Part shown: piece after piece, positions 1 through 64,000 of the stretch
How positions within the stretch are numbered: the stretch's first letter is position 1
Layout of the letters: each line of letters opens with the position of its first letter
NCBI GenBank assembly: GCA_963677895.2
Contig: CAXXGJ010000021.1
Span: 1 to 64,000, forward strand
DNA length: 64,000 nt
Origin: Treponemataceae bacterium
Lineage (GTDB): Bacteria > Spirochaetota > Spirochaetia > Treponematales > Rectinemataceae
Direction of reading: 5' to 3'
Notes under the pieces: generated by a model
The model's input: only the letters and a program-made list of their open reading frames with translations
Told to the model about the DNA's origin: nothing
Database searches by the model: none
Translations under genes and position numbers: made by a program

Positions 1-71
1 ATATGAAAGAAGGGAATAAAAGCGTTTTCATTATAACAAACCATGGCATGCTTTGCAATATTTTTCGGCAG

Positions 72-100
72 TTGCCATTCCCGGGCGTTGCGGCTATAAA
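72..100 (+). promoter_or_regulatory. sigma70-type promoter of the RNase II/R gene (probably leaderless)
   Basis: TTGCCA (72-77), 17 bp spacer, TATAAA (95-100); ATG follows at 107 with no SD. Confidence 0.6.
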
Positions 101-106
101 GAGTCC

Positions 107-2050
107 ATGATTTCCCCAGGATCTCTCGTGATTTTCAAAAGCCAAATCGCTCGCGTCTCCTCCTGTGCCGACGGCAAGATATCGCTCGACCTGGAATCAG
201 GCGAGACGAAAAAAGTTCGCGAGAAAGACGTCTCTCTTCTCCACGGCGCGCCTTCGAACCGCATTCCTCCCGCCATGGAGGGCGGCGATTTCGAGACCGC
301 TCACGCGATGCTCGCGACCGATCATGAAGGCAGAGATCCTATAAAGACTACATGGAAGGAACTGGCCGAACTCGTGTTCGGGGAATTCAGCCCCGCCACC
401 GCGACCGCCTGCGCGCGCTATGCCGCTTCTGGCTCGCTCTTCAGGATCGGTGAAAATGGCCCTTACGCCCTCAGCTTCGAGGAACTGGATCACGCGCGCC
501 GGAAGAACGAGGAAAAACTTCAGGAGAGCGGTCGCCGGGCTTCTTTCGTAACGGCGCTGCGCGCCGCTATCCGCCAAAAAGGCGACGCCGGCAGTCAATC
601 GCCCCTGAAAACGACGCAGGAATTTTCCCGCTACATTTCCGATCTCGAATCCTTCGCCCTGGGTGCCGGGGAGCGCTGCCCTATCGGCGCCGAAGCCGGC
701 ATCGTCGAATCGCGCGAGGCTGTCCACCAAGCCCTCATCGATTCTGGCCTCTGGGAACCTTCCTTCAATCCCTGGCCGGCGCGCGCGGGCTGCGTCCTAT
801 GGCCTCCCCGCCTGAGTTTCCCTGAGCATGAATTGCCCGTATTCTCGACCGGCAGGAAGGATCTTCGCCATCTCGCTTCCTTCGCCATCGACAACGCGTG
901 GTCCACCGATCCCGACGACGCCATCGCCTTCGACGGCGAATTCGTATGGATACATATAGCCGACCCGGCGGCTTTCATCTCACCCGACTCGGCGTTGGAC
1001 GCCGAAGCCCTGTCCCGCGGCGCCACGCTCTACCTGCCGGAAAAGATCATCCCCATGTTCCCGAAAGAAACAGTCGGCCGCCTGGGTCTCGGCATAGAAG
1101 AAACCTCCCCTTCCCTGTCCTTCGCCGTCCGTCTCGCCGACGACGGAACTCCCGCGGAGACGATCATCACGCCCGGTACCGTCCGCGTAACGCGCCTCAG
1201 CTACGAGGAAGCCGACAGAATGCTGGCCGAAGGAAACAAGGACCTGGCGAACCTCGATTCGGTGGCCAGATTGCGCCATGCCCGCCGTCTCGCCAACGGA
1301 GCCGTCGATATAGACATGCCGGAAGTCTCCATGAAGGCGGAAAACGGCGAAGTGCGCTTTCTCTCCGTGCCATCCACGCGTTCCTCCGAAATCGTGCGCG
1401 AAATGATGCTGCTTGCCGGCGAAGCCGTGGCGCGCTGGGCTTACGAACGCAGGATTCCCTTCACTTATTCCAGCCAGGAAGCTCCCCAGCTCCCCAAAAG
1501 TCTTGCCCGATCCGACGAGGAATCCAAAATCCTCTCCGTTCAATATCAGCGCCGAAAGGGCATGAAGGCCAGCATCGTCGGCACCGAGTGCCTCGCTCAT
1601 CAGGGGCTTGGCCTCTCCTTCTATTCCCAGGTTACGAGCCCGTTGCGACGCTATCAGGACCTTCTGGCTCATTACCAGATCCGAGCCTGGATGGCCAGGG
1701 AAGATTCAAGCTCAGCCTCGGGAGCCGCGGGAGCCTCAGCGGCCCTGCTCTCTGCCGATGAAGTGTCCAGGCGATGCATTCTCGGCGGGCAAGGATCCTC
1801 TTCGACAAGGCAGGCCGAACGGGACTCGCGTCTCCACTGGATAGCCTATTTTCTATCGAAAAACCCGGATTGGAAGGGTGAAGCCATAGTCCTCGATCTG
1901 CGGGATCAGGATGCGTGGGTCATCATCCCGGAGCTGGGCATGGAAACATCGCTGCGCACCAGAAAAACGCTGGCCCTCGACGATACGCTCACCGTCAAGG
2001 CGGCGCGGGTTTCCATCGCGTTGCACGACATCACTTTTGAAGCCCTCTGA
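107..2050 (+). CDS. RNB-domain exoribonuclease (RNase II/R family)
   Basis: Catalytic IDNAWSTDPDDA, HIADP, RGATLYLP and TSPLRRYQDL motifs; start moved from TTG 53 to ATG 107. Confidence 0.9.
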   Translation: MISPGSLVIFKSQIARVSSCADGKISLDLESGETKKVREKDVSLLHGAPSNRIPPAMEGGDFETAHAMLATDHEGRDPIKTTWKELAELVFGEFSPATATACARYAASGSLFRIGENGPYALSFEELDHARRKNEEKLQESGRRASFVTALRAAIRQKGDAGSQSPLKTTQEFSRYISDLESFALGAGERCPIGAEAGIVESREAVHQALIDSGLWEPSFNPWPARAGCVLWPPRLSFPEHELPVFSTGRKDLRHLASFAIDNAWSTDPDDAIAFDGEFVWIHIADPAAFISPDSALDAEALSRGATLYLPEKIIPMFPKETVGRLGLGIEETSPSLSFAVRLADDGTPAETIITPGTVRVTRLSYEEADRMLAEGNKDLANLDSVARLRHARRLANGAVDIDMPEVSMKAENGEVRFLSVPSTRSSEIVREMMLLAGEAVARWAYERRIPFTYSSQEAPQLPKSLARSDEESKILSVQYQRRKGMKASIVGTECLAHQGLGLSFYSQVTSPLRRYQDLLAHYQIRAWMAREDSSSASGAAGASAALLSADEVSRRCILGGQGSSSTRQAERDSRLHWIAYFLSKNPDWKGEAIVLDLRDQDAWVIIPELGMETSLRTRKTLALDDTLTVKAARVSIALHDITFEAL

Positions 2051-2149
2051 GCTTTTGGCGTTCATTCTTTCTACATATGGAAGACGTGAGCCTTTTACGT
2101 GCTCCGATTGACCTTTTCGCGCAGTCCACCTATGCTTGATGAAGCAAAA

Positions 2150-4498
2150 ATGGACAACAACGAATTCAAACTTTCGGCTATCCTCTCGATAGATATCCCG
2201 GATCTCTCCTTTTCCGGCGATGGCGAAGAGGAAGTCGATAACGTCGAACTCTGCCACCGCCTCATCCAGGCATCCACGCTCTCCCACGGCGGTTCTCTGA
2301 TAAAAGCGATCGGCGATTCTTTCATGATAACCTTCAGCAATTGCCAGGATGCCGTAAAATGCGCGATGGAGATCGCGGATAAGCTAGGCGGCCTTCCGGC
2401 GGCCAATGAGAAGGCCTCCTCGGCGGAAAAGGCATCGAGACTTCATGCCCGCATGGGTATCCATCTCGGCGATATCCGCTTCTTCGAGAAAAACGTCTTC
2501 GGCGATGCCGTGGATATCGCCTCTGCCCTCCAGGTAGCGGCTAAGCCCGGTACCATTTGCGTGTCGGGCGAGGTTCTCTCCCTTGTCCGCGAAAAAATCC
2601 CTCTGAACGCCAAGCTTATCTCCGGGCAGAGGCGCAAGGCCATCCCCGGAAGCATCCAGGCTTACGAGATTTCGGCGCCCGCGGCAGCGCCAGCCTCGAC
2701 TCCAACCGCGGAGCCCTCCGCTTCGTCATCCACCTCATCCGGCTCCGGCCCCTCCCTCGAGGACATACGAAAAGCCATCCTGGAGGAAATACGCCTTCGC
2801 GGAAGACGCCTCACCGTGGAAGAAGCCCTGGGAAAATTCGGCTGGTACGGCATCGAAGCCACCGAGGTGATAGCCTCGCTGGCCGACGCGGGTATACTCA
2901 TCGGGAAAAAAGCCCCGCGAAGCGAAGCTCCCGGCTACGCTCCGCGTAATGAAGCTCCCGGTTACGCTTCCGCGGCTTCAGCGGGCGATCTGGGCAAGAG
3001 CATCGAATCCGCCATCCACTCCATCGTGACGGAGATCGAGAGAGCCGTCGAAAGCAACGTCAAGATCAATTCTTCTTCCTATGGCGGCAAATCCTCGGGG
3101 TCGGGCATCCATATCCGACTCGACAAGGACAGTTTCAAGGAAAGCGCCCGGAGCTTCAAGGAAGTAGGCAGGGAGATCAAGCGCCAGGTCAAGGAAAGCC
3201 GGTACCAGGAGCATCCTGGAGGCCATTCCTCAGAGTACTACGCCGCAAGGCAGGAAGAGCGCGAAAAAAGACGCGATGATCGACGCGCCGGCCGCGCGTC
3301 ATCGCCCGGCCATGACGTGCCGTCCACGACGTCCTTCGGTACCTATAGGTCAGAACTTTCCGCCAAGGCCGGCAAACTCAGAAAGGGTCTCATCGGCGAT
3401 TTCCTCGGCACTATAATCGCCAACGCAGGTCTCTGGTACGTCAACCTGAACTTCTCCCAGGGAGTCCTCTGGGCGCCTATCGTGAGCATCTTCACGGGTT
3501 TCGGCCTCGTCGACTCCATCCTTCAGGCCGCAAGAACCTCGCGCCACGCCAGCGAGACCGAATCCTTGCCGGAACTCGACGACGAACAGGCGAAAGAACT
3601 CAAGAAAATGCACAAGGAAGGGAACTCGATCGGCAAGCATTTCATCAGCGCCCTTTCCATTCCTACGGCGCTCTACTACATCAATATGACCTTCGACAAG
3701 GGCAATTCCTGGTTCCTCATCCCCGCTGCCATAATGGTCGCGACCTTCTTCATCCACTTCATGACCTACATCACGACAGCCCCTTCGCGCCGCCGGAAGT
3801 TTTTCGAAAAACTGGGCATAAAGGGCAATAAAAAAGGCCTCAGGGAAGCCAAGAAGCAGCGTGAAACGACGACCACGGAGCTGGGCGCCTACGCGGGCAT
3901 CTACCGCGATGCCCAGGATTACGCGAAGGACATCGAAAGCTCTCTCGCGTCCTCCGACCCTTCTTCCGCCGCCGAGCTGAAACCCCAGATGGACGGCTAC
4001 CTCAAGCAGGTGCTCCTCCTGGCGAAGACGGCCAACGAGCTCGACTCCATCATCGGCGAAATTCCCATGGAAGCGCTGGAGAAGGACAAAGCCACGCTCA
4101 AATCCAAGCTTGGAAACGCCGCGGAAGGGATGCGGTCGGAATACGAAGGCAGCATAAAGGAAATCGAAAAACAGGAAGAGTCCTTCAAAGCCCTCGCCGA
4201 GCAGAGCGAGGTGATCGACCTCCGCCTGCGCTCTTCGGTGAGTCAGCTCCAGCAGCTCAAGATGGATCTGGCCAGGGCCAGGGCGGCGGACGCCGAAACC
4301 GATACGGGAAGAACCGAATCGGCGCTCTCTTCGATCCGCGCCCGTTCGGAGGAACTTTCCCATTATATCGACGATCTCAAGCAGGGCAATCTCGAAGCCC
4401 TCGCCGATCCCTTCCTGGAACTGGAAAAGAAATACGGCCAAGCTCCCGCCCCCCTCGATGGCGAGAAAGATCAAAAACCATCCGAACCCGCCCGCTAG
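2150..4498 (+). CDS. Membrane protein with degenerate class III adenylate/guanylate cyclase-like N-terminus, two paired TM hairpins and a C-terminal coiled coil
   Basis: AILSIDI, IKAIGDSFM, RMGIHLGDI, FGDAVDIAS motifs; four hydrophobic segments; start ATG 2150 follows TTGACC-17-TATGCT (2108-2136). Confidence 0.75.
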   Translation: MDNNEFKLSAILSIDIPDLSFSGDGEEEVDNVELCHRLIQASTLSHGGSLIKAIGDSFMITFSNCQDAVKCAMEIADKLGGLPAANEKASSAEKASRLHARMGIHLGDIRFFEKNVFGDAVDIASALQVAAKPGTICVSGEVLSLVREKIPLNAKLISGQRRKAIPGSIQAYEISAPAAAPASTPTAEPSASSSTSSGSGPSLEDIRKAILEEIRLRGRRLTVEEALGKFGWYGIEATEVIASLADAGILIGKKAPRSEAPGYAPRNEAPGYASAASAGDLGKSIESAIHSIVTEIERAVESNVKINSSSYGGKSSGSGIHIRLDKDSFKESARSFKEVGREIKRQVKESRYQEHPGGHSSEYYAARQEEREKRRDDRRAGRASSPGHDVPSTTSFGTYRSELSAKAGKLRKGLIGDFLGTIIANAGLWYVNLNFSQGVLWAPIVSIFTGFGLVDSILQAARTSRHASETESLPELDDEQAKELKKMHKEGNSIGKHFISALSIPTALYYINMTFDKGNSWFLIPAAIMVATFFIHFMTYITTAPSRRRKFFEKLGIKGNKKGLREAKKQRETTTTELGAYAGIYRDAQDYAKDIESSLASSDPSSAAELKPQMDGYLKQVLLLAKTANELDSIIGEIPMEALEKDKATLKSKLGNAAEGMRSEYEGSIKEIEKQEESFKALAEQSEVIDLRLRSSVSQLQQLKMDLARARAADAETDTGRTESALSSIRARSEELSHYIDDLKQGNLEALADPFLELEKKYGQAPAPLDGEKDQKPSEPAR

Positions 4499-4506
4499 CG
4501 GACCAT

Positions 4507-5622
4507 TTACGGCTCGTCGATGACCTTGACGCACACAGGCGTCGGCACATCGACGGTCGTGCCCGTATACTCAAGTTTTCCTGTCACGGCATTCATCTGG
4601 AAGACGACTAGCGTATCGGAATCCTGGTTGGCCGCCAGGAGGAATCGGCCGCCACGGTCGATCGCGAAATTGCGCGGCGTTTTCCCTCTCGTCGATTCAT
4701 GTCCTATCAAACCAAGCCTTCCGCTTTCCTTCTCTATCCCGAAAATCGCCAGACTGTCATGCCCTCGGTTGGACGCGTAAAGAAAATCGCCCGAAGGAGA
4801 GATATGGAGGTCGGCGCAGGTGCTGGCTCCCGAATGCTCTTCGGGAAGCGCGGAAATCGATTGTATCCTCCGGAAAGCAAAATTTCTGATATCGACGGCG
4901 AAGGCATCTATCGTGGAACCCAATTCGTTCACGACATAGGCTAAACGGCCTGAAGGATGGAATTCAAGGTAGCGCGGGCCAACGCCGGCCTCCGAACCGA
5001 TGCATCGCTCATCGCTCAGGCGCAGACTTCCATTCCGGCTGTCGAAATCATAGACGACAATTTTATCCAGACCTAGATCGGGAACGAGCATATATCGGTT
5101 CGAAGGATCGAAGACGATGGAATGAGCGTGCGGGCCCGCCTGCCTTGCCTTATCGACGCTGGATCCTCTGTGCTGGACAAAAGCCGAAGCCTCCCCCAGA
5201 CTCCCGTCCGCCAATATCGGGTAAACGATGATGCTGCCGCTCATGAAATTGGCTACCGCCGCGAACTTGCCTGTTCCATCCACGGCCACGTGGCATGGAT
5301 CAGTTCCGTCAGTCAGACGTTTGTTCAAGAAAGCGAGGTTCATCGATCCGCCATCAAACACGAAAGCGCTCAACGCGCCGGAATTCTTGCCATCGCATTG
5401 TTTCAGTTCATTGACGGCGAACAGCCGCCTATTTTCCCCGCTGAAAGCCAAATACGAAGGATTCACGATCCCCTCCGCCACGGAAAGAAGTTCCATTTTC
5501 CCAGAATTTTCGTGCAGGCGATATATGTAAATCCCCTTGCCCTTTCCCTGGAGGACCTTTCCCGTCCCAAAAAGTATTGGCTCCGTATAGGTGCCTACAA
5601 AGACAAGACTCGTTTTTTCCAT
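4507..5622 (-). CDS. pgl: 6-phosphogluconolactonase / aldonolactonase (7-blade beta-propeller lactonase family)
   Basis: VFVGTYT, NPSYL, PCHV, GPHAH, DLGLD, GPR, SNRGHDS, PRNF, ANQDSD motifs. Confidence 0.85.
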   Translation of the reverse strand: MEKTSLVFVGTYTEPILFGTGKVLQGKGKGIYIYRLHENSGKMELLSVAEGIVNPSYLAFSGENRRLFAVNELKQCDGKNSGALSAFVFDGGSMNLAFLNKRLTDGTDPCHVAVDGTGKFAAVANFMSGSIIVYPILADGSLGEASAFVQHRGSSVDKARQAGPHAHSIVFDPSNRYMLVPDLGLDKIVVYDFDSRNGSLRLSDERCIGSEAGVGPRYLEFHPSGRLAYVVNELGSTIDAFAVDIRNFAFRRIQSISALPEEHSGASTCADLHISPSGDFLYASNRGHDSLAIFGIEKESGRLGLIGHESTRGKTPRNFAIDRGGRFLLAANQDSDTLVVFQMNAVTGKLEYTGTTVDVPTPVCVKVIDEP

Positions 5623-5693
5623 GGCTTTCCCCTACCGTCTCGCTGCGAAAAATTTCGTTTCCATACCGCGGTCGCTTTACGGAAACCTGATAT

Positions 5694-5735
5694 GGATACA
5701 GTATACATTAAACAATACCGGGTTTTTACTGTCAA
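5694..5735 (-). promoter_or_regulatory. Lactonase promoter with overlapping tandem 7-bp operator
   Basis: Minus-strand TTGACA (5735-5730), 17 bp, TTTAAT (5712-5707); TGTATAC-TGTATCC at 5707-5694. Confidence 0.65.
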
Positions 5736-5798
5736 TGCGAGGCGTACTCGCCTATAACATGCGTTGGGAGTATTCCCGTGCCCCTGTCGCGATATAGG

Positions 5799-5834
5799 TT
5801 GAAATGCTCTCAGTGGTTGATATATACTGGATCC
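5799..5834 (+). promoter_or_regulatory. gntR promoter with overlapping tandem 7-bp operator
   Basis: TTGAAA (5799-5804), 18 bp, TATACT (5823-5828); TATATAC-TGGATCC at 5821-5834. Confidence 0.55.
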
Positions 5835-5914
5835 AGAAAGCATTATCCGGCGTTTGATGAATCTTGCCGAGCGATTGTCATGATTCATCCCGGGAAAGGG
5901 CGGTGCGCGACAAA

Positions 5915-6586
5915 ATGGCCGAAGAAATCAGGGCGAAATATAGAAGCATCCAGGACATCGTATTCACCACGCTGAGGGACGAAATCGTTTCCCATACGCT
6001 CAAGCCGGGCGACGTCATGAACACCGTCGAACTGTCGAATCGTCTTGGGGTCAGCCGCACTCCCATAAGGGAAGCCCTGAACCGACTGATTTCCATCGGC
6101 CTCGTGGAGGAAGCGCCCCATCGGAGCTGCTGCGTGAAAAAGCTCTCGGCCGACCAACTCATAGAAATATATTATATCAGAGCGGCGCTTTCCGGAGTTG
6201 CGGCGCGTCTGGCGGCGACGAAAATTTCAGACGCGGACAGGAAACGGCTCGAAGTCCTCTGCGAGCAGATGGAGCGGACAAACGAACCCGATGAATCGAG
6301 CATCATGCTCGAGAAGAACCGGGAATTCCACAATATCATAATAGCGGCGGCCAATTCCCCGAGGCTCAAGGACATCCTCGAGCAGTATTACTCGCAGAGC
6401 CAGCAATACAGGGCGCTGGCGCTCGAACTGCCCGGACGCTTCGCCGAGATCTGCGCCGAGCACCGCAAGATCGCGGAAGCTCTCGCCCGCGGAGACAAGG
6501 ATGGAGCCGAGGCCTATACCCGCGAACATTATTTCAACACGGCTAAGAGAATAGCTCAGGCATTCCAGATGAGCTCGGAAATTTGA
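5915..6586 (+). CDS. GntR-family (FCD) transcriptional regulator
   Basis: HTH LGVSRTPIREAL; FCD-like NREFH...EH...H; start could be GTG 5903. Confidence 0.9.
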   Translation: MAEEIRAKYRSIQDIVFTTLRDEIVSHTLKPGDVMNTVELSNRLGVSRTPIREALNRLISIGLVEEAPHRSCCVKKLSADQLIEIYYIRAALSGVAARLAATKISDADRKRLEVLCEQMERTNEPDESSIMLEKNREFHNIIIAAANSPRLKDILEQYYSQSQQYRALALELPGRFAEICAEHRKIAEALARGDKDGAEAYTREHYFNTAKRIAQAFQMSSEI

Positions 6587-6605
6587 GCCATCCCTATCTG
6601 CGTCC

Positions 6606-7544
6606 TTAAGGCTGGCTTTTTATCTTCTTCAGCGCGTGGATTATGAATTCGTTGCGTTGCTTAGCTAAAGCGTTCATATCCTTCTTGCTCCAGTCGTAGA
6701 AGCCCTTTCCCGTCTTGTAGCCGAGGTCTCCGTTTTCGAGCATTCCCTTAAAGCATGAATTGGCTTCGTGGCTGTCGCTGATGCCTGGAAGCACGGTATT
6801 CTGCACGGAGTTGCATAGATCGACGCCGACGGCGTCCACGTGCTCCAGAGGTCCCCATACGGGAAATCTGATTCCCATACCCATTTTTACCGCGGTATCC
6901 ACATCTTCCGCGGAGGCGAGGCCTATCTCGACGATATGCGACGCTTCCCTTATGACCGCCTGCAGTATCCTGTTGGCGAGCTGACCGGGCAAATCTCTTT
7001 TCACCAATACGGGCGATTTTCCCCAGGCTTTCAGCGTCTTCATCACCCATTCAGCCGTCTTCATCGAGGTGTGGTCGCTCATGACAACCTCCACCAAAGG
7101 GACGAGATGGGCGGGAAACCAGAAATGCGCGGTGGCCGTCCTCTCCGGATGTTTGGTGAACCGGGCGATGTCGGTGATCCTCAAGCCCGAAGTATTGCTC
7201 ACTATGGGGACTGCTTCAGGCAACAGCTCGTCGAGGCGTCTGAATATTTCCTGCTTGGCCGAAAGGTTCTCGACTATAGCTTCTATGACGAAGAAAGCCT
7301 CGTCGCAGCGCTCTTCCGAATTCCTTCCGTACGAGATATTCCCTATGGCCTTCGATTTCGTCTCTTCGGAAATCAGGCAATTTACCGCCAACTCATCCAG
7401 AAGGCCGCCCACGCGATCCGGGCACTTCTCGCGGACTTGATCCGACGACTCGATGACGATGGTCGGATTGCCCGCGATGGCCGATATCGCTGCAATACCG
7501 CTCCCCATCATACCCCCGCCCACGACCATCACGCTGTTTCTCAT
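6606..7544 (-). CDS. 3-hydroxyacyl-CoA dehydrogenase-family NAD-dependent oxidoreductase
   Basis: GGGMMGSG, IEAIVE, SNTS, HFWFPAHLVPLVE, PGQLANR, GPLEHVDAVGVD, GYKTGKGFY. Confidence 0.85.
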   Translation of the reverse strand: MRNSVMVVGGGMMGSGIAAISAIAGNPTIVIESSDQVREKCPDRVGGLLDELAVNCLISEETKSKAIGNISYGRNSEERCDEAFFVIEAIVENLSAKQEIFRRLDELLPEAVPIVSNTSGLRITDIARFTKHPERTATAHFWFPAHLVPLVEVVMSDHTSMKTAEWVMKTLKAWGKSPVLVKRDLPGQLANRILQAVIREASHIVEIGLASAEDVDTAVKMGMGIRFPVWGPLEHVDAVGVDLCNSVQNTVLPGISDSHEANSCFKGMLENGDLGYKTGKGFYDWSKKDMNALAKQRNEFIIHALKKIKSQP

Positions 7545-7567
7545 ACGAATAACCCTCGCTTTCGATA

Positions 7568-8599
7568 TCACTTTCGCTTGATGTATTTCTGGGAATCGAT
7601 GGCCACGGCTAAAATGATGATCATTCCCTTGACGATATACTGGACATAGGGATTCACCCCGATGAATACGAGCCCGTAGTTGATGATCTGAAACAAAAGG
7701 ACGCCGGTGACGACGCCGGGAACGGTTCCGACGCCGCCCCGCATGGACACGCCGCCGACGACGCAGGCCGAGATGGCGTCCAGCTCATAGCCCGATCCCA
7801 GCATGTTCGTGACGCTTCCCGTCCTCGCGCCTTCCAGGGCGCCGCCGAAGCCGTACATCAGGCCCGCGATCACATAGATGACGATGATATTGGCCACGAC
7901 GTTGACGCCCGACACCGTCGCCGCTTCCACGTTGCCGCCTATGGCGTACATGTTGCGGCCAAGCTTGGTCTTGTTCCATATGAACCATACGATGACGATG
8001 GCGGCCATCGCGTAGAGAATAAGGTAAGGAATCCTGAAGTTTTCGAATTCGATGGCGCCTTGGGCGAAACGGCTGAATTTTTGATCGAAGCCGCCTATCG
8101 GCGATGAATCGTTCAACTCGTCGATATAGAGGGACTGGAGTCCGTAAATGACGAGCTGGAATCCCAGGGAGGCGATGAAAGGCGCCACCTTGAGTTTCGA
8201 TACAACGACGCCCTGCGCCACTTGGAAAAGCGCGCAGAGCAACATCGCGATGAGTATGGGCACGACGATGGGCAGCTGCGGCAGATCGGGGAAAATGCGC
8301 TGGGAGTAATTGGCGGCCTGGAGCAGGGACGAGGAGACGATGGCCGCCATGCCGACGCTCCGTCCGAGGGAGAGGTCCGTGTATCCCAGCACGATTATGC
8401 TGGCGACACCCAAAGCCAGGACGATGCGCGACGAAGACTGCGTCAGGATGAAATAGAAATTCTGAAGTTTTATAAAGCTCGGCTCTATGGCGACGATGAC
8501 GCAGAGCAGAAAGAGCATTACGAGATAGAGAGCGTTCTTTACGAGGAAAGCCGATAGTATAGCCTTTATGTCGCTGGCTTTCCGGTTATCCATAGTCAT
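7568..8599 (-). CDS. mglC: Galactoside-type sugar ABC permease
   Basis: TDLSLG, PFIASLG, GRNMYAIGGN, YELDAISACVVGG; SD upstream of ATG 8599. Confidence 0.85.
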   Translation of the reverse strand: MTMDNRKASDIKAILSAFLVKNALYLVMLFLLCVIVAIEPSFIKLQNFYFILTQSSSRIVLALGVASIIVLGYTDLSLGRSVGMAAIVSSSLLQAANYSQRIFPDLPQLPIVVPILIAMLLCALFQVAQGVVVSKLKVAPFIASLGFQLVIYGLQSLYIDELNDSSPIGGFDQKFSRFAQGAIEFENFRIPYLILYAMAAIVIVWFIWNKTKLGRNMYAIGGNVEAATVSGVNVVANIIVIYVIAGLMYGFGGALEGARTGSVTNMLGSGYELDAISACVVGGVSMRGGVGTVPGVVTGVLLFQIINYGLVFIGVNPYVQYIVKGMIIILAVAIDSQKYIKRK

Positions 8600-8615
8600 T
8601 CGAGACACCCCTTCT

Positions 8616-10106
8616 TCAGATATACTTGGCGGCGAGGCGCAGGAGCTCTTCCTGGCTCGTCGTGGCGGAATCCACGATTCCCGCAAGCTTGCCGTTGCTC
8701 ATAACCATGATCCTGTCCGCCACGCCCAGCAGTTCGGACATTTCCGAGGATATGAAAACGACGCCGTTTCCCTTCTCCGCCAGATCGATCATCAGCTGAT
8801 ATATTTCGTACTTCGCGCCGACATCGATGCCGCGGGTGGGTTCGTCGAGAAGCAGCACTTTGGGCGATGTAAGGAGCCAGCGCCCCAGGATCACTTTCTG
8901 CTGGTTGCCGCCGGAAAGGTTGACGATGGCCGCTTTCTGCGAAGGAGTCTTCACCGAGAGAGAGTCTATTACCCACTGGGTATCCTTGGCGACATTCCTG
9001 TATTTCATGACCCCGAAACGGGCATACGCGTGTATGTTCGCGATCATGGCGTTGAATTGGATATTCAAGAGGGGGAAAATTCCGGTCGCTCTTCGTTCCT
9101 CGGTCACGAGTCCGATGCCGCTGGCTATGGATCCGCGCGGGTAATGCTTCGTGAGAGCCTGCCCGCCTATGTGGATTTCGCCTTTTTTCATCTTCCGCAA
9201 TCCGAAGATAGTCTCCACGAGCTCGGTCCGCCGGGAACCGACGAGCCCGGACACACCGAGGATTTCACCCTTAAATAGATCGAAGGATACGTCTTCGATC
9301 GTAGGCTGATAGGTGCCGGAGAGATTTCTTACCTTGAGGACCACCTCATCCGTAGGCTTGTTGATCTTGGGCGGATACAGCCTCGCCAGATCCCTTCCCA
9401 CCATCAACGAGATTATCCTGTCCTTCGTCAGGTCGCCGGATTTCTCGGTGGCGATCCAACGGCCGTCCCTCATCACCGTCACTTCGTCGGCGATGGCGAG
9501 TATTTCTTCCATCTTATGGGAGATATAGATGACGGCTACGCCTTCCTTCTTCAGCGTCCTGATTATGCCGAAAAGATGTTCGACTTCGTTTTCGGTGAGC
9601 GATGACGTAGGCTCGTCCAGAACGATTATTTTCGCGTTGCACGATACCGCTTTGGCGATCTCGACCATCTGACGTTCTGAGACGGAAAGCGAGCCAATTT
9701 TCTTGAGCGGACTGACATTGATTTTCAGTCTTTCGAAAACGGCGCTGGTCTCGGACAACATCAGTTTGTCGTCTACGACGATGCCCTTGGCCGGCAGTCT
9801 CCCGAGCCAGATATTGTCCAGGACGCTTCGCTCCAGGACTTGGTTAAGCTCCTGATGAACCATCGAAACGCCGTTGTCCAGCGCCTGTCTCGGGCTGTCG
9901 AATGAGATAGGCTTTCCATCGAGGAGGATCTCCCCCTCATCCTTCCTGTAAATTCCAAAAAGACATTTCATGAGCGTGGATTTTCCCGCGCCGTTTTCGC
10001 CCATAAGAGCATGTACCGAGCCCGGTTGGAGGAAGAGCTGAGCGTTGTCCAGGGCCTTGACGCCCGGGAACTGCTTTGTGATGCCGCGCATCTCGAGAAC
10101 GTACAT
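8616..10106 (-). CDS. mglA: Sugar ABC ATP-binding protein (tandem NBD, CUT2)
   Basis: [34 protein letters not shown]. Confidence 0.9.
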
Positions 10107-10136
10107 ACGATCTACCTTTCCATGGGATAAAGCATA

Positions 10137-10175
10137 GGAGGAAGAGTAGAAGGTTTCCCCTTCCCCTCTTCCTCC
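10137..10175 (-). other. Intercistronic stem-loop between the binding-protein and ATPase genes
   Basis: GGAGGAAGAG...CTCTTCCTCC inverted repeat. Confidence 0.55.
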
Positions 10176-10195
10176 CCGGACTGCTATCGCGTTGT

Positions 10196-11254
10196 TTACT
10201 TTACTTCGGTCTTGGCGTAGGCGGCCTCGGCCACGCCGACATTGGCCGTCGTGATTTCAAAATAGGGCATGCGAACATCGCGGAACGCGCCGACTTTTCC
10301 AACTTTGACGCCCGTCATCGGCTCGATGCCGCGGACCAGGTTCACCGCTATGGTGAGGATGGCTTCGGCTTCGAAGTTGGGGTCCGACAGGACCGACCCG
10401 AGCATTATACCATCCTTGATGAGGGGCACAACCGTGGAAAGCGCGTTGATGCCGACGACGCCCATGTATTTCTTGCCGGTGAAGTAACCAGCCGATTTCA
10501 GGGCTTCTACGGCGCCGAGCGCCATGGCGTCGTTGTTGCAGATCACCATTTCGGTCTTGTCGCCAAACCTGCCGAGCCATGTTTCCATGATGTTCTTCGC
10601 CTCGTCGGTCTTGAAGTTGGCGGGCTGAAGCGCCAGCTGCTCGGTCGCGAATCCGGCTTTCTGCATGGTCTCGACCACCAGCTTGGTGCGCGCTTCGGCA
10701 TCGGGATGCCCGGGGGTACCCTTCAGGACCACATACTGCATTTTTCCGTCCTTGTTCTTGTCGAGGGACGGCTTGTTCTTCCAGGCGTTCATGATGAGCT
10801 GAGCCTGGATGACGCCCGATTCCTCCGGCGTCGTCCCGACATACCAGGTCTTGTCGTAGCTGAGGATATCGGCCGAGTCCGGGCACCTGTTGAAGAAGAC
10901 GACGGGGATTTTCCTGGCCTTGGCTTTCGCGATCATCGTCGACGCCGCTTTCGGATCCACGGGGTTGATGGCCAATACGTCGTAGCCTTTGGCGATCAAC
11001 GTATCGATCTGGTCGTTCTGCGTCGGCTGATCGTTGCGGGAATCGAAATATTCCACGCTAACATTGGGACCCAGGCTGCTTTCGAACGCCTTCATGCCGC
11101 CGCGCATGTAGGAAAGATAGGTGTTCGAGAAATCGAAGAACACGACGGCGACTTTCACCGGCTTCGCCGAGGCGCTCTTGGACGCCTGGGACCACACCGG
11201 AGCGATGGAAAGACACAGCATCGCGGCCAGAAAAAACGCAATACCTTTTTTCAT
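10196..11254 (-). CDS. mglB: Galactose/glucose-type periplasmic binding protein
   Basis: Signal peptide; [22 protein letters not shown]a-loop, [21 protein letters not shown]. Confidence 0.85.
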
Positions 11255-11326
11255 ACTTCCTGCCTCCTGAAACTGACTTCACTCATCTCCGCGGCCGTTC
11301 ACCAAAGAACCGCCGCTATAGCAACC

Positions 11327-12304
11327 CTATGGGGCGACTATCAATCCACTGGGGAGAATCGAATCGACCAACGTAGAAAACCGAGCTTCATCCGCCGCGT
11401 CACACGCGCCGATGGCCGCGAATGAATCGTCGAGAGGATAAAGCCGCCAAGTTTCGATCTGTTCCACCCATTCGCCCGGCTGAACGATTTTCAGCGGCGA
11501 CATCGTTTCCATCTCCACCATTCGATCGTCGGCGAATGTCTCGAACGATACGCCGAAGTCGGAATATTCCGCCTTGGGGTCATGGTCGTACATCGTGATG
11601 AAACAGAGGCCCTTGTTCAGATAACACGCCCATCCATCCTCATTGTTGATGCCGATCTTGATCGGGGTATTGCGGCCCGCATCATGCTTCAGGAAAATGT
11701 AGCGCGATCCCCATGTCACTCTTCCGTCTCTCATGTCGGAATACGGCCAGAGCGAAATATGTCGATTGGGCAGCACGCCGGTCTGGCTGAGGGGTTGAGG
11801 GATTATCTCCAGCCCGCCCGCATCCACGCTCGTTATGGACCAGGCCGCCATCTCTTTGGATTCCCGTCCGATATTCTCGATACGATGAGCGATATTCACT
11901 TGGGCCGATACTCTGTCGAGCCGCACTTCCGTGAATATCCTGACGCCCGTCTCGATTCTTGGTTTCGGCATGAAACGCGCGCCGTTCTCGAGGATTTCAA
12001 AATTAACCGCTTCGTTGTCGGGGTAGAACGCCAGGGGAAAGTTATGCGGCGCTACCCATAACCGGTTGCCGCCGTAAATGTTCCAGAACGCCCCCGGGTA
12101 GAAACTCCTGTCGAAGTCCGCCCCGTGTTTTATATAGGCAGGATCCCCATTGAAGAACATCACGTTCGGGCCATCGCCCAGCGAGTAATGAATGATTCTT
12201 GGACCATAATCCAGCGTGACATAGAGCGTCGCCGTCTCGTTGGCGATGCGCACGCAGCTGCCGTATTCCGGATGGAAGGTTTTTTCCACCTTAACTTTGA
12301 ACAT
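11327..12304 (-). CDS. Uncharacterised protein, probable galactose-mutarotase-like fold
   Basis: GPRIIHY, YGGNRLW, YPDN, EMETMSP and ETW segments resemble mutarotase-like DUF proteins; overlaps the dehydrogenase stop codon. Confidence 0.55.
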   Translation of the reverse strand: MFKVKVEKTFHPEYGSCVRIANETATLYVTLDYGPRIIHYSLGDGPNVMFFNGDPAYIKHGADFDRSFYPGAFWNIYGGNRLWVAPHNFPLAFYPDNEAVNFEILENGARFMPKPRIETGVRIFTEVRLDRVSAQVNIAHRIENIGRESKEMAAWSITSVDAGGLEIIPQPLSQTGVLPNRHISLWPYSDMRDGRVTWGSRYIFLKHDAGRNTPIKIGINNEDGWACYLNKGLCFITMYDHDPKAEYSDFGVSFETFADDRMVEMETMSPLKIVQPGEWVEQIETWRLYPLDDSFAAIGACDAADEARFSTLVDSILPSGLIVAP

Positions 12305-13410
12305 CAGGAGAGCCTCTGGCTTCCGTTCTCCGGACCATTGGGTTCTATGACTACCTTGATGGCGCCTTGCTTACGGCCCACGAAGGTTTCGAGCGCTTCC
12401 TTGAATTTTTCGAGCGGAAAGGTATGCGTTATGAGGTCGTCCACGCGCAGGCTCCCCGAGGCGATGGCTTCGATGATTTTCCAGGAGACATTGGGATTCG
12501 CCCTCGAGCCGAATATCGCTATTTCGTTGTGAACGATATACTTATAGGGCAGTTTTTCCAGCACTTTATCGGTGGGTACGCCCATGAGGCCGACTTTTCC
12601 ACCCTTCCGAAGCATGCGCACCGCCTGGGCAAAGGTGCCTTCGGCGCCGCTGCATTCAAAAGCCTCATCAACCCCATCATTGCCGGTCAGCCTTCTCACG
12701 GCTTCGACGGGATCTTCTTTTTCGAAATCGACGACAGAATCGGCTCCCAACGCGGCAGCCAGCTGAAGCCGGACTCCCCTTCCCACCATGATTACCCTGG
12801 CCGCTCCGAGGACCTTGGCGAAGCGCATGGCGATGAGTCCGATGGGACCGGGACCGATGACGGCAACCGTGCCGCCCGCCGTGATGCCCGTAAGTTCCAT
12901 TCCATGAAGCGTAACCCCGGCCGTATCGACCAAGGCGCCTTCCCTGAAACTCACCGATGCCGGCATCTTCTTGACACTTTTGGTCGAATAGACATTGTAC
13001 TGCGCATAAGCGCCCCGCGAGATGAATCCATAATGACGATGTCCGGTCTCTGGTCTGCCATAGTTCTCGCAGAGCGTATATCGTCCGTTCATGCAGTTCC
13101 TGCATGTACCGCAGCCTCTGTGCGCTTCGCCGGCGACGCGGTCCCCGGGCTTCAGATCGGTAACGCCCGGTCCCAACTTCACAACCTCGCCTGACCACTC
13201 ATGACCGGGGGTAAAAGGATACGATGGCGGCCAAATCCCCGCCAAGTCGCCGCGTATAATCTCGGGATCGCTTCCGCAGATGGCTACGGCGCGAACTTTA
13301 CACAGGACCTCTCCGGCCTCGGGTTCCGGTATGGGAACCTGCCGCACTTCAAATTCACCCGGAGAAGTGAGCACCAGAGCGTTCATTAAGTTTTCCTGAG
13401 TTGTGTTCAT
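12304..13410 (-). CDS. Zn-dependent (MDR) sugar/polyol dehydrogenase
   Basis: ICGSD, GHEWSG, CGTCRNC..C structural Zn site, GPGPIG. Confidence 0.9.
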   Translation of the reverse strand: MNTTQENLMNALVLTSPGEFEVRQVPIPEPEAGEVLCKVRAVAICGSDPEIIRGDLAGIWPPSYPFTPGHEWSGEVVKLGPGVTDLKPGDRVAGEAHRGCGTCRNCMNGRYTLCENYGRPETGHRHYGFISRGAYAQYNVYSTKSVKKMPASVSFREGALVDTAGVTLHGMELTGITAGGTVAVIGPGPIGLIAMRFAKVLGAARVIMVGRGVRLQLAAALGADSVVDFEKEDPVEAVRRLTGNDGVDEAFECSGAEGTFAQAVRMLRKGGKVGLMGVPTDKVLEKLPYKYIVHNEIAIFGSRANPNVSWKIIEAIASGSLRVDDLITHTFPLEKFKEALETFVGRKQGAIKVVIEPNGPENGSQRLS

Positions 13411-13446
13411 ATATATCCCTTCTGTCGCGGCGAGCAATCTTAGCAT

Positions 13447-13488
13447 GGATCCAGGACACAGGATACATTTCATCTACGCTTCTGTCAA
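13447..13488 (-). promoter_or_regulatory. Promoter of the dehydrogenase-mgl operon with triple 7-bp operator
   Basis: Minus-strand TTGACA (13488-13483), 17 bp, TATCCT (13465-13460); TGTATCC-TGTGTCC-TGGATCC at 13467-13447. Confidence 0.7.
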
Positions 13489-13582
13489 GAAAAATTTTTC
13501 CTCATTCGACGATGATGATGCTGATTGATATGATGTTGACAGAGGAGGCTGGAGGAGGTTAAGGCGATGACTGCCTGTAGCT

Positions 13583-14485
13583 TTACCGTCCGATCATCGC
13601 CCAGATCTTTCCCATGGCTTTATCCGTGCTGGAATTGTCGATATAGCTGCCAGGCAGCCTGAAAAGTTCGAGGCTCGAGGCCAGGACGAAGCGGTTGTCC
13701 GAGGTTCTTATCGCCTTATAGCCGACGCTCTTGGCGAGTTCCACGATGTCCTTCCTGCCGGCGCCCGATCCGAAGGGAAGCGCGAGATAGCGCGCCGGTT
13801 CCCCGGTATTGCTCTCTATCGCTGCCCTGGATTCGGTCAATTCTTTAATAAGCGTGCTTTGTTCCGTATCTCCAAGGAATCTGTGGCTGACGCCATGCGA
13901 TCCGATGGTGAAAAGCTTGTTGCCTGAAGGATCCCTGTACTGGGTCATTTCCCGTATCTGGGACCAGTTCATATAGCCAATTTCCCCGACAAAACCGGAA
14001 ATGACGAAAAAAGTCGCCTTAATCTCATATTCCTTCAGCAGCGGATAAGCGATGGCATACATGGAAAGATCGCCATCGTCGAAAGTGACGAGCGCCGCGT
14101 CGGTCGTCAGCCGCATGCTGCCTTCCCTGATGGCGAGCAGGTCATCGAAATCGATAATCTTGAAGCGTTTTCTCAGGAAAGCCAGGTCGTGTTCGAAATT
14201 GTAAATGTCCCTGTTGTATTCATTGCCCGTCCTTCCGAACACAAGGTTATGGTACATGAGAATGACGATCTTGGGATCTTTCCTCTCCGGCGCTTCGTGG
14301 CCTACAAGCTCTTCGGCGCTAACGGTCATCGCTTTCCGACCCGAAACTGTTTCCTCTTCATTCCAGTAACGGATGCTGTTTCCCCGGCTTTCTTCCATGA
14401 CGGGAGCTGTCGAACAGGAGAAAAGCAGGGCGAGAAGAAAGGCAAAAGCAAGCGATGCCGTGGATACTTTCGCGAAGCGTGACAT
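13583..14485 (-). CDS. Polysaccharide deacetylase (CE4) lipoprotein
   Basis: Lipobox LLFSC; LMYH, TFDDG, SHGVSH, ALPFG. Confidence 0.85.
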   Translation of the reverse strand: MSRFAKVSTASLAFAFLLALLFSCSTAPVMEESRGNSIRYWNEEETVSGRKAMTVSAEELVGHEAPERKDPKIVILMYHNLVFGRTGNEYNRDIYNFEHDLAFLRKRFKIIDFDDLLAIREGSMRLTTDAALVTFDDGDLSMYAIAYPLLKEYEIKATFFVISGFVGEIGYMNWSQIREMTQYRDPSGNKLFTIGSHGVSHRFLGDTEQSTLIKELTESRAAIESNTGEPARYLALPFGSGAGRKDIVELAKSVGYKAIRTSDNRFVLASSLELFRLPGSYIDNSSTDKAMGKIWAMIGR

Positions 14486-14556
14486 GGATACTCCTGTATT
14501 TTAAATTATCGTGTCGCGAGTATACCATTCTTCCCAGAAAGCGCTCAACAGCGAGA

Positions 14557-16398
14557 TCAGCTGGTCGCCTTCAGCTCGCGGCGGGTGGTTTTGCGTTCCA
14601 TGGAGCTGAGAATCGCCTTGCGGAGTCGGATGGATTTGGGCGTTACCTCGACCATGTCGTCTTCATGAAGAAGGAGGATGGCGCGTTCCAGGGTCATGGG
14701 TTGAATAGGCGTCAGCGTCAGCGCCTCATCCTTTAAAACCGAACGCATGTTGGAGAGTTTTTTCTCTTTCGCGGGATTCACTTCGAGGTCGGAGTCGAGA
14801 TTATGTTCGCCGATGATCATTCCTTCATATACGGGATCTCCGGGAACGACGAAAAGGTGCCCGCGGGGTTCGAGGTGGTACAGCCCGTAGGTGACGGCCT
14901 TCCCGCTGCGGTCGGACACGAGGAATCCGGTATAATGATCGTTGAAGTCGCCGCGATATTCCTCATAGCCGGAAAAATAGGTATTCATGATGCCGGTGCC
15001 CTTGGTGTCGGTGAGGAAGGTGTCCCGGTAGCCGATCAGCGAACGGGAAGGCACTGAAAATTCTATATGAATGCGGGCCCCATCGTGGCAGGTATAGGAG
15101 AGCATGCGGCCCTTGTGGGCTGAAATTTTATCGGTGACGGTACCCGCGAAAAGTTCGCTGCAATCTACAAAAAGGTGTTCTATGGGTTCGAGCCTGCGGC
15201 CATCCTTGTATTTGAATATGACCTCGGGCCGTCCGACGCAGATTTCGAAATCCTCACGTCGCAGCTGTTCGATGAGAATGACGAGCTGGAATTCCCCCCT
15301 GCCCCGCACGATGTACCCGCCTCCGCCCTTCACCTCCGCCACCTGGATGGATACATTTTTGAGCGTTTCCTTCCGAAGGCGTTCAAAAAGCTTCATCGAC
15401 TGTATCTTTTTCCCGTCGAGACCGGAAAGCGGCGAGGTGTTGACGGTGAAAAGCATGGAAACCGTCGGTTCGTCGATTACGATGCGCGGCAATGCCTTGG
15501 GGTATTCGCTCGTGCAGATGGTATCCCCGATATGAACATTTTCGATGCCCGAAAGAACGAAAATATCGCCAGCCTCGGCGCTCTCCGCTTCCACGAGCTT
15601 GATGCCCGAGTAGGTATGCAGTTTGGAAATGTTCAGCGCCTCTCGGACGTCGCCGTCCCCGATGCACACAAGGCTGTCCTTGGAATGCGCCCTGCCGTTT
15701 ATCACCTTGCCGATAGCCTGGCGCCCGAAATAGTCTGAATACGAAAGGTCGGAAACAAGCATCTGAAAAGGCTCGCCGCTCGTGTACGAGGGCGGATCTA
15801 TCTCTTCCAGGATGGCATCGAAAAGCGGTGTCAGGTTTTCGCCCGTTTCCTCGAGCGTTTTCTGCGCGATACCCTTTTTCCCGATCGCGTAAAGCAGCGG
15901 GAATTCAAGCTGCTCTTCGTTCGCTCCCAGGTCTATGAAGAGGTCGTATATCTCGCTTAATACTTCGGCGGGACGGGCGTCCGGCCGGTCTATCTTGTTG
16001 ATGACGACGACGATGGACAGTTTCAGTTCCAGCGCTTTCTTGAGGACGAAACGGGTTTGGGGCAGTGGACCTTCGGAGGCGTCGACAAGGAGAATGGCGC
16101 CATCCACCATGGAAAGCGCGCGCTCTACCTCTCCGCCGAAATCGGCATGGCCCGGGGTGTCAAGAATGTTGATCTTGATCCCTTTCCATAACACGGAACA
16201 GTTTTTCGCGGTGATGGTGATCCCGCGTTCGCGTTCGAGATCCATGCTGTCCATGAGGCGTTCCGTCTCCTCCTGGCCCGCGCGGAAAAATCCAGACTGC
16301 CTGAACATGGCGTCGACGAGCGTGGTTTTCCCATGGTCGACATGGGCGATAATGGCGATATTGCGTATTCCGGGATTGGATGCGTCTTTATTGGGCAA
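14557..16398 (-). CDS. typA: Translational GTPase TypA/BipA
   Basis: RNIAIIAHVDHGKTTLVD, ERGITI, DTPGHADFGGEVER, GRGE, EVTPKSIRLRK; TTG start with SD. Confidence 0.95.
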   Translation of the reverse strand: MPNKDASNPGIRNIAIIAHVDHGKTTLVDAMFRQSGFFRAGQEETERLMDSMDLERERGITITAKNCSVLWKGIKINILDTPGHADFGGEVERALSMVDGAILLVDASEGPLPQTRFVLKKALELKLSIVVVINKIDRPDARPAEVLSEIYDLFIDLGANEEQLEFPLLYAIGKKGIAQKTLEETGENLTPLFDAILEEIDPPSYTSGEPFQMLVSDLSYSDYFGRQAIGKVINGRAHSKDSLVCIGDGDVREALNISKLHTYSGIKLVEAESAEAGDIFVLSGIENVHIGDTICTSEYPKALPRIVIDEPTVSMLFTVNTSPLSGLDGKKIQSMKLFERLRKETLKNVSIQVAEVKGGGGYIVRGRGEFQLVILIEQLRREDFEICVGRPEVIFKYKDGRRLEPIEHLFVDCSELFAGTVTDKISAHKGRMLSYTCHDGARIHIEFSVPSRSLIGYRDTFLTDTKGTGIMNTYFSGYEEYRGDFNDHYTGFLVSDRSGKAVTYGLYHLEPRGHLFVVPGDPVYEGMIIGEHNLDSDLEVNPAKEKKLSNMRSVLKDEALTLTPIQPMTLERAILLLHEDDMVEVTPKSIRLRKAILSSMERKTTRRELKATS

Positions 16399-16497
16399 TG
16401 TAATTCCTGATTTCGTTCGCAGCGATGTGGGATGCCGTCAGTATAGCCGATAAGGGGAGTTTACGAATAGCATGCATCCTGTGCTAAACTCGCCGTC

Positions 16498-16926
16498 ATG
16501 ATTTACGCAATGTCCATCATAGTAATCGTCGTTTCGAACGTATTTTACAGCATCACGCAGAAATCAACGCCGAACGCCGCGAATCCCTTCGCCGCCCTCC
16601 TTGTCACTTACCTCACGGCGGCCGTCGTGACCGCGGCGGCGCTGATCATCTCCCAGCGGCGCGAAGTCCGGGGTTTTTCGGAAAGTTTCAGCGGCGTCAA
16701 TTGGACGAGCGTGGCGCTCGGGATCGCGATCATCGGCCTCGAACTGGGCTTCCTGCTGGCGTTTCGCGCCGGATGGGATATAAGCAGGGCTTCGCTGATC
16801 GCGAACATACTTCTGGCGATAATCCTGATACCGGTGGGGATTTTTTTCTACAAGGAATCTTTCAATCTGCAGAAAGCGGCCGGCGTAGCTCTTTGCATCG
16901 CTGGGCTTTTCGTCATGAATCGATAA
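16498..16926 (+). CDS. Small EamA/DMT-family membrane transporter
   Basis: 142 aa, about 5 TM segments, C-terminal FYKES...KAAGVALC typical of DMT; TGcTAAACT lies 7 nt before the ATG. Confidence 0.75.
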   Translation: MIYAMSIIVIVVSNVFYSITQKSTPNAANPFAALLVTYLTAAVVTAAALIISQRREVRGFSESFSGVNWTSVALGIAIIGLELGFLLAFRAGWDISRASLIANILLAIILIPVGIFFYKESFNLQKAAGVALCIAGLFVMNR

Positions 16927-16931
16927 AAGGT

Positions 16932-17005
16932 TGGCCCAGGCCCGATTCGAACGGGCGACCTGCTGCTTAGGAGGCAGCCGCTCTATCCATCTGAGCTACT
17001 GGGTC
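16932..17005 (-). tRNA. tRNA-Arg(CCT)
   Basis: GACCCAG-TA-GCTCAGATGGATAGAGC-G-GCTGC-CT-CCT-AA-GCAGC-AGGTC-GCCCG-TTCGAAT-CGGGC-CTGGGCC-A; CCA not encoded; TTGACA and TATAAT upstream (17088-17062). Confidence 0.95.
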
Positions 17006-17143
17006 GTTGCGAGCGCGGATAATGCCGGAGATGGCTCCGGCGGCACGTCATCCGAAAGGACATTATAATAAAGTCCCAATCGTGTCAACGCCGAAGCGGG
17101 AATGTTGACCATTCGATCTCGCTCCGGTTATGCTGATACCGCG

Positions 17144-18373
17144 ATGAAATTATGGTTCAAATACGCGGCAGGGATTCTCTTCGGCGCGGCGCTCTTCGCC
17201 GTCAGCCCCAAAGCTCTTCTTGATGACGGCGGCATCCTGGCTTTCGCCGCTGAACTATCGATCAGGATCGGCTATTATGTGTTGGGCACCCTGCTATGCG
17301 TCAATTTCCCTCTTTCCGTATTGAAATTGTACGAGGAGAAGAAATTCTGGAATATCGGGATGAAAAGCCTGCGTTTTTTCATCCTCTCCCTTTTCGCGGC
17401 CACGGCGCTCGGCATCGCGGCCGCGCTCATAGTCTTGCCGGTTCGCATTCCCCTTCTTTCCGACATCTCATCGCAATCGGTTCAAAACCTGGGAAGCGGC
17501 CTTTTAGAGGTATTCCCGCGGAATATGGGCGCTCTATTCCTCAGTCCGAGCGGAACGATCGTTCCTGCCCTCATTTTCGCCTTCATCATCGGGTTGGCTA
17601 TGGCCCACGATCCGATGGCGGCCCGACCTGTCGTCAACCTTCTCGATTCGCTTTCCAGGATACTCTATACGATCAATTCGTTCATCACTGAAATCCTCGG
17701 CGTTCTGCTCATACCGGTATCGGCGCGAACCCTCCACCTTATAACGACCTCGCTCAACGGAGGAATCTACGGTTCCTTCCTGCTGATCCTGACCATCGCT
17801 TCCCTGGCCGTCCTCGCGCTTTTCATTCCCCTGGCCGTCTTTCTGTTGGGCGACAGGAAAAATCCTTTTCCCCTTCTCTACTCGGGGCTCCCTACGATCT
17901 TTACGGCCCTGGCTTCGGGCAATCTTCGCTTCTCCGGGGGATCGATGATACGCCAGGCCAGCGAAAACCTGGGGACAAAGCGTCGCTACAACGCCGCGAT
18001 CATGCCGGCGGGCTTGTTCTTTGGAAGGGCTGGAACGGCTTTCATCGCCGCGATTTCCTTCGTCATCATACTCTCTTCCTATTCGCAACTGGCGATTTCC
18101 ATACCCAGCCTCATCGCCATTTTGTTCCTTATTCCGATGACGACCATAATCGCGAGTTCGTCGATGCAGAGCGGTCCGATCGCCGTACTCACCCTCAGCT
18201 GCGGCTTTTTCGGAAGAGGTTTCGAGAACGGCTATCTCGTCATGGTGCCTATCGCGCTGCTTTTATCGATGGTAGCAGCCCTTATCGATGTCCTGTGGAT
18301 CGGCGCGTCGCAGGCGCTCGTCGCGCGTCGTTCCATCACGCGCGATCGGAAGGATGCCAGGCATTTCATCTGA
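17144..18373 (+). CDS. Dicarboxylate/amino-acid:cation symporter (SDF)-like protein, divergent
   Basis: Polytopic; FPRNM..ALIFAFIIGLA segment; GRAGT in place of NMDGT. Confidence 0.6.
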   Translation: MKLWFKYAAGILFGAALFAVSPKALLDDGGILAFAAELSIRIGYYVLGTLLCVNFPLSVLKLYEEKKFWNIGMKSLRFFILSLFAATALGIAAALIVLPVRIPLLSDISSQSVQNLGSGLLEVFPRNMGALFLSPSGTIVPALIFAFIIGLAMAHDPMAARPVVNLLDSLSRILYTINSFITEILGVLLIPVSARTLHLITTSLNGGIYGSFLLILTIASLAVLALFIPLAVFLLGDRKNPFPLLYSGLPTIFTALASGNLRFSGGSMIRQASENLGTKRRYNAAIMPAGLFFGRAGTAFIAAISFVIILSSYSQLAISIPSLIAILFLIPMTTIIASSSMQSGPIAVLTLSCGFFGRGFENGYLVMVPIALLLSMVAALIDVLWIGASQALVARRSITRDRKDARHFI

Positions 18374-18455
18374 TTTAACCGATTTATCCGTTTCAGGCGC
18401 CATTGAAGCCGCCGAGGCTTGACGATACCGAATCCCCGATTTACTATTCAAAGCT

Positions 18456-18902
18456 ATGGACTTAATGACTGTACTCAGCTCCGAGCTGATCGCTCTTCAT
18501 CTCACGGGCAGGACGAAGGATGAAATCATCGACGAACTCATCGATATCGCCATGAAAAGCGGCAAAGTCAAGGACCGGGAGCAGGCAAAAGCCTCGGTTC
18601 TCGAACGCGAGACGCGGATGAGTACCGGCATGAAGCATGGTATCGCCATTCCCCACGGAAAGACTTCGGCCGTTTCAGAGCTCGTCGCCTGCGTCGGCGT
18701 TTCCGACAATGAGGTGGATTTCGACGCCCTGGACAGAAAGGGCTGCAGAATCTTCATAATGACGCTTTCGCCGCCGGAAAAGACCGGGCCGCACCTGCAG
18801 TTTCTGGCCGAAGTGAGCATGCTTTTCAGAAGCGAGGAAAAACGCCAGGCCATCCTCAAGGCCTCCACGGCCCAGGAAGTGCTGCGAATCCTCACTCCCT
18901 GA
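18456..18902 (+). CDS. PTS EIIA (Ntr/fructose-type)
   Basis: ERE..MSTGMKHGIAIPHG, FDALD, HLQFLA. Confidence 0.9.
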   Translation: MDLMTVLSSELIALHLTGRTKDEIIDELIDIAMKSGKVKDREQAKASVLERETRMSTGMKHGIAIPHGKTSAVSELVACVGVSDNEVDFDALDRKGCRIFIMTLSPPEKTGPHLQFLAEVSMLFRSEEKRQAILKASTAQEVLRILTP

Positions 18903-18916
18903 TCATTTCATAGCAC

Positions 18917-18947
18917 AAAAAAAAGGCTGCCCATAGGCAGCCTTTTT
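18917..18947. terminator. Bidirectional intrinsic terminator between the EIIA gene and groES
   Basis: A8-GGCTGCC-CATA-GGCAGCC-T5. Confidence 0.85.
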
Positions 18948-18977
18948 CATTTGTTGCGGTATCCCGTACGCTGATTG

Positions 18978-19244
18978 TTATTCCAGCACGGCGAGGACAT
19001 CGGACATCTTGACGATGAGGTGTTCGGAGCCCTGGATCTTGATCTGGGTTCCCGCGTACTTGTCGTACATAACTTCATCGCCTGCCTTGACCTTGATCAC
19101 ATCCGTATCGGTGCCAACAGCAACGACGACGCCCGTCTGGGTCTTTTCCTGGGCTGTCTGCGGAATGATGATTCCGCCCGCTGTCTTGGTCTCGCTTTCC
19201 TTGATCTTGATGAGAATGCGATCACCCAAGGGTTTGACGTTCAT
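18978..19244 (-). CDS. groES: Co-chaperonin GroES (no adjacent groEL)
   Basis: KPLGDRIL, TAGGIIIP, YAGT, DVLA; promoter TTGACC-17-TATATT at 19320-19292. Confidence 0.95.
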   Translation of the reverse strand: MNVKPLGDRILIKIKESETKTAGGIIIPQTAQEKTQTGVVVAVGTDTDVIKVKAGDEVMYDKYAGTQIKIQGSEHLIVKMSDVLAVLE

Positions 19245-19399
19245 AAAGAATCCTCCTGAACTTTCGTTTGAATTGAGATTGCTTCTATAGAAATATAAAA
19301 AAACTGAGGCCGAGGGTCAATAGAACGAAGCGCTAGGAAAGCGGCGATTGGTCTTCCTTATCGGTCATCTTTTCATTAAATTTCAATTTGGAGCGATAA

Positions 19400-21373
19400 A
19401 TGCCTAAAAAGAACGCAAACTGGAATCGCAAATCCGGGCTTCGCCCTACTCAGGGCAATAAAGTCCCAGCAAAGGGCACGGGGCCATTCGGCGGCTTTCA
19501 GCTGAAGTTTTCCTTCAGCTATATCATCGTCACGCTCATCCTCGTAAGCCTTTTCAATTACCTCTTGTTCAGGACCGATAATACGCTCGTCCCCTATTCC
19601 ACGTTCAAGGACAAGGTCGAAAATGGCGAGATAAAGCGCGTCGAAATCGACATGAACTATTTTACGGGGTATACCGACGCGAACACGCAGGAACCTTCCT
19701 CGCCCTTCCCCGCTTCCACGAAGACCGGCGTCGTCTATAAGGCCGTTCCCGTCGACGATCCTCAGTTTACCGCTCTTCTCGACGAGAAGAAAATTGTCTA
19801 TTCCGCCTCCCCGAAGGAAGGCAGCACCATCCTTTCCCTCATACTCAACTGGATTTTGCCCTTTGGCCTCATGTTCTTCGTCTGGCGCCTCGTCATGAAG
19901 CGTGCCCAGGGAGGCGGCAACTCCAATGTCCTCGCCTTCGGACAGAACAAGGCCACCATCGTGGCTGAAGGTGATATAAAGACTCGTTTCGTCGATGTGG
20001 CGGGCGTGGATGAAGCCAAGGCCGAACTGGTGGAGGTCGTCGATTTTCTGAAAAACCCGACGAAGTACACCGATATCGGCGGCAAGATTCCCAAGGGCGT
20101 CCTCCTTGTGGGCCCCCCGGGCACGGGCAAGACTCTGCTGGCCCGCGCCGTGGCCGGCGAGGCCGAGGTGCCTTTCTTCCGCATGAGCGGCGCGGACTTC
20201 GTGGAAATGTTCGTGGGCGTGGGCGCGGCGCGGGTACGCGATCTGTTCCGCCAGGCGAGGGAGAAGGCCCCCTGCATCGTTTTTATAGACGAACTGGACG
20301 CCCTCGGCAAGAGCAGGTCGAGCGGCATGATGGGCGGAAACGACGAAAGGGAACAGACGCTGAACCAGCTTCTCGTCGAGATGGATGGATTCGACGCCAC
20401 TTCGGGTCTCATCATCCTCGCGGCCACGAACCGCCCCGACGTCCTCGATCCCGCGCTTCTGCGTCCCGGAAGGTTCGACAGGCAGGTTCTCGTGGACAGG
20501 CCGGATATGCCCGGCCGCGAGGCCATTCTCAGGATTCACGCGAAAAACATCAAAATGGAAGAATCCGTCGACTTGGCCCGCATCGCGCGCAGCACTCCCG
20601 GTTTCGTCGGGGCCGATCTCGCCAATATCGTGAACGAAGCGGCGCTCCTCGCCGTGCGGGCCGGAAGAAAAAAAGTCCGGCAGGGCGACTTCGACGCGGC
20701 TATCGAGAAAGTGATAGCCGGGCTCGAAAAGAAGACCAAAGTCATCAATGTCAAGGAAAGAAAGGTGATCGCGTTCCATGAGACGGGTCATGCGGTGACG
20801 GCCGCCTTTACCCCGGGCAGCGATCCGGTCAAGAAGGTATCCATCGTGCCGAGGGGCTATGGAGCCTTGGGGTATACCCTGCAGATGCCCATCGAGGATC
20901 GCTATGTCGTGAGCGAGGAAGAGCTCCTGAGCCAGATCGACGTGCTCCTGGGAGGACGCGCCGCCGAACAGATCGTATTCGGCTCCATCTCTACCGGCGC
21001 GGCCAACGACATCACCAGGGCTACCGATATCGCCCGCAGGATGATCGTCGATTTCGGCATGTCGGAAAGGTTCAGGCATGTGGCCCTCACCAGGAAGGGC
21101 CAGGCTTTCGGCGGCGCCCAGGTTCCCGAGCCCTTCATGGCCAGGGAGTACAGCGAGGATACCCAAAAATACGTGGATGAGGAGATTGCGAGAATCATCG
21201 CGGCCCGCTATGATGGCGTGGTCGCCCTTCTAGGCTCCAAACGCGATCTGATCGAAAAGGTCGCGGGAATCCTTCTGGAAAAGGAAGTCATCGAAGAGGC
21301 GGAATTCCTTGCTCTCACCTCCGAACAAGGTGGGAACGGCTCTCCTGAAAACCTGGAGAGCATCCGACCATGA
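19400..21373 (+). CDS. ftsH: ATP-dependent Zn metalloprotease FtsH
   Basis: Two [34 protein letters not shown]. Confidence 0.95.
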
Positions 21374-21385
21374 CAGGATTTCCCG

Positions 21386-22729
21386 ATGCAGATTTTCCTC
21401 TTTGCCTACGCGTTAATTCTCCTAGCCGTCGCTTTTTTTTCGTCACGCAGACAGGATAGCTTCCAGAATTTCGTGCTGGCGGGAAGAAACCAGCCGAGGA
21501 TACTGATCATCGGATCCATGCTGGCTTCCACGATAGGCGGAGGACTTACCTTGGGGACGGTGAGCAAGGCATACAGCCTTGGATTTCCGGCCTTCTGGTT
21601 CGTCGCGTCCGGAGCCGCCGCGCATCTCATCCAAGGATTTTTTCTTTCCGAGAAAGTAAGAAAAACCGAAGCCTTGACGCTGCCGGACCTCGCGGCGAAA
21701 CTCTCTTCCCCGGCCGTCAAGCGGTTGACGGGCATCATCATCGTGCTGACATGGACAGGCATCGCCGCTGGGCAATTTTTGGCGGCGAGCAAAGTTGTCT
21801 CATCCATCACCGGGCTTTCCCATCAATGGGCCGTCATCGCCTCGGCTTCATTCCTCGTGATCTACACCATCATGGGAGGGCAGCGATCGATTCTCCGCAC
21901 CGATCTTTTCCAGTTTGGCATCCTCGCGATCGCCGTTCTGGCCGCCTGCGGATGGCTTTTCGGAACAAGACCCACGTCCATCGCCTCCCTCGATATACAT
22001 CTTTTCACCGCCCAGTTCGGAGTCCTGGATCTGTTGTATTATCTCGTCGTGGTCGCCGGATCCTACCTGATCTGCCCCATGATGTTCGGGCGGATTCTTT
22101 CGTCCGATTCCCCCGCTTCCGCCAGAAAGGCCTCTTACACGAGCGCCTTGGGGATGCTGATCTTCGCCGTCGCCATCACCTCGATAGGGCTCTGGGCCAG
22201 GGCTTCGGGCCTCGACTTCGGCGGCGCCGACCCCTTGAACGCCATGATCGGTTCGGTTTTCCCCTCCTGGCTGTCCTTTCTCATGGTGTTCGGGATTCTG
22301 GCCGCCATCCTTTCGACGGCCGACACAGTTCTCCTCACCGCCGCGGGAATCTTCGAGCACGACGTGCTGGGCGGATCTTCGCTCTATCGAACACAAGCCT
22401 GGGTCGGCATCATCGCTTCTTTCGCCGCCATCACCGCGCTTTACAAGACCGACATCGTCGATCTCCTCCTGGAAACCTACCAAGGCTACACGTCGGGCAT
22501 CGTCCCCGCTCTCTTCATTGCCCTCGTCGTCAGCGGAAAGAAACGAATTCGGAGCGGCTTCCTTTTTGCTGCCATTTCCTGCGGATATGGGCTGGGTCTG
22601 GCCGGAAACCTGTTCGCGGGGGGCATGACGCAAAAACTGATGGCCTTCGCCGGCATCATCGTGTCGAGCCTCATCACCATCGCGGGACTGAAGCCCATTT
22701 CCTCGGCTGCCGATATCGAGGGTCGCTGA
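21386..22729 (+). CDS. Sodium:solute symporter family protein
   Basis: FVLAGR, TLPD, MGGQRS..TD.FQ, AAILSTAD; about 13 TM. Confidence 0.85.
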   Translation: MQIFLFAYALILLAVAFFSSRRQDSFQNFVLAGRNQPRILIIGSMLASTIGGGLTLGTVSKAYSLGFPAFWFVASGAAAHLIQGFFLSEKVRKTEALTLPDLAAKLSSPAVKRLTGIIIVLTWTGIAAGQFLAASKVVSSITGLSHQWAVIASASFLVIYTIMGGQRSILRTDLFQFGILAIAVLAACGWLFGTRPTSIASLDIHLFTAQFGVLDLLYYLVVVAGSYLICPMMFGRILSSDSPASARKASYTSALGMLIFAVAITSIGLWARASGLDFGGADPLNAMIGSVFPSWLSFLMVFGILAAILSTADTVLLTAAGIFEHDVLGGSSLYRTQAWVGIIASFAAITALYKTDIVDLLLETYQGYTSGIVPALFIALVVSGKKRIRSGFLFAAISCGYGLGLAGNLFAGGMTQKLMAFAGIIVSSLITIAGLKPISSAADIEGR

Positions 22730-22739
22730 CGTCTTCAAT

Positions 22740-22819
22740 TTGACATTATTCGTCTTATTGACATGATAGCTCCATTCATGGTCAAATCTCCTGCATGACA
22801 GTTTTACATTTTTTGTCAT
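22740..22819 (+). promoter_or_regulatory. fabH promoter region with inverted repeats (candidate operator)
   Basis: Two TTGACA boxes (22740, 22758); ATGACA-N13-TGTCAT at 22795-22819. Confidence 0.45.
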
Positions 22820-22836
22820 TTATCAGGAGGTGAACG

Positions 22837-23814
22837 ATGTCCGTTGTCATACGTTCCATCGCGTCATATATTCCGCAGACCAGGGTGTCCAATGAAGAGC
22901 TGGCGGCCAAACTCGAAACCACCGATGAATGGATCCGTTCCCATACGGGCATCGGCGCGCGGCATTTGGCCTCCGAAAACGTGCTGACAAGCGACATGGC
23001 CGCGGAAGCGGCGAAGTCTGCCATGGAGAAAGCCAGGATCGGTCCGCACGACATCGACCTGATTGTCGTGGCCACCGCTACGCCCGATTATTTCGGCTTT
23101 CCGGCGACCGCCTGCATCGTCCAGGAAAAGATCGGCGCCTTCGGCTGCACCGCTTTCGACGTCGTGGCCGGCTGCACTGGCTTCATCTATGCGCTGGACA
23201 TCGCTTCGGCCATGCTCGAGGCCAGGAACGGGCGGCATGCCCTCGTCATAGGCTCTGAACAGCTCTCGAGGATCGTGGACTGGAGCGATCGCTCGACGGC
23301 CGTCCTCTTCGGCGACGGCGCGGGCGCAGCGGTTATATCCCGCATCGACGAGCCGGGCCGCGGCTGTCTTTCTTTCCTGCTGGGAGCCGACGGCTCCGGC
23401 GCGAAGGATCTTTTCCTCGTCCAGTCGCCCAGGACCGACGCCTACGCAAGGTCGACTCCGACCGTTCCCGTGATTTCGATGAACGGCAAGAATGTATACA
23501 ACTTCGCCGTCAAATCCATCACCGTGCTCATAGAACGCATCATGCACGCCACCGTGTACAAGCTTGAGGACTTTTCCTGGATCATCCCGCACCAGGCGAA
23601 CGAGCGCATCGTGCAGGCCGCCGGCAAGCGTTTCGGCATTCCGCCTGAAAAGTTCTATCTGAATATGGAAGAATATGCCAACACTTCATCGGCGAGCATT
23701 CCGCTTGCCCTGGCGGAGATGGACAGCAAGGGTCTTCTGAAAACGAACGATCTCATAATGCTTTTAGGCTTTGGCGCGGGGCTCACCTATGGCGCCGCCG
23801 TAATACGCTGGTAG
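22837..23814 (+). CDS. fabH: 3-oxoacyl-ACP synthase III
   Basis: AGCTGF, FGDGAGA, PHQAN, NTSSASIP, GFGAGLT. Confidence 0.95.
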   Translation: MSVVIRSIASYIPQTRVSNEELAAKLETTDEWIRSHTGIGARHLASENVLTSDMAAEAAKSAMEKARIGPHDIDLIVVATATPDYFGFPATACIVQEKIGAFGCTAFDVVAGCTGFIYALDIASAMLEARNGRHALVIGSEQLSRIVDWSDRSTAVLFGDGAGAAVISRIDEPGRGCLSFLLGADGSGAKDLFLVQSPRTDAYARSTPTVPVISMNGKNVYNFAVKSITVLIERIMHATVYKLEDFSWIIPHQANERIVQAAGKRFGIPPEKFYLNMEEYANTSSASIPLALAEMDSKGLLKTNDLIMLLGFGAGLTYGAAVIRW

Positions 23815-23825
23815 GAGAAATACAG

Positions 23826-25070
23826 ATGCAGAGAAAAATTGCCGTGACAGGCTTGGGGGTCATCAGCCCCGTCGGGAATGATATGGAAAGCTTCTGGAGC
23901 GCTCTTTTGAGAGGCGAATCGGGCGCCGGTCCGGTTACGCACTTCGATGCCTCGAGGCTCGACTCGCGTATCGCGGCCGAGGTAAAAGGCTTCGATCCCG
24001 GCCTTTGGATGGACAAAAAGGAATCGCGCAAGATGGGGCTTTTTTCCCAGTACGCGGTAGCCGCGTCGGTTCAGGCCTGGAATGATGCCGGATTGACGGA
24101 CTCCAATTGCGATGGTGAAAGGACGGCGATCTGCCTCGGCAACGGGATCGGCGGTCTGGAAGTGTTCCAGGACTCCTATGCCAAGCTGCTGGAATCCGGT
24201 CCCGACAGGATGCCTCCCATGACGGTTCCGCTCATGATAGCCAATGAGGCCGCGGCCAACGTCGCCATGCGCCTCGGAATACGGGGCCCGGCCTATACGC
24301 AGGTGACGGCCTGCGCCTCCGGCACCGACGCCATCGGACAGGCCATCGATCTGATGAGATCGGGACGCGTCGATGTGGTGGTGGCGGGCGGCACCGAAGC
24401 GGCCGTCACCGAGTTCGCGATGGGCGGTTTCTGCCGCCTCAAGGCCTTGACGACGCGATGCAACGACGATCCCACGAAGGCGTCCAGGCCTTTCGACAAG
24501 GACAGGGACGGATTTCTCATCGGCGAAGGCGCCGGCATTCTCATCCTCGAGGATTACGATCGGGCCAAGGCTCGAGGCGCGAAGATCTACGCTTTGGCAT
24601 CGGGCTATGGGGCCACCTGCGACGCTTACCATCTGACAGCCCCCCATCCGGAAGGCATCCAGGGAACCAGGGCCCTTGTCCTGGCCCTCGAAGACGCGGG
24701 CCTGAAGCCTTCGGAAGTCGGCTACTACAACGCCCATGGAACCTCGACCCAGCTCAACGATCCCACGGAAACGGCTATGGTCAAAAAAGCCTTCGGCGAT
24801 GCCGTGAGGCAGCTCAAGATCAGCTCGACGAAGAGCATGACGGGGCATTGCCTGGGCGCCACGGGAGCCATAGAAGCGATTGTCTGCGTCAAGGCCATCG
24901 AGACGGGCTATCTGCCGCCGACGATCAATCTGGACAACCCGGACATCGCCGCGGGCTGCGATCTGGATTACATCCCCAACAAATCCATACATCACCCCGT
25001 GGAAGCGGCGCTGACCGCCTCGCTGGGTTTCGGCGGCCATAACGGCGCGCTGGCATTCAGGCGGGCATAG
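23826..25070 (+). CDS. fabF: 3-oxoacyl-ACP synthase II
   Basis: TACASG, SRPFD..RDGF, NAHGTST, KSMTGHCLGA, GFGGHN. Confidence 0.95.
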   Translation: MQRKIAVTGLGVISPVGNDMESFWSALLRGESGAGPVTHFDASRLDSRIAAEVKGFDPGLWMDKKESRKMGLFSQYAVAASVQAWNDAGLTDSNCDGERTAICLGNGIGGLEVFQDSYAKLLESGPDRMPPMTVPLMIANEAAANVAMRLGIRGPAYTQVTACASGTDAIGQAIDLMRSGRVDVVVAGGTEAAVTEFAMGGFCRLKALTTRCNDDPTKASRPFDKDRDGFLIGEGAGILILEDYDRAKARGAKIYALASGYGATCDAYHLTAPHPEGIQGTRALVLALEDAGLKPSEVGYYNAHGTSTQLNDPTETAMVKKAFGDAVRQLKISSTKSMTGHCLGATGAIEAIVCVKAIETGYLPPTINLDNPDIAAGCDLDYIPNKSIHHPVEAALTASLGFGGHNGALAFRRA

Positions 25071-25084
25071 GGCGGCGTGGCGCC

Positions 25085-25245
25085 GCGGAATGCATGGAGC
25101 CCCGCGGCTGCGGAATGCATGGAGCCGCGTTCTATTGTGCATGGAAGCGCGGCGCTCGGCGCCGCAGCCATTGTACATAGAGCCGCGGCGCCAGCCGAAC
25201 GGCGCGGAATACGCTGGAACGCGCTAGATCGCGCAGGATCGCGCG
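25085..25245. repeat. Degenerate intergenic direct repeats between fabF and fabZ
   Basis: GCGGAATGCATGGAGCC at 25085 and 25110; ATTGT(G/A)CAT(G/A)GA(A/G)(G/C)CGCGGCGC at 25134 and 25170; four 10-mers at 25206-25245. Confidence 0.7.
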
Positions 25246-25341
25246 CCTTCTTTTCAGGATGGCGCCGCATACATTATAATCTCGGTAGGTTTTACGCTCC
25301 GCTCGGTTCGGCGAGCGTCGATACTACAAAAGGCTGAACAC

Positions 25342-25761
25342 ATGGAAAACATAGAGTCGTACCTTCCTCATCGCCCTCCTTTTCTTTTTATCGATGACGC
25401 AAGCATCGACGGGACGACAATTATCGCTTCGAGAACGTATAAATCGGACGACTGGTTCTTTAAAGGACATTTTCCGGCCTACCCTGTAGTGCCCGGAGTG
25501 CTCCTCATCGAGGCCCTGGCCCAGGCCGGCGGCGTTGGGGCAAAGCTGCTCGGTATAAAGCCGAAGGGGCTCTTTGTCCTGGCCAAGATTCGACAGGCGA
25601 CATTCAGGCGCCAGGTTAAGCCCGGCGACAAGCTCGACATGGAAGTCGTCAACCTAAAATCCAGCGGACTTGTCCTTCATCAGAGGGGCGTAGGCAAGGT
25701 CGACGGAGAAATAGCCGTCGAAGCCGAATGGATAGCCATGGCAACGGAGGTTCCGGAATGA
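25342..25761 (+). CDS. fabZ: 3-hydroxyacyl-ACP dehydratase
   Basis: LPHRPPFLFID, FKGHFP..PVVPGVLLIEALAQ. Confidence 0.95.
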   Translation: MENIESYLPHRPPFLFIDDASIDGTTIIASRTYKSDDWFFKGHFPAYPVVPGVLLIEALAQAGGVGAKLLGIKPKGLFVLAKIRQATFRRQVKPGDKLDMEVVNLKSSGLVLHQRGVGKVDGEIAVEAEWIAMATEVPE

Positions 25762-26960
25762 AAATCGCCCCGATGGTGAGAAACAACATTTTCCTCAACG
25801 CTCACCCCGAAGGCTGCGCCAAGGTCGTACGGCTCCAGATCGCGCAGGCCGCGGGGCTCAAAGCCAAGATCGACGCGGCCAGGGCTTCGAATCAGCGACT
25901 CCCGAGGAACGTGCTCGTGATAGGGGCATCCACTGGATATGGCCTCGCTTCGAGAATCGTGGCAGGCTTCGCGTACGGGGCGTCCACCGTGGGTTTTTCC
26001 TACGAAAAAGAACCGGGCGCCGCGAAAACGGCCTCGCCCGGCTGGTACGCGAACAGAAGCTTCGACAGCGAAGCCGCGAAGCTCGGGCTTTTCGCGAAAA
26101 CGTTCAATATCGACGCCTTTTCCGATGAAGCTAAAAATCTAGCCATCGCGACGGCCCGCTCAGGCGGTTTCGCCTACGATCTCGTCATCTATTCCCTGGC
26201 AAGCCCCGTGCGCGTCGATCCCGTTACGGGCGTTATGTACCGCTCGGTGATCAAACCGATCGGAAGGGACTATACGGGCAAGACGGCGGACGTTTTTACC
26301 GGCAAGATAAGCGAAGCCCACGTGCAGCCCGCCGACGAAAAGGAAATCGAGGAAACCGTCAAAGTCATGGGCGGCGAGGATTGGAGCCTCTGGCTGGAAG
26401 CCCTCGACGCCGCGAAGGTCCTCGAGAAGAACTCCATCACGGTGGCCTATTCCTATCTCGGCCCGCCCCTTTCCTGGCCAATTTACAGGGATGGAACCAT
26501 AGGCCGCGCCAAATCGCATCTTGAAAAAAGCGCCCGCGACATCGCGGCACGGCACAAAGCATCGGGCCTGCGGGCATTTGTCTCCATAAACAAGGCCGTG
26601 GTAACCCGCGCGTCGGCCGTCATACCCATCATTCCGCTCTATGTCTCCACCCTGTTCAAAGTGATGAAGGAAAGAAATATCCACGAGGATTGCCTGGACC
26701 AGATGCAGAGACTTTTCATGGAAAGGCTCTATGTCAGGGACGGAACGACAGTGCCGATCGATGAGGAAGGCAGGATAAGACTGGACGAACTGGAAATGGG
26801 CGCGGCCGTCCAGGAAGATGTCTCGACCCGTCTGGCGAAAATAAACGAAGCCAACCTGAACGACCTTACCGACATAGAAGGATTCCGACGCGACTTCCTT
26901 CAGGCCCATGGTTTCGCCGTCCCGGGCATCGATTATGACGCGGAAGTCGACCCTCTCTGA
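25758..26960 (+). CDS. fabV: Enoyl-ACP reductase FabV / trans-2-enoyl-CoA reductase
   Basis: NAHPEGC, GASTGYGLASR, YSLASP, VMGGEDW, YRDGTIGRAK; ATG 25758 overlaps the fabZ stop, SD GGAGG. Confidence 0.93.
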   Translation: MKIAPMVRNNIFLNAHPEGCAKVVRLQIAQAAGLKAKIDAARASNQRLPRNVLVIGASTGYGLASRIVAGFAYGASTVGFSYEKEPGAAKTASPGWYANRSFDSEAAKLGLFAKTFNIDAFSDEAKNLAIATARSGGFAYDLVIYSLASPVRVDPVTGVMYRSVIKPIGRDYTGKTADVFTGKISEAHVQPADEKEIEETVKVMGGEDWSLWLEALDAAKVLEKNSITVAYSYLGPPLSWPIYRDGTIGRAKSHLEKSARDIAARHKASGLRAFVSINKAVVTRASAVIPIIPLYVSTLFKVMKERNIHEDCLDQMQRLFMERLYVRDGTTVPIDEEGRIRLDELEMGAAVQEDVSTRLAKINEANLNDLTDIEGFRRDFLQAHGFAVPGIDYDAEVDPL

Positions 26961-27697
26961 TGAACATAGTCTATCTTGAAGAGAAAGAAATTGGCGTTCT
27001 GCTTCCCCGGAGCGACCGACGCTGCGAGCACGTGGCGCGGATTCTCAGGAAGACACAGGGCGATATCCTGGCCGCGGGCTGTTCCGACGGCACGCTGGGC
27101 CAGGCCAGGATCGAATTTCTCTCGCGGGACGGCCTCATCCTTTCCTATTCGGCGCAATCGCAGGCGCCGGCGCTCCGGCCGGTGCGGCTTCTCATGGGCT
27201 TTCCGCGGCCTATTCAGGCCGGCCGCATACTCAAGGATCTCACGAGCCTCGGCATAGCGGAAATCTGGTTCGCCCTCTCCGATTTAGGAGAGAAATCTTA
27301 CGCCGAATCCACTTTTTTCAAGGACAGGGAATACGGAACCCACCTCATCGAAGGGGCCGAGCAGGCAGGCAATCCCCGCCTGCCCGCTATCAGCAGCTTC
27401 TGGAGCATCGACAGAGCCTGCGTCGCGCTCGAACAAACAGACGCGGCCGGCGCCCAATCTTCATCGCGGCTCATGTTCCATCCCGACCCCGCGCGGCCAA
27501 GGATAGCGGAACTTCCATCGCTGACAGCCCCGACGACACTCGCCATAGGAAGCGAGCGGGGATGGACCGTGAGGGAGGTGAATTTGCTCGCCTCCCATGG
27601 GTTTACGGCCTGCTACCTTGGAGATCGCATACTTAAAACGGAGACGGCGGCCATGGCCGCCGTCTCGATCATCCTTTCACGTCTGGGCTATATGTAA
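26960..27697 (+). CDS. rsmE: 16S rRNA m3U1498 methyltransferase
   Basis: HVARILR, GAEQAG, IGSERGW, LGDRILKTETA. Confidence 0.85.
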   Translation: MNIVYLEEKEIGVLLPRSDRRCEHVARILRKTQGDILAAGCSDGTLGQARIEFLSRDGLILSYSAQSQAPALRPVRLLMGFPRPIQAGRILKDLTSLGIAEIWFALSDLGEKSYAESTFFKDREYGTHLIEGAEQAGNPRLPAISSFWSIDRACVALEQTDAAGAQSSSRLMFHPDPARPRIAELPSLTAPTTLAIGSERGWTVREVNLLASHGFTACYLGDRILKTETAAMAAVSIILSRLGYM

Positions 27698-27701
27698 TTC
27701 C

Positions 27702-29504
27702 CTACAGCTTCAACAGTCCTTTGAGAGCCCTCACATCGTTGGCGAATCTGGCGCATGCAAGCTGGACCGGCTCAGGGGAAGACATATCCACGCCGGCCAC
27801 CTTCAATGCCTCGATGGGGAATCTCGAGCCTCCCGATTTGAGGAAGGCGAAATAATCGTTTTTCTCGGCCTCTCCTCCGTTCAAAACCCGCTCCGAGAGC
27901 GCGATGCTGGCGGAAATGCCGGTGGAATATTTGTACACATAAAAAGCGTTGTAGAAATGAGGAATGCGCAAGCCCTCCAAGTCGGAGACCGATTCGAATT
28001 TCATCCTCGGCCCGAAATACTTTTCCAGAAGCTTCCTGTACTCGGCCCTGAGCGAATCGACGGTCAAAGCCTGTCCTGCTTCGGCCATGGCATGGGTCAC
28101 CTGTTCGTATTCCGCGAACATGGTCTGCCTGAACAAGGTTCCCAGCGTATCGTCGATTCTGTTGGCCAGGAGGGAAATCCTGGCATCGTCGGATGCCGCG
28201 TGCTCGTAGAGATATTTAAACACTAGCTGCTCGTTGAAAGTGCTGGCGACCTCGGCCTCGAATATCGTGTACGAATAGCACATGAAAGGATTGTTGCGCA
28301 TCGAATACCAGGAATGCATCGAATGCCCGCCCTCATGCGCCATGGTAAAGATATCGTTGAGGACATTCTCCTTGTAGTTGAGGAGGATGTAGGGTTCGCC
28401 GGAGAAACTGCCCGCGGAGAAGGCGCCCGAACGTTTGCCCTTGTTCTCGTATCGATCCACCCAGCCGCCCAAAAGCCCGGCCTTCAGCGTGGCGACATAT
28501 TCCTCGCCGAGCGGCGCGAGCGACGCCGCCACGATTTCCACCGCCTCGTCATAGCTATGTCTGCTGGTCTTCTGTTTTACGATGGGAACATAGACATCGT
28601 AATGCCTGAGTTCTTCTAGGCCGAGGGCGCGCCTCCTGAGGTCGTAATACTCGTGGAGAACAGGCAGATTGGCGTTGATGGTGCCTACGAGGTTGTCGTA
28701 AACGGATTCGGGGACCTTGTCGGGGAAGAGAGCCTGCTCCCTGGCGCTCCCGAAGCTCCGCACCTGAGCCTGGTACTTGTCGAGCTTGACGGAGCCGGCG
28801 TAAAGACTGGCCAGTGTTGTCTTGTGCCGATCATAGGCTCCATAGAACTTCATATAAGCTTTTCTTCGGATTTCCCTGTCCTGGTTGCGCATGAACGCGG
28901 AAAAGGTCGATTGGCTCAAGGGAAGAAGCCCCTCGTCCGTCCTTATCCTGCCGAAAGAGAGATCGACATTGGTGAGAATCCCGAAGGTTTCCTGGGCTAT
29001 ATGGTTGGTCTCAGCCTGCATGGCGAGCAGCCTTTCCTCTTTTTCCGAAAGAATATGCGGCTTGAAACGAATCAGCTTTTTCAGGAATACGCTAAAGTCG
29101 GCGAACCGGGTATCGGCGAAGCAGGAATCCAGGAAGGCTTCGGGAAGCGCCTGGATGGAAGGAGTGAGCCATGCCCATGCGGCCTGTCCCGCGGTGGCGA
29201 TGCCGATATAGCGAGCGTAGCGGCCGCGCGCGTCGCTATCGCCTTCATCCTCCGTAACCCTGAGATCCGAATAATATGCCAGCCTTTCATCGAGGCGGAG
29301 ATACTCATCGTAGCGTGAAAGGAGGGCGAGAAAATCGTCTCTCGAAGCGGAAAACTTCGTTCTCAGGCTCTCGATGCCTGCCTGCATGCCCGCCAGCTTT
29401 TCCAGCCCTTTCTCCCAGGCATCGTCCGAGGGGAATAGTTTGGAAAGATTCCATCGATCCGTAAGAGGCACTTCGCCGCGTCTGGGGATGTCGTGAGTGG
29501 CCAA
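27702..29504 (-). CDS. pepF: Oligoendopeptidase F (M3B)
   Basis: GKRSGAFS, HEGGHSMH, AEVAST, RIPHFY; TTG start with SD AAGGAG. Confidence 0.93.
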   Translation of the reverse strand: MATHDIPRRGEVPLTDRWNLSKLFPSDDAWEKGLEKLAGMQAGIESLRTKFSASRDDFLALLSRYDEYLRLDERLAYYSDLRVTEDEGDSDARGRYARYIGIATAGQAAWAWLTPSIQALPEAFLDSCFADTRFADFSVFLKKLIRFKPHILSEKEERLLAMQAETNHIAQETFGILTNVDLSFGRIRTDEGLLPLSQSTFSAFMRNQDREIRRKAYMKFYGAYDRHKTTLASLYAGSVKLDKYQAQVRSFGSAREQALFPDKVPESVYDNLVGTINANLPVLHEYYDLRRRALGLEELRHYDVYVPIVKQKTSRHSYDEAVEIVAASLAPLGEEYVATLKAGLLGGWVDRYENKGKRSGAFSAGSFSGEPYILLNYKENVLNDIFTMAHEGGHSMHSWYSMRNNPFMCYSYTIFEAEVASTFNEQLVFKYLYEHAASDDARISLLANRIDDTLGTLFRQTMFAEYEQVTHAMAEAGQALTVDSLRAEYRKLLEKYFGPRMKFESVSDLEGLRIPHFYNAFYVYKYSTGISASIALSERVLNGGEAEKNDYFAFLKSGGSRFPIEALKVAGVDMSSPEPVQLACARFANDVRALKGLLKL

Positions 29505-29520
29505 TGAATTCTCCTTGTCG

Positions 29521-30561
29521 TCATCGTGATGGTTTCGTCGAACCGCGAATTTCCAGGCTATAGGGAAAATTGAAATGCTCTGGTCTGCCGCCGTTCAGGA
29601 TGTCGAGGGCCAGGGAGGCGGCTTTTTGCCCTTTTTCCCTGGCGGGCTGATGTATCGTCGTGAGCGGGGGGCGCGCGAAGCCGCTCAGGGAAATATCGTC
29701 GAAGCCAGCGATGGAAAGCTGATCGGGAATGCCGATGCCGTATTCCGCCGCCGCGGCATAAAGGCCGATGGCGACGATATCGGCCATCGCCACGATGGCG
29801 TCGGGCCGATCGGCCGATCCGAGGAGGGTCCTGCCGGCGGCGCGGCCGCCCGCGATGGAGCCTTCGGCTTCGATGACGCGGATTCGATCCGATTCGAGGG
29901 AAAGACCGGCTTCCTCGAGGGCTCTGGAAAAACCGGCAAGTCGCTTTTCAAGGACGACCGACCTCGATCGTTCCGTATGGTTTTTCGCGTCGGGCTTCAG
30001 GCAAAGCACGGCGATACGCTGGGGTTCGAGCGAAAGGATGTGCCGCATGAGTTCGTATGCGGCCTGTTCGTCCTGAATGCCGACATTTACGGTAGTCCCG
30101 CTTTCCTCGCCGTCGATCGTCACGAAAGGCACGCGGTGCTTGTTGAGGAATTCGATCACTTCATGTTCGGGTCCGAGACCTATGGTCACGATCGCGTCCA
30201 CGAAAGCCCTGCGTGCCGCCTCGATGATTTTCCCCCGCACGGGAGGAAGCATGGTGAGCGAAATCTCGCGTTTGTCGCATTCCTCGCCGATGCCGCTGAT
30301 CACGTCGCAGAGATGCGGATTGTTCATCACTTCGGAGATCGGCTGGGGCAGGAGAAGGCCGAGGGCGCCGAGCCTTTTGGTGGTAAGCGTCCTGGCGACG
30401 GGGCTGGGGAAATAGCCGAGCTCGGTGACGATGGCCATGATCTTCCCGTAGGTTTCCTTGGATATGCGTTTCGGATTGTTGAGAGCGAAGGAGACCGTGG
30501 TTTTGGATACGCCGGCGCGTTCCGCTATATCTTTGATGGTAATTTTCATATGGATCGCCAT
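29521..30561 (-). CDS. LacI-family transcriptional regulator
   Basis: TIKDIAERAGVSKTTVS, IAGFDD, PPLTTI; promoter TTGACT-17-TACAAT at 30595-30567; start 30561 or 30549. Confidence 0.92.
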   Translation of the reverse strand: MAIHMKITIKDIAERAGVSKTTVSFALNNPKRISKETYGKIMAIVTELGYFPSPVARTLTTKRLGALGLLLPQPISEVMNNPHLCDVISGIGEECDKREISLTMLPPVRGKIIEAARRAFVDAIVTIGLGPEHEVIEFLNKHRVPFVTIDGEESGTTVNVGIQDEQAAYELMRHILSLEPQRIAVLCLKPDAKNHTERSRSVVLEKRLAGFSRALEEAGLSLESDRIRVIEAEGSIAGGRAAGRTLLGSADRPDAIVAMADIVAIGLYAAAAEYGIGIPDQLSIAGFDDISLSGFARPPLTTIHQPAREKGQKAASLALDILNGGRPEHFNFPYSLEIRGSTKPSR

Positions 30562-30697
30562 TCATCATTGTATCCTTCTTCAAAGCCCCAGTCAAACCAC
30601 GGCAAATTTCCGGCTCCGTTGGTTGGGGGCTATGGAAACCAGGAAAGATGAACGATAGTATTGACAGGAACCGTGGATTATCGAAAAAGAGGCTACA

Positions 30698-32353
30698 ATG
30701 ACACAGATAACCGTGACCTATGATTCGGGCGAAACTAAATCCTTTCAGATGGGCATCAAGGCACTCAATACCCTGCCGAACGAAGGCGGGTCGGATCAGC
30801 CTCTGGTGGCCGTGCTTATAGATAACGAACTCAAGTCGCTCGATACCGAGCTGGAGAGCGATTGCCGAATCAGCCCTGTTCTCGCGGGTTCGACCATCGG
30901 AGCCACGGTCTATCGTCGCTCCCTCTGCTTTCTCCTCGCCATCGCCTCGCGAGAACTCTTCCCCGAAAGAAGGCTGATCGCCGGCATGGCCATCGGGACG
31001 GGATTCTACCACTACTATTACGACGAAATTCCCCTGACCGAAGAGCAGGTAGAAAAACTCGCTGGGCGCATCGGGGACCTCGTGGCCAGGGACATACCTA
31101 TCTGTCTCGAAAAATGGTCATGGGAAAAAGCCTGCGACTACTTCGTGAAAAGCCGCCAGCTCGACACCCTCGCCCTTCTGGAAAACCTGAACGAACCCCA
31201 AATTCCACTCAACGAGTGCGCCGGATTCCGCGATCTTCAAATCGCCCCGCTCGTCAGCTCCACCGGGGTTCTCGGCACCTGGGAACTCATCCCCTATCAC
31301 GGCGGCATGCTTCTCCGCTATCCCCACAAGGACAAGGCGGGGGTCATCGAACCTTTCGAGGATGTCCCCCTCCTCTACAAAATTTCGGAGGAATACAAGG
31401 AGCGAGGCCGCGTCCTGGGCGTCGGCTCGGTCGGCGTCCTCAACCGCTTGAGCGCTTCGGGCAGGATCGGCGAATACATCACCGTGGCCGAGGCGCTTCA
31501 AAACAGGAAGATCGCCGCGCTCGCCGAGGCGGTCGCGGCCAAAGTCGATAAAGTGAAGGTCGTTCTGCTCGCCGGACCTTCCAGTTCCGGCAAGACTACG
31601 ACATCAAAGAAACTCGCCATACAGCTCAAGGTGCTGGGATTCGAGCCCATCCCCATCGAACTGGACAACTTCTTCATCGACAGGAGCCACACGCCGCTCG
31701 ACGACGAGGGGAAACCCGACTTCGAATGCCTGGAAGCGCTGGATGTCGTCTACCTCAACGAACTCCTGCTCAAACTCTTCTCCGGCGACGAAGTCGAGCT
31801 GCCCATCTACGACTTCAAGGCGGGAACGAGACGGGGTACCGGCCAGACACTGAAGCTTTCCGGCCACGAAATCCTCATCCTTGAAGGCATTCATGGCCTC
31901 AACGATGACCTCACGCCTAAAATTCCGCAGGAGAACAAGTTCAAGATATACGTCTCGGCCCTCACCCAGCTAAACCTGGATGACCACAACCGGATAAGCA
32001 CGACGGATTACAGGCTCCTGCGCCGCATGGTGAGAGATCACAATTTTAGAGGCCACAGCGCGAGGGCGACGCTCGCAATGTGGCCTTCGGTGCAGCGAGG
32101 CGAACGCGCCCATATCTTTCCCTTTCAGAATTCCGCGGACGCGGCGCTGAATTCCGCCCTGGACTATGAATTGGGCGTGCTGAAGATATTCGCCGATCCC
32201 CTCCTCCGCACGATCAAGCCCAGCATGCCCGAATACACCGAAGCCAGGCGGATACAGGCTTTCCTCGATAACTTCACGCCCATTCCCGCCCAGTACGTGC
32301 CCAAGGACTCCACGCTGCGCGAGTTCATCGGAGAGTCGGCCTTCCATTATTAA
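30698..32353 (+). CDS. ThrRS N-terminal-like domain / uridine (nucleoside) kinase fusion
   Basis: YRRSLCFLL and GFYH ThrRS-like N-terminus; AGPSSSGKTT, LDNFF, LEGIHGLN, RLLRRMVRD. Confidence 0.85.
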   Translation: MTQITVTYDSGETKSFQMGIKALNTLPNEGGSDQPLVAVLIDNELKSLDTELESDCRISPVLAGSTIGATVYRRSLCFLLAIASRELFPERRLIAGMAIGTGFYHYYYDEIPLTEEQVEKLAGRIGDLVARDIPICLEKWSWEKACDYFVKSRQLDTLALLENLNEPQIPLNECAGFRDLQIAPLVSSTGVLGTWELIPYHGGMLLRYPHKDKAGVIEPFEDVPLLYKISEEYKERGRVLGVGSVGVLNRLSASGRIGEYITVAEALQNRKIAALAEAVAAKVDKVKVVLLAGPSSSGKTTTSKKLAIQLKVLGFEPIPIELDNFFIDRSHTPLDDEGKPDFECLEALDVVYLNELLLKLFSGDEVELPIYDFKAGTRRGTGQTLKLSGHEILILEGIHGLNDDLTPKIPQENKFKIYVSALTQLNLDDHNRISTTDYRLLRRMVRDHNFRGHSARATLAMWPSVQRGERAHIFPFQNSADAALNSALDYELGVLKIFADPLLRTIKPSMPEYTEARRIQAFLDNFTPIPAQYVPKDSTLREFIGESAFHY

Positions 32354-32381
32354 GCGCTCCGACACTATTCGCCGCTGACAA

Positions 32382-32420
32382 GAAGGGCCGCCCCCGATTT
32401 CCAATCGGGGGCGGCCCTTC
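32382..32420. terminator. Perfect 18-bp hairpin between convergent kinase and oppF genes
   Basis: GAAGGGCCGCCCCCGATT-TCC-AATCGGGGGCGGCCCTTC. Confidence 0.8.
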
Positions 32421-32447
32421 CCTTGCCCAAAAAACGCTCAGTCTTCT

Positions 32448-33374
32448 TTAGGCGTACATTTTTCCGTATTCCGCCGCTTCCTTTTCGTTGGCCAGGACGA
32501 AGTGCCCCGGGAAAAGCTCGCGCCAGCTGGGCTTGTCGACGCTGTAATCGTGCATGGACTGGTCGTACACGAGGAGGGTCTTGTTCTTCTCGATATCGGG
32601 ATCGGGCATCGGAACGGCCGAGAGAAGCGACCTCGTGTAGGGATGCAGGGGCCTCGCGAAAAGTTCCTCGGTTTCGGCAAGCTCCTTGAGCTCCCCCTGG
32701 TGTATGACGGCGATCCTGTCCGCGAAATAGCGGACGACGGTGAGGTCGTGGGCGATGAAGAGGTAGGAGAGTCCGTGTTCCTGCTTGAGATCGCGTAGAA
32801 GGTTGAGCACCTGAGCCCTGATCGAGACATCCAGGGCCGATATGGGCTCGTCGGCGATGATGAACTTGGGCTCCATGGCGAGCACCCGCGCAATGCAGAT
32901 GCGCTGCCGCTGGCCGCCTGAGAATTCGTGCGGATAGCGTTCGGCGTGCTCCTCGAGGAGTCCGACGTCGTTCAGCGCCTTGAAGACCTTGTCGCGGCGC
33001 TCGTTCTCGTCCTTGAAGAGGTTGAAGTTGTACAGCCCCTCCGAGACGATATAGTCGATAGTGGCCCGCTCGTTGAGGGAAGCCATCGGGTCCTGGAATA
33101 TCATCTGGATATTGCGGATGACGTAGGTGTCCAGGTCCTTCGCGATCACGCCTGATATTTTCTTGTCCTGAAAGTAAATGTCGCCCTTCGTGGCGGGGTT
33201 GATCCTGATGATCGTGCGGCCTATCGTCGTCTTGCCTGATCCCGATTCGCCCACGAGGGCAAAGGATTCGCCCTCGTATATGTCGAAACTGACGTTCTTC
33301 ACCGCGGTGAAGCTTTCATGGCCGTTCTTGAAGGTGACTTCCAGGTCCTTGACGGACAGGATTTTTTTGTTCAT
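32448..33374 (-). CDS. oppF: Oligopeptide ABC ATPase (AmiF/OppF-like)
   Basis: [32 protein letters not shown]. Confidence 0.92.
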
Positions 33375-34440
33375 TTGGAGGCCTCCGCGAGCTTTTCGGT
33401 GTAGATCTTCCCCTTTTTTCTCATGAGTTTCACTGCTTCGGGGGGATCGGCCGCGGGAGCCTTGGAATCGAGGAGCCAAGTCTTGGCGAAGTGCGTGGGG
33501 CTGACCTGGAAGAAGGGAGGTTCCTCTTCGAAGTCGATATTGAGAGCGTAGTGATTTCTCGGCGCGAAGGCGTCGCCTTTGATTTCGTTGAACAGTGTCG
33601 GGGGCGTGCCGGGAATCGCGAAGAGCGGCTCATTCTTCCTGGCCAGGGTCGGGAGGCTGGAGATCAGCGCCCAGGTATAGGGATGGCGCGGATCGTAGAA
33701 CAATTCCCTGACCGTTCCATATTCGACGATCTGGCCGGCGTACATGACGGCGACCCGGTCCGCCACGTTGGCCACGACGCCGAGGTCGTGCGTGATATAG
33801 ATGGTCGTGAAGCCGTATTCTTTCTGGAGAAACCTGATGAGATCGAGAATCTGGGCCTGGATCGTCACGTCGAGGGCAGTCGTCGGCTCGTCGCATATGA
33901 GAATGCGCGGCTTGCAGGCCAGGGCGATGGCGATGACGATTCTCTGGCGCATGCCGCCAGAGTACTGGAAGGGATAGTCGTAGAAACGTTTCCCCACATC
34001 CTTGATGCCCACCTTTTCCATGAGCGTGAGGGCTATTTTCTTGGCTTCTTCCTTCGGAAGTTTCTGGTGCTTCTCGATGACTTCGGTTATCTGTACCCCA
34101 ATCTTTTTAAGCGGATTGAGGCTGGTCATGGGATCCTGGAAAACCGTGGCTATCTTGGCTCCCCTGATCGCCTCCCAGTCTTTGTCCGTTTTTATATCGA
34201 GAAGGTTGCGTCCCTCGAACTCGATGCGGCCGCCGGAATCCTGCCGTTCGTCTCCAGCATGCCGGTAAAGGTCTTGGTCAGGACTGTCTTCCCCGATCCC
34301 GACTCGCCAACGATGGCGAGCGTCTCGCCGTCATAGAGATCGAGTGACACTGAACGTATCGCGGTAAGTTCCTTGTTGCGAACCCTGAATTTGACGACCA
34401 GATCCTTCACCTGAAGGATGGGGGTTTTTTCTTCGCTCAT
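33371..34440 (-). pseudogene. oppD: Oligopeptide ABC ATPase (AmiE/OppD-like), one frameshift (possible sequencing error)
   Basis: GESGSGKT in ORF 34192-34485; YSGGMRQR and DEPTTALD in ORF 33371-34129; adding one T near 34237 joins them. Confidence 0.85.
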
Positions 34441-34450
34441 CTTCCACCTC

Positions 34451-35377
34451 CTATCGGTGAGTTCTGGGGTCGGATGCGTCGGCAAAAAGCTGACCGACCA
34501 CGTAGAATGAAATCGTGACGAGCCCCATCACGATGCCCGGGAATAAGATCATATGAGGATAGGTGTCAACGAAGGACCAGTAGACGTCGATCATCCTGCC
34601 CAGGGAGGGATAGGTCGAGGGAAGACCAATGCCAAGGTAGGACAGCACCGTTTCCGTGTTGATGAGTCCGGGGATCTCCTGATACACGAGGGTGGCTATC
34701 ACCGAAACCATGTAAGGCAGGATGTTGCGGGTAACCATCCTCTTGAGCGGGGTTCCGAGACAGCGGGACGCGAGGTTGTATTCCCTGTCGCGGATGATCA
34801 TGACCTGGGTTCGGATGAAGAAGGCTATGCCCAGCCAGCCCGTTATGGTCATAGCCAGCACCATCTGCCAGAAACCCCTGCCGAATATGTACATGAGCAT
34901 CATCGAGCGGAGGATATAAGGTACATTTGATAAGATATTGTATACAGCCAGTAATATGGGATCGATTCGTTTCGAATAACCCCAAACCGCTCCAATCATG
35001 ATGCCGATAGCAATATTGATTGCAGCGGCAATGAAGGCTATCGACAAAGATGTTCGAGTAGTACCTGCCCACACAACATCAAAGAGATCATTACCCCGAT
35101 CATCTGTTCCGAATAAGTGTTCGATCGATGGTTTTTGGTACCATGTTGTCGGTTTATTGATATTAGGTGCAGAGCCAGGATCATAGCCTGATAAAAGCGG
35201 CTGTATAAAAGACATGATGGTGAGACTTAATAGGAGGACAAGCCAAAATATTGCCGTCTTACGCCTGAAAAAAGTCTGAAAAACTGATTTCCAATAGGAA
35301 TAGCGCGGACCAGCAATACGTTCCGACTTGAGAATATCGAAAGCTGCAAAAGCAAATTTTTCAACAGTGTTGGCCAT
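34451..35377 (-). CDS. oppC: Oligopeptide ABC permease (AmiD/OppC-like)
   Basis: YSYWKSVF, HLFGTD..G.DL, RDREYNLASRCLG, DASDPRTHR. Confidence 0.9.
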   Translation of the reverse strand: MANTVEKFAFAAFDILKSERIAGPRYSYWKSVFQTFFRRKTAIFWLVLLLSLTIMSFIQPLLSGYDPGSAPNINKPTTWYQKPSIEHLFGTDDRGNDLFDVVWAGTTRTSLSIAFIAAAINIAIGIMIGAVWGYSKRIDPILLAVYNILSNVPYILRSMMLMYIFGRGFWQMVLAMTITGWLGIAFFIRTQVMIIRDREYNLASRCLGTPLKRMVTRNILPYMVSVIATLVYQEIPGLINTETVLSYLGIGLPSTYPSLGRMIDVYWSFVDTYPHMILFPGIVMGLVTISFYVVGQLFADASDPRTHR

Positions 35378-35379
35378 TT

Positions 35380-36882
35380 TTACCTCGCTTCCTTTTTGAC
35401 CGCCAGGCTTATGCGGGGATCCACAAAAGTGACCAAAACATCACCGATGAATATGGCAAAGATTGATATTACTGTGAAGATGAAAGTCAACGCGATGATC
35501 ATCGAGTTATTATAGTCCGAAATTGAACTAGGAAACATTTTCCCCATACCAGGTACAGCGTAAAACTCTCAGTGATTAAGGCTCCTGCGAGTGTCCCAAT
35601 GACAGCCATGGGTATAGAATGAACCACAGGGATAAGAGCATTCCTTAATATATGCTTAAAGAAAACTTCACTCTGGGAAAGCCCTTTGGACCTTGAAAAC
35701 TTTACATAATCAGAGTTCATCTGGTCGACCATATAGCGCCTGATCCAGAGTGCCTCACTTGCGATACTGCCCAAAGAGAGAGAAATTGTTGGTAGAATAT
35801 ATGAAAGGAAGTTATGCGATCCCATAAATGGAAATTTGTCCGGCAAGCCAAGAACTTCATGCCAAATCGCGCAAAAAGAGCTATATACAACAAGGTTGGT
35901 ATAGAGCTTATAAAGACGATGTAAGCCATAGTTAACCTATCGAATAGCTTGTCCTTTTTCATAGCAGAGATAACACCGAAGGTGAGACCGATTGCAAGCG
36001 ATAACACAAGAGAATACATGCCTATAGTAAGCTTGTACCCAGCATCGATGCATCCTCGTAAATATTATTGCCCGATGCATAATGATCATCGTACTTGTTC
36101 AGATCCATCCTGTCGAGCATTGGTTTATATTTTAGGCTGTGCTCGTCTATTGATGTATAAAATGTCGACTCCTGGCCATTTAAAGTAATTTTTACTTCCC
36201 GCCGTGTTGTTCTCCCTTGACCTTGACCAATTACTTCGAGGACTGGGACCCCTTCATAGGTTGGGTAGGATTTCCCCATATTAAGTTTTATTACATTCTG
36301 ATGTATGAAAGGAAACCTGCTGTCTGTCCATATTTGATATTTGTATTTTGTACCCGATGCAGCCAAAGCGAGTGCGCCGCTCCAGTCCTTTGTAAAATAA
36401 TATCCCCGTTTCAAGCCAAGATTGTCTGGATCCTGAATTCGATTTATCGTATCGATTTCCACTAGATCGGCATACCATCGAACTACCCTGGTTAGGAGAG
36501 GTACATCTTTAGCAGCAAACAGGTATCCGGTTACTGGTTGTTCCATCACAGAATACCCCTTTCTTGAGAGATCGGCTCTAAATTTCTCAAAGAAGGAGGA
36601 ACCCTTTAATAAAGCTGTGCTAACCTCAGGAGAATTAAGACCAAATAGTGATTGGGCGTATTCTTTTTGTGTTACATAATCCAGATACCCAAGGCTTTCC
36701 CATATCCGGTATTTGTAATCGATGTATTCGTTAGGTTTCGACTGCAATTTTGGAAGATTTTGGTCACCTTTGAAAACCAATTGTCGAGGAACGCAAGAAT
36801 ATACAAGAAACACTGTTAAGGTTGACACAATCAATACAGAAAATATCGATTGTAAAATTCGCTTAAACACATAGCCTTTCAT
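35380..36882 (-). pseudogene. oppB: Oligopeptide ABC permease (long AmiC/OppB-like), three frameshifts (possible sequencing errors)
   Basis: Fragments 36022-36882, 35717-36019 and 35499-35846 plus a tail ending VDPRISL join after single-base insertions near 36029, 35853 and 35563. Confidence 0.85.
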
Positions 36883-37122
36883 GAAACCCCGCAATCCTTT
36901 CATCACGAACGAGTGCTTGACCATTCACATAATTATATTTGGCAAAAAAGAAAGTCAAAGACTCGCATGATGATCGAAAAATGGTATTCTCCACTTGTTC
37001 CCCATGGAGGATTCTAATATTCGTCAAAAGTATATCTGAAAGCATCCAACAGTGCAACAAAACAGTACTCGTTGGGACAATCGAATAAAAATGCATAAAT
37101 ATTAGATTACAGTTATAATTAG

Positions 37123-37160
37123 AAAAGGGCTGCCCGCATCAGTATTGCAGACAGCCCCCC
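37123..37160 (-). terminator. Hairpin with U-tract downstream of oppA
   Basis: Minus strand GGGCTG-TCTGC...GCGGG-CAGCCC-TTTT. Confidence 0.55.
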
Positions 37161-37198
37161 ATTATGGAATCACGTAAACTACATGTATTATCTATCTA

Positions 37199-39176
37199 TT
37201 ATTTCTTATCGTTAAGCTTTTTATATGCAACCGCTTTTTCCTTCTCCCACTGAGCCTTGGCTTTATCACGTTCTGCTACGGTAATTACTTTATCGCCTAC
37301 GATGACTCCTTTGAATTTGTACTCATCGCTTCCATAAGCGGCGAAAGGTACTGTATAGGGCACTACACGGGAAACAACAAAAGTACCACCGCTCGACATC
37401 CAAGGTAAAACAACTGCATCGTCAATAATTTGAGCTTCAGCTTCGGCGAATAGCTTGAATCGCTTCATCTGGTCGTTATAAATTTCATTAGCGGCTTCAA
37501 CTTTCTTCGCATAATCGTAAAGGCCGATGGTAGTCGCAGCAACCTTATCCGAACCTTCATCAACAGCATCCAGACCAAGGTATTGAAGCATCGCACCTTT
37601 GTAGTTTCCGGGTTCAAGAGTCTGGAGGAAGGTATAGGGATCGCCATAGTCAGGACCCCAACCCGTGTAGTTACCGAGATCAAAGTTGGACTGAGCTCCG
37701 GTTTCAGCGAAATAGGTAGAAGCGTAAAAATTGTCTTCGTCTGCCTCGATGATGTTGATCTTTATGACATTAACTCCGAACAGAGCTTCCAGTCCAGCCT
37801 TGAGAGACTGATCCATCTTGAGTCCCTTGGTTAAGTTAACATCATCTATCATGTCCAGTTCTATCGGGAATTTTACTCCTTTGCCGTCAGTTCAGCTCGC
37901 GCTTTGGCCATATAGGCCTTCGCCTTGGTTGGGTTATAGTAGGGATCTTGAGCATCGTCTGTCTTGAATGCTGCGGGGAAATCGGCAGGATTACGGGCTT
38001 TGAGTGCGGCTTCGACGTACTTCGCATAATCCTTGCCAGTTTTATCAGCGCTGAGGTCAGGGGGAGTCCAAGTATTGCGAAGATTGGCGAATTTGTTCAT
38101 CTCGCCATTCCGTTGTGCAAGGATTGCTGTTCTTTCAATTCCGAAGAAAAGCGCTTTTCTGAAGTTTCTATTCAGAACGGCTATCTTGGTATCGGCTTTA
38201 GCTTTTTCGGACTTAGGCGATACTCCCTTAGTGGGATCAGCTGTAGAAGCGAAAGCGTTGCGGTCAAAATTGAAAGTATACATATAGGTCGTGGAATTCT
38301 GCTTGCCCCTATAGATATTATCTTTGTATTTAGCTTGGGCATTGGCAAAGAAAGCTTCGTTATCGGTGTAGAGCGGAGCAGCGACGAAAGTGCCGGCATC
38401 AAAGTTGCTGAATAAGGAGTTTGGATCCTTGCCATCGTAGTAAACCCATTTCACATGCTGGATATAGACATGAGCCTTATCCCAATATGTCGGATTGGGA
38501 TCATACTCGATCACCGACTTTGAGGTGAAGTTCGTGAGGATATAGGCACCGTTGTAAAGTATACTATTCTTTTCTGGCTTGCCGAAATCCTTGCCTTTGG
38601 ATGCGAGGAACTCGCCGTTTACCGGCCAATATGCATTATAGGTGAGTAGGGTGTCGAAGAAGGAAACGGGCTTTTCGAGGGTGTATTCGAGACATAGTCG
38701 CTTTTAGCCTTTACACCAACAGCTGTAAAATCAGTAACCTTTCCAGCTCCGTATTCGGCAGCGTTCTTAACCCATCCTTCATAGAGATAACTAAGCTGAC
38801 TCTTAATGTCGAGCATGTATTTCATCGCATCGACCCAGTCTTGCGCTTTCACATCCGCATAGACTTCAAAATCGCCAGTCATCCATTTCACACCCTTGCG
38901 AATATTGAACGTCCAGACTGTATAATCTTTGTTTGCTGTCCAGCTTTCAGCAAGCGCTGGCCTTAGAATACCATATTTATCATGTTCAACTAAACCCTCA
39001 ATAAAGTTTGCCGTGTGATAGGAATTTGTCGCGCGAGAATCATTAAGGTAGTTCATTGAGCGAATGTCAGTACCGAAGTACGTGACGTAGTCCTTCGATT
39101 TTGGGGTAGCGGCGCCCGCGGTGCCTGCGAAAAGCACAGCGAGGACGGCTACTGCTAATAAAGTTTTCTTCAGCAT
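37199..39176 (-). pseudogene. oppA: Oligopeptide-binding protein (AmiA/AliA/OppA-like), two frameshifts (possible sequencing errors)
   Basis: EGLVEHDKYG..PALAESW, YNGAY, NFRKAL, GWGPDYGDP.TFL; joins after single-base insertions near 38691 and 37878; SD GGAGG before ATG 39176. Confidence 0.88.
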
Positions 39177-39391
39177 TTCTGCCTCCCGATGATATCCACT
39201 TGCGTGGATTTCGATTTTTTCGCCATCCATCACGTGCCATGATGGCGATGTATATCCCTATTCATTCTTATCACTTTATCTTCACAAGTCAACAGCTGAT
39301 AGAACGAAAGTACGCTCAAGGCGATGGCGGAAAGGCTGTACCTTTTCAGAGTTTTGGATAATAGTAAGGTAGTTTCGTCTCAGGAAGATAG

Positions 39392-39931
39392 ATGATGACA
39401 AGCATGCGACCGAAAGCGCCCGCCTCCGGTAAAAAGCCTCCCCTGCCGCTTTCCCTGGCGCTTACGGCCTTCATATGCGCCGTGGGGATTGTCGCGGCTT
39501 ACCTTAAAAGAACGGCCAATTTCAGCATCGCGTTCGGCGACGCGTTGATGATTGGCGCCTTCGCGATGTTCGGACTTTCCTGGGTCGGATACCTTAAAAA
39601 GGACGGCATACGGTTCATTCCGCCGCGGAAGTCCTCCGACGCGAAGACCGCGGAATCGTGGGTGGATCGAGTGCCTTCCCTGGGGGAAGCCCCCTCCCCG
39701 CCTCCTCCGATCCCCGGAGCGGAAGGTCCTGACAGCGGCGATTATCAGCGTCTCGCCGAGGTGGAAAACCGCTTGAGGGAAAAAATTCTGGGTCGGGATC
39801 CGGAAGGGGATGAAAAAGCGACATCTTCATCGAAAAACCAGGGGTTCGCGAAAAGCAGCGCCGCATCCGGCCTCATGCTCATGATTCTCGCCCTTTGCTT
39901 CGAGTACCTCCTCCCCCTGCTGTCGCATTGA
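39392..39931 (+). CDS. Membrane protein, possibly DUF3899-like
   Basis: Two N-terminal TM, soluble linker, C-terminal TM; divergent from oppA. Confidence 0.45.
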   Translation: MMTSMRPKAPASGKKPPLPLSLALTAFICAVGIVAAYLKRTANFSIAFGDALMIGAFAMFGLSWVGYLKKDGIRFIPPRKSSDAKTAESWVDRVPSLGEAPSPPPPIPGAEGPDSGDYQRLAEVENRLREKILGRDPEGDEKATSSSKNQGFAKSSAASGLMLMILALCFEYLLPLLSH

Positions 39932-39939
39932 AACCGATT

Positions 39940-40458
39940 CTAGCCATTCCGCCGCTTTTTGAGGGAATGCGCAAGATACAGGATGAAGGAGAGAGGGTAG
40001 CCGCCCACGGCGAGAAGGATCGGCAGCTGCATGCTGAGATCGTAATCGTAGATGGGACCCTTAAGGACAGTCCGCGGCCCCACCTTCATTTGATATATGA
40101 TCATTATGGCTGAGAATCCCAGCCCCAAGCCGATCGCCAGCCAGCCCAGCCCCTTCGCGGCGGTAAAGGTTCCGGCGTTTTCCGTCGCCAGGGAAACGCC
40201 CAGGAGGAGTCCACAGGCGAAAGTAACGGCTATGATGGCGGTATCGATGGCCAAGGCGCTGAGAATCAGGACATGCATCACATCGGCGTCCTGTGCCGGC
40301 GCCACGGATTGCTGTTCAGCCGTCCACCGGCGCGCCGTGCGCCATGCCCTGTAGTGTTCGGATGTGTCGATCGTGGCGAAAACAGCGAAAAAGGCGCATG
40401 CGGAAGCCAAAATGAGGAGAGCCTTGGCGCTGGTATGATATGACACTCGAGTCTCCAT
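39940..40458 (-). CDS. Hypothetical 4-TM membrane protein
   Basis: 172-aa ORF with four hydrophobic segments; TTGCGT-17-TATAGT ends 6 nt before the ATG. Confidence 0.65.
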   Translation of the reverse strand: METRVSYHTSAKALLILASACAFFAVFATIDTSEHYRAWRTARRWTAEQQSVAPAQDADVMHVLILSALAIDTAIIAVTFACGLLLGVSLATENAGTFTAAKGLGWLAIGLGLGFSAIMIIYQMKVGPRTVLKGPIYDYDLSMQLPILLAVGGYPLSFILYLAHSLKKRRNG

Positions 40459-40474
40459 ACTGCAACTATACGAT

Positions 40475-40518
40475 GAGCGGGGCCGCGACGCAACGATGCC
40501 GCGGCCCCGCTCTTCTTT
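40475..40518. terminator. GC-rich hairpin downstream of the malic enzyme gene
   Basis: GAGCGGGGCCGCG...CGCGGCCCCGCTC. Confidence 0.6.
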
Positions 40519-40539
40519 ATGCCTGGTTAGGCAGGCAGT

Positions 40540-40605
40540 TCAGCGCACTTTGGCGAAAGCCTCAGCGCACCTCGGCGATTGCCTCAGCGCACCTCGGCAA
40601 TGGCC
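40540..40605. repeat. Three tandem 22-bp copies of the malic enzyme 3' end
   Basis: TCAGCGCACTTTGGCGAAAGCC / TCAGCGCACCTCGGCGATTGCC / TCAGCGCACCTCGGCAATGGCC. Confidence 0.9.
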
Positions 40606-42035
40606 TCGTCGAGCATCTGCTGGAGCATCGCCTGGGGCGGTTCCTTGATATAGCCCATGGCCATCATGTCCTTGGTCAAATTCCTCGAGGCGGCGATGTC
40701 GGTCATGGCCTTGTCGTAGACTTCCTGCCATGTCGCCTGTACCCTGGCCACGCCCTCGGCGATGGCCTGCATGGCGACGTCCGCGGCTTCCACGGCGAAA
40801 ACCTCGGTCTCGGACATGGTCGCGACGATGTTGTCGGGCGTGATGCCCCGCTTCTTGGCGAAATCCGCGAGGGAGTGGGCGCAGCGTATGGCCATGCCAT
40901 CGGTGATCTTGCGGGCGCGCACCGCGAGGGCTCCCTTGAGAATGCCGGGGAAGCAGACGGAGTTGTTCACCTGGTTGGGGAAGTCGCCGCGGCCGGTGGC
41001 CACTATGAAAGCGCCCTCTTCCTTGGCCGCGTAGGGCCAGATCTCAGGCACGGGGTTGGCGCAGCAGAAGACGATGGACTTGGGCGCCATCGATCGCACC
41101 CATTCGCGTTTGACGGTGTCGGGACCGGGGGTTGAGAGGGCTATGAGGACATCGGCGCCCTTGAGGGCTTCGGCTTCCGTGGCGACGCGCTTCGGGTTCG
41201 TGGCCTGGCAGAGCTCCCATTTCCTGTAGAGCCTCGGGTCTGCCTCGATGTCCTTGCGGCCCGCGTGGAGCGAACCTTTCGTGTCGAACATCACCATGTT
41301 CTCGCCCTTGCCACCATCGGTCATGATGAGGCGGGCGATGGTCGTGTTGGAAGCGCCGGCGCCCAGAAGGACGATTTTCGCCTCCGAAAGCTTTTTGCCA
41401 GCGAGAGAAAGGGCGTTGAGAAGTCCCGCCAGGGTGACGGAGGCGGTGCCCTGGGCATCGTCGTGCCATACGGGGATGTCGCAGGATTCGCGCAGCTCGT
41501 CCAGGACCTTGTAGCAGTTGGGCTGGCTGATATCCTCGAGGTTGACCGCTCCCACCGAGGGCTGGAGCATTTTCACGAATTCGATGATCTTGTCGGGGTC
41601 GTGCTTGCCGTCTTTGCCCCGTGAATCGACGCAGAGGGCGATGCAGTCGACGCCGCCCAAATATTTCATGAGGAAGGCTTTTCCTTCCATGACGCCCAAG
41701 CCCCCCGGGGGCGTACAGTCGCCGTCGCCCAGGACGCGGGTGGAATCGGAAACTACGGCGACGAGATTGCCCCTGTTGGAAAGGGCGAAGGATTCGTCGT
41801 TGTTGTCGCGTATCGTCGTGGAAACCTTGGAAACGCCAGGGGTATACCAGACATTGAACCAGTTAAAACCATAGACGCCGGCCTTGGGCACGGTCTGCAT
41901 TTTACCGCCGTAGAACTTGTGCGCCTGAATCGAGAGCTTCTTGAGAAAGAGGGTCTGGGCGCGGGCTTTCTGGTCTTGGGTAAAGTCTTCGGGGAAGGCT
42001 TTGGAAAGGTTGGAGAGACTCAATTCCAACTTCAT
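40584..42035 (-). CDS. NAD(P)-dependent malic enzyme (no PTA domain)
   Basis: YTPGV, RVLG.G, MEGKA, NLEDI, HDDAQGT, GAGAS, ANPVPEI, ATGRGDFPNQVNN. Confidence 0.93.
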   Translation of the reverse strand: MKLELSLSNLSKAFPEDFTQDQKARAQTLFLKKLSIQAHKFYGGKMQTVPKAGVYGFNWFNVWYTPGVSKVSTTIRDNNDESFALSNRGNLVAVVSDSTRVLGDGDCTPPGGLGVMEGKAFLMKYLGGVDCIALCVDSRGKDGKHDPDKIIEFVKMLQPSVGAVNLEDISQPNCYKVLDELRESCDIPVWHDDAQGTASVTLAGLLNALSLAGKKLSEAKIVLLGAGASNTTIARLIMTDGGKGENMVMFDTKGSLHAGRKDIEADPRLYRKWELCQATNPKRVATEAEALKGADVLIALSTPGPDTVKREWVRSMAPKSIVFCCANPVPEIWPYAAKEEGAFIVATGRGDFPNQVNNSVCFPGILKGALAVRARKITDGMAIRCAHSLADFAKKRGITPDNIVATMSETEVFAVEAADVAMQAIAEGVARVQATWQEVYDKAMTDIAASRNLTKDMMAMGYIKEPPQAMLQQMLDEAIAEVR

Positions 42036-42169
42036 TAAGGTACCGTCCTTGTCAAATGGTTTGAGGAATGCGCGTAGCGCGCGAGCCTTTATATAGTATC
42101 ATACGCATACCCGCGTCACAAGGATTATTCTGACTTCCCGAAGCGTAATTGGATAATTTTCTACCAAAT

Positions 42170-42199
42170 AAAAGCCGCCCGAGAATTAACCCGGGCGGC
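42170..42199 (-). terminator. Intrinsic terminator of the DHOD-like gene
   Basis: GCCGCCCG...CGGGCGGC followed by TTTT on the minus strand. Confidence 0.6.
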
Positions 42200-42241
42200 C
42201 TGCGGCGATGCTGATGGAGAAAGCGTTCATCGCGCCATGGA

Positions 42242-43228
42242 TCAGGAAATTCCCGTCAAAGCCTTGATGTACTGCAGGCGCATATACTCGTCCGGCTTGC
42301 CCGAATTGTAGGCGGAGAGCTTGCCGCGCATGCTGTCCACAGAGGAGAATCCCTGGGTTTCGATAAGCGTCTTCAGGTCATCGATGATAGCGCTTATCAC
42401 TTTCCAGCCATCCTTGTAGATGGCCGAACATACCTGCGTTACGCTCGCGCCGGCGAGAATGAATTTGGCCGCGGTCTCGGCATCGTGAATGCCGGTGGCG
42501 CCGGCCAGTTCGATGCCCGCGCGCTGGAAAAGCAGGGCGGTCCAGCGCAGGCTGTCATGGTATTCGTCAGCGGTGGAGAGGGGCTGCGCGCGCACCAGTT
42601 TCATTCCCCCAATATCGATGTCGAACCTATAGAAGCGATTGAAGAGGACGAGGGCATTGGCCCCTTCCTTCGAGATGTTGTTGGCGAGATGAGGAAGGCT
42701 GGAATAATGGGACCCGAGCTTCACTTCGATGGGCAGCTTTGTGGAAAGCCTGGCTTCCTTTATCGTGGAAAGCACTCTGTTCTCGATATCTTTGGAGCTC
42801 AGCGCGGTGGAATGCGGCATATAGGCGATATTCAACTCAAGGGCGTCGGCGCCGGCTTCCTCGATCCGCTTGGTGAAGGAAGCCCAGGTTCCCGTGCCGA
42901 CGCAGTTGATGCTGGCGAATATCGGGGTATTTCCGGCCCTGGTCTTCGACTCCTTGATGAGGTTGAGGTAGGCTTCCGTGCCTTCTTCCCATGCGGTGCG
43001 GCTTACGAAGGCTTCCGCCTCAGGATACGCGTCGAGGTCGATGCCGATTTCCTCGGCGCCCAGTTCGGCCAGAATCTGCTCCTCGAAAAGGGATTTGAGC
43101 ACGACGGCGCCGGCTCCGGCCTGTACGGCTTTTTCAACGCCTTCCGCCGTTCCCGTCAGGCCCGACGCGGCTACTATGATGGGATTCGCGAGTTTCAGTC
43201 CCATGAAATTAGTGGTCAAGTCGATCAT
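42242..43228 (-). CDS. Dihydroorotate dehydrogenase-like FMN protein
   Basis: LANPIIVAAS, GAVVLKSLFEEQI, ELNI, VKL, LFNRF, TGIH, QVCSA; SD AAGGAG before ATG 43228. Confidence 0.85.
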   Translation of the reverse strand: MIDLTTNFMGLKLANPIIVAASGLTGTAEGVEKAVQAGAGAVVLKSLFEEQILAELGAEEIGIDLDAYPEAEAFVSRTAWEEGTEAYLNLIKESKTRAGNTPIFASINCVGTGTWASFTKRIEEAGADALELNIAYMPHSTALSSKDIENRVLSTIKEARLSTKLPIEVKLGSHYSSLPHLANNISKEGANALVLFNRFYRFDIDIGGMKLVRAQPLSTADEYHDSLRWTALLFQRAGIELAGATGIHDAETAAKFILAGASVTQVCSAIYKDGWKVISAIIDDLKTLIETQGFSSVDSMRGKLSAYNSGKPDEYMRLQYIKALTGIS

Positions 43229-43301
43229 ATTGTCTCCTTCCGTGGTTGTATCAATTTCTATTATAGCGGTTTTTCCGCCGTTCGTGGAGCGCAAACCGGA
43301 T

Positions 43302-43336
43302 AAAAAAAGGGGCGCGGCGAAAATCGCCGCGCCCCT
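43302..43336 (-). terminator. Intrinsic terminator of the ugp-like operon
   Basis: AGGGGCGCGGCGA-N3-TCGCCGCGCCCCT followed by a T-run on the minus strand. Confidence 0.85.
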
Positions 43337-43370
43337 CCCTGTCCCGCAAAGAAGCTTTGGAAAGCTTCCG

Positions 43371-44345
43371 CTATTTCAGGAAATCGCTCAACCTGTCGAA
43401 CTGCGTCAGCGCCGTCCAGTTTCCGGCATCATCTCCCGAAAGCTTCACGCAGCCGTCGATGGCGGACGCGTAGGTAAGGGCACCCACCTTCCGGTAGTTT
43501 TTGTAAACCTGAAGGCTGGCGAAACTGTCGTGCATCATGACGGCGAATTTTGGCGCCACCGTCTTGATGAAGGATTTCGAGGAAGAGGTGTCGCTGCCGT
43601 GGTGGCCGACCTTTATCACATCGGCCTGGAGTTCGGAACCGAATTTCTCGATGAGATCCAACTCGCGCGGCGTATAGACGTCGCCCATGAACAGCATGGT
43701 CGACCTGCCGAAGAAAAATTTCATGACCAGCGATTTGTTGTTTATGAACTGTGTCCCGTTCGCGGGATAGCCGACATAATATTTTATATCCGGTTCGGGA
43801 TTATAAACCTTCACCTTGACGAATTCGCCGATTGTGAATTCAGAGCCTTCCTCGAGATAGACGATTTGGATCCCGCGTGAGGCGGCCTTGCTTATCAAGC
43901 CCCGGTAAATGCCGCTGTCGGAATACACGACTTTGCTCATATAGAGCTTGTCCACAGGATACTTTGTCAATATCCTCGCCAGGCCGCCGATATGGTCGAT
44001 ATGCGGATGACTCGCCACGACGGCGTCAATTTTCACGACGCCCATGGCTTCGAGGGCGGCTTCCACCTGCGGCGCGCAGTCGGGCGATCCGGCATCGATG
44101 AGCACAACCTTGCCGTCGGGGGTCGTCAGGATGCTGCTGTCCCCGGATTTTTCGTCGGTTTCCGCGTCCTCAGGCAGGTGAAGCTTGAGAAAGCGCGCGA
44201 CGAGCTTCCCCGCGTCTTCTTTCCGGTCGAATATCTGGTCATAGCGGTCTGCCTTCGGGGTTTCATCCGCCTGTTCCTGCGCGAAAGCGCCACATCCGGC
44301 GAAGAAGAAGCCGAAGGCGAAGATGAAGGCCAGGAATTTTTTCAT
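43371..44345 (-). CDS. Exported ComEC/Pce-like metallo-beta-lactamase-fold hydrolase
   Basis: Signal peptide; GDS, LIDAG, SHPHIDHIGG, NNKS, FMGD, HHGS. Confidence 0.85.
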   Translation of the reverse strand: MKKFLAFIFAFGFFFAGCGAFAQEQADETPKADRYDQIFDRKEDAGKLVARFLKLHLPEDAETDEKSGDSSILTTPDGKVVLIDAGSPDCAPQVEAALEAMGVVKIDAVVASHPHIDHIGGLARILTKYPVDKLYMSKVVYSDSGIYRGLISKAASRGIQIVYLEEGSEFTIGEFVKVKVYNPEPDIKYYVGYPANGTQFINNKSLVMKFFFGRSTMLFMGDVYTPRELDLIEKFGSELQADVIKVGHHGSDTSSSKSFIKTVAPKFAVMMHDSFASLQVYKNYRKVGALTYASAIDGCVKLSGDDAGNWTALTQFDRLSDFLK

Positions 44346-45235
44346 TTGGAGGCCGCCTTGGAGAATCCGCTGAGAATGTATTTTTGCAGGATCACGAAAA
44401 GGATGATGATGGGCACGATGGCCATGACGGCTCCGGCCATGATCTGGTTCTGGTTCATGGTCTCAAGGCCCGCGTAGGAGCGCTTGAGTTCATAGACGCC
44501 TTGGGCGATCGTCCTGCGCAGCGGCGTCGTCGTCACCATCTTGGGCCAGAAATAGGCGTTCCAGCTGTCGATGAAGGTGATGATGCCCACCGTCATGATC
44601 GTCGGTTTGCACATGGGCACGAGAATCTGGAAGATGATGCCCGTCCTGCCCAGCCCCTCGAGTCTCGCCGCTTCCATGAAGCTGTCATCCACCGCCTTGA
44701 AGGTTTGCCGCAGCATGAAAATCATGTAGGCCGAGACGGCGTTGGGGATTATCAAGCCGGCGAAGGTGTTTATCCATTTCAGTTTCGCCACAATGACGTA
44801 GATCGGCACGAAGGTGATTTGTATCGGTATCATTAGGGCGCCGAGGACGACGATGAAGAGAGCGTCCCTGCCGGGGAAATGGCCCTTCGCGAAGCCGTAG
44901 GCCGCGTAGGCTCCGATGAGGAGCTGGAGGATCATGATGCCCGCGGTCATGATGATCGTGTTGAAGAAATACCTGCCGAAAGGCGCCATCTTGAGGGCGT
45001 CGGCATAGTTATGCCAGTGGAATTCCGCCGGCCAGAGCGAGGGTACGGGCCTCAGCATCTCTTCGCTGCTCTTGAGCGAGGATATGATCATCCAATAGAT
45101 GGGGAAGATGACGACGAGCGTGAAGGCAATAGCCAGGAGGTACTGGAATATCGTCGCGACCGTTTTCATCCGCAGCGCTTTCCTGTTGGTCGATGTTTTC
45201 ATGTTTAACATTTCGGCGATCCCCTCAGGACTCAT
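44342..45235 (-). CDS. CUT1 ABC permease (UgpE-like)
   Basis: EAARLEG EAA loop, SWNAYFWP, QKYI; start 45235 or 45244. Confidence 0.88.
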   Translation of the reverse strand: MSPEGIAEMLNMKTSTNRKALRMKTVATIFQYLLAIAFTLVVIFPIYWMIISSLKSSEEMLRPVPSLWPAEFHWHNYADALKMAPFGRYFFNTIIMTAGIMILQLLIGAYAAYGFAKGHFPGRDALFIVVLGALMIPIQITFVPIYVIVAKLKWINTFAGLIIPNAVSAYMIFMLRQTFKAVDDSFMEAARLEGLGRTGIIFQILVPMCKPTIMTVGIITFIDSWNAYFWPKMVTTTPLRRTIAQGVYELKRSYAGLETMNQNQIMAGAVMAIVPIIILFVILQKYILSGFSKAASK

Positions 45236-46160
45236 AGTGGACATTCTTGTCCGAAAGCTTCATGGTCGCCATCGTGAAGACGAGGAGAACGACGAAGAAG
45301 ACGCAGGCGACGACGGCCGCCCTGTCCACCCTGAACTCGACGAAGGCCAGCTCATAAATCCAGTAGACCATGACGTTCGTGCTCTCATAGGGACCGCCGT
45401 TCGTCATGACGTCGATCGACTGGAAGACTTTCATCGAAGCGATGAAGGTGGTGACGAAGAGGAAAAGCGTCGTCGGCGAGAGCAAGGGCAGCGTGATGTA
45501 CTTGAAGCGCTGGAGACCATTGGCTCCGTCGAGCTTGGCCGCCTCGTAGTACTCGGGCGAAATGCCTTTCATCGCGGAAAGGTAAATCATCATGCCATAG
45601 CCCACGACTCTCCAGCCCGTCAATATCAGGACGGAGGCCAGCGCCGTCTTTTCGGAATTGAGCCAGGTGACGCTGGCCAGCCCGAAAAGGTTGAGGACGT
45701 AGTTCAGGATGCCGTACTGGTCGCTCAATATCCACATGAAGACGATGGCCGAGGTCGAGACGCCGATGTATTTGGGCATGAAGACGATGGAACGCATCGC
45801 GGAAAAAGGTTTGCTCTCCCTGTTGAAGAGCGCGGCGAGCAGGATGCCTCCCACAAGGGTGATCGCGATTTCCCAGAAGGTATAGGTGAAGGTGATCCTG
45901 AGCGAAGCTAGCCATTTTTCCAGGCCGGAACCGGCAAAGAGCCATTTATAGTTCTTGAGCCCCACGTATTTATAGTTGTCTTTGATCAAGTTCCAGTTGG
46001 TAAAGCCGATCCGAAACAGCTCAACAATGGGATAGTAGACGAAGGCGATGAAAAACCCCAATGCCGGTACGACACAGAGAAAATCTCTGGTCTTCTCCCG
46101 CCTTCTGTAATGTGGCGCTCGCATCCGCGCCTTGGGAACTCTCACCGTTTGTTTCGCCAT
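45225..46160 (-). CDS. CUT1 ABC permease (UgpA-like)
   Basis: YVGLKNY, YEAAKLDGA, ITLPLLSP, MTNGGP. Confidence 0.88.
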   Translation of the reverse strand: MAKQTVRVPKARMRAPHYRRREKTRDFLCVVPALGFFIAFVYYPIVELFRIGFTNWNLIKDNYKYVGLKNYKWLFAGSGLEKWLASLRITFTYTFWEIAITLVGGILLAALFNRESKPFSAMRSIVFMPKYIGVSTSAIVFMWILSDQYGILNYVLNLFGLASVTWLNSEKTALASVLILTGWRVVGYGMMIYLSAMKGISPEYYEAAKLDGANGLQRFKYITLPLLSPTTLFLFVTTFIASMKVFQSIDVMTNGGPYESTNVMVYWIYELAFVEFRVDRAAVVACVFFVVLLVFTMATMKLSDKNVHYES

Positions 46161-46296
46161 TTCGTTCACTCCCCGCTTAAATTATGGCCGACGGGCTCCT
46201 GAGAGCCCATCGGTCGCCATGAGTATGGTCTTCAGGGACGAACTTGGCAGAGCCTGAACGGCCGCCGCGTCCGCCCCTTTCTACGCCGCGCTGGTT

Positions 46297-47577
46297 TTAG
46301 TCCTGCAGCGCTTCGTCGATGAGCTTCGAAGCCTTCTGCATCGCTGACGCGACATCGCCGCCTTCGATTATAACTTTCGCCATCTCCTGCATCCAGACCT
46401 TGGAAAGAGCCGAGTAGGCCGGGTGCTGGATTCGGGGATTGATGTGGTCGAGGTTGTCGAACACTGCTTTAAAAGCCGGCTTTTCGGCGAGGAAGGCTTT
46501 GCCTTCGGCCGTCTGCGTCACCGAGTTTCGGGTGGGCATATAACCGGTTTCCCTGGCCCAGAGCATGTTGACTTCTTTGCCGGTGAGGTAGGAAAGCAGC
46601 TTCCATCCGGCGTTCTTCACATCCTGCTTGTTCTTGGAGGGGATGAGAAGCACGCATCCGCCGATCTCGGAATCGCGGGTCTGGTTTCCGGGAAGGTAGT
46701 GCATGCCGACCTTGAACTTGGTGTTGGTGACGTACATGTTGTAGAGCGAGGTTGTGTGGATGACGGAGAATGTTTTGCCGTCGATGAAGTTCTGGCGCAT
46801 GATGCCCGAGGCATCCTTGCCGTAAGCCCAGTACGCTTGCTTCGCGTCGCACCACTTCTTGAGCTGCTTCGCGATTTCGATGGCCTTGGCGCTGGCGAGA
46901 TCGGTGGTTTCGTTGTCGTCATTGACGATTTTGACGCCGGAGTTGAGATAGAAGGTCTCGAAATACCACTGGTCCCAGCCGGGGATCACCGTCGCGTAGC
47001 GCTGGGTGACGCCGTTGGAAACCTTGGACGCTTTCTTCATGAACTCGTCCATGTCGGCCCAGGTTTCGGGAAGCTTGATCTTCTCGGCATCGGCCATGTC
47101 CTTGTTGTAGAACATGATCTGCGTGGAAATGAGGAAGGGAAGAGAAACCTGCTTGCCCTTGAAGCTCGACGCCACGCGCAGGCCAGCGCCGAAGTCCTTG
47201 ATGTCGAAGCCGGTGACCTGGATGTAGGGATCGAGGATTTCGCACATGCCCGAATCGCCGTACTGGGCGATATAGGGCGTATTGGCTACCGTGACGGCGG
47301 GAAGCGTCGTTCCGGCGGCCTGGGCCGCGATGAGTTTCTCGTTGAGGTCGGCGTAGCTGCCCTGATACACGGCTTCGACGTCGATCATGGGATTCTGTTT
47401 CTCGAAATCGGCGACGACTTTGTCAATTAAGGGCGCGTACTGGGCTTCCATGGCATGCCACCACTGGATCTTGATGGGCGCCTTGACCGCGTATTTGTCG
47501 GCATCTGCCGCGCCCACGCTAAGGGTTGCCGCCACCATCATCGACAGGGCAACGATCGCAAAGAACGTTCTTTTCAT
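46297..47577 (-). CDS. ABC substrate-binding protein (UgpB-like)
   Basis: Signal peptide; WWHAM, YQGSY, LPF..ST..MFYNKD, TGYMP. Confidence 0.85.
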   Translation of the reverse strand: MKRTFFAIVALSMMVAATLSVGAADADKYAVKAPIKIQWWHAMEAQYAPLIDKVVADFEKQNPMIDVEAVYQGSYADLNEKLIAAQAAGTTLPAVTVANTPYIAQYGDSGMCEILDPYIQVTGFDIKDFGAGLRVASSFKGKQVSLPFLISTQIMFYNKDMADAEKIKLPETWADMDEFMKKASKVSNGVTQRYATVIPGWDQWYFETFYLNSGVKIVNDDNETTDLASAKAIEIAKQLKKWCDAKQAYWAYGKDASGIMRQNFIDGKTFSVIHTTSLYNMYVTNTKFKVGMHYLPGNQTRDSEIGGCVLLIPSKNKQDVKNAGWKLLSYLTGKEVNMLWARETGYMPTRNSVTQTAEGKAFLAEKPAFKAVFDNLDHINPRIQHPAYSALSKVWMQEMAKVIIEGGDVASAMQKASKLIDEALQD

Positions 47578-47665
47578 GGTCTCCTCCTTGGCTCGTTTCC
47601 GAGCTGATGAATATCGATTCCGCCGTATCGGATGTCCTTACGGCAAAGATCCCTTGATCGAATCC

Positions 47666-48469
47666 TCAGGCTCCGGAAGCCCGCGGAAAAAACGACTCCA
47701 GGAAAGCCTTTCCTTCCGCGAGCCTGCCCAAATCGGTGCCGATATTGTATTCGAGCACGAGATTCAGGTCCCTGCCGGTTTCGGCGGCGGCGGACAGAAC
47801 GCTTTTCCAGTCGATATTGCCGTCGCCCAGGGGGGCATGCCTGTCCTTGATTCCGTCGTTGTCATGCAGATGCAGCGCGCGGAGCCTGGCTCCCAGCGAC
47901 GGCAGCAGAGTCTCTATGCTCCAGCCGTTGATGAAGGCATGGCCTATATCGACGAGGCAACCGAAATCGTCGGGAAGGCCGTTGAAAAAATCGATGAACT
48001 GGCGCTCGGTAAAGAGCGAGGTCGCGTTCGATCCGACGTTCTCCACGAGAAGGAGCCGGCCGTAGGAGGCATTGAACTCATGAAGGGCTATCAGGGAGAA
48101 CCCCAGGCGCTGACGAGCGGTTTCCTTGGAGAAATGGGCATCGGAGCACCATCCCGTATGGAGCACGACATGGCTGGCCCCCACCATCGAAGCGAAGACG
48201 ATGGTCTGGCGATAGGATTCCAGGACGGCCTCGCGCAGGAATGAGTTTTCATTGGTCAGGTTGACGTCCCATACGGGAACATGAACGGAATAGGTCGCCT
48301 TCTTGGTCTTGAGCATGGAAGCGAATTCCTCCATGCGCAGGTGGAAATCATTCCATCCGGCTCCATCAAGCATAAGCTCGATGTGCTCGGCGCCATTCCC
48401 TATGAGCTTATCGACATTATCTTCGACGCCGCCGCCTATGAGGCAGAGCTCCGAATAAGATATTTTCAT
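47666..48469 (-). CDS. Xylose-isomerase-like / AP-endonuclease-2 TIM-barrel metalloenzyme
   Basis: SVHVP, VLHTG, VEN, DIGHA, HLHDN..D.H.PLG.G, VLE. Confidence 0.85.
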   Translation of the reverse strand: MKISYSELCLIGGGVEDNVDKLIGNGAEHIELMLDGAGWNDFHLRMEEFASMLKTKKATYSVHVPVWDVNLTNENSFLREAVLESYRQTIVFASMVGASHVVLHTGWCSDAHFSKETARQRLGFSLIALHEFNASYGRLLLVENVGSNATSLFTERQFIDFFNGLPDDFGCLVDIGHAFINGWSIETLLPSLGARLRALHLHDNDGIKDRHAPLGDGNIDWKSVLSAAAETGRDLNLVLEYNIGTDLGRLAEGKAFLESFFPRASGA

Positions 48470-48499
48470 CAGCGGCACTCCACAAGTATCGTCATTGCC

Positions 48500-48750
48500 T
48501 GAGAAAATCCAGACAATTTAAATCAACAAAGAAGTTAAAATAAAGTATTTAAAATACTGAATCTTTCAATACAATATTTAACGCCTGATGATATACCCAT
48601 ATTGCAAATATTGTCAAATATCTTCGTGTTATTTTGATTTTCGATGTACTTTAATAATATTTTAATAATTTTTTAACAAATTTAACGGATTTTACTTGCG
48701 CTATTCGAAAACCGCGTTTACCATATTTATTACGTTCAATACTATAAGCG
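48500..48750. promoter_or_regulatory. AT-rich divergent promoter region (ugp-like operon / lacI)
   Basis: Palindrome AGTATTT-A-AAATACT at 48544-48558; repeated TTTAAC/GTTAAA; TTTACC-17-TACTAT at 48717-48745. Confidence 0.55.
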
Positions 48751-48758
48751 GCAGGCAA

Positions 48759-49850
48759 ATGGACAAGAAATCGAATCCGACATTGAAGCAGGTTGCCGAA
48801 CTCTCGGGCTTTTCGCAGGCTTCAGTGTCCATGATCCTGAACAAGCGAAGCGATGTCTCCTTTTCCGAGGAAACGGTCCGCCAGGTTCTGGACGCCGCGA
48901 AAAAACTCGGCTATGAAAAATCCGCTGGCCTCAGCAGGAAGAAGCGTCTTGCCGGCAAGAATATCATCGCCGTCTTCTGCCCCAATATTTCCAATCCCTA
49001 CTATTCGACCCTCGTCCAGGCGATCGAACAGTCAGCCTGGGAGAAAGACTTTCAGGTAATGATCGTCAATACCTATCGCTCTCCCGACGTCGAAGCCAAG
49101 AATCTTGCCATTCTGCAGGAGGCGGATATCGCCGGCCTAATTTTCACCATGCCTCCGCAGGTTCCCCATGCCCTGGAGAAGACGAACAGAAGCGTTCCCA
49201 CCGTGCTCATTATCGACAAAGGCTCGTCCATAAACCTGGACACGGTGGAAATGGACAATCACGGGGCGGGCGTTCTCATAGCCAGACACCTTCTGGGGCT
49301 TGGTCACAAGCACATCGCCTATGTCTCCACGACGCTCGACGACGCCAACAGCATGCGCCTCCGCCGCCTGAGGGGCCTGGAGGAGACATTCCGCGCCGAA
49401 TGTCCCGAAGGAAGCGTTCTGGTCCGCGCCCGCGACGTGACTCCGGGCGAGGAACTGCAGGATCTCTTCATAGAACATCACGTCGGCTATGAACTCGCCA
49501 AGGAATGTCTCGCGGACAGGAAAATCACCGCCTTCGTGGCGGTGAACGATATGGTGGCTTACGGCGTCATCGACGCCATCGCGTCGGAAAATCTCAGGGT
49601 TCCCGATGATTACAGCGTCTGCGGTTTTGACAACATCTTCCCTTCCAGACTCTCCCCCATCTCCCTCACCACCGTGGACAGCTACATCATCGACAAGGGA
49701 CACAACGCTTTCGCGATGCTCTACAGTCGTCTGAGCGGTTCCAGGGGGGCCTTGACGGGGCCGGATATAATAACCCGCGTGGAATATCCGCCCAGGCTCA
49801 TGGTCAGAAGTTCCACCTCGCGGGCGAAAGACGCGCCCGGAGGACGCTAG
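48759..49850 (+). CDS. LacI-family transcriptional regulator
   Basis: TLKQVAELSGFSQASVS, NDMVAYG, CGFDN, LTTV. Confidence 0.92.
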   Translation: MDKKSNPTLKQVAELSGFSQASVSMILNKRSDVSFSEETVRQVLDAAKKLGYEKSAGLSRKKRLAGKNIIAVFCPNISNPYYSTLVQAIEQSAWEKDFQVMIVNTYRSPDVEAKNLAILQEADIAGLIFTMPPQVPHALEKTNRSVPTVLIIDKGSSINLDTVEMDNHGAGVLIARHLLGLGHKHIAYVSTTLDDANSMRLRRLRGLEETFRAECPEGSVLVRARDVTPGEELQDLFIEHHVGYELAKECLADRKITAFVAVNDMVAYGVIDAIASENLRVPDDYSVCGFDNIFPSRLSPISLTTVDSYIIDKGHNAFAMLYSRLSGSRGALTGPDIITRVEYPPRLMVRSSTSRAKDAPGGR

Positions 49851-49851
49851 G

Positions 49852-50574
49852 ATGAGCAGGGTTTTCGCGCACAGGGGTTTGAGCGCTTCGTATCCCGAAA
49901 ATACGATCCTCGCTTTCGGGAAAGCCCTCGATGCGGGCTGCGAAGGCATCGAACTGGATGTCCAGCTTTCCCGGGACGGCGAGCTTGTCGTCATCCATGA
50001 CGAGACGATAGACAGGACAACCGACGGCAAGGGCAAGGTCAGGGATTTTTCTATTGAGGAATTGCGGCGCTTCGACGCGAGCGGACGATTCGCGGGCAGT
50101 TATGGCTTCAATTCCATTCCCGGCCTTTCCGAATACTTCGACCTGGTGAAAGACCGGTCCATCATCACGAACATCGAACTCAAGAACAGCGTATTCGCCT
50201 ATCCCGGCATCGAGGAAAAGCTCATCGCCATGGTAGGAAAATACGGACTTGCCGACAGGGTGCTCTACTCGTCATTCAACCACCAGTCCCTCCTGAAATG
50301 CAGACAAATGGCGCCCCGCTGCGAAATCGCTTTCATCATCAGCTCCTGGCTGATTTCGGCCGGAGACTACTGCAGACGGCAGGGCGGGAACTACATCAAT
50401 CCGCGCTTCGGCTTTCTTACTAAGGAGAATATGGAAGAGCTGCTTGAAAACGGCATCCGGGCCATGGCTTGGACCGTGGACGAGCCCGCGGAAATGAAAA
50501 GGCTCGCCGGCATGGGGGTCGATTCCCTCATCACCAACGAGCCTCTGCTCGCTCTCGACGTTTTGGGCAGATAG
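49852..50574 (+). CDS. Cytoplasmic glycerophosphodiester phosphodiesterase (UgpQ-like)
   Basis: AHRG...PENT, ELDVQ, HDETIDRTT, NIELK, SSF, WTVD. Confidence 0.92.
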   Translation: MSRVFAHRGLSASYPENTILAFGKALDAGCEGIELDVQLSRDGELVVIHDETIDRTTDGKGKVRDFSIEELRRFDASGRFAGSYGFNSIPGLSEYFDLVKDRSIITNIELKNSVFAYPGIEEKLIAMVGKYGLADRVLYSSFNHQSLLKCRQMAPRCEIAFIISSWLISAGDYCRRQGGNYINPRFGFLTKENMEELLENGIRAMAWTVDEPAEMKRLAGMGVDSLITNEPLLALDVLGR

Positions 50575-50614
50575 CGCCGGAGCGATTTTCCGTTCCAGTG
50601 CTAGAGTTCTATTT

Positions 50615-52354
50615 CTAGAGTTCGAGCGACTTGGTCGCTATCCTGTCCAGGACTCTGGCGACGAAGACATCGAGCGCCATGCCATTCTCCTGCCGCCCGT
50701 CCCTGAAACGCACCGAAACGGCTTTTTCGTCCATTTCCTTCTGTCCGACCACCAGCATATAGGGAATTTTCTGGTTCTGCGCGTCGCGGATTTTCGCGTT
50801 CATGCGCGAGTCGGAGAGGTCGGCGCGAGCCCTCATTCCGGCGGCCTTGAGGTCGCTCACCAGCTTCTTGGCGTAATCATCGAAGGCGGGAGCGACGGGA
50901 ATTACCGTTACCTGCTCGGGGCAGAGCCATACGGGGAAAGCGCCCGCGGTGTGCTCGAGGTAAACGCCGAAGAAGCGCTCGATCGAGCCTAGCAGGGCGC
51001 GGTGGACCATGTACGGCCGCTTGCGCTGTCCGTCGGCGTCGACGTAGGTCATGTCGAAACGTTCGGGTTCGTTGAAGTCGAACTGTATGGTGGTAAGCTG
51101 CCATTCGCGACCGATGGCATCCTTTACTTTGAGGTCGATCTTGGGTCCGTAGAAGGCGCCGCCGCCTTCATCGACCTCGTAGGCCAGGCCTTCCTTTTCC
51201 ACTGCCTTGCGGAGACTCTCCAGGGCTGTGCTCCACATCTCGGGGGCGCCGACGGAGTCCTCGGGATTGGATGGCTTGGTGGCCAGGTACGCCTTGATTT
51301 CCTTGAACCCGAGCGTCTTGTGCATAAATAGGGAGAAACGCAGGACTTCGGCGATCTCATCCTGGATCTGATCCGGCGTGCAGATGATGTGCGCGTCGTC
51401 CTGGGTGAAGCCTCGCACGCGCATGAGCCCGTGCAGGGTGCCCGAGCGTTCGTAGCGGTAGACGGTGCCGAGTTCGGCCCAGCGCAGCGGCAGGTCCCGG
51501 TAGGAGTGGTTGTTCGTCTTGTAGATCATGATATGGAAGGGGCAGTTCATCGGCTTGAGGTAGTAGTCATCCTCGTCGATCTTCATCGACGAGTACATGC
51601 CCGCCTTGTAGAAGCCGAGGTGTCCGGAAGTTTCCCAGAGCCAGCTCTTGCCGATATGGGGGGTGAATAGCACTTCATAGCCGTTCTTGTAATGCTCGTC
51701 GCGCCACCAGTTCTCGAGGGCGACGCGGAAGCGTCCGCCCTTAGGGTGCCAGTACACGAGGCCGGGTCCCGCCTCTTCGTGAGTCGAGAAGAGATCCAGA
51801 TCCTTGCCGAGCTTGCGGTGGTCGCGCTTTTCGGCTTCTTCGAGCAGCTTGAGGTGAGCCTCGAGATCGGCCTTGGAGGCGAAGCAGAAGGCGTAAATGC
51901 GGGTGAGCATCGGGCGCTTCTCGTCGCCGCGCCAGTAGGCGCCCGCGATGGTCTTGAGCTTGAAGCAATCGGGCCGGATCGCGCGGGTATTCTCCACATG
52001 AGGTCCCCTGCAGAGATCCATGAAGCCATCCTGCTCGTAGATGGAAATGGTTCCGTCCTCCAGGTCCTCGATCAGCTCCAGCTTGAAAGGCTGGTCGGCG
52101 AAGAGCGCCCTCGCCTCTTCCTTGGAGACTTCCTTCCTGACGAAAGCGTGTCCGCCGGAGATGATGCGTCTCATCTCCTTCTCGATCGAGGGAAGATCTT
52201 CATTCGTTATCGGGGTAGGCAGGAGAAAATCGTAGTAGAACCCCTCGTCGATCGCGGGTCCTATTCCGAACTTGGTGCCGGGAAAGAGATGCAGCACCGC
52301 CTCAGCCATAACATGCGCGGCCGAATGCCTCACCATGTTCACGTCGTTCATCAT
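50615..52354 (-). CDS. thrS: Threonine--tRNA ligase (lacks the N-terminal TGS domain)
   Basis: RHSAAH, DLCRGPH, RDHRKLG, KPMNCP.H, YRYE.SG.LHGL.RVRGFTQDD, HRA.LGS.ERF; SD AAGGAG 8 nt before ATG 52354. Confidence 0.97.
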   Translation of the reverse strand: MMNDVNMVRHSAAHVMAEAVLHLFPGTKFGIGPAIDEGFYYDFLLPTPITNEDLPSIEKEMRRIISGGHAFVRKEVSKEEARALFADQPFKLELIEDLEDGTISIYEQDGFMDLCRGPHVENTRAIRPDCFKLKTIAGAYWRGDEKRPMLTRIYAFCFASKADLEAHLKLLEEAEKRDHRKLGKDLDLFSTHEEAGPGLVYWHPKGGRFRVALENWWRDEHYKNGYEVLFTPHIGKSWLWETSGHLGFYKAGMYSSMKIDEDDYYLKPMNCPFHIMIYKTNNHSYRDLPLRWAELGTVYRYERSGTLHGLMRVRGFTQDDAHIICTPDQIQDEIAEVLRFSLFMHKTLGFKEIKAYLATKPSNPEDSVGAPEMWSTALESLRKAVEKEGLAYEVDEGGGAFYGPKIDLKVKDAIGREWQLTTIQFDFNEPERFDMTYVDADGQRKRPYMVHRALLGSIERFFGVYLEHTAGAFPVWLCPEQVTVIPVAPAFDDYAKKLVSDLKAAGMRARADLSDSRMNAKIRDAQNQKIPYMLVVGQKEMDEKAVSVRFRDGRQENGMALDVFVARVLDRIATKSLEL

Positions 52355-52423
52355 ACGCACAGCTCCTTTTTCGCTGCCTTGAAAGCCCTTATGGGTTCCG
52401 GCGGCGAGTGTCAAATACGACGC

Positions 52424-52787
52424 GGCCCCCATCGCAATACGCCCATACGGGAAGCCGCGCTTCTCGTAAGGACGAATCGCGTGGGGGCCTATGGAACTCG
52501 GGCGCGCTTTACAGCCGTCCGACGTCAGGCTTCACGATGATCCGCGGTGCCACCTTACTTCGGCTCCCCGCGATGGGGGCCGCTCTCGACGCCTTTGACG
52601 GAAGGCCGCCGGAACCGGATACTCGCACCCCGAAGGGGAGGCTTTCACCGGAACTGCTACGGAGTGGTTTTCTTCGGCGCCGCGACGGGATCCTTCCACC
52701 CAGAGGCTCGCGACTACTGCCGCGTGACTGCCGGGATCCCTCTCTCATGACGCTGAGCAAGCCGAATACTTGTCTCCATCATCGCAT
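52424..52787 (-). ncRNA. T-box riboswitch, Thr (ACC) specifier, thrS leader
   Basis: Stem I TGCGATGA-TGGAG-ACAAGTA...AGAGAG...GGTGGAA...GAA-A-ACC-A-CTCC; stem II with GAA/AGTA; IIA/B CCGTCA; stem III; AAGTAAGGTGGCACCGCG (52560-52543); antiterminator 3' arm CGTCCTT (52474-52468). Confidence 0.92.
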
Positions 52788-52926
52788 TTAGCTAAATATC
52801 CTACGGAGAGCTGCCGAATGTCAAGCATAACACCCGGGCGTCGTCGACCGGATGGAGCCGCTTGCCTCCGGAAATGCCGCCGCTATTTCCAAACACCTTG
52901 TTTATAATTATATTCGTAGATATTTT

Positions 52927-53253
52927 ATGAACAGCATGAATGGACAACTAATGAACGAAGGCCAAACGGTATCCCAGGAGGAACGGATCGTCGAACCGAA
53001 AGAACCCGAGGAGTACAGGGTTCTTCTTTTGAACGATGATTTCACGACCATGGAATTTGTCGTCTCCGTACTCATGACGATCTTTCACAAATCCCTGCAG
53101 GAAGCCAACAAGATTATGATCGACGTACACAGGAAAGGCAGGGGCATCGTCGGCGATTACTGCTATGACATCGCCGCCACAAAAATCAATCAGGTACACC
53201 TGCTCGCGAGGCAAATGGGCTTTCCGCTGCGATGTACCATGGAGAAAGTATAA
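52927..53253 (+). CDS. clpS: ATP-dependent Clp protease adaptor ClpS
   Basis: YRVLLLNDDFTTMEFVV, VHRKG.G, FPLRC; exact start uncertain (52927/52936/52951). Confidence 0.95.
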   Translation: MNSMNGQLMNEGQTVSQEERIVEPKEPEEYRVLLLNDDFTTMEFVVSVLMTIFHKSLQEANKIMIDVHRKGRGIVGDYCYDIAATKINQVHLLARQMGFPLRCTMEKV

Positions 53254-53256
53254 GGT

Positions 53257-55632
<2,376 letters not shown>

Positions 55633-55639
55633 AAGCGAG

Positions 55640-56422
55640 ATGATCCGTTTCCTGCGATCCGTACCTTATCTCGATGAAGGTTGTTCCTATTCGTTTCCTT
55701 CAGTGGACGGATCTTCCCCCGAAGGCATCGTGTGCGCGGGAGGCAACCTTTCGCCTGGAGTCCTCCTGTCTTCCTACAGGCAGGGGATTTTTCCCTGGTA
55801 TGGCGAAGGCGACCCCATTCTCTGGTGGAGTCCCAATCCGCGCTTCGCGGTGCTACCCGAGACGTTTCACCTTCCCGACAGTTCGAGAAGGTTATTAAAG
55901 CGCCATGATTTCAGGCTCAGCCTCGACAGGGAATTCAGCCAGGTGATCTCCCGCTGCGCCAGCGTTCAGAGGCCTGGCCAGGACGGTACATGGATTCTCC
56001 CGGAGATGAGGAATGCCTATGAAAGACTCCACGAACTGGGCTATGCCCACTCGGTGGAAGTCTGGCGCGAAGGCTCCCTGGCGGGAGGTCTCTACGGCAT
56101 AAGTCTGGGCGGAGCCTTCTTCGGGGAATCCATGTTCAGTCTGGAAAGCGGGGCTTCGCGCGTGGGCTTTCTCTGTCTCGCGCTGATGCTGTTCGAACAG
56201 GGGTTCACGCTGATAGACAGCCAGGTCCATACGGATTACGTGGCGGGCATGGGGGGCGTCGACCTGCCGCGCGGCGCTTATCTGCGGCGCCTCGAGGCAT
56301 CCCTACCGCAAGGGGACAGAAAAGGCTCCTGGAAAGACGTCTTTCCGCTGTTCCCCGCCTCCAAAGCCCTGGCCGACATCGCCGGCGCCGATAAGATCGA
56401 CGCGAGCCGCGCCGAACCATAG
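55640..56422 (+). CDS. aat: Leucyl/phenylalanyl-tRNA--protein transferase
   Basis: GIFPWY, LWWSP.PR, GTWI, AHSVEVW, GGLYG, GESMFS, IDSQ. Confidence 0.95.
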   Translation: MIRFLRSVPYLDEGCSYSFPSVDGSSPEGIVCAGGNLSPGVLLSSYRQGIFPWYGEGDPILWWSPNPRFAVLPETFHLPDSSRRLLKRHDFRLSLDREFSQVISRCASVQRPGQDGTWILPEMRNAYERLHELGYAHSVEVWREGSLAGGLYGISLGGAFFGESMFSLESGASRVGFLCLALMLFEQGFTLIDSQVHTDYVAGMGGVDLPRGAYLRRLEASLPQGDRKGSWKDVFPLFPASKALADIAGADKIDASRAEP

Positions 56423-56475
56423 AATATTTTACGGTTTTCCCGTACATTTAAGTCAATGACAGGACGTTCAGGACA

Positions 56476-58290
56476 ATGAAAATAATATTCGTGCAGCTGC
56501 CCGTGCAGGATCCCGACTGGAATGACGCGGTGGCCAATGTGCCTTTGGCCGCGGGCTATCTCACCGCCTACGCCGAATCCCAGGGACTGCTTCAAAGATC
56601 GGAATGGAGCATCCTCGATCAAGACATAACCAACTGCGCCTCCGATACAGCCATCATCGAAACCCTCGTGGCCGCGGAGCCCGATGTCGTGGCCTTCAGT
56701 CTCTACGCGTGGAACCTGGAGCGAAGCCTCTATATAGCCGGCAAGGCCAAGGACAGGCTTCCGAGAACCCGGTTTGTCGCCGGCGGTCCCGAAGTGATCG
56801 ACGGCATGCCCATCATGTCCAGGTCCCCCTTCAACGCCCTCGTTTCGGGCGAAGGCGAAATCCCCTTCGCGGAAATCCTGCGCGACATCAAACAGCACCG
56901 GCCTCTCTCCAAACTCTATAAAGCCGAGGGTCTGCTCGATTTGGCGACCCTTCCCAATCCCTATCTGGCGGGCACCCTGCCCATGGTCAAGGACAGCCCC
57001 GTCCATATAGAGACCATGCGCGGCTGCCCCTACCACTGCGCCTACTGTTTTTACGGGAAAAACTACCCCACCCTCAGACGCTATCCCGATGAGCAGGCCA
57101 TCTCCCTCATAAGGAAGGCCTCCCAGGTGGGATCCTCCGAACTGTACATAATGGATCCTTCCTTCCAGTTCGGCGCCGACCTGGAGACGAGGCTGACCGC
57201 TTTCGCGGAAGCGAACACCGCGGCGATTCCGATGCACACCGAGATGAGGCTGGATTCCGTGACGGAAAAGCTGGGCTCCCTCCTGAAATCGGCGGGCATC
57301 GCTTCCATCGAGGCGGGGCTCCAGAGCATCAACCCCAAGGCCCTCGAGGCCGTCAATCGCGGCATGGACAAGGACGGCTTCGTGCGCGGCGCCGAGATCC
57401 TCCAGAAACAGCACATCATCATAAAGACGGGACTCATCCTGGGCCTTCCCTTCGACGGCTATGAGCAGGTCATAGAAACCTTCGACTTCCTCGGCATGCA
57501 TGGTCTCGGCCAGGAAGCGGAACTCTACCCGCTCTCCTTCCTGCCGGGGACGGACGCGAGGGAGAGAGCCGACGAATGGCGCATGTCGCGCATGGAGCTT
57601 CCCCCCTACTGGGTGACGAGCAATGACTGGATATCCGGGGACGACATGATCGACGCGATAGCTTCCTTCGAGGAAAGTTTCGATGTCGAATGGGCTTCGC
57701 CGCCCTCTCCTCATTTTTCTGCCGAAAAGTCCGGATACAAGGCCTTCGTCGATACGAGAAAGCTGGAAAACATCGACTGGATGCGCCTGAATCCCACAAG
57801 GCTGGCCAATTCCGTCACCCTCCTGGCCGACGCCGACGACCCGGAAAGCCTTTCCAGGCTCGTCCGCGCCGCCAGGGATCTGCGGCGGGACAATCCCTAT
57901 ACCCTATACCAGATCATCCTCATGAGCGACACGAGAATACCCTCCGAACGCTTGGTGGAGCGCATCCAGGATGCCTTCATCTATCCGGACCATTATTACG
58001 AACTATCGCATTTCTTCTCGCCCGATCCCCAGGAAGGCTACCAAACGAGGATGTTCTTCGCCACGAAGAATTTCGCCCTCGCCTACAGGGCCATCGAGGA
58101 AGCGCAGGACCTGGAGACGATGGTGATAATATCGGCCAAGGCTGGGTACAACGCCGAAAGGCTCTCCGAGCTCCTTCCCTATGTCATTTTCGACAGGGAG
58201 AGAATCCCCTTCGACAGGCTCTACGAACTGCTTACGCTCTACGCGGACTTTCCCCACATGCTCATCGAGGCGCCCGAGGACCTGTTCTAG
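56476..58290 (+). CDS. B12-binding-domain radical SAM protein with uncharacterised C-terminal extension
   Basis: PLAAGYL, SLYAWN, GGPE, GEGE, RGCPYHCAYC, GLQS, ILGLP. Confidence 0.88.
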   Translation: MKIIFVQLPVQDPDWNDAVANVPLAAGYLTAYAESQGLLQRSEWSILDQDITNCASDTAIIETLVAAEPDVVAFSLYAWNLERSLYIAGKAKDRLPRTRFVAGGPEVIDGMPIMSRSPFNALVSGEGEIPFAEILRDIKQHRPLSKLYKAEGLLDLATLPNPYLAGTLPMVKDSPVHIETMRGCPYHCAYCFYGKNYPTLRRYPDEQAISLIRKASQVGSSELYIMDPSFQFGADLETRLTAFAEANTAAIPMHTEMRLDSVTEKLGSLLKSAGIASIEAGLQSINPKALEAVNRGMDKDGFVRGAEILQKQHIIIKTGLILGLPFDGYEQVIETFDFLGMHGLGQEAELYPLSFLPGTDARERADEWRMSRMELPPYWVTSNDWISGDDMIDAIASFEESFDVEWASPPSPHFSAEKSGYKAFVDTRKLENIDWMRLNPTRLANSVTLLADADDPESLSRLVRAARDLRRDNPYTLYQIILMSDTRIPSERLVERIQDAFIYPDHYYELSHFFSPDPQEGYQTRMFFATKNFALAYRAIEEAQDLETMVIISAKAGYNAERLSELLPYVIFDRERIPFDRLYELLTLYADFPHMLIEAPEDLF

Positions 58291-59264
58291 TACATAGCCT
58301 TGAGATCGGCTTCGCTGGAGCAGGTTCCCTTCGTGAGATAGTCCCTTATATTCCCCACGGTTATATCTATCGCGCGCAGCGTCGCCTGGTTCGTCGTGCC
58401 GCCCACGTGGGGCGACAGGATTACGTTGGGAAGCTCGTGGATCGGGAATCGCGAAGGCGCGCCGGTCCTGCCCGTCTGAGGATAGGTGTACCAGGTGTCG
58501 ATCGCCGCCGCCCTGAGGATGCCGTCCTTGAGCGCGAGGTAGAGCCCTTCCTCGTCCACGATCGAACCTCTTCCCACGTTCACCAGGACCTTATCCTTCA
58601 TCGTGGCGAGGATTTCCCTGGTCAGCAGGCCGTCGGTGAGGGGCGTCGCCGGCAAGGCGATGAAGACGATCTCGGCTCTGGCGATCGCTTCTCTCAGGTC
58701 AGGTATCACTTCGTCGAAACCCTCGGGAAGCGCCATGCCCGTCTTCCGGCGCCATCCGTAAACCTCGCAATGAAAGGCCTTCAGGAGCTTCGCGAGCTCG
58801 CTTCCTATCGCCCCCGTGCCCAGGATCGCGCACTTTCGTCCAAAGAGACTGTCCCAATTGTCCTCGGCGCCTCGCCTCACCCAGAATCCGTGCCAGAGCC
58901 CTTGCTTGAGGTCGTTGTGGTATTCGACGATGCGGCCGAAGTAGGCCAAGGTCATGGCCAGCGCTTTTTCCGCCACGTCGAAGGCGTTCGCGTGGACATT
59001 GTAGACATGGACACCGCGATCGGCCAGCTGCTTCAGGGGCAGATGGTTGATGCCGGTAAAGGACTGGAAAATGGCCTTCAGCCGCGGCGAGGCGAGGTAG
59101 GTTTCCTTAGGCAGCTGGCCCGCGAGCAGCGCGTCCAGCTCTGTCGCTTCCGGAGCGTCCGGTTTCAGGCCATGGAGGAAGGTATGCTGCGGAAATTCCA
59201 GCCTGAGAGCCTCGATGCGCCCCTCCCAAACGGAATGCTGTGGCATGAACGAGCCGATGATCAT
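58287..59264 (-). CDS. D-isomer-specific 2-hydroxyacid dehydrogenase
   Basis: GTGAIG, NVGRG, IDTW, SPHVGG; SD AAGGAG before ATG 59264. Confidence 0.9.
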   Translation of the reverse strand: MIIGSFMPQHSVWEGRIEALRLEFPQHTFLHGLKPDAPEATELDALLAGQLPKETYLASPRLKAIFQSFTGINHLPLKQLADRGVHVYNVHANAFDVAEKALAMTLAYFGRIVEYHNDLKQGLWHGFWVRRGAEDNWDSLFGRKCAILGTGAIGSELAKLLKAFHCEVYGWRRKTGMALPEGFDEVIPDLREAIARAEIVFIALPATPLTDGLLTREILATMKDKVLVNVGRGSIVDEEGLYLALKDGILRAAAIDTWYTYPQTGRTGAPSRFPIHELPNVILSPHVGGTTNQATLRAIDITVGNIRDYLTKGTCSSEADLKAMY

Positions 59265-59494
59265 GATTTGCTCCTTTCGCTTGATTCCGTCTTTCAGGAT
59301 AGAGGGAGATCCGGCCGTTTTCAAGACTCCCGGGAATATTGCGGCAAAAGGTTCGAGAACATGGCCTGATTCCCGCTGGTAGGGCCGGGAAAATGTGATA
59401 TACATTAAGCAAAGGGATTTTTGCCCGGGCCTTTGATGCCGATAAATTAAATATAATATGCATGCCTGCATAGAGTTCCAAGGAGAGGTAGACG

Positions 59495-62269
59495 ATGATA
59501 CAGAAAATCAAGCGCGGACGATGGACAATCCTCGCAGCATTGGCGACGATCTTGCTGGCCGCATCCTGCGCGAGCGCGCCGCCGCCCAAAGAAGTCACGC
59601 TCTCCGATCTCGTGGTCGCCGGCGACATTTCGGCGATCAAGAAGTTCTACGCGAATCAGGAACAGCTCAACATGAAAGATGGGCAGGGTCTGTATCCCCT
59701 TCATTACGCCGTCATGCGGGGAGACGCGCAGATAGCGGAAATTCTGATTGTGCTGGGCGCGAAACCCGACATGCAGGATCCCGCCGGCAAGACGCCCCTG
59801 CGTTACGCGATCGACCGCAAGCAGATTGCGTCGGCAAAAATGCTGGTGGACAGGGGAGCCAATCCCTTCATCAGCGACGCAGCGGGTTCCACGCCCGCCG
59901 AAGCCGTTTTGAACGCCGGCCCTGAGATGATCAACGCGGTTTTCAACGCCAAGAACATCGACGGTTCCGGGCAGGATGGAAGAACCATTCTCCACATGGC
60001 CGCCGACGGCCTCAAGGTAACCGAAACCGGACTGCTTCTGGACCTTGGAGCGTCCGTCCAGAGGAAGGACAAGGCGGAGCGCACCGCCCTCGATCTCGCC
60101 CTCCTCCAGCCCAGGGAAAAGAACGCGGCCATCATTGCGGAAAAGCTCATCCAGAAGGGAGCCAATCCCTCCTTCCCCGAATTCTCCTGGTTCGCCACGA
60201 CGGTCCGTTCGGCCGACTACAACACGGTCCGCTTCAGCAACGGCAACACACCGCTCCACGAAGCCATCTCGCGCTTCCAGCTGGGTTTCGCCGACTTCCT
60301 CCTTTCCAAGGGACTCACGCCCAACATCAAGAATATAGGCGGCGACGCGCCTCTGCACAGCACCGTCAAGACGGGATGGCTGGAAGGTGCCGAACTCCTA
60401 CTAAAGAATGGCGCCGATCCCGATATCAGGGACGGAAAGAACAATACGCCGCTCCATCTGCCTGCTCCGGCCACCCTCAGGCTTCAGGTGACCCAGCTTC
60501 TCCTGCGCTACAAGGCCGACCCCTCCCTCAAGGACCAGGACGGCAACACCGCGCTTCACAAGGCGGTAAAGCTGGCATACGAGCCCATGATCGTCGAGGA
60601 ACTCCTCAAGGCGGGAACACCCGTGAATTCGGCCAACCTCGAGGGAGACACTCCCCTCATGATCTGCGTGAAGGAGGGCAACTACCAGTACGCCGACGCG
60701 CTCATCACCGCGGGAGCCGATGTCTTCCTCCGCAACCTGAAGGACGAAAGTCCTCTCTCCATCGCGGTCGGCAGAGGCACCGAAGCCGTGGATAAAATCG
60801 TGCTGAAAACCAATGTTCTCCAGCGCGACAACCTCGGCAACAGCGTCATCGCCACCGCCGTGGGCATGAAGGGCTCGCCCGAAGTCGTCTCCCTCATCCT
60901 TTCCAAGGGCGGCGATCCCAATATCAGAAACAACTCCGGCGACAACGCCCTCCACGTGGCGGTAAGGCTCAATCTCGCTCAGCAGGGCCTGCTCCTCATC
61001 AACGCCAAGGCGGACATATTCGCCGCCAACGCCACCAAGGACACGCCGGTATTCCTCGCCCTCGCGGCGACCGACGGCCCCTACGACTGGTTCTTCATTC
61101 CCTCCGTCATCACCGCCCGCGACTCCAACGGAGACACCGTGGGTCACCTTGCCGCACGCAAGGATCTGGCCGATGGCCTGGATTACCTGCGCGGCAGGGG
61201 CGCCGACCTCGAGGCTGTCAACTCGGCGAGGGAAACCCTCCTCCACGCCGCGGTGCGCACCGACGCCGCCGAGGCGACGCGCTACCTGATCGCAAGCGGC
61301 GCTTCCCTCACGGCCCGCGACATCAACGGCGACGCTCCGCTCAACGTAGCCGTCCTCGCCGGAGCCAAGACCTGTCTCCAGGTCCTCGTGCTCTCGGGGG
61401 TCGACCTGAACGCCCGCAACTTCACCGGAGAAGCGGCCCTCCATCAGGCGGTACGCAAACAGAACAGCGACTTCGCTACCTACCTCGTGGACCGAGGCGC
61501 CCTGCTCGAGGTGAGGGACAACAGGGGCCTGACGCCCCTGGCCGTGGCCGCCCGCGAGGCCCAGACCTCCATCGCGCAGTATTTCGTGAAGGCGGGAGCC
61601 CGTATCGACGCCCGCGACAACGCCGGTTCCACTCCCCTCTATCAGGCGGTCGAAACCAGCCAGCTCGATCTCATCCGCGTTCTCGTACAGTCCGGAGCCG
61701 ATATCCTGGCCAGGAACGCGGCCGGCGATTACCCCCTCTACGCTTCGCTCAAGAAAGGCCAGTCCGTCCTGAGGGAAATCCTCGGCAACGCCTCCATGGA
61801 CAAGGGAGACTCCGACGGAAAGACGCCCCTGCGGCTGCTCGTCGAGACGAGGGCTTCCCCGGACATGCTGAACCTCGCGCTGAGCCTGGGAGCCGATCCC
61901 TCAAGCAGGGACAAGTTCGCGAATACACCTCTCCACGCGGCCCTGAACCAGAAGGACAACGCCACGGCGGCTCTCCTGCTCAAAGCCAAGGCCGATCCCT
62001 TCGCGCCCAACTATCAGGGCGTGACGCCGATCTCGCTCGCCCTCGCCGACCCCGCCGCTCTCAAGGACTTCGCTCAGGCCGCGGGCCTCGACGCGGCTGA
62101 TGTCCTGGGCGAGGGATTCCTGCACTATGCGGTCAGGACGGGCAGAGGCGACGCCGTAAAGCTCCTTATCGACCTCGGAGCCAACAAGAACGCCAGGAAC
62201 ATCTCCGGCGAAACCGCCTTCGATGTGGCGAAGACCAAGGGCGATACAGCCATCCTGACAATGTTCTGA
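59495..62269 (+). CDS. Large ankyrin-repeat lipoprotein
   Basis: Lipobox LAASC; about 20 or more G.TPLH.A...GAD repeats. Confidence 0.92.
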   Translation: MIQKIKRGRWTILAALATILLAASCASAPPPKEVTLSDLVVAGDISAIKKFYANQEQLNMKDGQGLYPLHYAVMRGDAQIAEILIVLGAKPDMQDPAGKTPLRYAIDRKQIASAKMLVDRGANPFISDAAGSTPAEAVLNAGPEMINAVFNAKNIDGSGQDGRTILHMAADGLKVTETGLLLDLGASVQRKDKAERTALDLALLQPREKNAAIIAEKLIQKGANPSFPEFSWFATTVRSADYNTVRFSNGNTPLHEAISRFQLGFADFLLSKGLTPNIKNIGGDAPLHSTVKTGWLEGAELLLKNGADPDIRDGKNNTPLHLPAPATLRLQVTQLLLRYKADPSLKDQDGNTALHKAVKLAYEPMIVEELLKAGTPVNSANLEGDTPLMICVKEGNYQYADALITAGADVFLRNLKDESPLSIAVGRGTEAVDKIVLKTNVLQRDNLGNSVIATAVGMKGSPEVVSLILSKGGDPNIRNNSGDNALHVAVRLNLAQQGLLLINAKADIFAANATKDTPVFLALAATDGPYDWFFIPSVITARDSNGDTVGHLAARKDLADGLDYLRGRGADLEAVNSARETLLHAAVRTDAAEATRYLIASGASLTARDINGDAPLNVAVLAGAKTCLQVLVLSGVDLNARNFTGEAALHQAVRKQNSDFATYLVDRGALLEVRDNRGLTPLAVAAREAQTSIAQYFVKAGARIDARDNAGSTPLYQAVETSQLDLIRVLVQSGADILARNAAGDYPLYASLKKGQSVLREILGNASMDKGDSDGKTPLRLLVETRASPDMLNLALSLGADPSSRDKFANTPLHAALNQKDNATAALLLKAKADPFAPNYQGVTPISLALADPAALKDFAQAAGLDAADVLGEGFLHYAVRTGRGDAVKLLIDLGANKNARNISGETAFDVAKTKGDTAILTMF

Positions 62270-62292
62270 TAAGGAAATCATCATGACGAAGA

Positions 62293-62325
62293 AAAGGGCT
62301 GCCTCGATGGCAGCCCTTTTTATTT
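62293..62325. terminator. Bidirectional intrinsic terminator
   Basis: AAAAGGGCTGCC-TCGAT-GGCAGCCCTTTTT. Confidence 0.85.
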
Positions 62326-62367
62326 CGTACTTCGGAAGGCGCATGCCCCCCGGGAATCTACGCTATT

Positions 62368-63390
62368 TCAGGAACCGCACTCCGAAAGCTCCTTTCTCTG
62401 CCTGAGCTTTTCAAGGGCTCTTTCCTGGATCTGGCGGACTCGTTCCCTCGTTATGCCGAGAACCTTGCCTGTTTCCTCGAGCGTATGGGTCGATTCGCCG
62501 GAAAGGCCGTACCGCAGCTTCAATATCGTCGTTTCCCTCTCGCTCAGGTCGCTGAGTATGCAGTCCAGAAGCTCCTTCATCGTCGCGGTGAAGGCTTCCG
62601 AATAAGGATCAATGCCGGTTTCGTCGCTGATGACGTCGGAGAGGGAGGTGCTGTTCTCATCGTCGATGGCTGAATCCAGACTTGCCGTATTCTGGGAAAA
62701 TTCCATGACTTTCAGCACCTTCTGCCTTGTCATGTCCACGCGCCTGGCCAACTCGTCGACTTCGGGAGCCCTGCCCAATTCCTGGGTGAGCTGTTTGGAG
62801 GCGTAATAGCATTTGCGGATCGTGTTGAGCATGTGGACGGGAATTCTGATGACCCTGCCCTGGTCCGCCAGGCTTTTGATTATGGCTTGCCTGATCCACC
62901 AGGTGGCATAGGTGGAAAATCTATAGCCGCGAGCGTAGTCGAAACGGGCGACCGCTTCCAGAAGGCCGATATTGCCTTCATCTATCAGGTCGAGAAGTCC
63001 CAGGCCCCTGTGCTGATAGCTCTTGGCGATGGAGACGACGAGGCGAAGGTTGGAGCTGATCATTATCTGCTTTGTATTGGTCTGCTGCTTTTCCAGCTCG
63101 GCGAGTTCCGCGCCGAAACAGGCGTTCCCCTCTTCGTTGATCCTTGCGCGCAGCGTCCCGATACGTTTCGTCAGCTCCTGGATTTCCTTCCCGATCCGCT
63201 GCTCCTCTTCGGCATTCAGAAGGCGGAATTTCGCTATCTGAAGAAGATAAAGAGAGAGCGGGTCTTTCTCCTCAAAATGGCGTTTTTTCTTGTCGGGGTG
63301 AATCTTGGAAACGTGGAGCGTTTCATGTTTTGAACCCGGGGTTGAAGGAAGAGTATCGCGAGTTTCGCCGGTCGGTTCTTTCTTCGCCAT
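62368..63390 (-). CDS. Group-2 (RpoS-like) sigma70-family factor
   Basis: DPLSLYL (region 1.2), [27 protein letters not shown]...TRERVRQI; no region 1.1. Confidence 0.88.
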
Positions 63391-63435
63391 GGTCCTGCTT
63401 TTTCGAACCTTTCGTCTTGCTGCTGCTCAAACAAT

Positions 63436-63451
63436 AGCATGAGCCGGGCCA
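63436..63451 (-). promoter_or_regulatory. sigma54 (-24/-12) promoter upstream of the rpoS-like gene
   Basis: TGGCCCG-GCTC-ATGCT versus consensus TGGCACG-N4-TTGCW, with exact GG-N10-GC spacing. Confidence 0.65.
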
Positions 63452-63549
63452 TGTTGGAAGAACAAAAATGAAAATACGATTAAAAATTATGAAAGACTTA
63501 TAGCCGAAAGGTTAAGGTCGCCGCGGCACGGCGAAATTCTCCAGATTTC

Positions 63550-64000
63550 CTAGTCGCGGGGAGCCAGGGCGGGGTCGATGGGCTGGCCGTTCCTGAAAAC
63601 GAAGAAGTAGGCTATGGGCGAACCGTCCTTGGCGTCGAGGCCGATCCTGCCGATCTCCCTGCCCGAGGCCACCACGTCTCCCGTCTTCACGGAAAGGGCT
63701 TCATTGCCGCCGTAAACATAGACGTAGCCGGATTTTGCCTGAATGAATGCCACTTGGTTGAAACCTCTCGACGGTCCCGCCGACACGACGGTGCCGGAGG
63801 CTACGGCTTTGGCCATTTCGCCCGGCTTGACGCGTATCATGATTCCCTCGAGCTTGCCGTCCAGGTACATGGCCTTGCCGGGAACCGGCCAATCCAGCTT
63901 CATATCCACGGCCCTGTCCTGCGTCTTCACGGGATCGGGCATCGGGACATAGGTGGCCGCCGGGACTTCCGGCTTGGCCGCGGTCTTCGCGACGCTCGTG
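63550..64000 (-). CDS. M23/LytM-domain protein (NlpD/EnvC-like, degenerate), 5' end outside the window
   Basis: WPVPG, AVASGTVV, V..GD.V..G..IG, PIDP; catalytic HxH absent. Confidence 0.75.
   Translation of the reverse strand, partial: TSVAKTAAKPEVPAATYVPMPDPVKTQDRAVDMKLDWPVPGKAMYLDGKLEGIMIRVKPGEMAKAVASGTVVSAGPSRGFNQVAFIQAKSGYVYVYGGNEALSVKTGDVVASGREIGRIGLDAKDGSPIAYFFVFRNGQPIDPALAPRD

What the first reader, a model, noticed from the sequence alone, without database searches (positions are those of the whole stretch)
52355..52583. Atypical T-box expression platform fitting neither standard class
Seen: the antiterminator 3' arm (GATTCGTCCTT, 52478-52468) lies about 65 nt from the T-box bulge, so its loop is greatly expanded. 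The competing helix is a roughly 30-bp imperfect hairpin (52489-52424) followed by GCGTCGTATTTG, not a U-tract. The SD lies about 55 nt further on, outside it. A perfect 14-bp complement links the stem III region (52583-52570) to the hairpin's 3' arm (52435-52422), giving a third possible fold. Inference: a variant mechanism such as Rho-dependent or U-less termination, RNase III-type processing, or long-range translational control. This is my best regulatory candidate for something undescribed.
Basis: partly seen in the sequence, partly recalled or inferred. Interest (0 to 1): 0.72.

Follow-up and report, generated by a model that had tools for sequence, protein, structure and literature searches.

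The report
Long-armed spirochaete threonine T-box, weak terminator
The leader of the threonyl-tRNA synthetase gene is a tRNA-sensing T-box switch whose unusually long competing hairpins are the norm across related spirochaetes; only its stop signal has decayed, so it likely still halts transcription there but would need help from protein factors.

Summary
The sequence observations are correct, but most are not peculiar to this leader. It is a Thr (ACC) T-box before thrS in a Rectinemataceae-like spirochaete. Among 91-92 spirochaete orthologues, three "atypical" traits are normal: a long antiterminator insert (median 46.5 nt; here 68), a ~28-bp hairpin and a distant SD. The "loop" is an extended antiterminator stem. 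At least 47 of 91 orthologues end in a real U-tract, so the architecture is a scaled-up transcriptional (class I) platform.

What is atypical is the tail: 3 U in 9 nt. Fifteen close relatives show graded erosion at the same place, keeping U+9 (15/15) and a pause-like RY (14/15). Best reading (0.55, inferred): pause-anchored termination near 52417-52415 assisted by NusA/NusG and/or Rho, probably leaky.

The 14-bp stem III complement is real but strong only in this genus and one or two sister genera, with no covariation. A genus-level anti-SD helix is the main rival. A few family members use direct SD sequestration instead.

No expression data could test this. I found no description of spirochaete T-boxes in the papers searched, and no earlier scan finding on this DNA. 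New variant of a known kind; interest 0.42.

The parts
52795..52824 (-). Sigma-70-like promoter (TTGACA, 18 nt, GATATT)
   Evidence: 10 of 12 consensus matches; consensus match only
52523..52791 (-). T-box leader as matched by Rfam RF00230 (65.9 bits, below gathering score 93; E 5e-14); only T-box match in the genome
52656..52785 (-). Long Stem I with basal GA motif, AGAGA bulge (52745-52741) and distal GGUGGAA loop (52700-52694)
52666..52668 (-). Specifier codon ACC (Thr); the genome has one tRNA-Thr(GGU)
52591..52654 (-). Stem II (52654-52615) and Stem IIA/B pseudoknot-like region (52611-52591)
   Evidence: alignment; pseudoknot read from sequence by analogy
52559..52587 (-). Purine string GAGAG, Stem III (52582-52561) and flanking AA (RRRxG-Stem III-AA motif)
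   Evidence: motif as defined in PMC7583486; Stem III pairs covary
52466..52558 (-). Extended antiterminator: 6-bp A1 (GUAAGG/CCUUAC), bulge UGGCACC (52552-52546), A2 of 7 bp plus extensions, capped by an insert hairpin (52520-52500); -35.3 kcal/mol
52424..52489 (-). 28-bp terminator-type hairpin (-46.7 kcal/mol); its 5' arm (52489-52466) is the switch strand
52412..52423 (-). Eroded U-tract GCGUC-GU-AUUUG with pause-like GS(N)7RY register ending at 52417; predicted 3' ends 52417-52415
   Evidence: conservation; motif from bioRxiv 10.64898/2026.05.29.728758; 3' ends inferred
52372..52406 (-). Local hairpin H3 (-13.9 kcal/mol) ending just before the A-rich SD
   Evidence: similar hairpins in relatives seen by eye, not counted
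52363..52368 (-). Shine-Dalgarno AAGGAG
50615..52354 (-). thrS, threonine--tRNA ligase, 579 aa
   Evidence: TIGR00418, 710 bits, cut-off 384
52570..52583 (-). Stem III 5' arm and loop, complementary (14 WC bp) to 52435-52422; Stem III 3' arm 52571-52561 also pairs with 52457-52447 (11 bp, 2 GU). Third fold, limited to this genus and sister genera
52493..52498 (-). Candidate anti-SD AGUUCC, predicted to pair with GGAGCU only in the hairpin (OFF) fold; seen in 3 genomes of the genus and one sister genus

Best explanation
This is a threonine T-box leader with enlarged antiterminator and terminator arms that likely controls thrS by transcription attenuation, stopping RNA polymerase near 52417-52415 at a decayed U-tract that would need NusA/NusG and/or Rho to work. 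Shown: all class I sensing parts, two mutually exclusive folds sharing a 24-nt switch strand, orthologues with canonical U-tracts after the same hairpin, and a conserved tail. Inferred: uncharged tRNA-Thr(GGU) binds ACC and the UGG of the bulge and stabilises the -35 kcal/mol antiterminator, so polymerase reads through. With charged tRNA, the apical GAAGC/GCUUC hairpin nucleates and displaces the antiterminator while polymerase pauses at the GS(N)7RY register, and the 28-bp hairpin completes. Release then needs factor help because no U adjoins the stem; termination is probably leaky.
For: A1 outer pairs, not used for anchoring, are paired in 92 of 92 leaders with double changes; A2 positions 4-7 are paired in 92, 92, 89 and 82 of 92. 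The extended antiterminator is 95% paired in a 16-row clade alignment, against 28-48% when slid. Hairpin median is 28 bp; 47 of 91 have 5 or more U in 7 nt, 39 of those 47 have 25 bp or more, and their SD gap runs 10-155 nt, median 32. Terminator minus antiterminator is -11.4 kcal/mol here, close to the TBDB mean difference of about -12 (-19.5 vs -7.4). The two energies scale together in the U-tract class (Spearman 0.59, n=47; kin not independent). In 15 close relatives the tail keeps U+7 in 14, U+9 in 15, U+10 in 12 and RY at +6/+7 in 14 (about 0.26 expected from this genome's 3' hairpins, a rough figure), while most columns from +12 on vary. Sister genus g20 has 5-6 U runs at the same place in most rows. 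rho, nusA and nusG are present above cut-off. Nus-assisted termination at interrupted U-tracts is documented (PMC8060035; PMC3993855), as is overlap of Rho and intrinsic termination in a spirochaete (PMC10319736).
Against: Only 3 U in 9 nt and none in the first three positions. PMC3993855 states that 3 or more adjacent U are needed with E. coli RNAP and that U-less hairpins did not terminate even with NusA and NusG. Nus-dependent terminators in PMC8060035 have distal interruptions, whereas here the proximal part is lost. No C-rich, G-poor rut-like stretch: C19/G23 in 52560-52490 and C18/G21 in 52423-52355. The genome's ordinary terminators are U-rich (U 0.52-0.58 at +1 to +4 in 233 hairpins), so the organism has no general U-less habit, although 33% of those hairpins also have 2 or fewer U in 8. 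U content did not track GC3 (Spearman -0.03, n=61, on cruder hairpin calls). Folding predicts a 3.9 kcal/mol SD-accessibility switch in the right direction, which favours the translational rival. No 3'-end data exist in the runs laid.
Confidence: 0.55

Rival explanations
1. Translational control at a distance. In the hairpin fold, AGUUCC (52498-52493) at the hairpin's 5' foot closes a junction around the long hairpin and H3 and pairs with the SD; or the Stem II-IIA/B strands pair with the 3' region when tRNA is absent. The antiterminator fold frees the SD.
For: The SD partner maps to this segment in L001, L018, L025 and L030, with predicted switches of 3.9, 7.0, 2.5 and 1.5 kcal/mol. The whole-leader fold buries the SD (unpaired probability about 0.02) through 52657-52650:52366-52359 and a perfect 12-bp helix 52616-52605:52405-52394. 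A switch of 3 kcal/mol or more occurs in 6 of 16 weak-tail leaders against 7 of 47 U-tract leaders. Family members L028 and L151 pair the switch strand directly with the SD. PMC7583486 says A2 insertions are frequent in translational T-boxes.
Against: The core is 6 bp with 2 GU closing a multiloop. It is absent in L027, L035 and L037, which have the same weak tail (switch 0.5-0.8). Larger switches arise in U-tract leaders (up to 5.8). The Stem II partner was the SD partner in only 2 of the 7 full leaders that could be folded (7 of 31 tried). It does not explain conservation of the tail U's.
Confidence: 0.18
2. An ordinary but weak factor-independent terminator: this lineage's RNA polymerase releases at the 28-bp hairpin plus pause signal without helpers, giving low-fold attenuation.
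For: Graded erosion of U's in the clade with no break in architecture. A B. subtilis terminator with only 2 U was accepted in PMC8060035. Mycobacterial RNAP terminates better than E. coli RNAP at imperfect U-tracts.
Against: No U adjoins the stem; the liaH example has its 2 U adjacent to the stem. Purified RNAPs did not terminate at U-less hairpins.
Confidence: 0.12
3. A decaying switch: the terminator no longer works in this genus and thrS is close to constitutive.
For: Three related genomes appear to have lost part or all of the T-box (L046/L138 internal deletion; L172 and L174 keep only the tail and H3; assembly artefacts not excluded). The bulge base facing tRNA U73 is C, a mismatch.
Against: All sensing motifs, both folds and their energy balance are intact and conserved in 3 of 3 genomes of the genus and in sister genera. 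A pyrimidine opposite U73 is the family majority, including U-tract leaders.
Confidence: 0.08
4. RNase III-type cleavage of the 28-bp hairpin destabilises full-length OFF-state mRNA instead of termination.
For: rnc is present above cut-off; the hairpin is long.
Against: The hairpin is broken by several bulges. Equal length is the norm in leaders with strong U-tracts (39 of 47), so length needs no nuclease explanation. No cleavage data.
Confidence: 0.05

Closest known systems
Transcriptional (class I) T-box leaders, Rfam RF00230, e.g. Bacillus tyrS/thrS (class label and examples recalled)
   Same: Long Stem I with AGAGA and distal loop, specifier matching the gene, Stem II and IIA/B, purine string with Stem III, A1-bulge-A2 with the terminal G-U pair, a terminator sharing the antiterminator's 3' strand, and a similar energy gap (about -11 vs -12 kcal/mol).
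   Different: Both arms are several times more stable than TBDB means (-35 vs -7.4; -47 vs -19.5). A1 is 6 bp. The tail fails the TBDB poly-U rule (best 4 U in 7). The score is below the Rfam gathering cut-off, as in 59 of 61 genomes searched.
Staphylococcal glyS T-box with Stem Sa (PMC9177973; passages read)
   Same: Lineage-wide insertion in the antiterminator/terminator domain of a transcriptional T-box, missed by standard tools, variable in length.
   Different: That leader lacks Stem II and was tested. The insertion here extends A2 itself and varies from 10 to 113 nt. No sequence relationship was tested.
Translational T-boxes of Actinobacteria (ileS; PMC7583486 passages, TBDB passages)
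   Same: A2 insertions; no U-tract; a few spirochaete relatives (L005, L008, L071, L028, L151) have the switch strand pairing with the SD.
   Different: Long Stem I here; the SD lies 55 nt outside the competing hairpin; no conserved sequestrator in the query's clade.
NusA/NusG-dependent terminators (PMC8060035, PMC3993855) and the HUB GC(U)7RU model (bioRxiv 10.64898/2026.05.29.728758)
   Same: G-C-rich stem base, interrupted U-tract, pause-like edge dinucleotides.
   Different: Here the proximal U's are lost, not the distal ones, and only 2 of 7 central positions are U; this is weaker than nearly all tested examples.

Membership tests
T-box leader (RF00230) | Covariance-model match | tested here: inconclusive
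   65.9 bits, E 5e-14 over the full model, but below gathering score 93
T-box leader (RF00230) | Specifier codon matches the downstream gene and a tRNA in the genome | tested here: met
   ACC at 52668-52666; thrS; one tRNA-Thr(GGU)
T-box leader (RF00230) | A1 - 7-nt UGGN bulge - A2 with terminal G-U, supported by covariation | tested here: met
T-box leader (RF00230) | RRRxG-Stem III-AA motif | tested here: met
   GAGAG-Stem III-AA at 52587-52559; definition
T-box leader (RF00230) | Bulge N pairs with the tRNA discriminator base | tested here: not met
   UGGC against U73; U73 in 30 of 30 family tRNAs read; N is U in 61, A in 17, C in 13, G in 1 of 92 leaders
T-box leader (RF00230) | Binds uncharged cognate tRNA and switches expression | not testable with these tools
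   needs in vitro or in vivo assay
Transcriptional (class I) T-box | Long Stem I with AG bulge and distal loop; Stem II and IIA/B | tested here: met
Transcriptional (class I) T-box | Terminator hairpin mutually exclusive with, and more stable than, the antiterminator | tested here: met
   -46.7 vs -35.3 kcal/mol, shared strand 52489-52466
Transcriptional (class I) T-box | U-tract directly after the hairpin (TBDB rule: 5 U in 7 nt) | tested here: not met
   best 4 of 7, 3 of first 9; met in at least 47 of 91 orthologues
Translational (class II) T-box | SD inside the hairpin that competes with the antisequestrator | tested here: not met
   SD 55-56 nt outside
Translational (class II) T-box | SD accessibility switches with the fold in a conserved way | tested here: inconclusive
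   3.9 kcal/mol here, 2.5-7.0 in the genus, 0.5-1.5 in sister genera; 7 of 47 U-tract leaders also reach 3 or more
Rho-dependent terminator | C-rich, G-poor unstructured rut site upstream | tested here: not met
   C below G in all four segments counted; rho itself present
Rho-dependent terminator | Read-through on bicyclomycin or Rho loss | not testable with these tools
   no such data among the runs found

The most novel reading that the evidence does not exclude
In this genus and its sisters the T-box has become a three-state device that works without a U-tract. The hairpin fold gives pause-anchored, factor-dependent termination plus long-range SD masking. After read-through, the freed 3' arm zips onto both arms of Stem III (about 23 nt, 9-12 kcal/mol gain), locking the ON fold and ejecting the tRNA. 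It would be caught midway in a family where one orthologous T-box interconverts between terminator, U-less and SD-sequestering platforms.
Probability: 0.13. Interest if true: 0.75.

Novelty: new variant of a known kind. Interest (0 to 1): 0.42.

Why it matters
It extends T-box control to a phylum where a 2008 survey found none in 6 genomes (PMC2494555) and where a 2023 paper names one characterised riboswitch (PMC10319736). Standard cut-offs miss it in 59 of 61 genomes. The orthologous set is a natural series from strong U-tract through eroded tail to direct SD sequestration on the same class I aptamer. That makes two questions testable: how little U-tract a riboswitch terminator can keep, and how expression platforms switch between transcription and translation. 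Taken alone, this leader is a weak-tailed member of that series.

Tried and rejected
RNA evidence: 11 RNA or possibly-RNA runs held only small shares. The 8 runs laid, all as contigs, gave scattered low-depth pieces that cannot show ends or levels; one 187-nt contig covered only the aptamer and one relative's contig crossed the hairpin. Not used.

'Third fold is a family feature': rejected. Own Stem III beat foreign Stem III in 39 of 78 leaders; gain of 9 kcal/mol or more only in the 3 genomes of the genus (L030 was mis-anchored there, and one search does predict the fold for L027 and L030). Ten or more WC bp in 3 of 48; covariation score reached by 97 of 500 shuffles. Against this rejection: shuffle p of 0.05 or less in 7 of 48, all in the query's clade, and matched pairs beat permuted pairs at p 0.009 (kin not independent).

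'The genome uses U-less terminators generally': rejected. Only 2 of 233 3' hairpins have a CGUC(A/G) tail, both with an A-run on the other side.

'U-tract loss follows GC content': no correlation.

Internal promoter at the second TTGACA (52414-52409): no fitting -10. In-frame ATG at 52432: no SD in front of it and not kept in L027.

The tail table picked the SD in several rows and was redone for the clade. The careful tree did not finish; the quick tree was used for grouping only. Two reviews (PMC2271356, PMC2650889) were not held. TBDB's phylum heat map and supplements could not be seen. Three look-ups of earlier scan findings gave nothing on this element.

Full report
Identity and context. 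The finding lies in the 5' leader of thrS (52354-50615, minus strand; TIGR00418 710 bits), divergent from a clpS-like gene. A sigma-70-like promoter sits at 52824-52795. Rfam RF00230 matches 52791-52523 at 65.9 bits, E 5e-14, below the gathering score of 93; the gathering-level scan of the window missed it, and it is the only match in the genome. The specifier is ACC and the genome has one tRNA-Thr(GGU). The closest named thrS relatives are spirochaetes, and records titled Rectinemataceae are the same loci as members of the window's family.

Observation check. Every coordinate is right: the 3' arm at 52478-52468, a 28-bp hairpin at 52489-52424 (-46.7 kcal/mol), the tail GCGUCGUAUUUG, the SD 55 nt on, and an exact 14-nt complement, longer than in any of 500 shuffles (maximum 11). 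Contigs from two DNA-like runs match the region without differences, one possibly the source.

Comparison set. 47 of 61 genomes searched (own plus 60 relatives) have a T-box match, 2 above the cut-off. Of 49 loci read, 47 hit thrS and 46 of those have the T-box motif upstream. 44 of 80 further thrS loci carry the motif. With family-wide additions there were 102 distinct leaders. I dropped 9 from Chloroflexota and 1 with Ns, leaving 92; one more lacked a called SD, leaving 91. Kin are not independent, so counts describe the set and are not tests.

The 'expanded loop' is an extended stem and is normal. The insert spans 10-113 nt, median 46.5; 27 of 92 are 67 nt or longer, and the query has 68. 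Helix A1 is 6 bp: its two outer pairs, not used for anchoring, pair in 92 of 92 with double changes (UA 80, CG 10, UG 2). A2 pairs at positions 4-7 in 92, 92, 89 and 82 of 92. In a 16-row clade alignment a 20-pair extended antiterminator is 95% paired against 28-48% for slid controls. In the query 25 switch-strand bases pair back at -35.3 kcal/mol. An insertion in this domain has precedent in staphylococcal Stem Sa (PMC9177973, passages).

The long hairpin and distant SD are normal. Median hairpin is 28 bp. 47 of 91 meet the TBDB poly-U rule (5 U in 7 nt), 16 are weak (4 of 7, including the query), 20 have none and 8 have the SD inside. By eye about ten 'none' or 'SD-in' calls have a misplaced hairpin base and some of those show clear U-runs (L051, L098, L054), while L004 may be over-called; 47 is therefore roughly a floor. 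39 of the 47 have 25 bp or more and their SD gaps run 10-155 nt. The energy gap here (-11.4) is close to TBDB's mean (-19.5 vs -7.4), and the two energies scale together across U-tract leaders (Spearman 0.59). I infer that the terminator is long because the antiterminator is long.

What is atypical is the tail. This genome's 3' hairpins are U-rich (233 hairpins after 1133 genes with a gap of 60 nt or more, crude gene calls; U 0.52-0.58 at +1 to +4; 55% with 4 or more U in 8 and 33% with 2 or fewer). The query has 3 U in 9. I compared 15 leaders: the quick-tree clade around the query without L010, L149 and L028, plus L141, which was too short for the tree. Their tails align without gaps after GGGGGCY and grade from UUUUUU runs in genus g20 to GUAUUY in the query's genus and three sister genera. 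U+7 is kept in 14, U+9 in 15, U+10 in 12, RY at +6/+7 in 14 and Y|G at +5|+6 in 13, while most later columns vary. With the stem's G-run this gives GS(N)7RY ending at 52417, the pause consensus quoted in bioRxiv 10.64898/2026.05.29.728758 (parts 1-2 of 7 read), and C-10 with A-2 U-1 ending at 52415, but only 2 of 7 central U. I read this as selection on a pause or stop site at terminator distance; that step is inference.

Mechanism. rho, nusA, nusG and rnc are all present. Nus factors rescue terminators with interrupted U-tracts (PMC8060035 passages; PMC3993855 passages), and Rho regions overlap 45% of predicted intrinsic terminators in B. burgdorferi (PMC10319736 passages). Against this: PMC3993855 reports a need for 3 or more adjacent U and no termination at U-less hairpins even with Nus factors; the loss here is proximal rather than distal; and no C-rich rut-like stretch exists. 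I therefore give factor-assisted, probably leaky termination 0.55.

The third fold. Stem III's 5' arm is a near-direct repeat of the hairpin's 5' foot, so any partner of one fits the other. When the antiterminator is enforced, the freed 3' arm is predicted to pair with both arms of Stem III in L001, L027 and L030. The gain is 9-12 kcal/mol in the three genomes of the genus, with a median of 1.7 against 1.9 for foreign Stem IIIs, and own beats foreign in 39 of 78 (L030 mis-anchored there). In the clade alignment the 14 pairs are 78% paired, several outer pairs fail in 6-11 of 16 rows, and covariation does not exceed shuffles (97 of 500). In its favour: shuffle p of 0.05 or less in 7 of 48, all in this clade, matched pairs beat permuted pairs (p 0.009), and L030 has 11 WC bp including bases unpaired in its own terminator. 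Stem III is needed for tRNA binding (PMC7583486 passages), so if the fold forms it would act after read-through. It is not a family feature, and L037 has the same weak tail without it.

Translational rival. The whole-leader fold buries the SD through long-range pairs with Stem II and IIA/B, but that partner recurred in only 2 of 7 foldable leaders. With the platform alone, AGUUCC at 52498-52493 pairs with the SD in the hairpin fold in the genus and L030 (switch 3.9, 7.0, 2.5, 1.5 kcal/mol), not in L027, L035 or L037; 7 of 47 U-tract leaders also reach 3 or more. Some relatives (L005, L008, L071, L028, L151) have short platforms in which the switch strand pairs directly with the SD, so interconversion has happened in this order. 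I give this 0.18.

Novelty. Eight paper searches found no description of spirochaete T-boxes. PMC2494555 lists 0 in 6 spirochaete genomes (passages). The TBDB main text, PMC7583486, PMC2965389 and PMC12452182 have no hit for 'Spiroch'. TBDB's phylum figure, all supplements and two major reviews could not be seen, so database listings may exist. The class I/class II labels are recalled. Earlier scan notes held nothing on this element. Verdict: a real T-box that works like a class I attenuator and fails one membership feature (the U-tract); a new variant of a known kind; interest 0.42.

Noticed in passing
L005, L008, L071, L028 (G015), L151 (G016): Short platforms in which the switch strand CGUCCUU pairs directly with the SD: translational-type control on a full long-Stem-I thrS T-box, two of them in the query's own family.
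   Followed up: partly
L046 / L138 (G025:C408): Leader jumps from just after the specifier to the hairpin's 5' foot, lacking Stem II, Stem III and the T-box; natural deletion or assembly collapse.
   Followed up: no
L172 (G092), L174 (G091): thrS upstream region keeps only a tail-like stretch, H3 and the SD; the T-box and long hairpin are absent.
   Followed up: no
window 52552-52546 and G000:C25:328389-328461: Bulge base N is U, A, C or G (61, 17, 13, 1 of 92) while tRNA-Thr(GGU) has U73 in 30 of 30 family genomes read and no encoded CCA in G000; most leaders lack a fourth Watson-Crick pair.
   Followed up: partly
L032, L036, L047, L057, L063-L065: A second group with long hairpins, no U-tract at all and mostly a short gap (3-25 nt) to the SD; mechanism unexplained and weaker-tailed than the query.
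   Followed up: no
L014 (G043), L015 (G032): The only T-box matches not before thrS; the downstream ORFs look like tryptophan synthase beta and aspartyl-tRNA synthetase (names from my reading of the translations); both have short canonical terminators.
   Followed up: no
G000:C38:488542-489783: Rho lies in a 617-aa open frame with a long extension ahead of the Rho_N domain.
   Followed up: no
L077-L079, L104, L107, L116, L119, L121, L122: Chloroflexota thrS genes with compact canonical T-box platforms (11-17 bp); L107 has a long insertion flanked by repeats between T-box and thrS.
   Followed up: no
window 52852-56422 (+): Divergent clpS-like gene followed by ORFs that look like ClpA and Leu/Phe-tRNA-protein transferase (clpS, below cut-off; the other two names recalled from the translations).
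   Followed up: no
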